A stretch of DNA of 64,000 nucleotides, from the NCBI GenBank assembly GCA_965277715.1, contig OZ255836.1, positions 2,912,001-2,976,000 of the forward strand, written 5' to 3'. The notes beneath the pieces are model-generated. The model was given only the letters and a program-made list of their open reading frames with translations, had not been told where the DNA came from and searched no databases. Source of the stretch: Gammaproteobacteria bacterium. Lineage in GTDB: Bacteria; Pseudomonadota; Gammaproteobacteria; JBCCGL01. The translations under genes were made by a program, and so were the position numbers. Positions within the stretch are counted from its first letter, which is position 1. The number at the start of each line of letters is the position of its first letter. Positions 1-64,000 of this stretch are shown piece after piece.

Positions 1-11246: not shown

Positions 11247-12610
11247 GATTGTTCCCCTAAACCTGCTTCTATTTTATTCAGCCGTTTTAAAGCCTCGCCA
11301 ATGCCTTCGACAATGGGCCGCACAGAGGCCCGCGCTACTGTGTCGAGGTCTTCGGCAAACCGTTGCACACGCGGCTTATCCAGATCGAAGTGCTCTGAGA
11401 GCAACGCCTGGGCCGCTTGTACTGCGCTGAGAAAATCAACCTGATCACGGCGTAGAGCGGCGATTTGTGCGCGTTGTAGGGCGAGCTGCAACGCGGCGCG
11501 TTTGCCCAGTATTTGGGTTTCGTCTAATGCGGGGTTTTCGAGGGGCAGTGAAGTGTCTGGTGCCGGTTTTATCACGACGTGCTGTTTGAGAAAAGCTTTG
11601 ATCGATTGTTTGATTTCATTGCCAATACCCGGATTGCCAGTATCCGTCTCGGCGGGCGTGTCGGTCTCTGTTTGGCTGGCTGGGGTTTGTTCGGTCTCGA
11701 CGGGACCCGCTTCGCCCTTTGTGTCTGCTTTTGCCGCTTGAGTGGTGTACAGCGCCAGGCTGTTGCCGCGCCGGGCGAGTTGAATCAGGGAGAGCACCAC
11801 GCCTTCAATGTCTGGCCGTGGGGCGCTGCGCAACTGCGCAATCTCTTCGGCCAGTGCTTCGCGCACCGGCAGCAGGCTGACATCCGCCAGAGAGTGTAGC
11901 TGCGCATCAGCGGCACTGCTGGCCGCCGCCGCCGAATCGAGGTCGGCAGCCAATAACAGTCGATGCTGTGCCATTTTCAGCAGGTAGCGGGTTTCGGCAA
12001 TCACCCAGGCGCGGTCGCTGCGCGAGCCGGTTTCCTGGAGCACTTGCACGGCATCCTGCAATTTATCGATGCGGATACCGGTACCCGCAGCGCGCTGTTT
12101 ACTTTGCTCCGTGATGGCATCCAGGTCTTGCTGCAATGCTTTGAGCTGTGGCCGTATATCCAGCTCGTCGATGCGGTTTTTTTGTTGGGTGGCCTGTTCA
12201 GTCGCCTTTATGTTTTGAGTATATACTTGATAATATAGGTATATACAACCAGCAATTGCTATCAATGCCAACAACAGGGCCAACAACGCCAGCGCAGTGG
12301 TAATACGGCCTTTGCGGGTTTTTTCCGCAGGTGTTTTGCCGGTGGTTGTTTTCCCTGTATCTGTTTCTCCCGTACCTGTTTTCCCTGTGGCCGCTTGCTC
12401 ATTGGCAGCGGGCGTCGAGGGTTTCGGTGGAGTGTCTGTAGTGGCCATTGGAGGCGTGGTTTGTGTTGCCAGGTTATCGTTATCGGTTGCTGGGGCAGTC
12501 GGTTCGGGCGCACTATCGGGCGCCATTGAATTTTCTGAGGCGACATTTTCCACAGAGGGTTTATCCGTGTCTGGATCAGGGCTTTCCGGTTGATGTGGTT
12601 TAATCTTCAT
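11243..12610 (-). CDS. hemX: HemX membrane protein
   Basis: TM helix plus coiled coil, WVIAETRYLLKMA; operon context. Confidence 0.85.
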   Translation of the reverse strand: MKIKPHQPESPDPDTDKPSVENVASENSMAPDSAPEPTAPATDNDNLATQTTPPMATTDTPPKPSTPAANEQAATGKTGTGETDTGKTTTGKTPAEKTRKGRITTALALLALLLALIAIAGCIYLYYQVYTQNIKATEQATQQKNRIDELDIRPQLKALQQDLDAITEQSKQRAAGTGIRIDKLQDAVQVLQETGSRSDRAWVIAETRYLLKMAQHRLLLAADLDSAAAASSAADAQLHSLADVSLLPVREALAEEIAQLRSAPRPDIEGVVLSLIQLARRGNSLALYTTQAAKADTKGEAGPVETEQTPASQTETDTPAETDTGNPGIGNEIKQSIKAFLKQHVVIKPAPDTSLPLENPALDETQILGKRAALQLALQRAQIAALRRDQVDFLSAVQAAQALLSEHFDLDKPRVQRFAEDLDTVARASVRPIVEGIGEALKRLNKIEAGLGEQS

Positions 12611-13458
12611 TTGCTTCCATCGGTGGATAAATGGGCCTGCTGGAATGGGCCTTGGGTATCGGCCCATTCCAGCAGGCTGTTGGCAAAGCCTGCCGGATCT
12701 GGTGATTGGCTCGGTATCGCGTGTTTAAACCCGTGAGCCTGAGCCAGCGCCGCCACGCGCAAGCCCGGCGTAAACAGTGGCAGTGCCCGCAGGGTGTCAG
12801 CCGCAGCGGCGGGCCAGCAGGCCAGCAGGTTTTGCAGCGTTTCACCACTGCCGACGGTAACCGCGTGCAAAGGCCGGGCCACGGCCAGGCGCAACTTCTC
12901 AGCACAGTCGGCAGGTTGGCAACGTCGGTACACCGCAACATAATCTACCTTTGCGCCACGTTCAACCAGCTTATCACGTAATAACTCCCGGCCACCCTGG
13001 CTATGCACCCCCTGGCCATGCACCCCCTGGCCATACCCCCCCTGGCCGCGCACAATGAGCAGGTGTTTCCCCTGTACGTGCGTAAGCGCATCGAGTGCCA
13101 GTAATGCCTCGCTGTGGTAGCCATGTGAGGGGGTGATAACCGTGTCGACGCCTGCACGCTGCAAAGCGCTGGCCGTACCGACACCAGGGGCAAACACGGT
13201 GTGCAGCGCCAGTGAGCGCAGTGGGGTTATCGCGTTGGCGTATTCCACTGCATTGCGGCTGATAAAGATAACCGCATCGTAGTCGGCGCTGTTCGATAGC
13301 GTGTTTCGCTGTTGTGCATTAGCGGGTACACCAACAATTTCCAGGGTCGGCACGCACACGGCAACCCCACCGTGTTGATGAACCAGCGTAGCGAGCGGTT
13401 GTACCTGATCATCGGGCCGGGTGATCAATATGTGCAGATTGGCAAGTCGGGCAGGCAT
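12607..13458 (-). CDS. hemD: Uroporphyrinogen-III synthase
   Basis: ILITRP, IFISRNAV, SEALL, VYRR. Confidence 0.92.
   Translation of the reverse strand: MPARLANLHILITRPDDQVQPLATLVHQHGGVAVCVPTLEIVGVPANAQQRNTLSNSADYDAVIFISRNAVEYANAITPLRSLALHTVFAPGVGTASALQRAGVDTVITPSHGYHSEALLALDALTHVQGKHLLIVRGQGGYGQGVHGQGVHSQGGRELLRDKLVERGAKVDYVAVYRRCQPADCAEKLRLAVARPLHAVTVGSGETLQNLLACWPAAAADTLRALPLFTPGLRVAALAQAHGFKHAIPSQSPDPAGFANSLLEWADTQGPFQQAHLSTDGSK
12995..13047. repeat. In-frame 15-bp tandem repeat inside hemD
   Basis: ccctgg at 12995, 13010, 13025, 13040; encodes GQGGY-GQGVH-GQGVH-SQGG. Confidence 0.9.
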
Positions 13459-13478
13459 AGGGTTTATTTGAGGCCGGT

Positions 13479-14429
13479 TTATGCAGGGCCAACGCCAGGA
13501 TTGAGCTGTATACCCAGCGCCTGTAATAACGGCCCGGCACCCTGATCGAGCAGTGATTGCGCGCCGCGTTCACCTATTTGACCCGCCTGGTTAAGTGGGC
13601 CGGTTTGGTCAGTGTATAGCACAGTACTGCCATCCGGGGCGGCCACCATGCCGCGCAGGCGCAGGGTATCGCCAGAGACTTCGGCAAACGCACCGATAGG
13701 CACCTGGCAACCGCCGTTAAGGCGTGCATTGAGCGCCCGCTCTGCACAGACCCGTTGGGCACTGATAGGGTCATGTAGCACGCGAATCAATGACAACACC
13801 GCTCCATCGTCACGGCGACATTCAATACCGAGCGCCCCCTGGCCGACGGCGGGCAGGCTGGTCTCTGCGGTGAGTGTCGCCGCTATGCGCGCCTGCATAT
13901 CGAGCCGGATCAATCCCGCGCAGGCGAGTACGATGGCATCAAAATCGCCGTTGTCGAGTTTTGCCAGGCGCGTATTGACACTGCCGCGCAGTGTGTGGAT
14001 GTGAAAGCCGGGGTGCCGCGCCAAAATTTGTGACTGGCGGCGCAGACTGCACGTGCCAATACGTGCATCGGCGGGCATTTCGTCAAAGCTGTTGTAACGG
14101 TTGGACACCAGCGCGTCGAAGGGGTCTTCACGCACCATAATAATGGCCAGCTGCAAATCCTCCGGTAGCTGTACGGGCACATCCTTCATGGAGTGCACCG
14201 CAATATCCGCACGCCCTTCGAGAATGCCCTGCTCCAACTCCTTGACGAACAAACCCTTGCCGCCAATTTTTGCCAGTGGGCTATCGAGCAGTTTATCGCC
14301 CTGGGTGGTCATGCTGACCAATTCGACCACCAGCCCGGGGTGGGCCGCTTGCAGTTGTTGTTTGACGTACTCCGCCTGCCACAGTGCCAGCGGGCTTTTG
14401 CGGGTTGCGATGCGCAAGGTGTTTTTCAT
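13479..14429 (-). CDS. hemC: Hydroxymethylbilane synthase
   Basis: [41 protein letters not shown]. Confidence 0.97.
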
Positions 14430-14489
14430 TTATTCAATTTGCCTGTGCAGTGTTTGTCATGGGGGATTATCCCGGGAAATACGTTTGAT

Positions 14490-15227
14490 TTATTGATGGG
14501 TTAACCGGCCTTTTAAGATTTTGCGCAACTCAGGCAGGTGGCGCCGACTGATTTCAAGCCGGGTGTCACAACCATCGATAATCAATCGTGATTTGCCGTC
14601 CGGGGTTCTTTCGGTGCCCTTGATATACGCCAGCGAGACCAGCGCATTGCGGTGGATACGGATAAATTGACCGGCAAACTCTTGCTCCAACAATTTCAGT
14701 GGCTCTTCAAGCAGTGACTCACCGTGCTTATGCACCAGCGTAACGTACTTGTGTTCCGCCCGAAAAAATAATACCTCATTGAGCGGGATAAGCGATACGC
14801 TATTGCCAAAGGCAGTACACAGATGTGTGCGCTGTGCCGTAAGGGCCGGTGGCGAATCTGATGGCAGCCGCTGGCGCTGGATGGCGTGTTGTAGCGTAGC
14901 GACGAGCTTTTCCGCCCGCACGGGCTTTAACAAATAGCCAATCACCCGCGCCTCGAATGCCGCTAGCGCGTGTTCGCTGTAAGCGGTGGTAAAGATGACC
15001 ACTGGCGGCGCCTTGAGGGTGCTCAAATGGTGTGCCGCCTCCAGCCCATCCATGCCGGGCATTTCCACATCCATCAACACCACATCCGGTTGCAACTGAT
15101 GGGTAAGCGTAACGGCCTGTTGGCCGTTGGCAGCTTCACCCACCGGCTCAAAACCATCGATATCACCCACCATACGCACCAGGCGTTCACGGGCCAGAGG
15201 TTCATCGTCTACGATTAATACACGCAT
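14490..15227 (-). CDS. algR: LytTR response regulator AlgR-like
   Basis: MRVLIVDDEPLARERL, LytTR motif RIHRNALV; argH-algZ-algR-hemC synteny. Confidence 0.88.
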   Translation of the reverse strand: MRVLIVDDEPLARERLVRMVGDIDGFEPVGEAANGQQAVTLTHQLQPDVVLMDVEMPGMDGLEAAHHLSTLKAPPVVIFTTAYSEHALAAFEARVIGYLLKPVRAEKLVATLQHAIQRQRLPSDSPPALTAQRTHLCTAFGNSVSLIPLNEVLFFRAEHKYVTLVHKHGESLLEEPLKLLEQEFAGQFIRIHRNALVSLAYIKGTERTPDGKSRLIIDGCDTRLEISRRHLPELRKILKGRLTHQ

Positions 15228-15243
15228 AAGGTTTTCCAGTCGT

Positions 15244-16323
15244 TTATCGATCGGGTTCTGATATTGGCAGGCGCAGCGTGACGTGATATTCGCCGCCACT
15301 GGCCCGGTGGGTCAAACGGGCTTTATCGCCAAAGGCGAGTGCCAGGCGCTGAACTATATTTTCATGCGCCATGTGGTTGCCACTGTAGTGTGCCTGTCGG
15401 TTCGCCACGCGCCCCGTTACGCCCGGTTCATTTACAGGGTTACGGATTTCAACGCAGTAGTGATTAACACCACAAGGCCTCACATCGATATAAACAGTAC
15501 CACCTTCCGGTATTTTTTCTATACCGTGGTAAATCGTATTTTCGACCAGCGGTTGAATAATCAATGGGGGCACTAACAACCTGGGCAATGGCGCCGTTGT
15601 CTGCCACTCGACCTTGAGCCGGTCACCGAGGCGCTGGTGCTCAATGCGTAAATAACTGCGGGCGAGCTGCAATTCATCTTCGAGTGTGTGACTGTCCTGC
15701 TGGGTATTGAGGCTGGCGCGAAACAGATCGGCCAGGTCTTCCACGGTGCGCTCTGCCTGCGCGGGGTCAATGCGCGTCAGGCTGGCAATAATATTCATGC
15801 TATTGAAGAGAAAGTGAGGGCGGATGCGCGCCTGTAAAGCATCAATGCGCGCCCGTGATTCTGCCTGCACAACCAACAGGCGTTGATGCTGAATATAAAA
15901 ATAGCGCAGGGCGATCAGTGACACGATCATACTAATAATAAGATTGCGCACACCGTACTCCCACAACCAACTGGCAGACCATTGGGGCGTAATCAGAAAA
16001 GTGGGGGAGAACCAGTACACCGCGCTGGTGTAAAACAGTGTCACCAGTTGCAGCAAAAAGAAGGCGACAACGCCGATAACCTCTGGGGAATATCTTTCAC
16101 CCATGCGGGTTAGCAGGCACAACAGTGCAATATCAGTGAGCACAATCCACACGATAAACAGCGAGAGCACCGCAAAGTCGCGCAGCAACATATCGAAACC
16201 GCCTTGTCTGCTCATAATCAGCACAATGGTGAGCATCTCGGCGATAACAATGGCCACCAATACACTCTCCCCTGAACAGAAATTGGGCAAAAAGGGCGCG
16301 GTGGTTTTCTGTTTGTGTTGCAT
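15244..16323 (-). CDS. algZ: LytS-type sensor kinase AlgZ/FimS-like
   Basis: LQARIRPHFLFNSMN; synteny. Confidence 0.85.
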   Translation of the reverse strand: MQHKQKTTAPFLPNFCSGESVLVAIVIAEMLTIVLIMSRQGGFDMLLRDFAVLSLFIVWIVLTDIALLCLLTRMGERYSPEVIGVVAFFLLQLVTLFYTSAVYWFSPTFLITPQWSASWLWEYGVRNLIISMIVSLIALRYFYIQHQRLLVVQAESRARIDALQARIRPHFLFNSMNIIASLTRIDPAQAERTVEDLADLFRASLNTQQDSHTLEDELQLARSYLRIEHQRLGDRLKVEWQTTAPLPRLLVPPLIIQPLVENTIYHGIEKIPEGGTVYIDVRPCGVNHYCVEIRNPVNEPGVTGRVANRQAHYSGNHMAHENIVQRLALAFGDKARLTHRASGGEYHVTLRLPISEPDR

Positions 16324-16334
16324 GGTTACATTTT

Positions 16335-16513
16335 AACCTAAATTCCGCAGTTGGATCGTAGCGAGGGCGTCTAAGGTGCTGAAGATGAAGTGTTTTTACC
16401 CGCATTTTAGCCATCCTGTAGTGATTCTACAGGTGAAGCTGAAATGCGGGTAAAAGCGCTTTAGATTCTGTGCATTAGGTGCTCGCAGTAGATTCAACTG
16501 CGGAATTTAGGTT
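16335..16513 (+). mobile_element. MITE-like element family A, full copy (~179 bp)
   Basis: Terminal inverted repeats aacctaaattccgcagtt...aactgcggaatttaggtt; central palindrome cctgtag-tgatt-ctacagg; related copies at 24612, 36261, 42413. Confidence 0.85.
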
Positions 16514-16597
16514 TAACCTAAATTAATTAGTTGAATCGTCAGTGCACGCCCTATTGCTATACTGCAGCACTTTGTAAACCAGCATTGGAATAGAGCG

Positions 16598-18049
16598 ATG
16601 AGTAGCGACCCGCAACAGGCCCACCCCAACCAGCAACATCCAGGGAAAGAAAGCGAAGGAAAAGAAAACAAACTGTGGGGTGGCCGCTTTAGCGAAAACA
16701 CCGATGCGTTTGTCGAGGCGTTTACTGCCTCGGTGACGTTTGACCAGCGCATGTACCGTGAAGACATCGCCGGTTCACGCGCTCACGCGAAAATGCTCAA
16801 AAAAGTCGGCGTACTGAGTGAGGATGACTGCACCGCCATCGTACAGGGGCTGGATGAAATAGCAGCAGAGATTGAGCGCGGCGAATTTGTCTGGTCGGTG
16901 GCGCGTGAAGATGTGCACATGAATATCGAAGCGCGCCTGACCGAAAAAATAGGTGATGCCGGTAAACGCCTACACACCGGGCGCTCCCGCAACGACCAGG
17001 TTGCCACCGACATCCGCCTCTACCTGCGCCGCGCACTGGGTGATATAAGCCAGCAACACAAGCGCCTGTTACACGGCCTGGTAGAGCTGGCCGGGAGTAA
17101 TACAGAGACCATATTGCCTGGCTTTACCCACCTGCAAACCGCCCAGCCACTCACCTTTGGCCATCACGTGATGGCATGGTTTGAAATGTTGCTGCGTGAC
17201 GCCGACCGGCTTAAAGACTGCGCCAACCGTATGAACATCATGCCCCTTGGCGCCGCCGCGCTGGCGGGCACCAGCTACCCACTGGACAGGCACTACAGCG
17301 CCGCATTGCTCGGCTTTAATGGCCCCGCCGAGAATTCGCTGGATGCCGTTAGCGACCGCGATTTTGCCATTGAATTCTGCGCCGCCGCCGCGTTATTAAT
17401 GACACACCTCTCACGCATTTCTGAAGAACTGGTGTTATGGTCATCGGCGCAATTTGATTTTATCGACCTGCCGGATCGATTTTGCACCGGCTCCTCAATC
17501 ATGCCGCAGAAAAAAAACCCCGACGTACCCGAACTCGTGCGCGGCAAAACCGGGCGCGTCAACGGCCACCTGATCGCCCTGTTAACACTGATGAAATCGC
17601 AACCACTGGCGTATAACAAAGACAACCAGGAAGACAAAGAACCGTTATTCGATACCGTCGATACACTGCTGGGTTGCCTGCGGGCCTTTGCCGACATGAT
17701 TCCCGCTATTCAGATCAAAGCGGACAACATGCGCACCGCTGCCCTGCGCGGCTTTGCCACAGCCACCGACCTGGCCGACTACCTGGTACGTAAAGGCATG
17801 CCGTTTCGCGATGCCCACGAAGTCGTTGGGCGCGCAGTGCGCCTCGGCGTTGAAAGTCAGCGGGACTTGAGTGAAATACACCTGGCGGAGTTACAACACT
17901 TTTCCACTCTAATCGAAGCGGATGTTTTTGACGTATTAACACTCGAAGGATCCGTCGCCAGTCGCAGCCATATTGGCGGCACCGCCCCCCAGCAAGTGCG
18001 CAGCGCCATTGCCCGTGCAGTTAAGCGTATTGATACAATTTTTGCGTGA
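16598..18049 (+). CDS. argH: Argininosuccinate lyase
   Basis: [27 protein letters not shown]. Confidence 0.97.
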
Positions 18050-18055
18050 GCAAAC

Positions 18056-18160
18056 AAGCAATACATCAAAGCACACGCCCTGATGCAATATCAGCTAAAC
18101 ATTACATCGAGAGAGATACAAGGGATACAGGAGCTAGAGCAACGCAGGAGCAGTTGCCGA
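18056..18160 (+). repeat. Dispersed intergenic repeat family B, copy 1
   Basis: caagcaatacatca...tatcagc...gcaacgcaggagcagttgccg; similar to 46054-46158. Confidence 0.6.
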
Positions 18161-18204
18161 CACCTATCTTGATTAGCAAGGCATTCTCACCGCCTGTACC
18201 GCAC

Positions 18205-18720
18205 TCATTTGCAGCCATCAGGATACACACGGCCAACCAACACACCACACTCACGATAAAGATCCGCCCAATGGCTAATATCAACCCCCATCGTCAGCCA
18301 ACTACAAGGCGGCACCTGAGCAACATCTTCACCGGTTAAAAACACCACCAACCGACTAATTGCCGGGTTATGGCCAACAATAACAAGCTCGTCCAGGCTG
18401 TCATCCTGGCGTACCAGCCATTCCAGCAGCGCATGCCAGTCGAATGTGTATAACCCACTATCCGTTTCCCAGTTAAGCGAAAGCGTACCACTATGGTCAC
18501 TGATAATTTCAATAGTGGCTTGTGCACGCCGCGCCGGACTAACAAATATAGCGTTAAAACGATAACCACTGCTGGCTATCTTTGCCGCCATAAACTGGCA
18601 GGTGGCTTCTCCCTGCTGGCTCAATGGGCGCTCAATATCCGGCGTACCGGGCGCCCCCTCACTCGCATACGAGTGGCGAATCAAATGCAACGTTTTCTGT
18701 GTGCCCAATGTCACTGTCAC
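18205..18720 (-). CDS. SixA-like histidine phosphatase
   Basis: LIRHS, SPARRA, VGHNP. Confidence 0.88.
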   Translation of the reverse strand: MTVTLGTQKTLHLIRHSYASEGAPGTPDIERPLSQQGEATCQFMAAKIASSGYRFNAIFVSPARRAQATIEIISDHSGTLSLNWETDSGLYTFDWHALLEWLVRQDDSLDELVIVGHNPAISRLVVFLTGEDVAQVPPCSWLTMGVDISHWADLYRECGVLVGRVYPDGCK

Positions 18721-21143
18721 ACCCGCATTTTTGCCGAAGCAGGATCATAAACCGGCTCAGCCAGTACCCTCGCCGCACAGCGCTCACCCAGCAAACCAAT
18801 TTCCACTTCACAACCGGGCTCGGTGTACTCAGGTGGCACATAAATAAATGCCAGACTCTTACCGGTGTAGTGGCCATAACCACCCGACGTGGCCACACCA
18901 ATGCATCGACCGTCGACAAACACCGGCTCACCACCGACCACATCGTTGTCATTGGCGTTGACTTCGACATAGGCGAGCTTGATCGAGACACCGGCCTGCT
19001 GGCGCTTTGCGGTCGCCTCCCGACCAATAAAATCACCTTTATCCAAAGCCACAAAGCGTTGCATATCAGCCTCAATCAAGGTGATTTCGTTGGTTAGTTC
19101 CGCGTGCAGACCCCGGTAGGCTTTTTCCATGCGCATGCTATTGAGCGCGTAGGCGCCAAAATTGGCGATGCCATGCGCCTGTCCCGCCTGCCAAACGGCG
19201 TCGTACACCGTTTCGAGCTGTGCCATAGGTATATGCAGCTCCCAGCCCAGCTCACCGACGTAAGAGACGCGCAACGCCCGTACCGGCACCCCGGCGACGT
19301 TAATCTGCTGACCCGTCAACCATTTGAAGTGCGCGTTATCCAACGGCGCGTCACTCAGTTGCGCTAACACTTCACGCGATTTTGGTCCGCCGAGCACCAA
19401 CATACCGTAGTCATCGGTGATATTGGTGATGGTGACTGCTTCGTTATCGCGCTTACCCTGCGTCAACATATCCCAGTCTTTTTCCTCAGCACCGGCGCCC
19501 GACAATACGTAGAAATGATCGTCGGCCAATCGAGTAAGCGTCATTTCGCTTTCGATACAACCGTTTTGAGTGAGCATATGTGTCAGGCCGATACCGCCTG
19601 CCCGCTGGGGAATTTTATTTGCGGTGAGGCGGTTGAGCAATTGCTCCGCCTGCGGGCCGGTGACGTCGTACTTGGCAAAGCTGGATAAATCCATGATCCC
19701 CACGCGCTCGCGCACCGCCCGGCACTCTTCGGCGACGGCGTGAAACGCATTGCCACGGCGAAAACCGACATCCTCCGCCGCGCCGTCGAGCGAAAACCAC
19801 TTGGGTCGTTCCCAACCGTGTGCCTCGGTGTGCACCGCGCCCATCGTATTGAGCTTATCGAACAGCGGCGTTGTGCGGCGGTTGCGCGAGGCGGGCCGCT
19901 CGTGACCGGGCAAATGCAAAATGTACATATGCTCATAGGCCTGGAAGGCCTTGTCACGGGTGTAATTCTGATCGGCATACGCACCGAAGCGACGCGGGTC
20001 GAGGCCCGCCATATTGATCTCCGATTCGCCATCGACAATCCACTGCGCCAGGTATTTACCGCAGCCCGCACCCTGGGCGATACCAATCGCCGAACCACAG
20101 CACAGCCAGTAATTTCTCAGGCCATGCACCGGACCGAGCAGGGGATTGTCATCGGGGGTGTGGGGAATCGAGCCATTGACCGTGCGTTTCATCCCCAGCT
20201 CAGCCCAGATCGGCATCGCCTCCATGACACCTTCCAGCCACGGCATAATCGGATCGTACTCAGCCTCGAATAACTCATTAGTAGAAGCCCATTCCGGCAC
20301 GCCCCCGGAATTCGCCCAGGCCTCCCGCGAGCCAGCGGTTTCATAGATACCGATCAGACCGGATTTTTGCTCCTGGCGATAATAGGCAGAACAGCGCGGA
20401 TCACGAATAACGGGCATCTCGACATCGGTTTCCAGGAATTCAGGGCAGGTATCAGTAACAATATACTGGTGCTTCATGTTAGTAATGGGCAGGTAGAGAC
20501 CATTCCAGGCGGCGATACGCCCTGCGTAACTCCCCCCGGCGTTGACCACATGCTCACAGGTGTAATTGCCGTTTTCCGTTACCACCTGCCACTCGCCGCT
20601 GGCGGTTTGCTGGATATTGGTCACCTGGCAATTGCGCACAATTTCTGCACCCATATTGCGGGCGGCGATGGCCATGGCATTACACACTCCGGCGGGGTCG
20701 ACATGGCCATCTTCCGGCGTCCAGGCGCCGCCGACCACGCCATCGAGCTGCACATGTGGCAGGATTTGTGCAATTTTGGCGGTATCGATAATCTCCATCT
20801 TCGCCCCTGAATTATCGGCGATACCCGCCACCAGGCGAAAATAATCCAGCTCGTGTTGATTCGTAGCAAAGCGAATCGAACCGCAGCCGTGCCAACTGAC
20901 ATACTGGCCGGTCATCGCTTCAAGCTTGGGGTACAGGGTATTGCCGTAATGGTGAATCTTCGACATATTGTAATCGGCGATAAAACTGGGACACAGGCCC
21001 GCTGCGTGCCAGGTAGAACCGGAAGTCAGTTCATCTTTCTCCAGCAGAACAATATCCTTCCAGCCCGCTTCTGCAAGATGGTACAACAGGCCAACGCCCA
21101 TATTGCCACCACCGACGATAACAACCCTTTTCTGTGTATTCAC
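18717..21143 (-). CDS. Dimethylglycine/sarcosine dehydrogenase-like FAD oxidoreductase (DAO plus GcvT domains)
   Basis: GGGNMG, LTSGSTWHAAG, GWERP, SYVGELGWELH, MRMEKAY. Confidence 0.88.
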   Translation of the reverse strand: MNTQKRVVIVGGGNMGVGLLYHLAEAGWKDIVLLEKDELTSGSTWHAAGLCPSFIADYNMSKIHHYGNTLYPKLEAMTGQYVSWHGCGSIRFATNQHELDYFRLVAGIADNSGAKMEIIDTAKIAQILPHVQLDGVVGGAWTPEDGHVDPAGVCNAMAIAARNMGAEIVRNCQVTNIQQTASGEWQVVTENGNYTCEHVVNAGGSYAGRIAAWNGLYLPITNMKHQYIVTDTCPEFLETDVEMPVIRDPRCSAYYRQEQKSGLIGIYETAGSREAWANSGGVPEWASTNELFEAEYDPIMPWLEGVMEAMPIWAELGMKRTVNGSIPHTPDDNPLLGPVHGLRNYWLCCGSAIGIAQGAGCGKYLAQWIVDGESEINMAGLDPRRFGAYADQNYTRDKAFQAYEHMYILHLPGHERPASRNRRTTPLFDKLNTMGAVHTEAHGWERPKWFSLDGAAEDVGFRRGNAFHAVAEECRAVRERVGIMDLSSFAKYDVTGPQAEQLLNRLTANKIPQRAGGIGLTHMLTQNGCIESEMTLTRLADDHFYVLSGAGAEEKDWDMLTQGKRDNEAVTITNITDDYGMLVLGGPKSREVLAQLSDAPLDNAHFKWLTGQQINVAGVPVRALRVSYVGELGWELHIPMAQLETVYDAVWQAGQAHGIANFGAYALNSMRMEKAYRGLHAELTNEITLIEADMQRFVALDKGDFIGREATAKRQQAGVSIKLAYVEVNANDNDVVGGEPVFVDGRCIGVATSGGYGHYTGKSLAFIYVPPEYTEPGCEVEIGLLGERCAARVLAEPVYDPASAKMRV

Positions 21144-21272
21144 GATAACCCCTCATACGCTAGACTCTATAGATGGGCGGATAATACGCGTACCGAGAAC
21201 TGACACCAATACAGCGGCGCGCACCTGACTGGAAATGTCGCGATTATTTTAGGTTTAATGAAGGTTAAGAAC

Positions 21273-21632
21273 ATGAGCATCACCGACAATCTGGAAAACC
21301 TGTTAGCGGGTGGCCGCGACGATGCAATGCTGCGCTTTGGCCTGGGCAGCGCCTATTTCAACGATAAACAATTCCCTGCGGCCATACCGCATTTACAGGC
21401 GTGTATTGCCCACGATGCACACTACTCAGCCGCGTACAAACTCCTTGGCAAGGCACTGCTCAAAACGGGAGACAAAACAGGCGCCAAAGCCATATTTAAC
21501 CATGGCCTGCCTATCGCCATCGAAAAAGGCGACAAGCAAACCGAACGGGAAATTTTGGCGTTTTTAAAAAAACTCACTACCGTGCACCCTGCCAGCATAA
21601 AAAACACCTCGAAACCCACTTCACCCAGGTAA
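21273..21632 (+). CDS. Small TPR protein
   Basis: LRFGLG...YSAAYKLLGKAL TPR-like pattern. Confidence 0.8.
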   Translation: MSITDNLENLLAGGRDDAMLRFGLGSAYFNDKQFPAAIPHLQACIAHDAHYSAAYKLLGKALLKTGDKTGAKAIFNHGLPIAIEKGDKQTEREILAFLKKLTTVHPASIKNTSKPTSPR

Positions 21633-21741
21633 TTTGAGAACACCCTCTAATACTGACCTCATTAACCTTTGAACCGACACCAATACCCAAGTACTCTAAA
21701 CACCTAGCAACCCAATTCATTACCGACAGAGGCACTACCCA

Positions 21742-22188
21742 ATGCACCGACTCCCCACCACAAAACAACTAATAAGCAGTATTTTTGCACTCACACTGCT
21801 CATATTTAGCGCCCACACACTGGCCAAATACGAAGGCTCACCACTTGAACCCATCCAAAAAATGGTCAATGCGGGCAAATATGACCAGGCTATTGCCAAG
21901 CTGAAAAAACTACTCGCCAAGGATAGAAACGACGCCGATATACTCAGCCTGATGGGTTACAGCTACCGCAAACAGAAAGAGTACGGACTCGCCGTGCAAT
22001 ACTACAATCGCGCCCTGACTGTCGACCCGGAACACAAAGCAGCCAACGAATACCTCGGTCAACTATTCCTGGAAACTGGCCAGCTTGAAAAAGCCAAAGA
22101 GCGCCTGGCAATCCTGGATGAAGCCTGCTTTTTTGCTTGTGATGAGTACGAAACACTGGAAAAGGCGATCAACGAATACCAACAGTAA
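21742..22188 (+). CDS. Exported TPR protein
   Basis: Signal peptide; GYSYRK, ANEYLGQLFL TPR helices. Confidence 0.82.
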   Translation: MHRLPTTKQLISSIFALTLLIFSAHTLAKYEGSPLEPIQKMVNAGKYDQAIAKLKKLLAKDRNDADILSLMGYSYRKQKEYGLAVQYYNRALTVDPEHKAANEYLGQLFLETGQLEKAKERLAILDEACFFACDEYETLEKAINEYQQ

Positions 22189-22240
22189 CCTCAACCTCAT
22201 CGCCTGTTAACACCATCAGGGAAGGGATGTAATACACCTA

Positions 22241-22315
22241 GGAGCCTGTCGGGTTTAGGCACCTGTAGAGAGTGCCGGAAAATGTTGCGAGTGTGGCGCT
22301 TTTCCGGCACTCTCT
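22241..22315. repeat. Palindromic element (16-bp perfect stem), possible MITE remnant or terminator
   Basis: tagagagtgccggaaa (22266-22281) / tttccggcactctcta (22300-22315), preceded by ggagcctgtcgg. Confidence 0.55.
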
Positions 22316-22342
22316 AAGTGCATTTTGCCCTGGAACAAACTG

Positions 22343-23641
22343 ATGAGTGATCCATTATTTACGGATAATTTCAAACAACTGCCTTACTGGTGGGAACACG
22401 CGCCGAGACCACAGATTGAAGTTACCGACCTGCCAGGCAATGTGGATGTTGCCATTATTGGTTCTGGCTACACCGGCTTATGTGCGGGCATTCAAACCGC
22501 CCGTGCAGGGCGCAGCACACTGATACTCGATGCTGAAGATGCAGGCTGGGGATGTAGCTCGCGCAATGGCGGGCAGGTTAGCACCAGCTTTAAGCCCAGC
22601 GTTGAACAGCTAAGCAAACAATACGGCACAGAAAAGGCCGTGCAGATTCTGCGCGAAGGCCACAACGCGCTCGCCTGGATCAGCGACTTTGTTACGCAGG
22701 AAGGAATCGAATGTGATTTTCATCAGGCGGGTCGTTTTCATGCCGCTCACAACCCCCGGCAATACCAGGCGTTGGCACGGCGCTGTGAACACCAGCCCAA
22801 AGGGTTGGAGGTCGACAGTTACATGGTGCCACGTGCGCAGCAGCACAATGAGATCGATACCGATAGATACCACGGCGGTATCGTCTTTACCCAGCACGCC
22901 TCGCTACACCCTGGCAAATACCACCTGGGTTTACTGGCGCGGGCGCAGGCCGCCGGGGCGTGTATCGCCCCACACAGCAAAGTCGACAATATCGAGCGCG
23001 ATGGCGCGGGGTTTGTTCTGCACACCGCACGCGGCAGAGTCAACGCACGCGATGTAGTGCTCGCAACCAGTGGTTACACCGGCGCGCTAACCCCCTGGCA
23101 ACAGCGACGTATCATCCCCATCGGCAGTTACGTGATCGCTACCGAAACACTGGACGTATCACAGGTTGAGCAATTGCTACCCGGTAATCGCGTGTACTCT
23201 GATACCCGCAAGCTGGTTGTCTACTACCGCGCCTCACCTGATCGCAGGCACATTGTTTTTGGTGGTCGGGTGAGTATCCAGGAGACCGACCCACGTACAA
23301 CGGCACCCCACCTGCACCGCGAGATGGTGCGTATCCTGCCCGCGTTGAAGTCGACAAAAATCAGCCACTCGTGGATGGGGTTTGTTGGCTATACCTTCGA
23401 CAGCATGCCCCATATTGGCCAACACCAGGGTGTGTATTACGCGATGGGGTATTGCGGCTCCGGGGTTTCGCTGGCGAGTTATTTTGGTACGCGCCTGGGG
23501 CAAAAGGTTATTGGCATAAAAGCAGGCGAGACGGGGTTGGATAGCACGCGTTTTCAAACGCGCCCGTACTACTATGGCAAACCGTGGTTTTTAGCGCCGT
23601 CGATTCATTATTATCGATTGCGGGATCGTGTGGGTATTTGA
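22343..23641 (+). CDS. DAO-family FAD-dependent oxidoreductase (PuuB-like)
   Basis: IIGSGYTGL, GCSSRNGG, GYCGSGV. Confidence 0.85.
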   Translation: MSDPLFTDNFKQLPYWWEHAPRPQIEVTDLPGNVDVAIIGSGYTGLCAGIQTARAGRSTLILDAEDAGWGCSSRNGGQVSTSFKPSVEQLSKQYGTEKAVQILREGHNALAWISDFVTQEGIECDFHQAGRFHAAHNPRQYQALARRCEHQPKGLEVDSYMVPRAQQHNEIDTDRYHGGIVFTQHASLHPGKYHLGLLARAQAAGACIAPHSKVDNIERDGAGFVLHTARGRVNARDVVLATSGYTGALTPWQQRRIIPIGSYVIATETLDVSQVEQLLPGNRVYSDTRKLVVYYRASPDRRHIVFGGRVSIQETDPRTTAPHLHREMVRILPALKSTKISHSWMGFVGYTFDSMPHIGQHQGVYYAMGYCGSGVSLASYFGTRLGQKVIGIKAGETGLDSTRFQTRPYYYGKPWFLAPSIHYYRLRDRVGI

Positions 23642-23666
23642 GCAGATTTTGTTTTCTGCTGACTGG

Positions 23667-24548
23667 TTAAGGCAGAAAACGGATGATTTGTGCATCACTT
23701 TGAAATGCCGGTGGTAGCGGTTCATTAGTCTCTGTCGCTTCCTCTGCATCAGTTTTTCTGGCAAAGTGGTCAAAGTCGTAAAGTGTTTGGTCCATTAAAT
23801 GTGAGGGCGCCACGTTTTGCATGGCACCAAAAATACTCTCGACTCTACCGGGGAACTGTTTTTCCCAATCACTCAGCATTTTCTTCATCGCCACGCGTTG
23901 TAAATGACTCTGGCTGCCACACAGGTTACACGGAATAATCGGGTATTGTTTCCACTTCGCGTAGGCGGCAATATCGCGCTCTTTGCAGTACGCCAGTGGC
24001 CGGATAACCACATGCTTGCCATCATCGCTGCGCAACTTGGGTGGCATTGTTTTCAGCTTCCCGCCGTGGAATAAATTCATAAAAAAGGTTTCCATAATAT
24101 CGTCACGGTGATGACCGAGCGCAATCTTGTTAAAACCTTCCTGCTCAGCAAACGTATACAGCGATCCACGGCGCAACCGCGAACACAAACCGCACATCGT
24201 TTTACCCTCTGGAATCACCCGCTTGACCACGCTGTAAGTATCCTGCTCCAGAACATGAAACGGCACGCCGAGGTCACTCAGGTACTGCGGCAAAACATGC
24301 TCAGGAAAATCGGGTTGCTTTTGATCGAGATTAACCGCCACCAGCTCAAAACGGACAGGGGCGCTGGTTTGCAGACTAATAAGCACATCCAGCAGCGTAT
24401 ACGAATCCTTACCGCCAGACAGACAGACCATCACCCTATCCCCGTCCTGGATCATATTAAACGCTTCAATCGCCTTACCGGTCTGCCGCCGCAGGCGCTT
24501 TTGCAGCTTATTCGTCTGTACACTGGTTTTGATAGGGGCTACTTGCAC
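23667..24548 (-). CDS. ttcA: tRNA 2-thiocytidine(32) synthetase
   Basis: SGGKDS PP-loop, [17 protein letters not shown]. Confidence 0.95.
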
Positions 24549-24611
24549 GGGATCAGATCTGTACCTAGGTGGCGCGATTATACGGAAAAACAAGACGCGA
24601 ACAGGCACTTA

Positions 24612-24669
24612 AACCTAAATTCCGCAGTTGAATCGTAGCGAGGGCGTCTAAGGTGCTGAAGATTAGGTT
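24612..24669 (+). mobile_element. MITE family A, internally deleted copy
   Basis: Nearly identical to the first ~52 bp of the 16335 copy, then taggtt terminus. Confidence 0.8.
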
Positions 24670-24900
24670 AAAGCCTTTAGTGTGCATAGAAGAAGCTGAC
24701 AGGAATACCTTTACACCACGAGCGAAGCCTCTACAGCTCTTCTCAACACAAAACACGCCACAAAACCCTCACACGCCCTCAAATTTACGTTAAAGTACTC
24801 GGCTTTTCGACCTTAAACCTAAACCAAATACATTAGGTATTCACAATAACCCTAACGAACTTATTGTGGTTAAAAACCACTGATCGCCAGCAGGATCCCC

Positions 24901-27738
24901 GTGAGCAACTACAAAGATACACTAAACTTGCCCAGCACCGCCTTCCCCATGAAGGCCAACCTAGCCCAACGCGAACCAGACACACTGCGTGGCTGGAATG
25001 CCTGCGACATTTACCAGCGCATGCGCACAGCGGCGGCAGGCCGCGAAAAATTCGTCTTACACGATGGCCCTCCCTACGCCAACGGCACAATCCATATAGG
25101 CCACGCATTAAACAAAGTATTAAAAGACACCATCGTCAAATGCCGACAAATGGAAGGCTTCGACGCCCACTATATTCCCGGCTGGGACTGCCACGGCCTG
25201 CCCATCGAAAACCAGGTGGAAAAGAAAAGTGGCAAGCCCGGCATTAAAATCGATGAGGCCAGCTTTCGCCAACAGTGCCGCGAATACGCGCAAAAACAAA
25301 TCGAAGGACAACGCGAGGACTTTAAACGCCTGGGTGTTTTCGGTGACTGGGACAACCCCTACCTGACAATGGCCTTCCAAAACGAGGCCGATACAATCCG
25401 CGCACTGGCACAGATTGTCAGCAAAGGGCACGTATACAAGGGTACTAAACCTGTATATTGGAGCGTCGGTGCACACTCGGCACTGGCAGAAGCCGAGGTG
25501 GAATATCACGACAAAAAATCACTCTCCATCGATGTGCGCTTCACCCCACAAGACCCCGCCGCCCTGGCCCGTTTATTTGATACCGCGCCAAGCTGTCCCG
25601 TATCGGTGGTTATCTGGACGACCACGCCCTGGACACTGCCCGGCAATCAGGCAGTGGCGGTCAACCCTGAGCTGCGCTACGCATTGGTACAGTGCGAATT
25701 GGGCGCGGGCGCGGAGTGCATTGTTATCGCCGAGGCGATGGTCGAATCGGTGATGCAGCGCTACGGCGTTGAAGCGCACCAGGTATTGGGTACCTGCAGT
25801 GGTGCCGATCTTGAACACACTGTGCTGAAACACCCGTTTTATTCGCGTGATTCGCTTATGGTGATGGGTGATTACGTCACCACCGAGGCGGGCACCGGCT
25901 GTGTACACACGGCCCCGGATCACGGTGTTGACGATTTTAATACCGGTAAAAAATACGCGCTGGAATTACTCAACCCGGTCGACAGCAATGGCGTTTACGA
26001 AGCCCATATCGACCTGTTTGCCGGTGAGCACGTACACAAGGTCGACCAGCATATGCTGTCGGTGCTTGAGGCGCATGGTGCGCTGGTACACCAGGCATTA
26101 CTGACCCACAGCTACCCGTTTTGCTGGCGCACCAAAACCCCGATTATCTTTCGCGCCACGCCCCAGTGGTTTATCAGTATGGATACCCAAAACCTGCGCA
26201 CTGAAACACTCGCCGAGATTCGCAAAGTGCGCTGGGTTCCCACTTGGGGCCAGGCGCGTATCGAGGGTATGATCGAAAACCGGCCCGACTGGTGTATCTC
26301 CCGCCAGCGCTACTGGGGCATCCCGATTCCGTTTTTTGTGCACAAAGAAACCGGTGAATTACACCCGGATACAGCGTCGATTATGGAAACAGTGGCCCAA
26401 CACGTCGAGAAAGCCGGTATCCAGGCATGGTTTGATCTCGATGCGCACACGCTGATTGGCGACGATGCCAGCCAGTACGACAAATCCCACGATGTGCTGG
26501 ATGTGTGGTTTGACTCCGGCACCACCTGGTCACACGTGCTGCTGCCACGCGCACAGCAAACCTACCCGGCCGATATGTACCTGGAAGGTTCAGACCAGCA
26601 CCGTGGCTGGTTTCACTCCTCGATTCTTACCAGCGTGGCGATCAACAGCCAAGCCCCGTATAAGCAAGTGCTGACCCACGGCTATGTGGTCGACGGCAAG
26701 GGCCGCAAGATGTCTAAATCGGTGGGCAATGTCGTGGCGCCGCAAAAAGTCATCAATAACCTGGGCGCGGATATTATCCGTCTATGGGTATCCTCGACCG
26801 ATTACACCGGTGATGTCAGCGTCTCTGATGAGATTTTAAAGCGCACCGCCGATGTGTACCGCCGCATCCGCAATACCGCCCGCTTTCTGTTGGCCAATAT
26901 GGCGGGCTTCGACCCGCGCACCGACCTGCTGCCCGCAGAAGATATGCTGGCGCTGGATCGCTGGGCGGTCGACCAGGCGCGGCGCGTTCAGGAAACGGTG
27001 CGCGAGGCCTACCTCGACTACAACTTCCATCACGTTTACCAGCGTGTACACAACTTCTGTTCGGTGGAAATGGGTGGGTTTTACCTCGATATTATCAAAG
27101 ACCGGCAGTACACCACCCAGCACGATAGCGTGGCCCGCCGCTCCACACAAAGCGCGATGTTTCATATCATCCACGCGCTGGTGCGCTGGGTGGCGCCGGT
27201 ATTGAGTTTCACCGCCGAAGAGCTGTGGCGGCATATCCCCGGTAATAATGACTCACAGGATCCGCACGGTGATTCAGTGTTTTTGCACACCTGGTACACC
27301 GGGCTGTTCGCTTTGAATGATAACGACACGCTCAGCGCGGCGGAGTGGGATACCATAATCGAGATACGCGTGGCCGTGGCCAGGCAACTGGAGGCATTGC
27401 GTGTAGCCGGTGATATTGGCTCCTCGCTGGATGCCAATGTCACCCTTTACTGTGATGGCCCCCTGCAAAACACCCTGGCCAGGCTCGGCGATGAGCTGCG
27501 CTTTGTGTTAATCACCTCAGAGGCCCACCTGGCAGATACCGCAGACAAGGGCGATGCGCAGGCCGCCGAAACAGAACACCACACGCTGTGGATCGACGCA
27601 CGCACCAGCGGACACGCCAAGTGTGATCGCTGCTGGCACCATCGCGCCGATGTTGGCGCGCACAGCGTACACCCCACATTGTGTGGTCGCTGTGTGAGTA
27701 ATGTCGATGGTGACGGTGAGCAGCGCCGCTTTGCCTGA
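24901..27738 (+). CDS. ileS: Isoleucyl-tRNA synthetase
   Basis: [21 protein letters not shown]-terminal zinc finger. Confidence 0.98.
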
Positions 27739-28372
27739 TATACACAAAACAAACCAGCCGTTTAAGGGGGCCGGAAAACTACAGCACTGGCTGGCGCTCA
27801 GTGTGCTATTACTAATCGCCGACCAGCTCAGTAAAACCTACGCCAATACCACATTAGTACTCTACCAGCCGGTAGCTGTGTTCCCTGGGTTAAACGCCAC
27901 GCTGGCCTATAACCCCGGTGCGGCATTCAGTTTTTTGAGCGATGCAGGAGGCTGGCAACGCTGGTTTTTTACCATCTTGAGTGCAGTGGTTAGCGTGGTG
28001 TTAATTATTTGGCTAAAGCGCTTGTGTGCAGCAACACACAGCCCACAAAATAACGCCTCGCGCCTGCTGGCCTGCGCCCTGGCATTCATTCTCAGTGGTG
28101 CAGTCGGCAACCTGGTCGATAGGGTGATTTATGGCTACGTTATCGATTTTATTCAGGTTTATTACAGCGCCGATAGCTGCTTTATTGGATTTAGCGGCGT
28201 GCGCGGCCACTGTTATTGGCCAGCATTCAATATTGCCGATGCGGCTATCTCTGTTGGTGCTGCGCTATTAATTGTTCAATCCTTTTCTGCTGATAACCGG
28301 GCCGACAATCCGGTCGATAACCAGGCCAATGATGATACCGACAAAAAGCCCCCTACAAATCACCCTGGCTAA
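27731..28372 (+). CDS. lspA: Lipoprotein signal peptidase II
   Basis: [25 protein letters not shown]. Confidence 0.95.
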
Positions 28373-29288
28373 CCCGCGTGGGTTTTGCGCTGGGGTCGAC
28401 CGCGCTATTGAAATTGTCGAGCGGGCGCTGAGCCTCTACGGCGCGCCGATCTATGTACGTCACGAAGTGGTGCACAACCGCTTTGTGGTCGACAACCTGC
28501 GCGACAAAGGCGCCCTATTCGTCAACGAACTGGATGAAGTGCCAGACGGCGCCACGGTTATCTTCAGCGCTCACGGGGTTTCACACGCCGTCGAGCAGGA
28601 GGCCAACCGGCGTGACCTGCACGTCTTCGATGCCACCTGCCCGCTGGTGACCAAAGTGCATATGGAAGTGGTGCGCTACTCCCGCGAGGGCCGCGAGGTG
28701 GTGATGATAGGCCACGCCGGGCACCCGGAGGTGGAAGGCACACTGGGCCGCTATGACACCCACAGGGGCGGGCGCATCATCCTGGTCGAATCGCCGCAGG
28801 ATGTCGCCACCCTGGTGGTAAAAGACCCGGATAAACTGGCATTTGTCTCGCAGACCACCTTATCCGTCGACGACACACAAACCATTATCGACGCCCTCAA
28901 ACAGCGCTTTCCGCGCATCAAAACCCCCAACAAAGAAGACATTTGCTACGCCACCCAAAACCGCCAGGATGCTGTCAAGGCGCTGGCGCACAAAGTCGAT
29001 TTACTGTTGGTAGTAGGCGCCGCCAACAGCTCCAACTCCAACCGCCTGCGCGAACTGGGCGAGCGCGGTGGCATCGAGTCTTACCTGATTAACAAGGCCG
29101 ATGACATTCAGGATCAGTGGCTACAGGGTAAGCGACACGTGGGCGTTACCGCCGGGGCATCGGCACCCGAGGTGTTGGTGCAGCAGGTTATTACACTGCT
29201 CATCGGGCGTGGGCATGCCGTAGTTACAGAAGCCTCGGGGGTTGAGGAAACGGTGTCGTTTAGCATTCCCAAAAAGCTTTTGCATTAG
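28329..29288 (+). CDS. ispH: 4-hydroxy-3-methylbut-2-enyl diphosphate reductase
   Basis: [29 protein letters not shown]. Confidence 0.97.
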
Positions 29289-29353
29289 CGTTCCAGGAAA
29301 ACCAGGAGAGGTTTATTTACAGTGTGTTAACAGCCATGAATAAACGACCACAA

Positions 29354-29363
29354 CTGTTCATAA
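29354..29363 (+). promoter_or_regulatory. Possible TorR box upstream of the TMAO transporter
   Basis: CTGTTCATAA, 9/10 match to the E. coli tor box CTGTTCATAT; single site only. Confidence 0.35.
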
Positions 29364-29484
29364 AATAACCACCCAGGTTTTTAATTGCTCCGTATACTCG
29401 GGCAGGTTACCGTGCAGGCTTCACTCTCTATTCGGTAATTTTTAATCCAACAAACAGTTACTTTTTACTGGAGGAAAAACATAG

Positions 29485-30435
29485 ATGAAAATATTAAAGC
29501 ACTTTAAAAACACAATAGCGGCAGGGTCTCTTGCTGTCGCTCTAGCTGCATCAGGCGCTGCCAAAGCGGCCGACAGCACGGCACCGATCATCATTCCGAT
29601 ACACAACTGGTCCAGCCAGATTGTCATGGCCTACGTTATTGGCGGCATGTTCGAGTCCATGGGCAATAACGTCGAGTACGTGCCTGCGGACTCTCAGGCT
29701 GTGTACGAATCGATTCGCAACAGCGACGTGACAATTTCGCACGAAGTCTGGCAGTCGACTTTCGGTAAATCGTTCTACAACGCTATGGCCAAGGGCGGTC
29801 TAATTGACGCCGGTACCCACGAAGCGAGCACGCTCGAAGAAATGGGTGTTCCAACCTGGGTAATCGAAAAAGGCCTGTGCCCTGGTCTGCCTAAGTGGGA
29901 AGCGCTGAAAGATTGCCATGCAAACTTCACCACCGCTGATTCAGGCGGCAAAGGCCGCTGGTTGGAAGGCCCGCAAAGCTGGCACGGCAACCTGATGCCA
30001 GAGCGGCTTGAAGCACTCGGCCTCGCTGACAAGTGGACCGTTAAATTCGCTGGTGGCGCCGATGCACTGTGGACCGAACTGGCCTCTGCCAAGAAAGAGG
30101 GGCGCGGTACGATTATCTTTAACTGGACCCCGAACTTCACCGATGCCGAAGGCTTCACCTTCATCGAGTTCCCTCCTTACACCGCCGGTTGCCGTAAGGT
30201 TGACGGTGGCGATGGCAGTTGCGGATCGCCTAAAGGCTGGTTGAAGAAAGCGGCGAACTACAAGTTCCCGAAAACGCATCCGGCGGCCTATACAGCTTTC
30301 TCACAACTGTCGTTCACGACCACACAAGTTGGCCAAATGGCCGCCTTGGTCGACATTGAAAAAATGGACCATAAGGATGCCGGCAAGAAGTGGCTGGCGG
30401 ACAACGAAGCTGTCTGGAAACCCTGGACTCAGTAA
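29485..30435 (+). CDS. tmoX: TMAO (betaine-type) ABC transporter substrate-binding protein, TmoX-like
   Basis: IIIPIHNWSSQIVM, DSQAVYESIR, CPGLP.W, FNWTPNF motifs recalled from Roseobacter/SAR11 TmoX. Confidence 0.8.
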   Translation: MKILKHFKNTIAAGSLAVALAASGAAKAADSTAPIIIPIHNWSSQIVMAYVIGGMFESMGNNVEYVPADSQAVYESIRNSDVTISHEVWQSTFGKSFYNAMAKGGLIDAGTHEASTLEEMGVPTWVIEKGLCPGLPKWEALKDCHANFTTADSGGKGRWLEGPQSWHGNLMPERLEALGLADKWTVKFAGGADALWTELASAKKEGRGTIIFNWTPNFTDAEGFTFIEFPPYTAGCRKVDGGDGSCGSPKGWLKKAANYKFPKTHPAAYTAFSQLSFTTTQVGQMAALVDIEKMDHKDAGKKWLADNEAVWKPWTQ

Positions 30436-30462
30436 GCTGGCGGTAGATAAAAGCTGGAAACG

Positions 30463-30507
30463 AAAGCCCTCCTGGTGTTCAGTATCAAACCAGGGGGGCT
30501 TTTTTTT
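30463..30507 (+). terminator. Rho-independent terminator after tmoX
   Basis: aagccctcctggt...accaggggggct followed by a T tract. Confidence 0.8.
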
Positions 30508-30579
30508 GGAAGCGATAAGGTATTTGCCCGCCTAAATGTGGTAGTTTTATAAGCTAATAACTAGATCAAGAAGTTAAAT

Positions 30580-31656
30580 ATGTCTTCACCATCTACAACA
30601 GCACCTGCAAATGAGCCGGTCATCCGTTGCGAATCGGTCTACATGATTTTTGGCGATAATGCGCACAGTATGCTGAAACAGGCCAATGGTGTCGTCGACG
30701 CCGCCAGATTCCAGGAAGCTGGATGCATTGTCGGGGTCAACAATGCCTCGTTCGAGGTGCACAAGGGCGAACTGCTGATCATTATGGGCTTGTCGGGTTC
30801 CGGCAAGTCGACACTGATGCGCTGCATTTCCCGGCTGAGCGAGGCGACCGCCGGGGAAATCTACATAGAAGGTGAAAATATTCTGGAGATGAATGACAAG
30901 GAGCTGATCAACTTGCGCCGCAGCAAGATGGGCATGGTGTTTCAGAGTTTCGCGCTCCTGCCCCACAAAACCGTACTGGAAAACATCGCCTTCCCATTGC
31001 AGGTCAAGGGCGTTAGTACTAAGGACAGCATAGCTCGGGCCAAGGAAATGGTGGACCTGGTGAGCCTCACCGGCCGCGAAAATTATTTCCCACGGCAGCT
31101 ATCAGGCGGCCAGCAACAGCGCGTCGGCATCGCCCGCTCGCTCGCGATTGAACCCGATATATGGTTTCTCGACGAGCCTTTTTCCGCGCTCGACCCGCTG
31201 ATCCGCAAGGAGATGCAGGATGAGTTCCTGCGGCTGCAGGGTGTTCTCGGCAAAACCATTTTATTTGTAACCCATGACTTTGACGAAGCCCTGCGCCTCG
31301 CCGACCGCATCGCGATCATGAAGGATGGCGTTATCGAGCAACTCGATACACCGGCCAATATCGTTCTCAACCCGGCCACCGAATACGTGCGCAAATTCAC
31401 CGAGGACGTACCGAGGGAAAAAGTGCTTAAGATTGAATCGGTGATGGACCCCTTCGACCCCAATGAGGACTTCAGTGATTTAAAGATTTCAAAAGACGCC
31501 ATTATCGAAACCGTGGCCGAAGTTATTCTGAGTGCCAACAAAGCCGTTGTGGTTGTCGATGACGCGGGCGAGACCGTGGGCTCATTGCATGCCTCCAAGG
31601 TGATTAGCATCCTGTTTGGCGGCCGTTCCGGTCACACCACCGGGCAAGCGTTATGA
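30580..31656 (+). CDS. tmoW: Betaine/TMAO ABC transporter ATP-binding subunit (TmoW/ProV-like)
   Basis: GLSGSGKS, LSGGQQQR, DEPFSALDPLIR. Confidence 0.8.
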   Translation: MSSPSTTAPANEPVIRCESVYMIFGDNAHSMLKQANGVVDAARFQEAGCIVGVNNASFEVHKGELLIIMGLSGSGKSTLMRCISRLSEATAGEIYIEGENILEMNDKELINLRRSKMGMVFQSFALLPHKTVLENIAFPLQVKGVSTKDSIARAKEMVDLVSLTGRENYFPRQLSGGQQQRVGIARSLAIEPDIWFLDEPFSALDPLIRKEMQDEFLRLQGVLGKTILFVTHDFDEALRLADRIAIMKDGVIEQLDTPANIVLNPATEYVRKFTEDVPREKVLKIESVMDPFDPNEDFSDLKISKDAIIETVAEVILSANKAVVVVDDAGETVGSLHASKVISILFGGRSGHTTGQAL

Positions 31657-33713
31657 TCGAAGCACTCCGACAAAAGAAATACCTGCAGTTTGCACTGCTG
31701 TTAATTGTATTTATTGTACTGTGCATCAGCATTGCCCCGTCGGATAGCAATTACCTTTGGCGCCTGCCTCCGTTGCTCAAGGGGCTTCCGCTCATTATCA
31801 ACGATTCGGTCAACTACGTTTTGTACGATTGGTGGTTAATCGATGTCTGGGATCCAGATATTGAGGAATACGAACAAAAGCCGCTGATGAACCAGCTCAC
31901 CCGCTCAGCCTCGGGTGTAATTCTGTTCCTTATCGAGTTTATTCGCGAAATCATGTTGGGTGGCGTGAAGACGATTGTCACCTTCACGAGTTGGGATTGG
32001 GCCACAGCGAACCCCTGGGCGCGCTGGCCGGCGTTGCCGTGGACCGTGGTTGCCGGGGGCGCCATCATTCTCGGCTATGCACTGAATGGACTGCGGCTGG
32101 CCATCTTTGTCGGTTTCACATTCGCTTACATCGCGATTTTCGGGCAGTGGGAACCGTCGATGCAAACACTGTCCTTCGTATTAATTGCCGCGCCCATCTC
32201 GGTGTTGCTCGGCCTTATTTTGGGTGTCTGGGCCTTTAAAAGTAAGCTTGTGGAAAGTGTACTGAACCCATTGCTCAACGTGGCGCAAATCATGCCGGCC
32301 TTTTCCTATCTGATCCCGGTGATGGTATTTTTTGGTATCGGCGACCATGCGGGCGCAATTGCCACAGTCATTTTTGCAACGCCACCAATGGTGCGCCTGA
32401 CCGTACTGGGCCTGAAAAAACTGCCCCCCGAGATCGGTGAAGCGGGCATGATGTGCGGCTGCACTAACTGGCAATTGTTGCTCAAAGTGCTGATTCCGAC
32501 AGCCCGGCGGGATATTCTCATTGGGGTTAACCAGGTCATCATGCAATGCCTGGCGATGGTGGTCATTGCCTCGCTGATCGGCGCCAAGGGGCTGGGTAAC
32601 GATTTGTTAATTGCGCTCAACCAACTGAGGATCGGCCTGGCGCTGGAAATCGGTGTCTGTATCGTTCTAATCGCGATTGTGCTGGACCGGATGTCACTCG
32701 CCTGGGCCAATAAGCAGGTCGATTACTTCGCCAACTTATCGTTTATCGAACGGCATAAGTTTGCGCTGATTTTCGCTGTCGTTTTTGTCGTCGGCATCAT
32801 TCTCGCCGTTATTGGTTCGTTTATTTTCAAGGAGGGCTTCAATTACCTCAACCTGATTCCGCATAACAAAGGTCTCACCACACAGGATTTCTGGCAGGCC
32901 GCCGTCGACTGGGTCTGGGATACCTTTTTTTACACGCTCAAGGGGTTTAATGAGTGGTTGATCATCGGTGTGCTGGTGCCAGTCAAGACCGCCTATCTCG
33001 GTATGCCGGTTGTCGCGACCTTCGTGCTGGCAATGGGCACTGGGTATATTGTCGGTGGCATACGGGTTGCGCTAAGCGTGGGTGGATTTCTGCTGTTTAT
33101 CGCGCTGACCGAGTGGTGGGATAGGGCGCTGATCACCGCCTACCTGATGACCTTAGCCGTTCTGATATCGACCACCATCGGCATCATTACCGGAACCCTG
33201 TGCGCTCAACACCCGGTCACGACCCGCATTATGTTGACGATTTGCGATACCTTTCAGACCTTTCCGTCGTTTATCTACCTGATTCCGGTAATGATGCTGT
33301 TCGGCGTGACGGATACCTCGGTGCTGATTGCGATTGTCGTCTACGCCACCGTCCCGGCCACGCGCTATACGATCCAGGGCCTGTTAACCGTACCCCCATC
33401 GCTGCACGATGCCGGTGCGATGTCCGGCGTTAACCGCGTGCAACGCTATTTGTTCATTGAGCTGCCAATGTCATTCCCACATTTGGCGTTAGGGGTAAAT
33501 CAAACAGTCGTGTTTGCGCTGGCGATGGTCATTATTGGCGCCTTGATCGGCACCGACGATCTCGGCCAATTGATTCTCAAATCCCTGTCGGATAGAGCCG
33601 GTGTCGGCAACGGGCTGGTATTGGGTTTATGTGTTGCTTTTATTGGGTTGGCAATCGATCAGATATTGCGCACCTGGGCTGACCAGAGAAAGCAGGCCTT
33701 GGGGCTGAATTAA
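31653..33713 (+). CDS. tmoV: ABC transporter permease with two TM domains (TmoV-like)
   Basis: Two ProW-like repeats (PAFSYLIP / PSFIYLIP). Confidence 0.78.
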   Translation: MIEALRQKKYLQFALLLIVFIVLCISIAPSDSNYLWRLPPLLKGLPLIINDSVNYVLYDWWLIDVWDPDIEEYEQKPLMNQLTRSASGVILFLIEFIREIMLGGVKTIVTFTSWDWATANPWARWPALPWTVVAGGAIILGYALNGLRLAIFVGFTFAYIAIFGQWEPSMQTLSFVLIAAPISVLLGLILGVWAFKSKLVESVLNPLLNVAQIMPAFSYLIPVMVFFGIGDHAGAIATVIFATPPMVRLTVLGLKKLPPEIGEAGMMCGCTNWQLLLKVLIPTARRDILIGVNQVIMQCLAMVVIASLIGAKGLGNDLLIALNQLRIGLALEIGVCIVLIAIVLDRMSLAWANKQVDYFANLSFIERHKFALIFAVVFVVGIILAVIGSFIFKEGFNYLNLIPHNKGLTTQDFWQAAVDWVWDTFFYTLKGFNEWLIIGVLVPVKTAYLGMPVVATFVLAMGTGYIVGGIRVALSVGGFLLFIALTEWWDRALITAYLMTLAVLISTTIGIITGTLCAQHPVTTRIMLTICDTFQTFPSFIYLIPVMMLFGVTDTSVLIAIVVYATVPATRYTIQGLLTVPPSLHDAGAMSGVNRVQRYLFIELPMSFPHLALGVNQTVVFALAMVIIGALIGTDDLGQLILKSLSDRAGVGNGLVLGLCVAFIGLAIDQILRTWADQRKQALGLN

Positions 33714-34278
33714 GTGCATCGCTGGGCGCCTGTCCGGTTCAGTTTGCGCACTCGATATACGTCGGGCTATCTGACGATATGGCAACTGATCTCTGCATTA
33801 TTGGTGACCTTTCGCGACACACTGCCTAAAACGGGTGTTCGGCAGCGCAACTGTAAAGCGTCTTTTTATCACTTAATAGGGTTGGAATAGACTATGGCTT
33901 CAACCAGCCGCAATCATTGGCTGGATACCCCGCTCAATGTCTTTAAGGCTAAAGCCCGCCAGTACCACAAGCGCCAGGATAGCTGAGAACCCAAGCTCTC
34001 TCTCGGGTAAATATCGTCATCGGTGGCCGGGTATCGCGGCTTTTGATTATGCGGGCCAACTGCCAGGCGAGGTTTTTGGCGCCGAACAGGTCGCGGTTGA
34101 CCAACGCCAGCGGCTTGTCGGTCTGGCCGATACCGGCAGTCGCCCGGCCCTGCGCCTGCCAGTGGCGATAGCCTGTCACCATCGCCAGACCGGTCAGTAG
34201 AAAACCTATCAATGCGTGAAATAGCTGATTTTTTATTTTAAGCTTGGCTTACTCAAGCTTGTCAATGTTAAGAGAATA

Positions 34279-35256
34279 ATGATTATGTCAGAAAACAGCT
34301 ATGAATCCGGGCGGCTGAACCTGCCCTTTGTCGGTCACTGCACCTTTGCCAAGGCACCGATTTGCACCGACTGGGATAATATCGACGCCGATGTAGCGAT
34401 TCTCGGTGTGCCCAACGATATGGGCACGCAGTGGCGATCAGGCGCACGGTTTGGGCCGCGTGGTGTACGCGAGGCATCGACGCTCTTCTCGTTTGGACAC
34501 GGTGGTGCCTATGATTTTGAAGACGACAAGCTCTATTTAACGCAAGATCAGGTACGCATTGTCGATGTGGGTGATGCTGATATCGTCCACACCGATATGG
34601 AAAAGAGCCACCGCAATACCTATGCCGCCGTGCGCAAAATACTCGAAGCCGGGGTGATGCCAATATCGATTGGTGGCGATCACTCGGTACATGCGCCGAT
34701 TATTGAGGCATTTGCCGATCGAGGGCCGATTCATATTCTGCATTTCGATGCGCACCTCGATTTTGTCGATGAGCGCCACGGGGTGCGCTACGGCCACGGC
34801 AACCCACTGCGGCGCGCCTCAGAGATGAACCATATTGTCGGTATGACGCAAATGGGTATCCGCAATGTCTCTTCGTCTAACCGCCAGGATTATGATGCAG
34901 CGCGTGCCGCTGGCTCGACGATTCTTTCGGTGCGCGATATACGGCGGCTCGGTGTGCAGGGCGTGGTTGATCAAATCCCCGATTGCGCGTCTTATTACAT
35001 CACGATTGATATCGATGGCTTCGACCCCTCTATTGCACCCGGCACCGGCACACCCAGCCACGGGGGATTTCAATACTACGAGGTGTTGGAGATTATTCAG
35101 GCAGTGGCAATACGCAACGGCGGCAATATTGTCGGCATCGACCTGGTTGAGATTGCACCACCTTACGACCCAACGGGTATTACCTCCATTTTGGGCGCGC
35201 AGTTGTTGATGAATGTCATTGGCTTTATTTTTCATGCGCGTGCCAATACGGGGTGA
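34279..35256 (+). CDS. Second ureohydrolase (agmatinase family)
   Basis: GARFGP, GGDHS, DAHLD, DIDGFDP. Confidence 0.88.
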   Translation: MIMSENSYESGRLNLPFVGHCTFAKAPICTDWDNIDADVAILGVPNDMGTQWRSGARFGPRGVREASTLFSFGHGGAYDFEDDKLYLTQDQVRIVDVGDADIVHTDMEKSHRNTYAAVRKILEAGVMPISIGGDHSVHAPIIEAFADRGPIHILHFDAHLDFVDERHGVRYGHGNPLRRASEMNHIVGMTQMGIRNVSSSNRQDYDAARAAGSTILSVRDIRRLGVQGVVDQIPDCASYYITIDIDGFDPSIAPGTGTPSHGGFQYYEVLEIIQAVAIRNGGNIVGIDLVEIAPPYDPTGITSILGAQLLMNVIGFIFHARANTG

Positions 35257-35304
35257 TCAAGCGAAAGCTGCGGCCCTAAGAGTCTGGCCAGGAGCCGTTC
35301 TCAA

Positions 35305-36228
35305 TCAGAGGCAAGAATGAATAAACCCCAGTATTTTTTGATACATCAACTGCACACCAGGGCTGGTTTCTATGGCCCGCAGGCACCCGTGCACCAAGCC
35401 TTTACCCAGGTGTAGAGTGGATTGTGTGCCCGCCGCCAGGAGTTTTTCCTGGTAGGCGTAGGCATCATCCCGCAGGGGGTCGTATTCCACCGGCAACAAC
35501 AGCGCAGGCGGTAGGTTGCCAAAGTCGCTGGCCAGCAAAGGGGTGTTATAGGGGCCTGGAGTACCACCTTCCCCCAGGTAGATCCTGTGATAGAAAGCCA
35601 CGTCACGGGTGCTCAGCATGGGGGCGTTGGCACACTCGGTGTAGGCGGGCAGTGTCAGTGCATGGGTCACCGCCGGGTAAACCATAATCTGCCCCAGCAG
35701 TGGCAGGCCACCCCCGTCCCGGTTGGCGAGCGCGACTGCCGCCGCTAAATTGCCCCCGGCACTGTCGCCACACAGGATTATTTTACGGGCATCGATAGCG
35801 TACTCCTCTGGCGTGCCTTGCAGGGCGTGCACAACCCCAAAACAGTCGTCAAAAGCCGCCGGGAAAACATGCTCCGGGGCCAGCCGGTAATCGACCGAGA
35901 CCACCTTGCAAGCCGTATCGTGGGCCAGCTTTGCACAGATAAAATCGTGGCTGTCCAGCCCGCCAACGACAAAACCACCCCCGTGAAAATAGACAAGGCA
36001 CGGCGCATTGCTGCGCTGCCGCCGCCAATACCAGCGCACGGGTACGCTGTGGTTGGGGGTGTCGATCACCGCATCGTAGCAGTGCAGGCCACTGGGCGGC
36101 GCCGGGGTAAAGTGTGCGCAAACCTGATCGTAGATGGCGCGCTGGTCTTCAATGCGGGCCGCGACGCTGGTGGTGTACAAGGATTCACTGCGTGCGATAA
36201 AGGTTTTTATTTCAGGTTCCAGGTGCAT
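35305..36228 (-). CDS. HSL-family alpha/beta hydrolase (esterase)
   Basis: HGGGF, GDSAGG, DPLRD, HG. Confidence 0.92.
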   Translation of the reverse strand: MHLEPEIKTFIARSESLYTTSVAARIEDQRAIYDQVCAHFTPAPPSGLHCYDAVIDTPNHSVPVRWYWRRQRSNAPCLVYFHGGGFVVGGLDSHDFICAKLAHDTACKVVSVDYRLAPEHVFPAAFDDCFGVVHALQGTPEEYAIDARKIILCGDSAGGNLAAAVALANRDGGGLPLLGQIMVYPAVTHALTLPAYTECANAPMLSTRDVAFYHRIYLGEGGTPGPYNTPLLASDFGNLPPALLLPVEYDPLRDDAYAYQEKLLAAGTQSTLHLGKGLVHGCLRAIETSPGVQLMYQKILGFIHSCL

Positions 36229-36260
36229 TGCCCTACGTCCTCATCGAGTTATCTTTATTT

Positions 36261-36439
36261 ATCCTAAATTCCTCAGTTGAATCTACTGCGACCACCTAAT
36301 GCACTGAATCTAAAGCGCTTTTACCAGCATTTCAGCTTCACCTGTAGAATCACTACAGGATGGCTAAAATTCTGGTAAAAACACTTCATCTTCAGCACCT
36401 TAGACGCCCTCGCTACGATTCAACTGCGGAATTTAGGTT
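36261..36439 (-). mobile_element. MITE family A, full copy in opposite orientation; overlaps the torS 3' end
   Basis: Reverse complement of 16335-16513 with few substitutions. Confidence 0.85.
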
Positions 36440-39400
36440 TATATTTTGCTATGTGTGCTTTTAGCGCCGCCACTGCCTGGGTGTAGTTGTCTTGCAGTTG
36501 CTGGCAGTGCACGTCAGGGATGGACACTTGTCGTTTGGCCTGAGCCTCTATTGTGGTCAGCAGTGCACACAATTGTTGCAGGCCAAAGTTCCCCGCCGCG
36601 CCGCGCAGTTTGTGCGCCGCTTTTTCAATGGTCACCGGTACTTGCAGTTCAATCGCTTTCAGTAATACAGCATATTGTGCGCCACCGCTGCGGTGAAAAA
36701 CATCCAGCATTGCCTCGACACGCTCCAGGCCCAGTTTATGAATATCCTCATCGATAACCGATGCATCAAAAATGGGGGCATTTTCCGCCTGTATCTGTGC
36801 GTTGACCTGAATGTTGGCCTGTGAGTTGGCCTGGGTGCCAACCAGGCTATTGGTACAGCCATTACGGTTAACCGCTCTAATGGCACTGTCGAGGTCTTCC
36901 ATCGAAAAGGGCTTGCCCAGGAAACCATTCATTCCCGCGCTCAGATACTGGTCGACTTCTTCTGTAAATACATGCGCAGACATGGCAATAACCGGGGTTG
37001 AGGCGAGCACTTTGTCGGTGTGCGTACGCAGCCGCCTGAGAATTGTCAGGCCGTCAATACCGGGCAGGCTGATGTCGAGCAGTACCAGTGATGGGTACGC
37101 CGGGCCCAATGGCGCCGAATCCAATAACGACAGGGCCTGTTCGCCTGTTTGTGCCGCGATAACCCGGTGCCCCAGCTTTTGCAGGTAATTGTTGGTTACC
37201 ATACGGTTGGCATCGTCATCCTCGACCATAAGTACATCGATACCCGCCTTGTGGTGGCCAGGGGTATCAGAAAACGCCTCAATATCAATGCCAGGTCGTT
37301 TGCTACCAGGTCGCCCGGTGCCAGATCGTTCAGTGTCAGGCTGTAATGAGCACGGCTGTAAAGGCACATCGAAACCGATGCGCGTACCCCCACCCAGTTG
37401 GCTCTCCAGGTGCATGCTCCCGCCCATGGCCGCTACCAGCCGGTCACAAATGGCCAGGCCCAGGCCAATACCACCGTATTGACGCGCACTGGAGGTATCC
37501 ACCTGGGTAAACGCCTGAAAGATTTCGGTGTGTTTGTCTGCGCCAATGCCAATGCCGGTGTCTTCGACGACAAAACGCAGAGCCAGAGCATCGATAGCAT
37601 TGACAACATCGCTATCACCCGCACAGACGCGCAGGGCAATCGCCCCTTTTTCGGTAAATTTATTGGCGTTGCCAATCAGGTTGAGCAATACCTGGTGCAG
37701 CTTGCCGGCATCACCCAGCCATTGCTGAGGTAACGCCGCATCGATGTGCAGGGCCAGTTTATTGCCATTCTCACTGACGGGTACGCGCATTAAATCGACT
37801 ACGTTGTTCAATAACACTGTCAGTTGAAATTCACGTGCGTCAATTTTCAGTTTGCCCGCCTCCAACTGCGAGTAGCCGAGTATGTCGTTAACAATATCCA
37901 GCAGTGTGGTATTGGCTGTATCGATGGTGCGCAGGTAGTCGAGCTGTTGTGCCTGCAACGGGGTGTCTGCGAGCAGGCGCACGCTGCCGAGCGCACCACT
38001 TAGGGGGGTGCGCAGTTCGTGGCTCACGGTGGCTAAAAAGGTCGTCTTGGCCTGGTTTGCCTGCTCGGCTTTTTCGCGGGCAATGGCGTGGTTTTGCACG
38101 GCTTCTGAGAGTTTTTCGTTGGTTTTGCGCAATTGTTCGGTGCGCTCCCCCACCAGCTCTTCGAGGTGTGCCTTGTGCCGCTGCAGCTCTTCATCGACAC
38201 GGCGCTTTTCAATGGCGTTGTTGCGAAAGCCCCGCAGCGCCTGCCCCATATTGGCTAGCTCGTCGCGGCCCTCGTCGATAATTTCAACGGCGTAATTGCC
38301 CGCAGCGATATTGCGGGTTGCCGATTCCAACAAGAGCAAACGGCGGATAACGTTGCGCTTTACAAAGCCCCATAAAATGACGGCGGCGACCAGTAGTGAA
38401 AAAGCTGAAATCCAGTTGAACAGGCTGCGACTGGTATCCAGCGATTGTTTGGCGGTGGTGGAGACGCGGTTAATCAGGGTGCCACCGGCGGTGTTTAGTT
38501 GTTTGACGATGCCGTTGAGCCGCTGCGAGGCCTCGCCGGTTTCAAGCGCCAGTCTGGTCAGTGACTGGTTGATCTCCAACAGCGATACGCGGGTTTCAAA
38601 AATGCCGTAGACGTAGAGCGGGCCATTGTCGACCTCCATCGCATTGAGCAGTTGGTTGGCTTTTTCCCGCCGCTGGGGGTCATTAATTTCACTGACCCGA
38701 CGCTTGAGGATGGTAAGCGTTTCTGCGGTGCGTTGGCGCAATGTGCCGAGCACGGTGATATCAGACTCTTTACCCACCCGGTTAAACAGGCCACGCAAAT
38801 TGGCGCTGCGCAGGCGCAGCTCGTACATACGCTCCATCGCGTCGATATCCACTTCCACCAGGCGGTCAAAAACCTGATACAGCGCCTGCTGGCTGGCGTT
38901 GTTCTCGACCAGGTCATAGAGGTTTGAGGTAATCGCGGTGGTCGTGGCGGCGGCGTTGGCAACCAGTGAGTCGGCCAGCTCGTTTAGCTCGGCGGTGGCG
39001 GCCACCAGTTTGGCCGATAGGCCGGTGAAGTGTTTGTGCTGCTGATTGCGCTGGCGCACCTGTTCGTTTTGCTGGTGCAGTTTGCCGGTGATTTCCTGCA
39101 CGGTATCGCGCAGGGTTTGCAGGAAGGGCTCCTGTCGGGACTCGTTGAGCAGTGTGTTTAAAGCCTCGACATGGGCAAACAATACCGCGCTGATTGCCTG
39201 GCGCTCGGTCTCGTCGCTGGCGCGCACCAATTGCTGGGCGGCGGCACCAATTGATGCGTTTAGCTCAGAGAGGCTATGCGCCCGCCGCAGGTCTGGAATC
39301 GCCTGGTCGATCACCGAATTTTGCGAATCAGAAATACGCTGGAAACCCTGCCAGCCCACCACTACCGACACCGCTGACAGTAAAAATATACTGCCAAAAG

Positions 39401-39440
39401 CGAGGTACAGCTTGGTGGCGATGCCCGGTTTGTTCATCAC
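36420..39440 (-). CDS. torS: TMAO sensor hybrid histidine kinase TorS
   Basis: Periplasmic helical bundle (DRLVEVDID..ERMYELR), HAMP, HELRTP, receiver and Hpt (AHKLRG) domains; divergent from torT. Confidence 0.85.
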   Translation of the reverse strand: MMNKPGIATKLYLAFGSIFLLSAVSVVVGWQGFQRISDSQNSVIDQAIPDLRRAHSLSELNASIGAAAQQLVRASDETERQAISAVLFAHVEALNTLLNESRQEPFLQTLRDTVQEITGKLHQQNEQVRQRNQQHKHFTGLSAKLVAATAELNELADSLVANAAATTTAITSNLYDLVENNASQQALYQVFDRLVEVDIDAMERMYELRLRSANLRGLFNRVGKESDITVLGTLRQRTAETLTILKRRVSEINDPQRREKANQLLNAMEVDNGPLYVYGIFETRVSLLEINQSLTRLALETGEASQRLNGIVKQLNTAGGTLINRVSTTAKQSLDTSRSLFNWISAFSLLVAAVILWGFVKRNVIRRLLLLESATRNIAAGNYAVEIIDEGRDELANMGQALRGFRNNAIEKRRVDEELQRHKAHLEELVGERTEQLRKTNEKLSEAVQNHAIAREKAEQANQAKTTFLATVSHELRTPLSGALGSVRLLADTPLQAQQLDYLRTIDTANTTLLDIVNDILGYSQLEAGKLKIDAREFQLTVLLNNVVDLMRVPVSENGNKLALHIDAALPQQWLGDAGKLHQVLLNLIGNANKFTEKGAIALRVCAGDSDVVNAIDALALRFVVEDTGIGIGADKHTEIFQAFTQVDTSSARQYGGIGLGLAICDRLVAAMGGSMHLESQLGGGTRIGFDVPLQPCSLQPDTERSGTGRPGSKRPGIDIEAFSDTPGHHKAGIDVLMVEDDDANRMVTNNYLQKLGHRVIAAQTGEQALSLLDSAPLGPAYPSLVLLDISLPGIDGLTILRRLRTHTDKVLASTPVIAMSAHVFTEEVDQYLSAGMNGFLGKPFSMEDLDSAIRAVNRNGCTNSLVGTQANSQANIQVNAQIQAENAPIFDASVIDEDIHKLGLERVEAMLDVFHRSGGAQYAVLLKAIELQVPVTIEKAAHKLRGAAGNFGLQQLCALLTTIEAQAKRQVSIPDVHCQQLQDNYTQAVAALKAHIAKYKPKFRS

Positions 39441-39512
39441 ATCAGGCTGCCCTTTGCAGTGGCAAAACGCAAGCGTAGAATGGTTTGTTAATCACCTGCG
39501 GAATGTAGCCTC

Positions 39513-40595
39513 TTGATCCATGTTGTTCAAATCCGATTGCCCGGTGCTTTATTGTGTGCCACCCTGTTGATAGCCGCATGGGCACACGCCCCGTCGATAC
39601 ACGCGCAAACCTGGCGCCTGGAAACCTGGTCGATCCCTTTTGATTACACCAGCACCAGCCGTGTGATCAACTATCAGCCCGCCCGGGCCGCCAGTCGCCA
39701 CTGGCATTTGTGCATCGCCTACCCTCATCTCAAAGACTCGTATTGGCTAAACGTCAATTACGGCATGGTGGAAGAGGCGCGGCGACTCGGTATTGAATTT
39801 ACCCTGGTAGAGGCAGGTGGATACCCAAACCTCGAACGCCAGCGCCAACAGATTGAACACTGCGCACAAACGGGCGCCGATGCGCTGATCGTTGGGACGG
39901 TATCGTTTCACGGCCTGAGTGAATCGATTGCCCGCATTGCAGAAAACATGCCTGTGCTCGCCACGGTCAATGACATTGAGGATACCGGCATCACGGCAAA
40001 ATCCGGTGTGTCCTGGGCGACAATGGGGCGTAACGCGGGGGCGTATCTCGCTGCACGGCACCCGGCGGGTAGCCCGCCTGTCAGCGTCGCCTGGTTTCCC
40101 GGCCCCCAGGGTGCGGGCTGGGTGACGTTTATCGAAGCGGGTTTTCAGCAGGGCCTGGCCAATAGCGCGGTGGAAATCGTCGTCACCAAATGGGGGGATA
40201 CCGGTAAGGAGATCCAGCGCACACTGGTACAGGAGGTATTGGAAAGCCATCCACAGGTGGATTATATCGTTGGCAATGCACTGATGGCGGAGGCGGCGAT
40301 CAGCACGCTGCGCAACCGACAGTTGGATAGTGATATTCAGATCATCTCGACCTATTTTACCCCGGCGGTATACCGGGGAATCCGCCGGGGGCGCATCCTG
40401 GCGGCGCCTACCGACGCACCCGTGGTGCAGGGTCGGCTGTCGATTAATCAGGCGGTGAGGGTGCTCGAAGGGCGTGAGTATATTCAACACGCCGGGCCAG
40501 AAATTCGCATGATCGATCAGAACAACTGGCAGAAAATCGATATTGCCGACTCGTTGGCACCGCCATCATTTTTGCCTGCCTTTGTCTGGCCTTGA
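39513..40595 (+). CDS. torT: TMAO-binding periplasmic protein TorT
   Basis: YPHLKDSYWL.VNYGM, EAGGY, QGRLSINQAV. Confidence 0.88.
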   Translation: MIHVVQIRLPGALLCATLLIAAWAHAPSIHAQTWRLETWSIPFDYTSTSRVINYQPARAASRHWHLCIAYPHLKDSYWLNVNYGMVEEARRLGIEFTLVEAGGYPNLERQRQQIEHCAQTGADALIVGTVSFHGLSESIARIAENMPVLATVNDIEDTGITAKSGVSWATMGRNAGAYLAARHPAGSPPVSVAWFPGPQGAGWVTFIEAGFQQGLANSAVEIVVTKWGDTGKEIQRTLVQEVLESHPQVDYIVGNALMAEAAISTLRNRQLDSDIQIISTYFTPAVYRGIRRGRILAAPTDAPVVQGRLSINQAVRVLEGREYIQHAGPEIRMIDQNNWQKIDIADSLAPPSFLPAFVWP

Positions 40596-40607
40596 ATATT
40601 CCTGAGT

Positions 40608-41714
40608 CTACTCTTTGCTGATTACCATATAAGCGTGCACGTATCCCATGCCATGCTCACTGGGGTTTTCCAGCACACGGGCTTTATACGTGTTGTAGTA
40701 ATCTTCAATTAGTGCCTTGCGCGCCGCCAGTGGCCGATCCGTTGAGAGGGCGGCAAAATACGTACTCTCATTCCAGGTGCGAATGGTGGGAATATAATCA
40801 CTGGCGAATTTCCCGGCATCGCCGTGCCGCTTAAAATCTTCGGCAAACGGGCAGGGCACGACGCGGGTTTCGATATGCTCCAACCGCAGGCCCGCCTGAT
40901 AAACCGGGCTGTTGGTATCTATCAGCGGGGCAGAAAACTCTTCGACTGAGTTGTAGTACTGCGGCAGTGTCATCGCCGTGTATTCGCTTTGATCGATACG
41001 CCCCTGATCCAAAAACTGCTGCCAGATTGCCTTAAAGGTATCAAACATATTGACCCCGCCGGTATTGCCCAGGTAGCGCCCCTGTTCATCGATGCCAAAG
41101 TTAATCAACACCAGGCGGCCACCCGGTGCCAACTCAGCGGCGCGGCACAGCAGGATCTGTTGCCAGTCTTTTTTGGCTTGTGCGCGAAACGCATCCAACT
41201 CATCACCGCTGGCACCCACCATATGCACATGGTCTGAAATATCACAGGGTTTGGCACTCAGCCAATGCATGGCCGTTGCTGAAAACCCGACATTGAGCGC
41301 GGCATAAGGCACTATCTGCCGGTAAAACGATGTGCCCGATACCAGGGGAAAGACATTCCCGAAGCGTTCGAGGTAGCTATCAAATGGCCCCAGGCCGTGT
41401 ACATTGGTTACCAACGCGTTGAAATCATTGCGTGGTTGATCGGTGTAGACAACCGATACCGGTACATTAATAACGCGTTCGCGGGCGGCGGCGATAGCCG
41501 CCTCTACCATACTCAACGAAGTACCGCCGTCTGCACACCCCATATCAGAGAGGGTAAAGCCATTTTTTATACTGGCGATGGGAATCGAGTTAATCGCATC
41601 GACCACCAGAGGTGTCGCCATATCGATAACATCTTTCGCGCCTTTGGTCGCGAGAGAATAGACACCACCACCACTCATGGTGATGGATTCGGCTTGTGCA
41701 GATTTTTTTGTCAC
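40608..41714 (-). CDS. SABATH-type SAM-dependent carboxyl/N-methyltransferase
   Basis: MSGGG.YS, DMGCADG, DQPRNDFN, SFY, AMHWLS, RAAELAPGGR motifs. Confidence 0.85.
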   Translation of the reverse strand: MTKKSAQAESITMSGGGVYSLATKGAKDVIDMATPLVVDAINSIPIASIKNGFTLSDMGCADGGTSLSMVEAAIAAARERVINVPVSVVYTDQPRNDFNALVTNVHGLGPFDSYLERFGNVFPLVSGTSFYRQIVPYAALNVGFSATAMHWLSAKPCDISDHVHMVGASGDELDAFRAQAKKDWQQILLCRAAELAPGGRLVLINFGIDEQGRYLGNTGGVNMFDTFKAIWQQFLDQGRIDQSEYTAMTLPQYYNSVEEFSAPLIDTNSPVYQAGLRLEHIETRVVPCPFAEDFKRHGDAGKFASDYIPTIRTWNESTYFAALSTDRPLAARKALIEDYYNTYKARVLENPSEHGMGYVHAYMVISKE

Positions 41715-42097
41715 GGTGGTTTCCCCTTGCAGGTTTGATCGATAAACAATAACCCAACAGTCTGGATTCGGGACGCAGTATAGCTATTTTTAGTGAGCAG
41801 GGATGGGCAGGCAGGCGTATGTATTGTGTGGGTCAGGTATCCTCAGGCGTTGTTGAATCCTTGTCTTTTTGCGCTTCATCCGTTTTCCAGCATTCCACCT
41901 CTCTACTGAGGCAATTAATCGCGCCCTGCAAAAATGGATAATATTGATAGAATTCGGTGAGATCGTGACCAAATAAACAGGCACTACTCTCACGGGACAA
42001 TTTTTCCGGCTTTGGTTTTTTCATAAAATTGCTCCTTATTCAGAACCACATTTACACAAATAACCATCAGAATCAAGCGCTTTTAGCGGAACGCCAC

Positions 42098-42307
42098 ATG
42101 AACCTGGTAGGCCCCAAAATCAAGCATATTCGCACATCACAAAACATTACTCAGGCACAACTGGCAGGACGGTGCAATGTACATAGCTGGGATATCAGCC
42201 GTGGCACCCTGGCGAAAATCGAATCCCAGGTGAGAAGAGTGACAGACCTGGAAGCGGCATTAATAGCAAAAGTGCTCAAAGTGGATATTGCAGAACTGTT
42301 TATGTAG
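42098..42307 (+). CDS. XRE-family HTH regulator
   Basis: ITQAQLAG..ISRGTLAKIESQ. Confidence 0.85.
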   Translation: MNLVGPKIKHIRTSQNITQAQLAGRCNVHSWDISRGTLAKIESQVRRVTDLEAALIAKVLKVDIAELFM

Positions 42308-42412
42308 TGGAGAATTAGTACACTGTCTACCTTAATAAGGATGTCGGAAAACGACAACACTGACTGGTACGCCATCTACCAACTCAGTAAAGCCTACGCC
42401 AATATCACATTA

Positions 42413-42497
42413 AACCTAAATTCCGCAGTTGAATCTACTGCGACCACCTAATGCGCTGAAGGCGCCCTCGCTACGATTCAACGGCGGAATTTAGGTT
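42413..42497 (-). mobile_element. MITE family A, internally deleted copy with both termini
   Basis: aacctaaattccgcagttg...caacggcggaatttaggtt. Confidence 0.8.
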
Positions 42498-42605
42498 AAA
42501 AGCTTTTGCATTAGCGCTTCAGCTCTCTCCGTGCCGACCGATAAAAGGGAAACAGGTCGGTACACACGCCCGACCAAACACAACTGTGGTTACTGGTCAC
42601 TCATT

Positions 42606-43847
42606 ATGCAAGCGACAAACAGTCAACATTTATTCCTACACTCAGAGCAGTTGCTGCCTATTAAAGACCTCTCTGATGCCAATCGCACACTCCTGTGTAA
42701 GTCGGCCAGCATGACGTTGATCCCGGCAAACCATCGCCTGAGTGCCAATGAAGAACACCATTGGCTCACTTATCTTCTGGAGGGCCGGATGGCGATTATG
42801 GAGGGAAAGTCGCAAAAATCTGTGCTGACCGATAACAGCCGGTTGGCGAAAAACCCCATCTTTGCCAACGCCGCCAACCACCAATGGGCCGTGGCAACCA
42901 CACCCTCTACCGTGATGCGCTTCGACCGCGAGCAAATCGAGTTGCTGTTGATAAAGCAACAACAGGAATCGACAACCCTTATTGAGGTCAGTACCACTGA
43001 CGCCGATAACAAAGTATTCGACGCCATTTACACGGCCTTCCAGCAGAAAAAACTGTCTGTACCGAGCCTGCCGGATGTCGCTCTGAAAGTGCGCGATGCA
43101 ATCAAAAAGGCCGATGCAGGGGCCGATGAAGTGGCGCGTATTATCCAGGTTGACCCCGTACTGACCGGGCGCATCATCAAAATTGCCAACAGTCCGGTAT
43201 CACGCGGTACTGAAAAAGTGCAGAACCTGAAGATGGCTATTATGCGCCTGGGTTTTGAGGCAACGCGCAGCCTGGCCTTTACTCTGGCGATAAAACAGTT
43301 ATTTCGCGGCAATAATAAAGCCATCGTCACTTGTATGATGCAGCTATTCAATCACAGCAGTTATATTGCGGCGCTGAGCTATGTGCTGACGCGTAAAACC
43401 TGCCCCCTCAATCCAGAGCGGGCGCAATTGGGTGGCTTGGTACACAATCTGGGCGCCATTCCCATTTTGTACTATGCCGATCAATACCCCGAGCTGTTCA
43501 CTTCCACTGCACAGCTAAATGCTACTGTGATAAACCTTGGACCGATTGTCGGCGAGTGGTTATTGACCGAGTGGGAATTTGACCGGGAATTGTGTGAAAT
43601 TGCGCAGTCGTGCCGCGATTGGTATCGCAACAACGATGCGGAAATTGATTATGTGGACATTGTGATTGCCTCATTGCTGCACCACAATACGCACGATAAA
43701 CGGGTGATCGATGATCAAATACCCGCGCTGGAAAACGTTGCCGTCGGTAGAAAGTTGATGGATCTGGGAGTGGATTTATCCGATACCGATAACTTCTTTG
43801 ATGAGGCAAAAGATGAAATCACCCTGGTTAAGGGGTTGATTGATTAA
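42606..43847 (+). CDS. HDOD-domain protein with N-terminal cNMP-binding-like domain
   Basis: PSLPDVAL, DPVLTGRIIKIANS, GLVHNLG. Confidence 0.88.
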   Translation: MQATNSQHLFLHSEQLLPIKDLSDANRTLLCKSASMTLIPANHRLSANEEHHWLTYLLEGRMAIMEGKSQKSVLTDNSRLAKNPIFANAANHQWAVATTPSTVMRFDREQIELLLIKQQQESTTLIEVSTTDADNKVFDAIYTAFQQKKLSVPSLPDVALKVRDAIKKADAGADEVARIIQVDPVLTGRIIKIANSPVSRGTEKVQNLKMAIMRLGFEATRSLAFTLAIKQLFRGNNKAIVTCMMQLFNHSSYIAALSYVLTRKTCPLNPERAQLGGLVHNLGAIPILYYADQYPELFTSTAQLNATVINLGPIVGEWLLTEWEFDRELCEIAQSCRDWYRNNDAEIDYVDIVIASLLHHNTHDKRVIDDQIPALENVAVGRKLMDLGVDLSDTDNFFDEAKDEITLVKGLID

Positions 43848-43853
43848 AAACCT

Positions 43854-43915
43854 GGGCGGTGTTCTCAATCACCATGAACAGACCGATTGTGGGTCAGGTA
43901 ATTGAGAACACGCCC
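43854..43915. repeat. Short palindromic element
   Basis: gggcggtgttctcaat...attgagaacacgccc; partial matches at ~21627 and ~41827. Confidence 0.55.
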
Positions 43916-44253
43916 TAAGCCAACGCACTCAATAACTGCCCCGGGGTGCTTACCGTGGCGGGTGAAATGGTTTGGTGTAACTGATACGCGAGAATGGCAT
44001 CACTCGCCCGATAAGCACGCCCTTCAAAGATGGCACCGCGTACACGCAAGCTGCCCGTTCGCCGCCTATCATGATCGACAATCTCCCCTTGCAAGGTGTC
44101 AGCTTGTTGCGCTGGAAGAGGGGGTATAAGGTTTTTTTTGGGAACGCCATTGCGCAGCCGGGGCGTGCGTACAACACCGGGGGCGCGTCGCCCGGTCGAT
44201 GTGAGTGCCAGTGCCTGTGTATAACGCGGTGTTAGGGTCGAAACTACGTTCAT
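43915..44253 (-). CDS. Hypothetical protein
   Basis: ORF downstream of ubiB; no recognised motif. Confidence 0.45.
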   Translation of the reverse strand: MNVVSTLTPRYTQALALTSTGRRAPGVVRTPRLRNGVPKKNLIPPLPAQQADTLQGEIVDHDRRRTGSLRVRGAIFEGRAYRASDAILAYQLHQTISPATVSTPGQLLSALA

Positions 44254-44292
44254 CGCACGGATTGATCGTCACTGCGTGGGCGAGCGGGCATT

Positions 44293-45936
44293 CTACCGCA
44301 ATGCGCGGACAAGCATAAGTACCCCGAATCCACCCATCACCCAGGCGATAACCGGCGCACCCGCGACCATTAAAGGCTGATAACCATCCAAGCCATAGAC
44401 TACCGCACCCGCAACCAACAGAGCGGCCCCACCAATCGCCGTGACACTGCGGCGGTTGTTGCGTTCAAGCTGGGCACGTAGCGCGTCCAATTGCGGTTCA
44501 CCTGCGGCGAGTTGTTTGAGCGCACTGTGGAGTAGCAATGGCAATTCGGGCAGGGTATTGGCCCACTCGGGCGCCTGCCTGGCAAGTTGTCGCAGCAATG
44601 CCTGCGGCCCTTTTTGTTGACTGATCCAGCGCTGCAAAAAAGGCTGGGCGGTCTCCCACAAGTCCAGTTGGGGGTAGAGCTGTCGGCCCAAGCCCTCAAT
44701 ATTCAACAGGGTTTTTTGCAGCAGTACCAGTTGTGGCTGTACCTGCATATCGAAGCGCCGCGCCGTTTGAAACAAACGCAGCAATACCTGGCCAAAGGAG
44801 ATTTCGGCCAGGGGCTTTTGAAAAATTGGTTCACAGACGGTGCGAATCGCCGATTCAAAATCCTCAACGCTGGTGCCTGCCGGCACCCAGGCCGAATCGA
44901 CATGCAACTGTGCCACACGGCGGTAGTCGCGCTTGAAAAAAGCCAGCAGGTTCTCCGCCAGGTAGTGGCGGTCATCACGCGTCAGGGTGCCGACAATACC
45001 AAAGTCGACGGCGATATAAGCGGGGTCATGGGGCTTGCCGGGGTCGACAAAGATATTGCCGGGGTGCATATCAGCGTGGAAGAAATTATCGCGAAATACC
45101 TGAGTGAAAAAAATTTCCACGCCACGCGCCGCCAACAGAGGCATATCCACATCTAAGGCCTGTAAGCGCGCCACCTCACTCACCCGCACGCCCGATACAC
45201 GCTCCATTACCAGGATGTTTTTACGGGTGTAGTGCCAGTGTACCTCTGGCACATAGAGCAGGGATGAACCGGTGAAGTTGCGTCGCAACTGCGCGGCATT
45301 GGCCGCTTCGCGCACTAAATCCAGCTCATCAAAAATAGTTTTTTCAAATTCGCTGACCACCTCGCGCAAGCGCAGACGCGCCCCCTGTGACCAATAGCGC
45401 TCTGCCAGGCTGGCAATGGTGTACATCAACGACACATCGCGGCGAATCGTTTCAGCAATCCCCGGCCTGAGAATTTTCACCACCACCTCTTCACCGCTGT
45501 GCAGTTGCGCGGTATGCACCTGCGCCACCGAGGCAGAGGCGAGTGGCTCGGCGGAAAAACGGGCAAACAGCGTTTCTACCGAACCTGCCAATGCAGTCTC
45601 TACCGCTGCACGCGCCACCTGTGTTGAAAACGGCGGCACCTGGTCTTGCAGTTTGGCCAGCTCATCGGCGACATCATCTGGCAATAAATCGCGGCGTGTC
45701 GAAACGATTTGCCCAAATTTAATAAACACCGGGCCGAGCGCCTCAAGCGCACAGCGAATCCGCTCACCACGCGGTAGGCGGCGGTTGTGGTGGTTAAGCC
45801 AGCGACTGGGAGAGAGATAAAACAACGCCCGCAGCAGACCCACCCCCGGCGTATCGACAAAAAATGACTCCAACGCATAGCGCGCCATCACCTGTTGAAT
45901 GGTGAACACACGCCGCCCACGGTCAAACACACTCAT
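44293..45936 (-). CDS. ubiB: Ubiquinone biosynthesis kinase UbiB
   Basis: LGPVFIKFGQ, ASASVAQVH, FFHADMHPGN, DFGIVG. Confidence 0.95.
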   Translation of the reverse strand: MSVFDRGRRVFTIQQVMARYALESFFVDTPGVGLLRALFYLSPSRWLNHHNRRLPRGERIRCALEALGPVFIKFGQIVSTRRDLLPDDVADELAKLQDQVPPFSTQVARAAVETALAGSVETLFARFSAEPLASASVAQVHTAQLHSGEEVVVKILRPGIAETIRRDVSLMYTIASLAERYWSQGARLRLREVVSEFEKTIFDELDLVREAANAAQLRRNFTGSSLLYVPEVHWHYTRKNILVMERVSGVRVSEVARLQALDVDMPLLAARGVEIFFTQVFRDNFFHADMHPGNIFVDPGKPHDPAYIAVDFGIVGTLTRDDRHYLAENLLAFFKRDYRRVAQLHVDSAWVPAGTSVEDFESAIRTVCEPIFQKPLAEISFGQVLLRLFQTARRFDMQVQPQLVLLQKTLLNIEGLGRQLYPQLDLWETAQPFLQRWISQQKGPQALLRQLARQAPEWANTLPELPLLLHSALKQLAAGEPQLDALRAQLERNNRRSVTAIGGAALLVAGAVVYGLDGYQPLMVAGAPVIAWVMGGFGVLMLVRALR

Positions 45937-46053
45937 ATACGAGTACTCTCCCAACTTTGAACTGATTGATACATGAGACAAGCTACAGATATCGACGTTA
46001 ACTTATTAAAACTAATACCCCATCAATTAAAACCCGACAACGCACTGGGTAAG

Positions 46054-46158
46054 CAAGCAATACATCAGAGGCACAACCTCATGTTATCAGCAATAAGCAT
46101 CAGCCTGCCTTCCACAGAAAAAGCGTGGATCTATAGGCAACACAGGAGCAGTTGCCGG
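46054..46158 (+). repeat. Dispersed intergenic repeat family B, copy 2
   Basis: caagcaatacatca...gcaacacaggagcagttgccg. Confidence 0.6.
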
Positions 46159-46332
46159 GGAGCGGTAGCCCTTGGGCACAGACAAAAAATAACTCGCTCT
46201 ACAAAGCGTAAAGAAAACCCCATGCATCGCGAGTGAAACCTCACAAACACCCAGGATTATCGACGTTAGTTTATTGAGACGAACAGCCCACCAATTCAAA
46301 GTTGACGATTTACCCGGTCGTTTTACAGCCGT

Positions 46333-46929
46333 TTAGCTGCGCTCAAGGCGCTGCAAACGCGCTTCAAAACGATCAGCATCGGCGCGCAACGTATCCACAT
46401 CACGGTAAAAATGTTCACACTCGCCCAGCGTGGGTGTCAGTCGGGACTCCTCGCGCAGGTACTCGCCAAGATCGGCACTGAAAGCCTGCGCGGTGCGCTC
46501 CAGCCAACCGTGTACGCCACGCGCAGCATTGCCAATCTGGTGTGCAGCCAAATCACCGGTAAACCGTGAAAGCTGTTCTTCCCAGTCAATTTCCAGCGTA
46601 TCTAGCAGGCGTTTAAACTGCCTGCCGGTCTCAATATCCCCGCCAATATGCACTTCACCGGAAAACAGCGCCCGGTTAGAGGCACCGAGCGAAGCCATCG
46701 ATAGCGGTGTACCACTGATTGTGGCGTCGACCTCGCCGTCGAAAAAACGCATCACCTCAACTTTTTCTGCATGTACCAGTAAATAAACCGACAGCGCCAA
46801 CCCCTGTATTTCCAGCGCGATAATCTTCCCCTGCAAACCGGGCAGGCGCGCACGGGCATTTTCATCCAGAGCGAGCACTGCGTTAAACGCAGCCTCAATA
46901 GCCAGCACGGCGGGGAGCGGTAGCTGCAT
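46333..46929 (-). CDS. ubiJ: Ubiquinone biosynthesis accessory factor UbiJ
   Basis: SCP2 domain, IDWEEQLS..GD; ubiE-J-B synteny. Confidence 0.9.
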   Translation of the reverse strand: MQLPLPAVLAIEAAFNAVLALDENARARLPGLQGKIIALEIQGLALSVYLLVHAEKVEVMRFFDGEVDATISGTPLSMASLGASNRALFSGEVHIGGDIETGRQFKRLLDTLEIDWEEQLSRFTGDLAAHQIGNAARGVHGWLERTAQAFSADLGEYLREESRLTPTLGECEHFYRDVDTLRADADRFEARLQRLERS

Positions 46930-46932
46930 AAG

Positions 46933-47730
46933 CTAAAACTTAAACCCTTTGTGCAAGGCGACAATACCACCGGTGAGGTTAAAGTATTCACTGCGCTCAT
47001 ACCCCGCCTCCTGCATCATCGCTTTCAGGGTTTCCTGATCCGGGTGCATACGAATACTCTCAGCGAGGTAGCGGTAACTGTCGGCATCATTGGCCACGAG
47101 CCTGCCCAGGGCGGGCAGTGCAGCAAACGAATAAGCATCGTATACCCTGGATAACAGCGGCAGGACCGGCTTTGAAAACTCTAAAATCAACAGGCGGCCA
47201 CCGGGTTTTAATACACGGTACATCGAGGTCAGCGCGGCCTGCTTATCGGTGACATTACGCAGGCCAAAGGCGATGGTAATGCAGTGAAAGGTATTGTCTG
47301 CAAACGGCAGGCACTCGGCGTTTGCCTGAGCGTAGTCAAGCGTGCTGAGCAGGCCTTTGTCGATTAACTTGTCGCGCCCGGCCTCCAGCATTGAAGCATT
47401 GATATCCGATAAAATCACCCGCCCCTGCGGGCCAACCCGGGCGCACAGCCTGGCCGCCAGATCACCCGTACCACCAGCCAGATCCAGTACTGTATTGCCG
47501 TACTTGACCCCACAGTGCTCTATCGTCACCCGCTTCCATAAACGGTGGATGCCGAACGACATTAAATCGTTCATCGCATCGTACTTCGCCGCGACCGAGT
47601 GAAACACCTCGGCGACGCGCTGCGCTTTTTCGCTAACGGGCACATCCTTAAAACCGAAGTGCGTGGTTTGTTCACCGGAAGCCGCCATACCAGGGGCCGC
47701 CGTAGCGGGGTCTGTATCGGAGTGCTGCAT
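46933..47730 (-). CDS. ubiE: Demethylmenaquinone / ubiquinone C-methyltransferase UbiE
   Basis: [32 protein letters not shown]. Confidence 0.96.
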
Positions 47731-48086
47731 TATTCGACCTTGCGGGTAATGCCAGCGTCTTTGAGGCGTTGCAGGTAATGCTGCCAATTGACTTGGTAGT
47801 CCTTGCCGAGTGCATAGAGCGTATCCCAACTGTATAGGCCGCTATCGTGGCCATCATCAAACACCAGCTTGATAGCGTAATTGCCCACCGGCTCAATGGC
47901 GCTGATATTCACATCCTGCTTATCGATTTGCAGTACCTCCTGCCCAGGGCCGTGACCGCGCACCTCTGCCGAGGGCGAATGCACACGCAGGTATTCACAG
48001 GTGAGGTTGCAATCAAAACCGTCGTCAAAGTGCAGTTCCAGCACCCGGCTGGTCTGGTGGAGTTTTATATCGGTGGGCTTGGGCAT
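47730..48086 (-). CDS. DUF971 (GBBH-like N-terminal) protein
   Basis: [28 protein letters not shown]. Confidence 0.9.
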
Positions 48087-48436
48087 GCTTGTACGCCTTT
48101 TTTCAGTACGGGGCATTCTACGCTTTTAGCGGGGTTAGCGGTATTGGCAGGCGATAAACTGTTAGGTGCTAGTCGATTTTTGTCAATACGATATGATATG
48201 TACGAAATTCATACCCAGGTAATCCAAACATTTCTGAAGACGAGGCGATGGAAATGGCGATTCAGGAAATAGCGGTGTAACGCCGGGAAAAATCGGCTAC
48301 GAAATAATCACTCTTCCTATGAATATTGTTGTAGATTGCAATATCCTGATTTGTGCTGGAATATCCGAGGGCACTTGCCGACGCACCATTCAAAAAGTGC
48401 TGCTACATCATCATTGGCTTATAGCCGTATAACCAC

Positions 48437-48775
48437 TCACTTCAACTTGCGCGCCTTGCGGACAGCTGCTATACCCCCCGCATTAGTAACATTGGTATAT
48501 CCCTTTTGCCTGAGAATATTTAGCGCCACGCTGGCACGCGCACCCACCGCACAATACAGTTTTATCTCGGTGTCTTTATCACCGACAAGCTGCCCAATCA
48601 ATTGGCCAATTTTTTTGTACGGAATATTCGCATCCCCCGCGATATGGCCCGCTTTGTACTCGCCAACGCTACGCACGTCGATCCAAACCGGATCCGTCGA
48701 AGCGGAGGCGGAGTTAGCCAAAACACCCGCAGAAAAAAACAACCCCAGAGCAAATAGTAACAGTGTGAATTTCAT
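48437..48775 (-). CDS. Periplasmic rhodanese (PspE-like)
   Basis: WIDVRS, GHIAG, LYCAVGAR. Confidence 0.88.
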   Translation of the reverse strand: MKFTLLLFALGLFFSAGVLANSASASTDPVWIDVRSVGEYKAGHIAGDANIPYKKIGQLIGQLVGDKDTEIKLYCAVGARASVALNILRQKGYTNVTNAGGIAAVRKARKLK

Positions 48776-48914
48776 TGCGATTGATCCTGATGATTAGCGC
48801 CTGTTTGTTATACCCGCTTTCGCTGCAGCATTTTTCAGTTTGTTATCATTGCTAGCTAACGGCGCACCCAACCTGAGAGCTAATTCCAGATAAGCCGCAT
48901 CATATATGGAAAGT

Positions 48915-48945
48915 AGGAGAAAATCCCTATAGGTGATTTTCTCCT
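48915..48945. terminator. Hairpin, possible terminator
   Basis: aggagaaaatc / gattttctcct stem. Confidence 0.45.
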
Positions 48946-48982
48946 TCTCTTTTCTTTTAACAATGCGATGGTTCGATAAAGG

Positions 48983-49477
48983 TCAACCATCAGCATTGGC
49001 TATCACAGTTGTCAATTGTTGCGCCGTTACCGGCCCTTCGATGCGCCGGTAAAACTGACCGTTGGGGTCGATCAGGAAGGTTGTTGGCAATACCCGGATA
49101 TTGCCAAATGGCGTAACCGGATCACCTCCATTGCTGAGAATCAGGTAATCAACGCCCAGATCAGCCACAAATGCACGGATGTCCTGTGTTTCTGCCTCTT
49201 CAAAAGTAACGCCCCACACGGTGGCCGTTGCTGTGTTGTTTTGGTAAAACGCATTGAGCGCTGGCATTTCATGTATACAAGGCCCACACCAGGTCGCCCA
49301 AAAATTTATCACCACCCACTTTCCCTGATACTGCGACAGGCTGTGATCGACACCATCGAGATCGGCCAGTGTGTAATCTACCGGGTCAGTGGCGTTCACA
49401 GTAGTTGCGTTAAATGCCAGCGTGTTGAATACCAGCGTGATAACAAACAAACGAAAAAGGGTTTTGGTGGCGGGCAT
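48983..49477 (-). CDS. TlpA-family disulfide reductase
   Basis: INFWATWCGPC, LPTTFLID. Confidence 0.9.
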   Translation of the reverse strand: MPATKTLFRLFVITLVFNTLAFNATTVNATDPVDYTLADLDGVDHSLSQYQGKWVVINFWATWCGPCIHEMPALNAFYQNNTATATVWGVTFEEAETQDIRAFVADLGVDYLILSNGGDPVTPFGNIRVLPTTFLIDPNGQFYRRIEGPVTAQQLTTVIANADG

Positions 49478-49499
49478 AGGTAACGCACTCCAGGTGTTC

Positions 49500-49641
49500 A
49501 GAGGGCATCGGAAAGCTACTGCGCTCGATGATGCGGCATTGGAAATTGACAAAAACTGCTCATTTACTGCGTGTAAACTGCGCTTTTTTGTCAATTTCCG
49601 CCTGGCCTCACCTTCGCTCACAACGTTTTCCAAAGCCCTCT
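49500..49641. mobile_element. MITE-like palindromic element family C
   Basis: Imperfect termini agagggcatcggaaa / tttccaaagccctct; nested arms ggaaattgacaaaaa / tttttgtcaatttcc. Confidence 0.65.
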
Positions 49642-49708
49642 TTAGTCAGTTAATGGCACTATTCGACCAACAATGCACGCGCACGTTCACCTGGCCAGCC
49701 TGTGAATA

Positions 49709-50032
49709 ATGCCATTGTGGACAGCTACGACAAACTCAAACTGCTTGCCATTATTTGATGATTTGTTTCAGCGCCGCAATACCCTTTACCGGGATATTGT
49801 CCAGGCCATCGCTAATGCCCCACTGGATCTGGATGGTTTGTACACGGCACTGAATATCGAAAAAACGGGAAAAATATCTGAATACGTTAACGAGCTTGCC
49901 TTATGCGGGTTTATCACCCGCGAACACACCTGGAAAATTCACAATGGTGTGGAATCAAAACTCAGCCGCATTCGGCTTAACGATAATTATTTGCGGTTTT
50001 ATATCAAAGCCATAACGTGCATGACCTTATGA
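49709..50032 (+). pseudogene. Fragment of AAA/ATP-binding protein (winged-helix region)
   Basis: ISEYVNELALCGFI...RLNDNYLRFYIK; no P-loop present. Confidence 0.6.
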
Positions 50033-50059
50033 GACACCTCCACCATTCTATTCATACCG

Positions 50060-50158
50060 AAAGTGAAAGAAATCCTCCGTTTTCTGGAAGGTGTTCCTGT
50101 ACCTGTGGTTAAGCTGCTCTACGGTGGTGGCTTTAGAATTACTGAAGCCATTGGTAGG
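50060..50158 (+). pseudogene. Fragment of integron-integrase-like tyrosine recombinase (box I)
   Basis: Translates KVKEILRFLEGVPVPVVKLLYGGGFRITEAIGR; compare IntI LLYGxGLRxxEA. Confidence 0.6.
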
Positions 50159-50199
50159 TTGCCTGATTGTTTATCCACAAAAAATGCCTTTACTGGAAA

Positions 50200-51030
50200 T
50201 TAATAAGCCCGCTTTTTCTTCGCCCCTCTGTATAAAATATCCGCCAGGTTGTCATTGACTTTTTGCCGTTGTGCAACACCCTGTGGGTCGTGATCGAAGC
50301 GTGGACGGCGTAGCACGATGCCGTCTTTATCATCGACTTCACCGCGAATAGGTAAGCGGTACTTTTCACCTATCGACTGCTGCACATGGGCGGGCGTATA
50401 CGACTGAATGGCAAAACCAATGCGCCGCTGGCCACTGTGGTTGGGTTGTGAACCGTGAATAATTTTGGCGTGGTGTAAAGACATCTGCCCAGGCCGCAAG
50501 ATCAAATCGACAGCGCTGGCGGCATCAACCCCAGGTACGACTTGGCCACGTGTGAGAATATTGTCCTCTGCGAAGGTGTCTTCGTGCGGGTGGATCGCGT
50601 CGATATGGCTGCCGGGAATCATACTCATACAGCCGTTGTCACGGTGGCTGTGTGTGAGTGCCAGCCAGGGAGTAACAAAATCGTGTGGCTCAATGCCCAT
50701 ATACGTTGCATCCTGATGCCAGCTTACATACCCGGCACTGTGTGGTTCCTTGATAAACAAAACACTGCCCCATAGTGAAATATTGGCGCCGATTAAATCT
50801 TCCACCGCATCGACAATGACCGGGTGGTGTACCAGCTCATCGAGGCAGGCGAACGACAAATGTGCGTTATTGCGATTCTTTGCGTTGATTTCATCCGGGT
50901 AGTCACGTTCGATGGCTTCCAGCCGGTGCCGGTAAGACAGCGCTTCGTCTTCTGGCATCACATCAATGGGTGAGATAAACCCTTGCTCGTGGTACTGATC
51001 AATTTGTTGTTGTGTAAGGACTTTAGGCAT
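50200..51030 (-). CDS. Phytanoyl-CoA dioxygenase (PhyH) family Fe/2OG enzyme
   Basis: WHQD, IPGSH, HGSQPN..RRIG. Confidence 0.9.
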   Translation of the reverse strand: MPKVLTQQQIDQYHEQGFISPIDVMPEDEALSYRHRLEAIERDYPDEINAKNRNNAHLSFACLDELVHHPVIVDAVEDLIGANISLWGSVLFIKEPHSAGYVSWHQDATYMGIEPHDFVTPWLALTHSHRDNGCMSMIPGSHIDAIHPHEDTFAEDNILTRGQVVPGVDAASAVDLILRPGQMSLHHAKIIHGSQPNHSGQRRIGFAIQSYTPAHVQQSIGEKYRLPIRGEVDDKDGIVLRRPRFDHDPQGVAQRQKVNDNLADILYRGAKKKRAY

Positions 51031-51035
51031 AGCGA

Positions 51036-51524
51036 TTATGAATTTGCAGTGTGTTTGTTGTTGAGTGCCGCCAGTATGGTTGGGTGTACAAAGCCACTGA
51101 CATCGCCATTCAAACTGGCGATTTCCCGCACCATACTTGAGGAGAGGAATGCATATTCCTGCGCGGCAGAAATAAAAACAGTTTCAACACCAGGGCACAT
51201 TTGGCGGTTCAGGCCCGCCAACTGCACCTCGTATTCAAAGTCAGACACTGCCCGCAGGCCACGGACAATGACCTTTGCCTGCCACTGCACGGCACACTCA
51301 ACGAGCAGGCCCTTAAAGCTTTTCACTTCAACATTCGGTAAATCCTGAACGACCTCACGCGCCAGCATCTCACGCTGCTCCAGCGCAAAAAAAGGGCGCT
51401 TATCTGGATTGTAAGCGATGGCGACAATAACGCGATCAAACATCTTCGCTGCACGTCTCGCCACATCGATATGCCCATTGGTAATCGGATCAAAAGTGCC
51501 GGGATAGATTGCTGTAATTGTCAT
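51036..51524 (-). CDS. coaD: Pantetheine-phosphate adenylyltransferase
   Basis: YPGTFDPITNGH, RGLRAVSDFEYE, SSSMVRE. Confidence 0.96.
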   Translation of the reverse strand: MTITAIYPGTFDPITNGHIDVARRAAKMFDRVIVAIAYNPDKRPFFALEQREMLAREVVQDLPNVEVKSFKGLLVECAVQWQAKVIVRGLRAVSDFEYEVQLAGLNRQMCPGVETVFISAAQEYAFLSSSMVREIASLNGDVSGFVHPTILAALNNKHTANS

Positions 51525-52156
51525 ACCTGCCTACTGTCATTTCATCAGCGGCAAGATTGCATGATTTCACCGTTTTCGACAACTCATTTAGTTAGAATTA
51601 ATTTAGGGCACGCCCTCGACGTAAGCACTCATTTATCAACCGTGTCGGCATACGAATTTGGGACTGAGTGGCACTGATAGCAGTAAACGCCATTAATATT
51701 TCCGGCGCAGCACTGTGACTAAACGCCAGCTTGATAAAAACTGGTTTAAAAAAGCAAGAGGGTCAGGCTTGAATGGCACTTCCTTAAGCTGTAAGTATTT
51801 GAAGTAATTACAAAAAAAGCTGGTTCTATGGTAGGTTATTTGTTGCCAACACAAATACCCTTGATCCCACAGGAACCAGCCATCATGCAGAGTAATGTAA
51901 AAGTCAACATTCTTCAACGTCGCATCAAAAGCCGAGCTCAATCCTCGGATGCATTGAGTTTTTATCACTTGCTGACATCCTCTCAGTTACTTACGAAACT
52001 GGAAGAATTACAACCGGATTTTCGAGCGCGTCGCTATCCTCCTCTAGACACCTTATCGCTGTTTTTATACCAAACAATGAGTGCAGATCAGCCCTGCCAA
52101 CAAGTTGTCAACACACTCGCTGTACAGCGATTAAGTGAAGGTTTATCAGTGAGTAA
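51179..52156 (+). repeat. 978-bp direct repeat copy A (coaD 5' part, promoter, IS4 left part)
   Basis: Matches 53756-54733 at constant offset 2577 with ~18 substitutions (hand count). Confidence 0.92.
51771..52156 (+). pseudogene. Truncated IS4-family element (left end and transposase 5')
   Basis: gaatggcacttccttaagc terminus; ORF 51828-52205 nearly identical to the N-terminus of 54405-55850. Confidence 0.88.
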
Positions 52157-52223
52157 GAGTTCCAGGAACAGGCATCAAATAAAGTATATTCCAATTCAGA
52201 AATGAGCCTGAAGGAGAGGGTAA

Positions 52224-52704
52224 TTAAGTCCCGGTCTTGAGGCGTTCATGAAATTGTTGGAAGAGTTTGTTTCGTGCTGAATGGCGTATTTCAACGGCTT
52301 CGTTGTCTGTCATTTCACGGGCAAATTCATCCCGTTTTTTAAAGGTCATCCCTTTTTTCAAGTATTGACTGGGGCGAGGGAGTGAGCGGAATTTCTCATA
52401 GGGTGTCATCCTATCTTCATAACGATATTTTTTGTGTTGTTTACCTTTGTCATCGGTCACGGTGGAAGGGAAATAGCAGGGGTGGTGGAAGTTGAGATAA
52501 CGGTGGAGAGGGCCGCTGTTAAGATCAGTAAATTGTTCAGCATACTGTTGTGGTATATGGCTGTAGCCATAGAGTTTGCGGATAACAGACCCATTTTTGC
52601 TTTCCACCAACCCGTTGTCGTTACTGTGTCGAGGACGTGATTTGGTGAGTTTAATACGCAGTTTTTCCAGTAGTTCAGCCACACTGTAGTTGATGTATTC
52701 ACCC
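52224..52704 (-). pseudogene. C-terminal fragment of an integrase-core (rve) transposase
   Basis: GEYIN...TKSRPRHSNDNGLVESKNGSVIRK...TPYEK; now in frame behind the RAYT. Confidence 0.75.
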
Positions 52705-53702
52705 CCAAAAAGGAAAAGGGGGCAATCGTATTTAATATTTTTCAAACGGTTGCAAACCTGCTCAAACACGCCCTTCAAGCTGCCGTCTGACAGCCCACTC
52801 TTTACATAATCAATTGCAGGAGAAAGGCTACTAACACGACTATATACAAACATATCAACCAGCGTTTTTAACGGCATATCTCCCAATTGCTGACAACAAT
52901 ATATCGCTACTTTACGAGGCAGATTCGCCCGTTGTCTCCCCCGCTGTCGCGTAAGTACATCACTCGCGTTAACGCCAAACACCGCTGCCACTGCATCGAC
53001 TATAGCTGCACCGTTTGGCTTGTCCGTCACAATACGGGACAAGTCCCCCGATATGTGCATCGACTCCCGGTTTTCGGCAATATACGTCTTGAAGGATTTG
53101 TCACCCAGTATCGTCGCCACATTGCCTTTGTTATAAAAACGGCCAATGTCCTCATCAATACCTTGACCAACATATGCCTTATAAGCAACGTAACGTTGTT
53201 TAGCACCGAGTGCACTATGGGTTGCCTCTCGATACAACCATTCCGGTGCTTTGGCTTGGTTGATGTAAGCGTGGTAACTCGACCAGGAATAGCTATCGAG
53301 CTTATCCGCTGTTACACCCTTTACTTCTATTGGGTTACGATGAATGTAACGGCTTAAGGGTAATAAGTAGTCGTCTGCATCCACAATAATCGCTTTATAA
53401 CGACTGCGAAAAAGAGGCCCATCCATGCGTCTAAGCCGGTTGTAGCGTTGTGTGTAGATACCATTGATATGCCGCATGATGCGATCCAGATTAGCACGAG
53501 GGGTTTCGATCAATAGATGATAATGATTACCCATCAAACAGTAAGCGTGGGTGTAGGCATCAAAGCGTTTATGTGCTTCATCGAGCGTTTGTAGAAATGC
53601 TTGGTAGTAAATTTCGCCATGAAAGATGGTCTGTCTGGCTTTGCCACGATTCATAACGTGGTAGTAGGCATTTTCGTATTGTATTCGAGTAGGTCTAGGC
53701 AT
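52224..53702 (-). CDS. REP-associated-type tyrosine transposase (Y1/HUH) with C-terminal DnaA_C-like HTH, reading through into the rve fragment
   Basis: MPRPTR...YHVMNRG, HAYCLMGNHYHLL (HUH), YIHRNP, YSWSSY; native part ends near 52720. Confidence 0.85.
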   Translation of the reverse strand: MPRPTRIQYENAYYHVMNRGKARQTIFHGEIYYQAFLQTLDEAHKRFDAYTHAYCLMGNHYHLLIETPRANLDRIMRHINGIYTQRYNRLRRMDGPLFRSRYKAIIVDADDYLLPLSRYIHRNPIEVKGVTADKLDSYSWSSYHAYINQAKAPEWLYREATHSALGAKQRYVAYKAYVGQGIDEDIGRFYNKGNVATILGDKSFKTYIAENRESMHISGDLSRIVTDKPNGAAIVDAVAAVFGVNASDVLTRQRGRQRANLPRKVAIYCCQQLGDMPLKTLVDMFVYSRVSSLSPAIDYVKSGLSDGSLKGVFEQVCNRLKNIKYDCPLFLFGGEYINYSVAELLEKLRIKLTKSRPRHSNDNGLVESKNGSVIRKLYGYSHIPQQYAEQFTDLNSGPLHRYLNFHHPCYFPSTVTDDKGKQHKKYRYEDRMTPYEKFRSLPRPSQYLKKGMTFKKRDEFAREMTDNEAVEIRHSARNKLFQQFHERLKTGT

Positions 53703-53752
53703 CGTTTAAATTTATACTATTTTGAAAATATTAAATAGGATTGACCCCTTTT
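52714..53752. mobile_element. RAYT gene bracketed by ~32-bp inverted repeats ending in GGGG(T/G)CA
   Basis: aaaagggggcaatcgtatttaatatttttcaaa (52714-52746) vs reverse complement of tttgaaaatattaaataggattgacccctttt (53721-53752). Confidence 0.8.
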
Positions 53753-54101
53753 ATTCAGTTTCAACACTAGGGCACATTTGGCGGTTCAGGCCCGCCAACT
53801 GCACCTCATATTCAAAATCAGACACTGCCCGCAGGCCACGGACAATGACCTTTGCCTGCCACTGCACGGCACACTCAACGAGCAGGCCCTTAAAGCTTTT
53901 CACTTCAACATTCGGTAGATCCTGAACGACCTCACACGCCAGGATCTCACGCTGCTCCAGCGCAAAAAAAGGGCGCTTATCTGGATTGTAAGCGATGGCG
54001 ACAATAACGCGATCAAACATCTTCGCTGCACGTCTCGCCACATCGATATGACCATTGGTAATCGGATCAAAAGTGCCGGGATAGATTGCTGTAATTGTCA
54101 T
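53751..54101 (-). pseudogene. coaD: 3'-truncated second copy of coaD
   Basis: First ~115 codons of coaD, cut 3 bp from the RAYT inverted repeat. Confidence 0.9.
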
Positions 54102-54733
54102 ACCTGCCTACTGTCATTTCATCAGCGGCAAGATTGCATGATTTCACCGTTTTCGACAACTCATTTAGTTAGAATTAATTTAGGGCACGCCCTCGACGTA
54201 AGCACCCATTTATCAACCGTGTCGGCATACGAATTTGGGACTGAGTGGCACTGATAGCAGTAAACGCCATTAATATTTGCGGCGCAACACTGTGACTAAA
54301 CACCAGCTTGATAAAAACTGGTTTAAAAAAGCAAGGGGGGCAGGCTAGAATGGCACTTCCTTAAGCTGTAAGTATTTGAAGTAATTACAAAAAAAGCTGG
54401 TTCTATGGTAGGTTATTTATTGCCAACACAAATACCCTTTATCCCACAGGAACCAGCCATCATGCAGAGTAATGTAAAAGTCAACATTCTTCAACGTCGC
54501 ATCAAAAGCCGAGCTCAATCCTCGGATGCATTGAGTTTTTATCACTTGCTGACATCCTCTCAGTTACTTACGAAACTGGAAGAATTACAACCGGATTTTC
54601 GAGCGCGTCGCTATCCTCCTCTAGACACCTTATCGCTGTTTTTATACCAAACAATGAGTGCAGATCAGTCCTGCCAACAAGCTGTCAACACACTCGCTGT
54701 ACAGCGATTAAGTGAAGGTTTATCAGTGAGTAA
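53756..54733 (+). repeat. 978-bp direct repeat copy B
   Basis: See copy A. Confidence 0.92.
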
Positions 54734-55913
54734 TACGTATACAGGGAGTTATTGTAAAGCGCGACAAAGGCTGCCAACCCCCCTCGTCTCAGGGCTTGCC
54801 CGTTGTACAGGCGAGTGTGTGGCGAATGAAGCGGCCAGTCACTGGCACTGGCAAGGGCGTTCAGTTAAATTGGTTGACGGCACCACTGTGACAATGCCCG
54901 ATACGCCTGAAAATCAGGTAGTTTATCCGCAACAGTCAGGCCAGCAAGTGGGGATCGGTTTTCCTCTTTGTCGCTGGGTAGGAATTATTTGTTTAGCCAG
55001 TGGTGGTGTTCTCGATGCGGCAATGGGTCCTTTTAAAGGTAAGGGAGCGGATGAGCAAACGTTATTGAGAAAAATACAAAATGCGCTTAAACCGGGTGAT
55101 ATTGTGGTGGGTGATGCCTATTTTGCGGGTTATTTTTTTCTAGCAAACCTTATAGAGCAAGGAGTAGACGGTGTATTTGAGCCGCATGGTGCGCGGCGTA
55201 AATCCACAGATTTTCGAGAAGGCAAAAGGCTTGGATCGAAGGATCACCTGATTTGTTATACAAAGCCCAAGAAGAGACCAGAGTGGATGAGCGAAGAAGC
55301 CTATGAAGCGGCTGCTGATGAAGTGGTTATACGTGAACTGAAAGTGGGTAAAAAACTGTTGGTGACAACGTTGTTATCAGTTAAATCGGCGTCTAAAGAG
55401 GCGCTTAAACAGCTCTACAAAGAACGCTGGCATGTCGAACTTGATTTACGCCATATAAAAACGACAATGAAGATGCACACCTTCCGTTGTAAGACGCCAG
55501 AAATGGTTGAGAAGGAAATGTGGGTACACATATTAGCTTACAACCTTATTCGCTTATTAATGGCGCAATCTGCCTTACTAGTGGACATACTGCCTCGACA
55601 GATAAGTTTTAAGCATACGTTACAAATTTGGGTAGCGTATCGTTATCAGAAAGGCGGTAGCCCTCTGGGTAGTGATAAGGTGTTGGCGCTATGTGCGTTG
55701 ATTGCAGAAAACTGTGTGGGTAATCGACCGGGGCGTATTGAACCAAGAGTGGTTAAACGAAGACCCAAACCGTATCCTTTATTGATGCAGCCAAGGGACG
55801 TGGCCAGAAGTGTTGTTAAAAAATATGGCCATCCCAAAAAACAGAAATAGGTCATTTACAATGAAAGTACTTCCATATTTTTCATGTACTTAGAGCTTAA
55901 GGAAGTGCCATTC
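54348..55913 (+). mobile_element. Complete IS4-family insertion sequence
   Basis: TIRs gaatggcacttccttaagc / gcttaaggaagtgccattc; flanking ~10-bp duplication ggggcaggct. Confidence 0.9.
54462..55850 (+). CDS. IS4-family DDE transposase
   Basis: LVDGT, GDAYF, YKERWHVELDLRHIK (Y-R-E-K), RIEPRVVKRRPK. Confidence 0.92.
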   Translation: MQSNVKVNILQRRIKSRAQSSDALSFYHLLTSSQLLTKLEELQPDFRARRYPPLDTLSLFLYQTMSADQSCQQAVNTLAVQRLSEGLSVSNTYTGSYCKARQRLPTPLVSGLARCTGECVANEAASHWHWQGRSVKLVDGTTVTMPDTPENQVVYPQQSGQQVGIGFPLCRWVGIICLASGGVLDAAMGPFKGKGADEQTLLRKIQNALKPGDIVVGDAYFAGYFFLANLIEQGVDGVFEPHGARRKSTDFREGKRLGSKDHLICYTKPKKRPEWMSEEAYEAAADEVVIRELKVGKKLLVTTLLSVKSASKEALKQLYKERWHVELDLRHIKTTMKMHTFRCKTPEMVEKEMWVHILAYNLIRLLMAQSALLVDILPRQISFKHTLQIWVAYRYQKGGSPLGSDKVLALCALIAENCVGNRPGRIEPRVVKRRPKPYPLLMQPRDVARSVVKKYGHPKKQK

Positions 55914-56100
55914 GGGGCAGGCTTATTATTCACCATACAACGACTAATACGTATAAAAACAGTGATTTCCAGCAAGAAATATAAGAAATAACTGCCTTGA
56001 TGGGATGGACCCGCTCCCTTTGAATCGGCATCACAATGTGCCAAGATTGAGCGGTAACACAACCAATCTATTATCACCTAATAAAGGTAGGAGCGAGTCC

Positions 56101-57126
56101 ATGAACGAGAATATCACCCGATTGGGTATTGATCTAGCCAAAACTATTTTTCAAGTGTGTGGTGCTAATAAACACGGTAAAGTGGTGTTTAATAAAAAAC
56201 TCAAACGCGATCAGCTACCGTCTTATATCGCCAATGTACCGGCCTGTGAGGTGGTGATGGAAGCGTGTGCGACGTCCAGTTATTGGTCGCAGGTTTTCAC
56301 ACGCTACGGCCACACCGTCAAACTCATTAACCCAGCCTATGTACGCCCTTACGTTAAAACAAACAAGAACGATGCAGCGGATGCAGAGGCCCTGTGTGAA
56401 GCAGCCTCACGTCCGAGTATGCGATTTGTTCAGCCCAAAACACCCGACCAACAAGACAGCCAATTATTCCACCGGGTGCGCAGTCGGCTAGTGTCAAAAC
56501 GGACGAGTTTAAGTAATCAGATAAGAGGGTTACTGGGTGAGTATGGGCTGATTATTCCGGTGGGTATTCACCACGTTCGCCAGCACTTGCCTGCGCTTTT
56601 AGAGGATGCTGAAAATGCCTTGTCAGCCACAGCACGTGAAGTGTTCAGTGCTTTGTATGATGAACGAGTGGAGATTGATAAACGCGTAACACACTACACA
56701 AAACGGTTAACCCAGTTGAGCAACCAGCATGAGCGCTGTCAACAATTAAAAACACTGCCGGGTGTAGGGCCTCTGGTCGCCACTGCCTTGTTTACAGCAA
56801 TGGGCGATCCGGGTTTTTATAAAAACGGGCGTGAGTTTTCCGCCTTTTTGGGTCTCGTTCCTCGTCAATATAGTTCGGGGGGCAAAACACAACTCAAAGG
56901 TATCAGTAAACGCGGGGACGAACACGTGCGCACTTTGTTGATACAGGGGGCGCAAGCGGCATTAAGTCGAATGCCTAAACACGATGATGGGCTAAGTCGT
57001 TGGGCCTGTCGTGTCAAAGCACGTCGGGGCCATTGTGTGGCGGCGGTGGCATTGGCCAATAAGCTCGCCAGAATTAGCTGGGCGGTAGCGGCTAATAATA
57101 CAACTTACGTGCATAAAACAGTTTAA
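56101..57126 (+). CDS. IS110-family DEDD recombinase
   Basis: GIDLAK, MEAC, KNDAADA, GLVPRQYSSGGK, VALANKLAR. Confidence 0.95.
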   Translation: MNENITRLGIDLAKTIFQVCGANKHGKVVFNKKLKRDQLPSYIANVPACEVVMEACATSSYWSQVFTRYGHTVKLINPAYVRPYVKTNKNDAADAEALCEAASRPSMRFVQPKTPDQQDSQLFHRVRSRLVSKRTSLSNQIRGLLGEYGLIIPVGIHHVRQHLPALLEDAENALSATAREVFSALYDERVEIDKRVTHYTKRLTQLSNQHERCQQLKTLPGVGPLVATALFTAMGDPGFYKNGREFSAFLGLVPRQYSSGGKTQLKGISKRGDEHVRTLLIQGAQAALSRMPKHDDGLSRWACRVKARRGHCVAAVALANKLARISWAVAANNTTYVHKTV

Positions 57127-57189
57127 TAACATCGTTGAAGATTTCTTACCACGAGGTAGCGAAAGAGCAGTAAAGGGTATAACAGGTTA

Positions 57190-57335
57190 AACCGGCTCAG
57201 ACAGAACCTGGAGGGGGTCATGGTCTTCACAGACCGATTGCTTGATGAGGTGTCTGAGCACGGTTCCCATTATGGCTCTGGACGGATAAACAAATACAAT
57301 CCGTCCTATCGAGAAGCCGGATATATGACTGCTAA
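57190..57335 (+). ncRNA. Predicted bridge RNA/seekRNA of the IS1111 element
   Basis: Two stem-loops with internal loops carrying target-matching (gggggtca, ttgcttga) and donor-matching (cccatta, atatatga) segments; RNA ends approximate. Confidence 0.7.
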
Positions 57336-57458
57336 CCTTATTTACTGTGTCTGCTCTGAACGCTAAAAAATGAATGAACGATTAAAAAATTGTTGAATTT
57401 AACTGCGGGTCCATATATGACCCCTTTTTTTCATTCTGCTATGGTGTATTATTGAGAA

Positions 57459-57803
57459 ATGAAAGAAAAAACACCTATACGGGTTACTCTTCGACTGCCC
57501 GCTGATGTGCATGAAGAGATAGCCTCCGCATCCTCCTTGGCTGGCCTTAGCCTGAATCAAGAGATAGTGTCACGCCTCAAGGAAACGCTTAGGCAAGATA
57601 AATTCTTGGTCGATTCCAATGAATGGATAAATAATCACACGGCTACTTATGATGATTTGTTAGCCTTATATGAAACAGCTACTGTAGAGGTGGAGGAGTG
57701 GAAAGAAAAAGACTACAGCGTTACAACTGCTATGCAAGGTTTTGAGGCTGTAAGCGATATTAAAAACCGCCTTGCCGCTATAGAGAAAAAGCTAGATAAA
57801 TAG
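57459..57803 (+). CDS. Arc-family ribbon-helix-helix DNA-binding protein
   Basis: RVTLRLPADVHEEI...SLNQEIVSRL. Confidence 0.85.
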   Translation: MKEKTPIRVTLRLPADVHEEIASASSLAGLSLNQEIVSRLKETLRQDKFLVDSNEWINNHTATYDDLLALYETATVEVEEWKEKDYSVTTAMQGFEAVSDIKNRLAAIEKKLDK

Positions 57804-57820
57804 CTTTAGGAGCGTGACTA

Positions 57821-58657
57821 GTGGAAATAGCCTATAGCACTATTGAGAAATCCCCAGTATCCATCCATGTCTTTTGCAAAAAGTCTGACGCTGAAATAGA
57901 AAAATTGCGGAGATCATTGTTATGTCCCAAGTGTGAAGTTAAGGCGTGGTTCCGCAAAAAATCAAAAGATGGTAAATCAGCCTGCTTTAATGCGTATCAT
58001 GCAGAAGGCTGTACTGCATCGACACAAAAGCATCAAATAAAAAATAATACCGAAGTTGTCGAAGACGTAAGGCAAATCATTACAAACAATGATACGGTGG
58101 ATTTAAATTTCGTTGTGTATAGCAGTCCAATTGCTGATGGTGAAAATACGTTTCAACAGTCACTTACTATTAAAAACGTCGATTCTGCAAGTTCTCGACA
58201 CAGTATTACACCAGCAATAGAAAGAAACCAAACAAGAAGGTTATCCTCTATATTAAAGCTACTTACAGGCTCGGAGGATTTTGCCAAATCTAATATCAAG
58301 ATTGACACAGGGCCACCAGCTAAACATCCATATTATGCTAGAAATCTGTTTGTGAGCTTTGATGCAATAATCGAAGAGCATATAGGGAAATGGCGCGGTT
58401 TTTGGGGTGTGATCAGTCATGCCAATGAAGAAGTTACATGGTTAAATATTGCAAACAGTTTAGATGTTAGCATCCCTATATCAGCTATTAAGGCTTATTT
58501 GTTAAAAACGTTTAGGATAATGGAAGCAGAAGATTTGGCTGGGGCGCAAGTGCTAGTCTTTGGCTATCTCAACGTTTCAAAAACCAAAGCTAAAAAATAT
58601 TTCATAAAGCTTCGGAATAATAATCCTGCTCATATTTTTCTCAAACTGGACAACTAA
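57821..58657 (+). CDS. Hypothetical protein with N-terminal Zn-finger-like motif
   Basis: CPKC...C..AYHAEGC; AT-rich; RBS aggag. Confidence 0.75.
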   Translation: MEIAYSTIEKSPVSIHVFCKKSDAEIEKLRRSLLCPKCEVKAWFRKKSKDGKSACFNAYHAEGCTASTQKHQIKNNTEVVEDVRQIITNNDTVDLNFVVYSSPIADGENTFQQSLTIKNVDSASSRHSITPAIERNQTRRLSSILKLLTGSEDFAKSNIKIDTGPPAKHPYYARNLFVSFDAIIEEHIGKWRGFWGVISHANEEVTWLNIANSLDVSIPISAIKAYLLKTFRIMEAEDLAGAQVLVFGYLNVSKTKAKKYFIKLRNNNPAHIFLKLDN

Positions 58658-58663
58658 CCTCAA

Positions 58664-60631
58664 ATGGAAATAGAAAAGAAATTTAAAGTCCAAGTCCAAA
58701 AGGATCATCTGTCTAAGGTGGCTTCTGGAAAGCCAATAATCGGGTTGTGTGAACTTATTTGGAATGCTTTTGACGCTGACGCAAGCAATGTAAACGTTTA
58801 TTTTAATGAAGGTCAATTTGGTGTTGACCGGGTAATTATTTCCGACGATGGCACCGGCATTAAATATGGTGAAGCTGAAAAATTATTCATTGGTTTAGGT
58901 GGTTCGTGGAAGTCCAGTGGCAAGCAGACAGAAAAAGGGCGGTTTTTACACGGCCAAGAGGGTCAGGGGCGCTTCAAAGCTTTTACCATTGGGCGTGTAA
59001 CTGATTGGAAAGTTGTTTATAAAGAAGACAACAAGTTCTATGAATACACGATTGAAGGTAAAGCGGAGGCTATTGACGAATTTTTATTAAGTTCTAATAA
59101 AGATTCAGACCAACGCAAAACTGGTGTAACTGTCGAAATAACTGAAATCAATAAAAATTTCCATATCCTTGATGAAAACAAGGCACTTGAAAAACTTGCA
59201 CCAGTCTTTGCCTTGTACCTTAAAAATTATAGTGGGGTAATCCTCCGTATAGGTAGTCAAAAGCTGGATGCTTCAATAGCTATCAAGGATATTAAAAGTA
59301 TTGATCTGCCGGCATTGAGTATTGAAGATAAGGAACATTTTGTAAGCGTTGAAATAGTAGAGTGGAACGGTATTTCAGCGCGCGAAATATGGTTTGCTGA
59401 TTCAAAAGGCTTTCCACTTGAATCTTATGATAAACAAGTTCGAGGTATTGGAGAGAGTGGATTCAGTGCCTATATAAAATCGGACTACTTCCGTGAATTA
59501 AAAAACAAGGATTTATTATCATTACGCGACCTTGAAGCAAGCATTAGCGCCTGCTGCGAGACAGCAATCAATGCGGTCAAAGAACACTTCTTATTAAGGG
59601 CCTTGGAACAAGCAAGAAACCAAATTGACGAATGGAAAGATGAAGAAATCTACCCGTTCAAGGGTGAACCTGTGTCCCCTATTGAAGATGCTGAAAGAAA
59701 AATTTTTGATATTGTCGCCATTAATGTAAATAAAAGCCTTCCAGATTTTAAAAATTTAAATAAAAAATCTAAACAGTTTCAGTTAAGAATGCTGAAACAG
59801 GCGATAGAAAAAAGTCCTGAAGACCTTCAGATCATTATGACTGAAGTTCTAAATCTACCAAAAAATACACGGGAAAGTTTAGCTGAATTACTTCAAGGAA
59901 CAAGTCTTTCGTCAATTATTAATGCATCTAAGGTGGTGTCAGACCGAATAAAATTCATAACCGGTTTAGACCAGCTTGTTTTTAATCACAAAGACAACTT
60001 AAAAGAACGTACACAACTGCATAGAATCTTAGCTCAAAACACTTGGATTTTTGGTGATGGATTTACTTTGTCGGTTGACGATCAAGCACTAACTGAAGTT
60101 CTTAAACAACATGCTTCTTGCTTGGAAAATGATGTTGTAATTAACGATCCGGTAACAAGAGTTGACGGTCGTCGCGGCATTGTTGACTTGATGTTATCAA
60201 GACAACTGCCCCGAAACCGTGCCGACGAATTAGAACATTTAGTTATAGAGTTGAAAGCCCCTAAAGTTGTTATTGGTAAAAAGGAAATTGACCAGATAGA
60301 AAGTTATGCTTTTGCTGTTTCTAATGATGAACGATTTAGAAGTCTTAATACAAAGTGGGACTTCTGGATCATTTCAAATGACTATGATGATTATGCAGAA
60401 CTCAAACTTGAGAATGACAGCTTTGAATATGGCGTGATTTATAAAACCAGTAAAAAGCGTAATGTTACTATCTGGCTAAAAACATGGTCTGAACTAATTG
60501 CTGAAAATAAACACCGTCTTGAATTTATTCGTGACAAGCTAAATTATAATGTCGATAAAGAAAGCGCAATGAATCACCTGAAATCGACATATTCTGAATA
60601 TATTGATGGTGTGGTTTTGGAAAATAAATGA
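58664..60631 (+). CDS. GHKL/MORC-like ATPase fused to a C-terminal PD-(D/E)xK nuclease
   Basis: ELIWNAFDA, DDGTGI, GQEGQGRF; C-terminal VDLML...VIELKAP...QIESYA. Confidence 0.85.
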   Translation: MEIEKKFKVQVQKDHLSKVASGKPIIGLCELIWNAFDADASNVNVYFNEGQFGVDRVIISDDGTGIKYGEAEKLFIGLGGSWKSSGKQTEKGRFLHGQEGQGRFKAFTIGRVTDWKVVYKEDNKFYEYTIEGKAEAIDEFLLSSNKDSDQRKTGVTVEITEINKNFHILDENKALEKLAPVFALYLKNYSGVILRIGSQKLDASIAIKDIKSIDLPALSIEDKEHFVSVEIVEWNGISAREIWFADSKGFPLESYDKQVRGIGESGFSAYIKSDYFRELKNKDLLSLRDLEASISACCETAINAVKEHFLLRALEQARNQIDEWKDEEIYPFKGEPVSPIEDAERKIFDIVAINVNKSLPDFKNLNKKSKQFQLRMLKQAIEKSPEDLQIIMTEVLNLPKNTRESLAELLQGTSLSSIINASKVVSDRIKFITGLDQLVFNHKDNLKERTQLHRILAQNTWIFGDGFTLSVDDQALTEVLKQHASCLENDVVINDPVTRVDGRRGIVDLMLSRQLPRNRADELEHLVIELKAPKVVIGKKEIDQIESYAFAVSNDERFRSLNTKWDFWIISNDYDDYAELKLENDSFEYGVIYKTSKKRNVTIWLKTWSELIAENKHRLEFIRDKLNYNVDKESAMNHLKSTYSEYIDGVVLENK

Positions 60632-60885
60632 ACCAAGTCCAGGCCATTGACGAACAAAAAACTATTGAAGATTACCGGGAGCTGATCAATGAGGTTTCAG
60701 GTAGCCCAACGTCTGAAAATATCCGAAAACTAGCATTGTGGGTTTACTATATCGCTCCCAAGTTACCCAACGAGGTTGAAAGCGGTGTTTGGGAAAGCCT
60801 ATATACCGCGTTACCTATTCAAGCTGTTATTGAAATTAACGAGCTAATTAGCAATAACTCTCAACCCCCGGTTACTAGAAACTAG
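60628..60885 (+). CDS. Small hypothetical protein
   Basis: Start overlaps the upstream stop (ATGA). Confidence 0.55.
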   Translation: MNQVQAIDEQKTIEDYRELINEVSGSPTSENIRKLALWVYYIAPKLPNEVESGVWESLYTALPIQAVIEINELISNNSQPPVTRN

Positions 60886-61029
60886 GCTTAAATTTCTGGT
60901 TGCGGCCTGTTCTATAAAATCAGACCACCAGCACATAACCACTTTGCGGCGTTCCAAATAATCCGCACGATTATAAGCGCGGCGTACGTCATTGCTGTCT
61001 GCATGGGCGAAAGCGGATTCTATAACGTC

Positions 61030-61282
61030 GTAAGCGCCCTTAAATCAGCCTCTATTCCAAGGTAATGTCCAAAACGACATGCCAAGGTAGCAAGGCCTCT
61101 CTCTTTTCAAGAGTATCGGCACTGCCGATATGATTAAGGGCGTGCAGTATGTACGCATAGGGTTCAAGCCCATTAGCTTTGGCCGTTTCGATCAATGAGT
61201 AACATGTGGCACTGGCATGGGCGCCACGGGTTGAATCGGCAAACAACCAGGCTTTTCTACCCACGGCAAAAGGCCTGATAGA
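61030..61282 (-). pseudogene. IS66 right end with TnpC C-terminal fragment
   Basis: IRPFAVGRKAWLF, SLIETAKANGLEP, LLPW; GTAAGCG terminus at 61030. Confidence 0.85.
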
Positions 61283-61287
61283 AGCAA

Positions 61288-61379
61288 GGGGGTCAGGCTT
61301 ATTATTCACCATACAACGACTAATACGGATAAAAACAGTGGTTTCCAGCAAGAAATATAGGAAATAACTGCCTTGACCC
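61288..61379 (+). repeat. ~93-bp GGGGTCA-bounded unit, copy 2
   Basis: gggggtcaggc...gccttgaccc; direct repeat of the unit at 55914. Confidence 0.85.
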
Positions 61380-61539
61380 GAATGGCACTTCCTTAAGACG
61401 TAAGCAACTGATAGTAAAGAGTTTATTTATTCTTTCTAAGAAAAAAAATGATATTTTGAAAGTTGCCGCCAATGATAACCGGGATAGTTTTACAAATATT
61501 GCTTTCAAGAACCGGTGTTTGTCAAGGTAGTTGTCCGTT

Positions 61540-62622
61540 TTACTGTGCTACTTGCTTTTCAATTCCATTGTGCTTTTGTCTCATGGCCAAGCCTTCCTTT
61601 TCCGGGTTTAACCACACCCCCGATACCGGTTCGAGGTGTTTAATATCCTGGCTCCAGCGTTCAGGGTGTTTGGCCTTTGCTTGTTCATAAACTGCTTTTC
61701 TGGCTGCCAGTATCGCGTGATCTTCGCCTTTATGACGCGAGGCTGGTGTCACAAACCCAATGCCGCTATGGCAATGAGAGTCGTTGTACCATTGCACAAA
61801 TCCATGCACCCAGTTTCGGGCAGAGGCTAAACTATCAAATGGCTTTGACGGATAGGCAGGCGTGTATTTTAAGGTTCTAAACAGACTTTCTGAATAAGGA
61901 TTATCATCGCTTACCGATGGCCTGCTAAACGAAGGTATCACACCCAACCATTGCAGTTTTGCTAACATGGTAGCACCTTTCATCGGGCCACCATTATCCG
62001 CGTGTAATACCAATTGACTCTGGCTGCATCCCTCCGCTAAACAGGCACGCTGGATCAGCGCCGCTGCCAGATCAGCCGATTCACTGTCATGCACTTCCCC
62101 GGCAACAATTTTACGACTGTAAATATCCATCATCATGTAAAGCCGGTAAAACCACCCGGTTATGTTCGATTTCAAAAAGGTAATATCCCAAGACCACACC
62201 TCGTTTGGCCTTGATGCCAGGTAGCTGTTAGGTTTGTGCCGTTTTTTAGGCGCCGCCGCCTTACCTCGCCGCTGCAGTTGGTTTTCCGACTTTAACACCC
62301 GATAGAAGCTTGACTCTGATCCAATATACACACCTTCATCCGCCAATTTGGGCACAATTTGCGAGGGGGGTAGCGCTTGGTATTTCGCTTCATTACAAGT
62401 GGTGACGATCAATGCCCGCTCTTCTGCTGTGAACTTATTACCAGGCGCCTGTCGATGAGCGCTGGGTCTGCCATCAGCACGGACAGTACCCGCGTTTGCC
62501 CAGCGTCGGTACGTCTTAGGGTGTCACTCAAGCACTTTGCACGCTTTGCTTAATGTAGCGCCAGCGACAACGGCCTCTTTGATTAAACGGATACTATTTT
62601 GGCGATCTGAATGGCAGGTCAT
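61540..62622 (-). pseudogene. IS3 orfB (integrase core) with premature TGA
   Basis: WSWDIT, LHADNG, SESLFRTLKY; in-frame TGA at 62524-62526. Confidence 0.8.
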
Positions 62623-63113
62623 TCGTCCTCTCCCTCCCCCCAGATCGCTTGGGCCTTTTTTCTAAGCACCAGCAAAGCGGCTGTTTCGGCTAACGCTTTC
62701 TCCTTTCGGTGCAGGTCTTGTTCGAGACGTTTAATACGTTTATCCGCTTCTCTACGACTGGTTTGTAAACGTTTCGTTTGGGCGCGATCCCAGTCATTGG
62801 CTTGTTCACAAGCCATTCGCCATGCCTTAATCTGATCAGGGTACAAACCACGATGACGGCAATAAGCTGAAAGGTCTGTTTCGCTTAATGACGCACTTTC
62901 CAGAACCGCTGAAAACTTATCCGAAGAACCCCAACCTGCTGGTGTCAAATCGCCATCTGGCATGAGTTCGCCTTTCGCTCTTGCTGGGGCTCGCCAACTA
63001 TAAAGCGTACCTTGTGCAATGCCTTCTTCTTTGGCTAACCGGGAAATTGTCTGATTGTTCGGCGGCAGCATCTTCTTTAAAACAGCGGCCTTTCTTTCTA
63101 TTGGATAACGCAT
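62619..63113 (-). CDS. IS3 orfA (HTH)
   Basis: LAKEEGIAQGTLYSWR, KALAETAALLVLRKK. Confidence 0.85.
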   Translation of the reverse strand: MRYPIERKAAVLKKMLPPNNQTISRLAKEEGIAQGTLYSWRAPARAKGELMPDGDLTPAGWGSSDKFSAVLESASLSETDLSAYCRHRGLYPDQIKAWRMACEQANDWDRAQTKRLQTSRREADKRIKRLEQDLHRKEKALAETAALLVLRKKAQAIWGEGEDE

Positions 63114-63270
63114 ACCACTCTCTCTTTGCCTCCTGTAATAACTTATTGAATCCCAATTTAGGGAGGGGGACAACTACCCTGACACAGGGGGGAACCATAT
63201 GCCAAGTTATCTGAACCAAGCACATAATACCAATACTTTCAAATACTTACAGCTTAAGGAAGTGCCATTC

Positions 63271-63330
63271 GTGCCTGTCCTATTTTTCTTCTGTTTTTCC
63301 TATTTCTATATAGTGCCTGTCCTATTTTTC
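63271..63330 (+). repeat. 18-bp direct repeat gtgcctgtcctatttttc x2
   Basis: 63271-63288 and 63313-63330; variant (GGACAGG) of the island motif. Confidence 0.7.
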
Positions 63331-63356
63331 CTAGGTCTGTAAAAAGACTGCGAGCT

Positions 63357-63437
63357 TCATGTGGCGATTTCGTCAGCGCTCCAGAGTAGAAAATGGGGTG
63401 GATCGTCTATATACGACGGGATGGATACCGGTTCCAT
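63357..63437 (-). pseudogene. traL: 5' fragment of conjugative pilus assembly protein TraL
   Basis: MEPVSIPSYIDDPPHFLLWSADEIAT*, with RBS. Confidence 0.65.
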
Positions 63438-63464
63438 GTTGGCCTCAGTTAAATTAGATATGCA

Positions 63465-64000
63465 GGTTCTTCCCCGGTTTGTGTGAGGTTATAGTATTTC
63501 ATCCCCCCTTTGCTATTGAGAGACTCCGGTGCTATCGAGCCTTGAAGAACACTACAGCCAGCTCCTGGGCCTGACAGATGACTGGTCAGTGACATCAGTT
63601 GATTTAGACCCTTCAGGGTTAAAAGTATCCATTTCGTTGGCATTTAGCGGCAACCACGGCCCTTGTTCGCACTGTGGCGAAGTGAGTCCGTTCTATGATC
63701 ACCGTTCACAAGAGCGATCCTGGAGACACCTGGATACTATGCAGTTTGAAACGCGCCTACACAGTCGCATTCCCCGAGTAAATTGTCTGGAGCATGGTGT
63801 TAAAAGTATGGTGTTACCCTGGGCAAGCAAGCGCAGTCGTTTTACGTTGTTGTTTGAATTATTTTCCATCAGGGTGTTGCAAGCCTCACGTAGCGTCGAA
63901 GAGGCGCGTAAGTTACTGGGGCTTAGCTGGAACGCAGTGGAAGCCATCAAAGCCCGCGCTGTCGAGCGGGGACTTTCGCGTCGGGAATTGGTGACAATTG
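63465..64000 (+). mobile_element. ISL3-family element (left part); transposase from 63529 runs off the window
   Basis: GGTTCTT terminus; CSHCG zinc finger, RSWRHLD, PRVNC..HGV, LPWA..SRFT..FE. Confidence 0.88.

Follow-up and report, generated by a model that had tools for sequence, protein, structure and literature searches.

A TIRtron, its miniature relatives and a probable nest of mobile elements beside coaD in a sponge-associated bacterium

Genes and elements next to coaD

The window analysed here is a 64,000-nt stretch of contig OZ255836.1 from a gammaproteobacterium. Its 51-63.5 kb region starts at an intact coaD gene and carries a TIRtron, two miniature units, an AT-rich operon and complete, truncated or interrupted insertion sequences (Table 1).

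Table 1. Features of the coaD-proximal region in window coordinates
Feature	Position	Strand	Remarks
coaD, intact	51036..51524	-	162 aa; Pfam CTP_transf_like, E 4.4e-26, residues 6-134
978-bp block, copy 1	51179..52156	.	coaD 5' part, upstream region, first 386 bp of IS4
Motif	51760		aGGGTCA
IS4-family 5' part	51771..52156	+	interrupted at 52156/52157
ISNCY-like (rve-type) transposase gene, 3' fragment	52157..52713	-	includes element end
TIRtron	52714..53752	-	terminal inverted repeats around TIRYT gene
Motif	52718		GGGGGCA
Motif	53742		TGACCCC
978-bp block, copy 2	53756-54733
coaD, second copy, truncated	53756..54101	-	first ~115 codons; abuts TIRtron right tip
Motif	54337 and 55914		GGGGCA
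IS4-family element, complete	54337..55924	+	element 54348-55913, transposase 54405-55850
Unit 1, left and middle part	55914..56000	+	~100-bp TIR-dimer miniature element
IS1111-type (IS110-family) element	56001..57417	+	inside unit 1 right tip (CTTGA / IS / TGACCCC)
Motif	57418		TGACCCC
Unit 1, right tip	57418..57428	+	TGACCCCTTTT
AT-rich four-gene operon	57429..61029	+	37-41% GC
Operon gene, Arc-like protein	57459-57803	+
Operon gene, 278-aa protein	57821-58657	+	no family given
Operon gene, 655-aa GHKL-ATPase protein	58664-60631	+	HSDR_N-like part
Operon gene, 85-aa protein	60628-60885	+	no family given
IS66-family 3' fragment	61030..61276	-	element end and last ~75 transposase codons
Unit 2, uninterrupted	61282..61378	+	from GGGGTCAGGC to GCCTTGACCC
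Motif	61289		GGGGTCA
Motif	61374		TGACCC
IS4-derived remnant	61379..63270	.	ends 61379-61511 and 63192-63270, inverted repeats; abuts unit 2 right tip
IS3-family element in IS4 remnant	~61512-63191	-	orfA 62619-63173, orfB 61540-62412
GTGCCTGTCC	63271 and 63313		two copies
GTGCCTGTCCTATTTTTC	63271..63330	+	two copies 42 bp apart; first-pass 'GGACAGG variant'
ISL3-family element, start	63465..64000	+	Pfam Zn_ribbon_ISL3 and HTH_Tnp_ISL3; runs off window

The two copies of the 978-bp block are ~98% identical with sharp ends when compared in register (offset 2577). The IS4-family part of copy 1 is identical in register to 54348-54733, its inverted repeat beginning at 51771, and the truncated coaD matches profile positions 1-107 of 133 of Pfam CTP_transf_like. 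The complete IS4-family element (NCBIfam transpos_IS4_1, E 5.8e-64) has 33-nt inverted repeats (91%) and a target duplication of 10-11 bp, GGGGCAGGCT(A/T), at 54337-54347 and 55914-55924; the same target is found in uninterrupted form at 61282-61306, in unit 2. At unit 2, too, IS4 ends lie directly against the right tip, and the sponge metagenome run X6 shows one in contact with the tip of a TIRtron at another place (joint 53740->61373).

The remaining insertion sequences are of various kinds. The ISNCY-like fragment was assigned by tblastn to annotated ISNCY-family transposases, with homology from residue 6 (~52706) and weak IS3/IS481/IS21 model matches; contigs in X1 and X4 join 63714 to 52157, which is therefore an element end. 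The IS66 fragment covers positions 336-386 of 387 of NCBIfam transpos_IS66 and matches Pfam DDE_Tnp_IS66_C, and contigs branch off on either side of it, ahead of 61030 and beyond 61276. The IS3-family element (NCBIfam transpos_IS3, E 8e-48) is bypassed by an IS3-free joint, 61508->63192, in 4/4 runs, while several joints and loose ends fall at 63464/63465, where the ISL3-family element starts. The GTGCCTGTCCTATTTTTC pair at 63271..63330 may be a decayed unit tip, judged by eye only from its likeness.

The TIRtron and its miniature units

The inverted repeats of the TIRtron (52714-52746 and 53720-53752) are 33 nt long and 88% complementary. They end in the motif around a RAYT-like gene, as the first-pass annotation had proposed, and the gene does encode a Y1/HUH enzyme, with Pfam matches to Y1_Tnp (E 2.1e-14) and Bac_DnaA_C (E 7.9e-07); the HUH triad (H60-Y61-H62) and Tyr119 are invariant among 8 aligned sequences. 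An extended 20-nt version of the repeat matches twice in the window, at both TIRtron ends (0.00 in shuffles). The native reading frame runs from 53702 down to 52728 (325 aa). Its stop codon, TGA, lies within the left tip and has been mutated to TGC, so that the frame now reads through to 52224 (492 aa); a stop codon inside the tip is seen in 9/33 homologues. The same annotation placed the enzyme at a fixed locus, which does not agree with X6, where three contigs diverge beyond 53752 and the TIRtron has other flanks. In 4 runs, contig depths over the TIRtron add up to ~3-17 times the value at the coaD flank; such depths are not copy numbers.

The arrangement is that of a widespread family. In public genomes, 583 of 599 matched stretches encode relatives, and GGGG[ATG][CG]A lies 30-70 nt ahead of the gene start in 47 of the 72 homologous loci with room upstream; the local tip lies 46 nt 5' of the TIRYT start. 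TGACCCC tips are also found downstream, and tips flank the transposase gene across many phyla. Most homologues have their repeats 43-53 nt before and at most ~100 nt after the gene. Further repeat copies lie 0.3-7 kb away in 14/47 loci; a gene intervenes between the TIRtron and the extra copy in two of three inspected loci (L038, L069), and at L054 the extra copy is part of a second TIRtron. In one other genome, tips form three inverted pairs at a spacing of 102 bp, a build shared with the units here.

Under the names TIRYT/TIRtron, the family, its GGGGWSAS tip and its repeats 'in dimers or clusters' were described by Di Nocera, De Gregorio & Rocco 2013 (PMC3733652, available text), and TIRYT equals TnpA-Y1 subclass 2.1 / 2.1.2 of Quentin et al. 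2018, with a DnaA_C tail in 2.1.2 and the tip written GGGG[AT][CG]A[CG] (PMC6006769, available text); the GGGG[AT]CA-type repeat mentioned in the first-pass annotation is thus in print. Our copy is a further member of this known family (2013, 2018) of predicted mobile elements. It shares with the family the ~325-aa Y1/HUH transposase with its DnaA_C-like helix-turn-helix tail, long terminal inverted repeats, a tip that fits GGGGWSA, and repeats that are also met singly, in dimers and in clusters. In contrast to GGGGWSAS, the tips here are GGGGTCAA and GGGGGCAA: neither ends in S, and W is replaced by G in the left tip. It also differs from the TIRtrons in the available descriptions by the lost left-tip stop codon, by two other IS families that target the tips and by a strain-variable operon between two dimers.

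The likeness extends to REP/REPIN-RAYT systems, in that a domesticated-looking Y1 gene lies between short inverted repeats, which have spread as ~100-bp doublets as well. REP and REPIN, reportedly GTAG-tagged palindromes linked to RAYTs in the work of Nunvar 2010, Bertels & Rainey 2011 and Ton-Hoang 2012, differ from the sequences in this region, which are without a GTAG or CGTC head and without a self-palindromic hairpin; NCBIfam REP_Tyr_transpos scores TIRYT at 55.3 bits, below its cut-off of 80.

The two direct-repeat units noted earlier are real: 55914-56000 and 61290-61376 are 95% identical over 87 nt, and AAGCAAG precedes unit 2 as it does unit 1. Contigs in X1 and X6 diverge past 57424 or 57428, in several contexts. 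A role of the units and tips in the host, as terminators or REP-like regulatory hairpins rather than mobile sequences, with junctions gathered through IS targeting, is very unlikely: A-runs before the tips, T-runs after them and a terminator-like hairpin called at 57407-57423 fit such a role, but the units fold as DNA no better than shuffles (z = 0.15 and -0.83), that hairpin is half IS1111 sequence, and tips flank the transposase gene in many phyla.

Insertion sequences at the tips and the junction statistics

The IS1111-type element (NCBIfam transpos_IS110, E 4.1e-102; Pfam DEDD_Tnp_IS110 and Transposase_20) has sub-terminal repeats ATGGACCCGC / GCGGGTCCAT. Its 3' non-coding region (57127-57417) is structured (RNA fold z = -4.45; 0/200 shuffles as stable) and contains GGGGTCA, complementary to the target. 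The element is probably RNA-guided; seekRNAs of IS1111/IS110 elements are described in the available text of PMC11187229. Its position resembles that of IS1111 in Coxiella, where 20/21 copies lie in the small palindromic repeat QMITE2 (PMC5896051, available text): an IS1111-type element sits within a miniature-repeat end, with repeat parts on both sides. It differs from REP-targeting IS1111/IS110 elements, such as ISPpu9 in REP (PMC12288879, available text), in that it targets a TIRtron-type tip instead of a GTAG REP and shares this target with an IS4-family element.

The short motif itself is not enriched: GGGGTCA has 11 matches against 6.8 +/- 2.9 expected, GGGGWCA 13 against 13.5, and the loose motif occurs at 1.28 per kb in the region and 1.18 per kb in the DNA before it. 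Its association with junctions is strong, as claimed. Nine of the 16 junctions between 51 and 63.5 kb lie within 15 nt of a loose motif, while 10,000 random-placement trials gave a mean of 0.55 and a maximum of 5. These nine are not independent: they comprise six tips of three elements plus copies from the IS4 target duplication and the 978-bp duplication. The IS4 target duplication and the targeted IS1111-type insertion account for five of them, and one more marks where the TIRtron itself inserted into the ISNCY-like gene. All seven junctions without a motif are plain IS ends; in sponge metagenome contigs such ends are seen at 52157, 61030, ~61512, ~63191 and 63465. Most motif sites listed in the first-pass annotation are present, whereas '55992' holds no motif and reads GCCTTGA, the first half of the tip split by the IS1111-type insertion. 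The fragment ends lie where it had put them (coaD' at 53756, the ISNCY-like homology at ~52706, IS66 cut at 61276, the operon region from 57429). Left over are three tip/truncated-gene junctions and the operon.

The GGGGTCA motif is the conserved tip of the TIRtron and its miniature copies, on which other insertion sequences land. Element identities and ends, the target duplication, the tip conserved family-wide and the several copies of elements are established, and the 51-63.5 kb region is probably a pile of nested mobile elements beside coaD in a sponge-associated bacterium. The motif, (A)AAGGGGTCA, forms the outermost part of the terminal inverted repeats in one TIRtron (a gene for a Y1/HUH 'TIRYT' transposase enclosed by these repeats) and in two ~100-bp TIR-dimer elements; junctions coincide with it because tips are element boundaries by definition. 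IS4-family insertion duplicates 10-11 bp of the tip and so adds motif copies, the IS1111-type element, probably RNA-guided, inserts within TTGA/CCCC, and IS3, IS66, ISNCY-like and ISL3 elements contribute the motif-free junctions. Insertion into the genes in question and later homologous recombination among the numerous copies of the elements may have left the tip-adjacent truncated genes (ISNCY', coaD', IS66') and the strain-specific 2.6-kb duplication as by-products. The restriction-like operon would be ordinary acquired DNA between two units, possibly moved between strains by recombination in these.

Several observations count against this reading. No reciprocal junction of the proposed recombination between copies was seen. 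At three junctions (ISNCY' / left tip; right tip / coaD'; IS66' / unit 2) the truncated gene ends 0-8 nt from the element end, and the other gene half is absent opposite. coaD is an essential gene, so a TIRtron insertion into it needs a prior second copy. The unit arms match the local TIRtron arms in only ~14/22 positions (by eye), and the exactness of the 57428/61282 end-points is unlike random deletion.

The operon and the question of gene capture

The operon gives a weak NCBIfam match to BbrUII/HgiDII restriction enzymes (E 1.8e-12, below cut-off), a weak PADLOC match to REase_II and HATPase_c_3 clusters in an atlas search. It forms one 3659-nt contig of roughly single-copy depth in both X1 and X6. 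The expectation that cargo varies between strains held: the operon has no cover in X4, one of four sponge metagenome runs, where a contig of ~single-copy depth links 57428 to 61282, both of them unit boundaries. The two sides of this joint have no letters in common, and the joint is absent from the three operon-bearing runs.

An integron consists of IntI, attI and attC cassettes. The region is like one only loosely, in having foreign genes by short repeated sites near a recombinase-like gene; it differs in being without a same-oriented cassette array, a primary site with a promoter, an IntI-type tyrosine recombinase or attC-like sites, and in having one candidate cargo only. The integron-like capture platform that the first-pass annotation had envisaged is not borne out, no platform feature being found in the region. 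Its presumed enzyme is a copy with a mutated tip and a lost stop codon, and the sole 'cargo' lies outside the repeat pairs. IS91/ISCR elements capture adjacent DNA by one-ended rolling-circle transfer, and TIRYT resembles them as an HUH enzyme that in principle could read through a damaged end, such as the mutated left tip here, and carry neighbouring DNA; their enzymes belong to a different HUH class, and we know of no one-ended capture activity for TIRYT. Most of the region probably consists of ordinary nested transposons, not of a new gene-capture machine.

The capture idea put as a testable mechanism, in which TIRYT from any copy acts in trans, cutting and rejoining at tips to yield tip-adjacent deletions or one-ended events and capture or excision of inter-unit DNA such as the 3.85-kb operon, is unlikely. 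It would fit the three junctions at 0-8 nt from element ends, the operon missing from one run in four with unit boundaries linked without microhomology, the first operon gene 30 nt from the tip with no promoter-like site before it in a simple scan, and the extra repeat copies and intervening genes at homologous loci. Against it, the available text of PMC3733652 and PMC6006769 describes no TIRYT activity. No repeat pair encloses the operon, which the tips face from outside, and on the right it is bordered by the end of an IS66 element instead of a tip. Most homologues have repeats so close to the transposase gene that no cargo space is left, and in the local copy the tip is mutated and the reading frame fused. 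The X4 joint has only 29 letters on one side, and further letters may separate the two sides; the units are members of a multi-copy family, and for this reason the contig may derive from another locus.

Very unlikely, too, is that repeats and mixed metagenome strains produced parts of the layout (block / ISNCY' with TIRtron / block, and unit-operon-unit) as an assembly artefact. By contig depth the region is almost wholly multi-copy elements, the block copies differ by ~1.7%, similar to the between-strain difference, and at 7 variant positions copy 2 agrees with the X1/X2 allele. However, X6 contigs with 0 differences and ~single-copy depth bridge 52127-52741, across the IS4'/ISNCY' and ISNCY'/TIRtron junctions; X6 may be the source sample, so these are not fully independent. 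The X6 flank contig ends at 51221, exactly where the block copies become identical, the depth of a contig over 53769-54278 is about double that of the flank, and the operon assembles into the same 3659-nt contig in both X1 and X6.

The island and the identity of its Y1/HUH element

The order of parts along the plus strand, compiled from the ORF listing, Pfam and NCBIfam matches, repeat finding and direct reading, is given in the table below. The region is probably a TIRtron, that is, a Y1/HUH (TIRYT) transposase gene between terminal inverted repeats, with its miniature derivatives, inside a pile-up of insertion sequences whose members target the conserved outer end, or tip, of the TIRtron repeats. 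As it stands, it does not establish a new mechanism.

Features of the island in order along the plus strand (primes mark truncated gene fragments)
Feature	Position	Strand	Remarks
Intact coaD and its upstream region	51036-51524	-	
IS4-family element, first 386 bp	51771-52156		
ISNCY-like transposase gene, 3' end (ISNCY')	52157-52713		
TIRtron, 1039 bp	52714-53752		33-nt terminal inverted repeats around Y1/HUH gene
Second coaD, truncated (coaD')	53756-54337		same upstream region as intact coaD
IS4 element, complete	54348-55913		
Unit 1, ~100 bp	55914-56000 + 57418-57428		split by IS1111-type element
IS1111-type element	56001-57417		within unit 1
AT-rich four-gene operon	57429-61029		GC 37-41% vs ~50% before island
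IS66 element, last 247 bp (IS66')	61030-61276		
Unit 2, intact	61282-61378		
IS4-derived remnant	61379-63270		IS3 element inside
GTGCCTGTCCTATTTTTC, two copies	63271-63330		42 bp apart; directly after right end of IS4 remnant
ISL3 element	63465 to window end		

The Y1 core of the enzyme is recognized by the Pfam model Y1_Tnp (E 2.1e-14; 54.1 bits, cut-off 23), and H60-Y61-H62 and Y119 are invariant across eight aligned sequences, the window's own and seven homologues. The C-terminal helix-turn-helix (residues 233-285) matches Bac_DnaA_C (E 7.9e-07) with 29.4 bits, slightly below the gathering score of 31.5, and is also covered by weak DnaA model matches. The terminal inverted repeats are 88% complementary, and their tips, GGGGTCAA and GGGGGCAA, agree with the GGGGWSAS consensus at 7/8 and 6/8 positions, respectively. 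The portions of Di Nocera et al. 2013 (PMC3733652) available to us describe the TIRtron/TIRYT family with this tip consensus and with repeats in dimers and clusters; those of Quentin et al. 2018 (PMC6006769) place the family in TnpA-Y1 subclass 2.1, with the DnaA_C tail marking 2.1.2 and the tip written as GGGG[AT][CG]A[CG]. The Y1/HUH element is a TIRtron/TIRYT of TnpA-Y1 subclass 2.1.2.

A scan of public genomes returned 599 matched stretches, 583 of which encode relatives. The best 77 loci were kept for comparison; they come from Gammaproteobacteria, Nitrospirota, Desulfobacterota, Acidobacteriota and others, with a best full-length identity of 63%. Of the 72 loci that have at least 70 nt upstream, 47 show a GGGG[ATG][CG]A tip 30-70 nt ahead of the start codon; in the window the distance is 46 nt. 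In the 33 loci studied in detail the upstream tip mostly precedes the start by 43-53 nt, and 3' of the gene there is a TGACCCC tip, often in tandem copies. Among public sequences, the enzyme most similar to the window's (80% identity over 119 aa) sits at a contig end in genome G001, which is useless for locus comparison because it shares only 65-68% DNA identity with the coaD region, on separate contigs.

In nine of these 33 homologues (L004, L006, L007, L009, L013, L018, L019, L022 and L023) the TGA of the downstream TGACCCC tip serves as stop codon, and in several others the stop falls within a few bases after the tip. Gene end and element end are thus the same bases where the stop TGA lies inside the tip. 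The window's left tip is GGGGGCA, with GAT TGC in place of GAT TGA on the coding strand (52725-52727), so that the reading frame of the 325-aa protein extends into the ISNCY-like fragment and gives a 492-aa ORF; one change has both damaged the conserved tip and fused the gene. The fragment itself was considered as a relative of the window's IS3 orfB and found to be unrelated.

The first-pass annotation had called the enzyme a RAYT. A Y1/HUH gene flanked by repeats is indeed present, but a classical REP-RAYT does not fit. The repeats carry no GTAG or CGTC head, neither the single arms nor the unit, folded as DNA, is more stable than its shuffles (z -0.91 to +0.15), contrary to the long hairpin of a REPIN, and the NCBIfam model REP_Tyr_transpos gives 55.3 bits against a cut-off of 80.

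Miniature units and the insertion sequences at the tips

Copies of the repeats are found away from the gene too, as the two ~100-bp dimers of the window (units 1 and 2) and as repeat back-joints at 53752 in X1 and X6, two of four sponge metagenome runs (X1, X2, X4 and X6) whose contigs were compared with the window. Several flanks after 53752 in X6, together with raised contig depth, point indirectly to putative mobility of the TIRtron. Each unit runs from GGGGTCAGGCTTATT... to ...AATAACTGCCTTGACCCC, with an A-run before and a T-run after, and consists of two TIRtron-type arms facing each other around ~60 bp; the arms match those of the TIRtron only in part. The public genome G006 has three inverted tip pairs with a spacing of exactly 102 bp, 24-28-nt arms in common, and A-runs and T-runs. 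In the search that gave these pairs, four genomes had 21, 9, 6 and 30 occurrences of the tip pattern, compared with 4, 3, 2 and 1 for the reversed control, and a fifth genome had 0. Unit and IS ends occur in several contexts among the contigs of the four runs, and a 25-nt stretch of the unit had 0 matches in the metagenome scan. The units were dismissed as attC sites, as no GTTRRRY-type ends could be seen by eye. G006 is an Alteromonadaceae MAG, and its loci L080, L081 and L082 are three TIR dimers of ~115 bp, one of them with a ~60-bp interior in the opposite orientation to that of the other two, between identical arms.

Two unrelated insertion sequences use the tip. The IS4 element, with 33-nt inverted repeats, encodes a transposase scoring 216 bits with NCBIfam transpos_IS4_1 (cut-off 115). 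Its complete copy is flanked on both sides by the duplication GGGGCAGGCT(A/T), and the uninterrupted target site AAGCAAGGGGGTCAGGCTTATTATTC is present in unit 2; the motifs at 54337 and 55914 are therefore one tip duplicated by IS4 insertion. An IS4 end also adjoins the right tip of unit 2 and, in X6, a TIRtron right tip elsewhere (joint 53740->61373). The IS4-derived remnant is found without its IS3 insert in all four runs (joint 61508-63192, with the five common letters GAACC), and this ~210-bp remnant may be a repeated miniature IS4 derivative. The GTGCCTGTCCTATTTTTC pair beyond it may be a decayed unit tip.

The IS1111-type element of the IS110 family (NCBIfam transpos_IS110, 341.8 bits, cut-off 140; 10-nt sub-terminal repeats) belongs to a family that NCBIfam names RNA-guided, and it splits a tip between CTTGA and TGACCCC. 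Further copies also lie in tips, since several contigs diverge directly after 57424 or 57428. There is a precedent for such insertion into a miniature element in Coxiella, where, according to the available part of PMC5896051, 20 of 21 IS1111 copies lie in QMITE2. The 291-nt non-coding 3' region (57127-57417) folds with z = -4.45 (0 of 200 shuffles reached this stability) and carries GGGGTCA at 57214-57220, complementary to the target TGACCCC; a 7-nt match is weak, and this stretch may be the target guide of a candidate seekRNA or bridge RNA. Rfam at gathering thresholds gave no match over 51000-64000.

Nearly all motif sites listed by the first-pass annotation exist in the sequence, and its observation that junctions fall at the motif is confirmed: of 16 junctions, 9 have a loose motif within 15 nt, whereas 10,000 random placements averaged 0.55 and never exceeded 5. 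These nine do not represent separate events, as they comprise the two tips of the Y1 element and two tips per unit, plus one copy via the IS4 target duplication and one via a 978-bp duplication. The non-motif junctions (52157, 61030, ~61512, ~63191 and 63465) are element ends, seen as contig joints or loose ends. The short motif itself is not enriched: GGGGTCA has 11 matches (6.8 +/- 2.9 expected), GGGGWCA has 13 (13.5 expected), and the loose motif has a density of 1.28 per kb in the region versus 1.18 per kb before it. The TIRtron tip illustrates how one short sequence can become a common landing pad for unrelated transposons, here of the IS4 and IS1111 types, and so make a locus in a symbiont genome rich in IS elements a hot spot of rearrangement.

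Truncated genes and the duplicated block

Three truncated genes sit 0-8 nt from an element end: ISNCY' beside the left tip (~52706-52714), coaD' beside the right tip (53752/53756) and IS66' beside unit 2 (61276/61282). In no case does the missing half of the gene lie on the opposite side of the element, and no reciprocal junctions were found among the contig joints listed. The simplest reading is that insertions into the ISNCY, coaD and IS66 genes would have been followed by homologous recombination between the many copies; however, insertion into coaD requires a spare coaD copy. Alternatively, cutting and rejoining at the tips would leave just such one-sided truncated genes beside them, and we regard a contribution of joins made by TIRYT as unlikely.

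A block of 978 bp (51179-52156) is repeated at 53756-54733 with ~98% identity. The arrangement of block, ISNCY' plus TIRtron, and block appears to be strain-specific. In X6, a flank contig ends at 51221, exactly where the block copies become identical, another contig crosses 52127-52741 with 0 differences at single-copy-like depth, and a third covers 53769-54278 at about double depth. Contigs of X1, X2 and X4 go uninterrupted from the coaD flank to 51759 or 51770, and the X1/X2 allele has seven variant positions in common with block copy 2. That an assembly artefact lies behind part of the structure is highly unlikely. Four origins were considered for the 2.6-kb duplication, and each needs an extra step: plain tandem duplication, homologous integration of a circle, unequal exchange involving two copies of the TIRtron, and an illegitimate join combined with a single homologous crossover. 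The 12 nt beside the IS4 left end (51759-51770 vs 54336-54347) show 3 differences, against ~1.7% elsewhere in the block copies, which could mean that IS4 entered the same tip twice, independently, in separate lineages.

The operon as candidate cargo

The operon encodes an Arc-like protein, a 278-aa unknown protein, a 655-aa GHKL ATPase with weak likeness to BbrUII/HgiDII restriction enzymes and HSDR_N, and an 85-aa unknown protein. No defence system was named, PADLOC giving only a weak REase_II match for the 655-aa protein, and the protein atlas placed the operon proteins only in unnamed or generic 'ATP-binding protein' clusters. The promoter scan called nothing ahead of the first gene, and promoter and terminator counts in the operon region were not above those of shuffles.

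The operon is present as one 3659-nt contig of roughly single-copy depth in X1 and X6, and as smaller contigs in X2. In X4 it is without cover (57517-61023) while the coaD flank is well covered, and one contig of flank-like depth joins the end of unit 1 at 57428 to the start of unit 2 at 61282, the two sides having no letters in common. The gap alone proves nothing and was counted only jointly with this contig, in which one of the joined parts is only 29 letters long; further letters may intervene at the joint, and both sides are multi-copy. Among the joints listed, the 57428-61282 joint is absent from the other three runs. The first-pass annotation had predicted variable cargo with end-points at the motif, and this was seen once and weakly, for the operon in X4; the right end of the operon segment itself is an IS66 end rather than a tip. 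The variability can be explained without a special enzyme, for example by recombination in the ~90-bp flanking units after DNA exchange between strains.

The integron-like HUH platform proposed earlier finds no support beyond the truncated-gene junctions, the variable operon and the cargo beside TIRtrons elsewhere. Whereas an integron has a cassette array with same-orientation sites, a primary site, a promoter and an adjacent recombinase gene, the window has mixed tip orientations and a single candidate cargo outside the repeat pairs, 3.7 kb from the enzyme gene and separated from it by coaD' and an IS4.

It is improbable that the tips are active recombination sites at which TIRYT, acting in trans, cuts at (A)AAGGGGTCA and rejoins DNA. 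Were this so, DNA between two miniature units would be inserted or excised, here the strain-variable 3.85-kb restriction-like operon. The portions of PMC3733652 and PMC6006769 available to us report no TIRYT activity; the tips, if recombination sites, would be its first natural footprint and a route for HUH enzymes to move non-transposon genes. TIRYT enzymes are widespread, with 583 related stretches in one scan, and tip-to-tip presence or absence of the operon between strains offers a concrete and cheap test of their action in nature.

Genes beside TIRtrons in other genomes are compatible with a role of the tips in recombination, short of demonstrating it. Further repeat copies lie 0.3-7 kb away in 14 of the 47 tip-bearing loci, three of which were inspected. 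In L054 (9965-12673, a deltaproteobacterial MAG) the extra copy is part of a second, convergent TIRtron, with a small DUF7010 gene between the two TIRYT genes, while a Lit-like gene in L038 and a Peptidase_S74-domain gene in L069 lie between the TIRtron and the extra repeat.

Follow-up and report, generated by a model that had tools for sequence, protein, structure and literature searches.

A complete insertion sequence of the IS1111 family, 1420 bp long, occupies positions 55998-57417 (+ strand) of the window, by which we mean the whole 64,000-nt stretch of DNA that was analysed; its limits are drawn from a paralogous empty site, the end architecture of relatives and contig breaks. The transposase/recombinase gene (56101-57126, +; 341 aa), assigned from Pfam, NCBIfam and motifs, is preceded by 103 nt of non-coding DNA as against 291 nt downstream, and the downstream DNA carries a conserved bridge RNA or seekRNA core at 57179-57347 (+). 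The left target flank CTGCCT (55992-55997, +) lies at the end of an 87-nt repeat (55914-56000), and the right target half-site TGACCCC, followed by a run of T, lies at 57418-57424 (+). A paralogous uninterrupted site, ctgcct/tgaccc (ctgccttgaccc; 61368-61379, +), is found in a sister repeat (61290-61376) that is likewise 87 nt long and 95% identical to 55914-56000. Every sequence string named in a preliminary description of this DNA lies in the window exactly where that description had placed it.

Transposase and ends of the element

The transposase matches DEDD_Tnp_IS110 (PF01548) over residues 8-148 (E = 5e-19) and Transposase_20 (PF02371) over residues 213-292 (E = 4e-23), both in Pfam, and scores 342 bits against the NCBIfam model NF033542, 'IS110 family RNA-guided transposase', for which the cut-off is 140. 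The motif GL-P----S(t)G, a feature of the C-terminal domain of IS1111 transposases (PMC11187229, section 6), is present as GLVPRQYSSG at residues 251-260 (S259-G260). In a weak N-terminal alignment segment (13 bits), the elements GID (D11), MEA (E54) and DAADA (D91, D94) are matched by identical residues in the ISCro4 chain; from this sequence comparison, D11, E54, D91 and D94 are probably equivalent to D11, E60, D102 and D105 of IS621, as these are given in PMC11208158. The open reading frame is intact, and residues 1-341 align with relatives. The nearest transposase among 185,579 species genomes shares 69% amino acid identity and metagenome loci share 47-54%; scans of the same genomes and of metagenomes found no near-identical copy of the element.

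A perfect 10-bp subterminal inverted repeat lies inside each end: ATGGACCCGC on the left (56005-56014, +), where the start ATGGAC... is kept in relatives, and GCGGGTCCAT on the right (57405-57414, +). At 10 bp it falls one base below the 11-13 bp usual for IS1111 elements (PMC11187229) and within the wider range of 7-17 bp given in PMC11208160. Outside these repeats, given the empty site ctgcct/tgaccc, stand a 7-nt left extension, TGATGGG (55998-56004, +), the first three bases of which, TGA, are a core common to the target, and a 3-nt right extension, ATA (57415-57417), which completes the right end (57405-57417, +). The same asymmetry, 7 left and 3 right, is described for IS1111 terminal extensions (PMC11187229, Introduction) and is shared by relatives: the combination of subterminal repeat and 7/3 extensions was found in 129 of the 161 sequences examined, the remaining 32 having been dropped for want of an end pair at ≤1 mismatch in 11 nt. 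Because TGA occurs at both junctions, sequence sets the ends only to within 3 nt; the empty site, which the preliminary description had taken to fix them, is indeed present at 61368-61379 but leaves this ambiguity. The 7/3 rule (PMC11187229), together with contigs from sequencing runs that start at 55998, favours the ends chosen in that description. Its assignment to IS1111 is likewise borne out by the transposase domains, the 10-bp repeats and the 7/3 extensions, and the element at 55998-57417 is an ordinary member of a known family. Neither blastn nor nhmmer detected the RNA or the left end a second time in the window.

The predicted 3' non-coding RNA and its guides

Folding of the 291-nt non-coding region yields -90 kcal/mol (z = -4.45), a value that none of 200 shuffles matches. 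A profile of 46 relatives (nhmmer) has a single match in the window, the core at 57179-57347 (E = 4.5e-27). The consensus structure on 46 relatives comprises 25 pairs, 19 of which vary on both sides, with 92.1% of pair cells paired, compared with 26-39% in slid controls; these pair counts may be flattered by the choice of sequences, since 46 of 66 representatives less than 80% alike were kept and 20 were excluded by eye, some of them near-duplicates of kept ones and some with displaced regions (for example L094, L118, L121 and L153). On the 46 relatives, covariation reaches 0.597, compared with ≤0.108 in the slid controls. Fold and covariation thus uphold, and show to be conserved, the two-loop RNA that the preliminary description had proposed, and the covariance analysis of the non-coding end that it had named as a check comes out in its favour. 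A search of 55500-58000 against Rfam 15 gave no family matches at E up to 1.

From the predicted fold and the relatives' consensus, the target-binding module spans 57196-57258 (+). Its stem P1 (57196-57202 / 57252-57258), in which all 7 pairs vary on both sides among relatives, is the stem that the preliminary description had drawn as the outer one, at 57195-57203 / 57251-57259; within it lie P2 (57207-57209 / 57248-57250) and a hairpin (57222-57226 / 57231-57235). A second structured stretch, between the donor guides (57274-57318, +), consists of stem P5 (57274-57276 / 57316-57318) and a hairpin (57280-57287 / 57299-57306). The pair closing the donor loop is G-C in 45 of 46 sequences and A.C in the window copy (A at 57260), a change that could weaken the RNA.

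We compared guides with flanks in 81 elements with distinct targets, drawn from 102 unique non-coding regions of which 92 had ≥8 nt of both flanks. Sequence anchors from the close group fail in distant relatives, and we therefore turned first to tests free of anchors and next to tests that took their anchors from the donor guides; these anchors are missing in 3 of the 81. The right-target guide, GGGGGUCA (DNA GGGGGTCA; 57213-57220, +), is complementary to top strand TGACCCC at 57418-57424 with 0 mismatches; the corresponding exact 7-mer occurs in 38 of 81 relatives, compared with 155 of 6458 foreign pairs (2.4%). The left-target guide, UUGCU plus core UGA in top-strand sense (DNA TTGCTTGA; 57238-57245, +), takes its position from relatives, 37 of 81 of which match exactly, compared with 115 of 6456 foreign pairs (1.8%). 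Wrong-strand and offset controls gave 1-2 of 81, and the positions of the guides are constant relative to the covarying structure. The close relatives L001-L004, L010, L036 and L037 carry their own left flank plus TGA at the left-guide position; in L001/L002 this reads CTGGCTGA, in L004 AGATTTGA and in L036/L037 GATACTGA, each at the homologous place. In IS1111 seekRNAs the complement of the top strand comes first (PMC11187229, sections 4 and 9), and the order of guides in the window agrees with this.

The two target guides fare differently in the window copy itself. The right one, as the preliminary description had it, fits its half-site perfectly; the left one is confirmed by relatives in its position but fits this copy's own left flank at chance level. 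Guide TTGCTTGA against CTGCCT+TGA leaves 2 mismatches in the 7-mer LF5+core2, the flank CTGCCT fitting at 3 of 5 positions only; 43.5% of foreign left flanks likewise give 2 mismatches, and 46.4% give 3. Among relatives, 0 mismatches are found in 37 of 78, 1 in 29 of 78 and 2-3 in 12 of 78. In the window copy, then, the right half-site TGACCCC alone is clearly programmed. The window does not contain the predicted ideal target TTGCTTGACCCC; at 2 mismatches it yields 3 matches, fewer than the 6.7 that chance would give.

The donor loop can be read in the same way. Its 5' guide, CCCAUUA (57266-57272, +), contains CCCAU, which can pair with ATGGG of the left extension and is recognized by compensatory changes: 77 of 78 relatives have a Watson-Crick pair at extension position 6, where U-A can stand in place of C-G, and 46 of 78 have one at position 7, and neither value was attained in any of 5000 permutations. 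None of the 81 relatives carries an exact complement to all 7 nt of the left extension, and we therefore redefined this guide to extension positions 3-7; of the CCCATTA first proposed, CCCAU is supported, but the last two bases (UA) are unsupported as guide. The 3' donor guide, AUAUA plus UGA (DNA ATATATGA; 57321-57328, +), repeats the last bases of the right end and the core. At its position, AU followed by the right extension of the element itself occurs in 78 of 81 relatives, compared with 82 of 4820 foreign extensions (1.7%), so that the earlier identification of 57321-57328 with the circle-junction sequence holds up: the position tracks each element's own right end. In 41 of 78 relatives, the base that follows the core in this guide is identical to the third base of the target, a count that none of 5000 permutations equalled, and in both 'sense' guides the second core base is that of the target, not that of the donor.

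The circle junction also holds a candidate promoter, inferred from sequence: a -35 hexamer TTGAAT (57393-57398, +), a 17-nt spacer and a -10 hexamer formed by TA (57416-57417) and TGAT (55998-56001), complete only in the circle. At this spacing the window candidate matches the -10 at 5 of 6 positions and the -35 at 4 of 6. In 76 of 81 relatives the junction hexamer shares 5-6 of its 6 bases with TATAAT, and in 61 of 81 the -35 scores ≥4/6, compared with 0-17 of 81 at control spacings.

The bridge RNA or seekRNA reading holds because the named loop positions track each relative's own DNA across 81 relatives with different targets. On these sequence comparisons we consider it very probable that window positions 55998-57417 are an intact IS1111-family insertion sequence, with a recombinase guided by a bridge RNA or seekRNA from its 3' non-coding DNA (about 57179-57347).

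Target repeats, other copies and alternative readings

A short repeat that recurs in host DNA, TGACCCCTTTT..., has the right half-site as its core. Two inverted repeats of 33 nt, 91% alike (52714-52746 / 53721-53752), flank a RAYT-like gene in the window and contain GGGGnCAAT / ATTGACCCC. In TTGACCCCTTTT, located within them at 53741, 11 bases are those found to the right of the element, and the remaining one is the T standing before TGA in the empty site. The protein encoded by the RAYT-like gene matches PF01797 (E = 2e-14) and scores 54.7 bits with NF047646, below the cut-off of 80. The preliminary description had the guides programmed against a RAYT repeat: this stands for the right half-site TGACCCC, but the connection with RAYT consists of a shared 12-nt motif, TTGACCCCTTTT, beside one RAYT-like gene that falls below the cut-off, and so appears weaker than claimed. 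An IS4-family element, too, sits in this motif, accompanied by a direct repeat of 10 bp, GGGGCAGGCT. The sequence GAATGGCACTTCC, which follows the sister repeat, was considered as a REP-like motif and rejected, being the terminal repeat of the IS4-family element. The host is described as a sponge-associated bacterium, and the targeted short repeat appears to be common there.

Further copies were sought in sequencing runs, as assembled contigs rather than reads; the window's own sample may be among the best-matching runs. Contigs from four runs begin at 55998 and depart from the reference at 57424-57428 into differing DNA. The flanks of other copies, which the preliminary description had proposed to inspect, thus keep TGACCCC on the right in several copies before they diverge at 57424-57428. 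Uninterrupted forms, ...CTGCCTTGA/CCCCTTTT..., are present in all four runs. A contig of 1968 nt from run X3 includes 1230 nt of the element, preceded by another left flank, and the flank of this second copy, ...ATGCC/TGA, fits UUGCU at 4 of 5 positions with G.U allowed; this reading of one loose end suggests that the cognate site is the one-base-shorter variant GCC/TGACCCC. Separately, some contigs join other DNA at 57197 and 57203, which hints at orphan copies of the RNA gene.

Matches of this kind could arise by chance, in a region that is only a structured 3' UTR or terminator. Each guide is indeed just 5-8 nt long, and the left-target match in the window copy is at the level of chance; but guides and flanks covary over 81 elements at positions constant relative to a covarying structure, the wrong-strand and offset controls stay at 1-2 of 81, and the family has been found by experiment to be RNA-guided (PMC11187229). 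We regard a chance origin as extremely improbable. It is less far-fetched, though still unlikely in our view, that the window copy is decaying or misplaced, sitting in a non-cognate variant of its site with a weakened RNA, and may move inefficiently. The 2 mismatches in 7 of the left-target guide, the A.C pair where 45 of 46 sequences have G-C, and the better fit of the X3 flank to UUGCU speak for such a copy; the intact reading frame, aligned over residues 1-341, and the perfect subterminal repeats speak against it. Moreover, run copies with differing flanks show no variant letter at 57260 or 57238-57245, and the A.C pair and the guide mismatch are therefore common to all copies seen rather than a private defect; 12 of 78 relatives, too, have 2-3 left-guide mismatches.

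A more serious alternative, which we think possible though less likely than not, is that the target is no RAYT-mobilised REP but some other abundant short motif, such as the 3' half of terminator-like hairpins or the end of a small non-autonomous element, with the RAYT-like gene simply nearby. Besides the score of 54.7 bits against a cut-off of 80, it has in its favour that the 106-nt stretch with the sister repeat folds no better than shuffles (z = -0.46, 65/200), that TGACCCC with the Ts after it can be taken for the descending arm of a terminator-like hairpin, and that the same motif also hosts the IS4-family element with its 10-bp direct repeat. Yet RAYTs are defined by a gene bracketed by inverted repeats (PMC2817692), and 33-nt inverted repeats bracket this one; TTGACCCCTTTT at 53741 shares 11 bases with the element's right flank, and TGACCCCTTT(T)AT recurs in loose contig ends from three runs.

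Proposed cycle and relation to known systems

By analogy with ISEc11, ISPa11 and IS621, we infer that the RNA is expressed, with the ends assigned here, and binds the transposase, and that the element forms a circle and is active. The 5' side of the target loop, GGGGGUCA, would pair with the top strand of the right half-site TGACCCC, and the 3' side, UUGCU plus UGA, would be meant for the bottom strand of the left half-site and core. In the donor loop, CCCAU would pair with ATGGG of the left terminal extension, and AUAUA plus UGA with the bottom strand of the right end and core. The element would excise as a circle, whose abutted ends would create the promoter (-35 TTGAAT, 17 nt, -10 TA/TGAT); a junction-driven transcript would supply both recombinase and RNA; and the complex would recombine the circle junction ATA/TGA with a .../TGACCCC site.

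The closest model is ISPa11, an IS1111-family element of Pseudomonas aeruginosa for which Siddiquee et al. 2024 demonstrated a seekRNA (PMC11187229). Both have a DEDD transposase, subterminal inverted repeats and 7/3 extensions, and a long non-coding region downstream of tnp, which in ISPa11 yields a transposase-bound RNA and in the window is predicted to do so; in both, the top-strand complement lies 5' of the bottom-strand match (PMC11187229, sections 4, 8 and 9). ISPa11 targets a repetitive extragenic (REP) sequence, whose motif differs from that of the window element. The pair ISEc11/ISXne4 keep their stems and swap the target-matching bases (PMC11187229, section 10), and similarly the window copy (WIN), L001-L003, L004, L010 and L036/L037 keep the stems and the right guide, whereas their left guides differ and match their own flanks. 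Unlike ISEc11/ISXne4, which have 3 of 13 target bp the same, the window element's clade changes only one half-site and keeps the TGACCCC half.

A further model is IS621, of the IS110 group (PMC11208160, PMC11208158). As there, two loops would each recognize target or donor on both strands about a common core, a composite active site of DEDD plus serine is predicted, a candidate promoter spans the circle junction, and extra guide bases match the partner DNA (the handshake; 41 of 78 relatives of the window element). IS621 differs in that it encodes its RNA upstream of the gene, in the left end, with the guide order reversed relative to the window element, and in that long subterminal repeats are absent; the two proteins resemble each other chiefly over the C-terminal domain (E = 1.4e-11, residues 177-332). 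ISPpu9 and ISPpu10, IS110-family elements of Pseudomonas putida, are described in PMC12288879 and PMC8450116 as REP-inserted, with a small RNA gene downstream of tnp and extra copies of that gene without tnp; the contigs at 57197 and 57203 hint at such copies for the window element.

Earlier publications already describe, for the IS1111 family, guidance by RNA, the targeting of REPs, an RNA located 3' and a promoter at the junction (PMC11187229; PMC11208160), and the known mechanism is unchanged by the window element. What is added is a previously uncatalogued IS1111 element whose four guides comparative data alone suffice to assign with confidence, a natural insertion with a poorly matched left guide and, at the level of the family, a two-internal-loop clade consensus and a conserved TATAAT across the circle junction. 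For annotation, such RNAs become readable in raw sequence once the 7/3 end rule has been applied.

Tentatively, and at odds that we would not put high, a small IS1111 clade may fix one guide half on TGACCCC and swap the other, the window element, programmed for GCC/TGACCCC, having integrated into GCCT/TGACCCC with 2 left mismatches. The clade would comprise the window element, three copies from the MAG of a sponge symbiont, and one copy each from Porticoccaceae and other MAGs. If this is true, the clade's natural choice of target would be driven by the right-target guide plus core, and the element could spread through a drifting family of RAYT-type repeats; the repeats would then be shared landing pads, with the IS4-family element drawn to the same motif.

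Ends, copies and relatives of the element

The IS1111-family insertion sequence occupies window positions 55998-57417, and every coordinate that the preliminary description gave for it proved exact. On its left side lie the left extension TGATGGG (55998-56004) and the left subterminal inverted repeat ATGGACCCGC (56005-56014), separated from a 341-codon transposase gene (56101-57126) by an 86-nt leader with a ribosome-binding site. The 3′ side of the gene comprises 291 nt of non-coding DNA, with the right subterminal inverted repeat GCGGGTCCAT at 57405-57414 and the right extension ATA at 57415-57417. The transposase has the Pfam domains DEDD_Tnp_IS110 and Transposase_20, scores 342 bits against NCBIfam NF033542 ('IS110 family RNA-guided transposase'; cut-off 140) and carries the motifs GID (D11), MEA (E54), DAADA (D91, D94) and, at residues 251-260, GL-P----SG, a feature of IS1111 transposases (PMC11187229, section 6).

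The left flank is the terminus of an 87-nt repeat (55914-56000) whose sister (61290-61376, 95% identical) continues unbroken as ctgcct-tgaccc (61368-61379). The extensions of 7 nt on the left and 3 nt on the right that follow from this, outside the subterminal inverted repeat, are the defining mark of IS1111 elements (PMC11187229, Introduction); because TGA is present at both junctions, sequence alone leaves a 3-nt ambiguity in the ends. The window stretch is found in 11 listed runs from 6 studies (at least half of the sampled words in 8 runs), these being sponge metagenomes and a coded 'organism A', none recorded as RNA. Contigs of four sequencing runs (X1, X3, X6 and X7) were compared with the element and its flanks (55800-57620). 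X1 and X3 have contigs whose first base is precisely 55998, and in X7 the start lies no more than 2 bases upstream; one X3 contig (1968 nt) carries 1230 nt of the element, preceded by 739 nt of different DNA whose last bases are ...CTATGCC. On the right side, contigs from the four runs keep TGACCCC and then, at 57424-57428, diverge into no fewer than four distinct sequences, one of them in a 2452-nt X6 contig. Uninterrupted paralogous sites, matching the repeat to 56000 and then reading CCCCTTTT..., are present in 4/4 runs. Together, these contigs independently support the element's ends and the existence of several copies; being assembled contigs, from best holders that may include the window's own sample, they give presence and junctions rather than copy number.

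Searches with the protein yielded 80 loci in species genomes, at 45-69% identity, and another 80 in metagenomes, at 47-54%; none of these is a near copy of the element. Of 161 sequences, 129 have a subterminal repeat of the ATGGAC type whose extensions measure 7 nt on the left and 3 nt on the right, and these yielded 102 unique non-coding regions. The closest group consists of L001-L003 (a sponge-symbiont MAG), L004, L010, L036 and L037; all have TGATGGG or TGATGAG together with ATA, all except L036 have the right flank TGACCCC, and their left flanks differ. Across the clade of related loci (L001-L160), TAATGGN is the prevailing left extension, and most right flanks begin TG.

Guides and fold of the predicted bridge RNA

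In IS1111 seekRNAs, a complement of the top strand lies 5′ and a match to the bottom strand 3′, overlapping at the insertion point (PMC11187229, sections 4 and 9), and the element's predicted guides follow this reported order (PMC11187229). Among 81 relatives with distinct targets, the reverse complement of the first 7 right-flank bases occurs in the relative's own non-coding region in 38, compared with 155 of 6458 foreign pairs (2.4%); the last 5 left-flank plus first 2 right-flank bases, in sense, do so in 37, compared with 115/6456 (1.8%). Wrong-strand and offset controls gave 1-2/81 own and about 1.3-1.5% foreign matches. The two target guides are spaced ~24 nt apart and keep a fixed distance to the right end; the 3′ donor guide, which consists of AU and the 3-nt right extension of the respective element, is at its place in 78/81, compared with 82/4820 (1.7%) for foreign extensions. 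Thus, at the loop positions originally proposed for the right-target, left-target and 3′ donor guides, the sequence tracks each relative's own flanks and ends. At the place homologous to 57238-57245, the guide equals the locus's own left flank plus TGA over 8 nt in L001 and L002 (CTGGCTGA), L004 (AGATTTGA) and L036 and L037 (GATACTGA), and over 7 nt in L010 (TGGCTGA).

The 5′ donor guide pairs with position 6 of the left extension in 77/78 relatives, including C-G to U-A swaps, and with position 7 by Watson-Crick pairing in 46/78 and by G.U in 15 more; 0/5000 permutations reach either value. In the close-group alignment, CCCAU at the place homologous to 57266-57272 becomes UUCAU in loci whose extension ends in GAG instead of GGG. 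No relative (0/81) carries an exact complement of the full 7-base extension, and the guide therefore spans extension positions 3-7: of the CCCATTA first proposed, only CCCAU is supported.

The left-target guide is secure in its position among the relatives and poor in its fit to the element's own flank. UUGCU+UGA against CTGCCT+TGA has 2 mismatches in the 7-mer, a usual score for foreign left flanks (2 mismatches in 43.5%, 3 in 46.4%); the relatives have 0 in 37/78, 1 in 29, 2 in 9 and 3 in 3. The flank of the X3 copy, ATGCC|TGA, fits the guide at 4/5 positions if G.U is allowed, and GCC|TGACCCC is present in the window in reverse orientation (61289-61298). One loose contig end (X3) suggests that this variant, one base shorter than the motif, may be the cognate site. 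At 57213, other copies (2 contigs in X3, 4 in X6) have a run of four Gs rather than five in the right-target guide; these keep GGGGUCA, a full match to TGACCCC.

The fold drawn in the preliminary description agrees with a covariance analysis of the non-coding end. RNAalifold, run on 46 of 66 non-redundant representatives, gave a consensus of 25 pairs, 19 of them changed on both sides, counts that may be flattered by the choice by eye of the 20 omitted sequences. Pairing reached 92.1% of cells, compared with 26-39% when partners were slid by 1-3 columns, and the covariation score was 0.597, a value reached by 0/500 shuffles, compared with at most 0.108 for the slid partners. The target loop is closed by a stem (57196-57202/57252-57258) and contains a short inner stem (57207-57209/57248-57250) and a hairpin between the target guides (57222-57226/57231-57235); the donor loop has a 3-bp closing stem (57260-57262/57330-57332), a stem between the donor guides (57274-57276/57316-57318) and a hairpin between them (57280-57287/57299-57306). 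The first donor-loop stem pair is G-C in 45/46 sequences and A.C in the element (A at 57260), with no variant at 57260 listed among the copies in the four runs.

Single contigs (X3, X6) fuse the element to unrelated DNA at 57197 and 57203, exactly where the outer stem of the RNA has its 5′ edge; in the X3 contig, the joined DNA consists of an IS4-type end and, after it, GCCTGACCCCTTTTATTCT. Such contigs may represent 5′-truncated copies or RNA-plus-right-end modules without the transposase gene.

The target repeat and its surroundings

The GAATGGCACTTCC that follows the sister site is the end of an IS4-family element and no part of the repeat. That element (54348-55913) is complete, with a 481-aa DDE transposase (NF033592) and terminal repeats starting GAATGGCACTTCC. 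Both of its flanks carry the 10-bp direct repeat GGGGCAGGCT, so its insertion site belongs to the GGGG(T)CAGGC motif family also used by the IS1111 element.

The proposal that the element targets a RAYT repeat is supported only in part. A minus-strand frame of 492 codons (52224-53702) has a Y1_Tnp domain, and 33-nt inverted repeats (52714-52746 and 53721-53752), containing GGGGnCAAT and ATTGACCCC, bracket its first ~320 codons. At 53741, TTGACCCCTTTT is identical to the right flank of the element together with the T preceding it in the empty site, and TGACCCCTTT(T)AT recurs in loose contig ends of three runs. The frame itself scores 54.7, below the NCBIfam RAYT cut-off of 80, and the link appears real but thin.

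The RAYT-like gene combines Y1_Tnp with a DnaA_C-like helix-turn-helix, and its frame passes through the downstream repeat into an IS3-like fragment, making the 492-codon ORF chimeric. It lies in the 1.6 kb separating two copies of a 978-bp duplication (51179-52156 and 53756-54733; 98% identical), and the left end of the IS4-family element falls within this duplication. Further right, IS3-like genes (HTH_Tnp_1, rve; minus strand) at 61380-63270 have an IS4-type end on either side, and 63529 is the start of an ISL3-family transposase gene (63529-63999); nested insertion sequences make a mosaic of the window's last 13 kb. Immediately to the right of the element, 57459-60631 holds three genes, coding for an Arc-like small DNA-binding protein, a 278-aa protein that matches no family and a 655-aa HATPase_c_3 protein weakly like BbrUII/HgiDII restriction enzymes (46.6 bits; cut-off 550); these three may form a defence-type cassette. 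A second, unrelated intergenic repeat family with core CCTAAATTCCGCAGTTGAATC forms two pairs, each 92% identical (16329-16391, 24606-24668, 36257-36308 and 42409-42460).

Proposed mechanism and relation to known systems

By analogy with ISEc11 and IS621, the element would excise as a circle whose junction creates a promoter, and the junction transcript would supply both recombinase and RNA; a tetramer with both loops would then swap strands at the shared core (PMC11208158). The candidate promoter has a -35 TTGAAT (57393-57398), a 17-nt spacer and a -10 made of TA (57416-57417) and TGAT (55998-56001), which gives 5/6 matches across the circle junction and 4/6 when integrated. In relatives, the junction hexamer matches TATAAT at 6/6 positions in 46/81 and at 5/6 in 30/81, and only 9/81 integrated right junctions reach at least 5/6; a -35 with at least 4/6 matches is found in 61/81, compared with 0-17/81 at control spacings. 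The right subterminal repeat contributes GGGTC, and the target half-site GACCC, to a terminator-like hairpin at 57407-57423; CTTTTTTT comes after it, with the T run reaching 57433. Owed solely to where the element landed, this hairpin could stop read-through out of the element.

Tobes and Pareja reportedly described IS110-family elements inserting into REP in 2006. REP insertion by an IS110-family element is also on record for ISPpu9. Already published are the RNA guidance of IS1111 elements, the location of their RNA on the 3′ side, its natural re-direction through swaps of guide bases and the REP targeting of ISPa11 (PMC11187229), and also the donor loop, the target loop and the handshake bases (PMC11208160, PMC11208158); Durrant et al. 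(PMC11208160) place predicted bridge RNAs at the right end in 93% of IS1111 elements. The literature searched, supplementary files aside, yielded no description of this clade's RNA consensus.

Overall, the original observation is confirmed, and we hold the core of its bridge/seekRNA interpretation with high confidence; that interpretation is weaker for the left guide, and the RAYT connection is only partly supported. Two family-level points may interest specialists. The second core base of both sense guides is the target's, matching the right flank in 71/78 relatives compared with 15/78 for the left extension; at this position the family has the target's G, not the donor's A. The base after the core also tends to match the target (41/78; 0/5000 permutations as high), which recalls the handshake guides of IS621.
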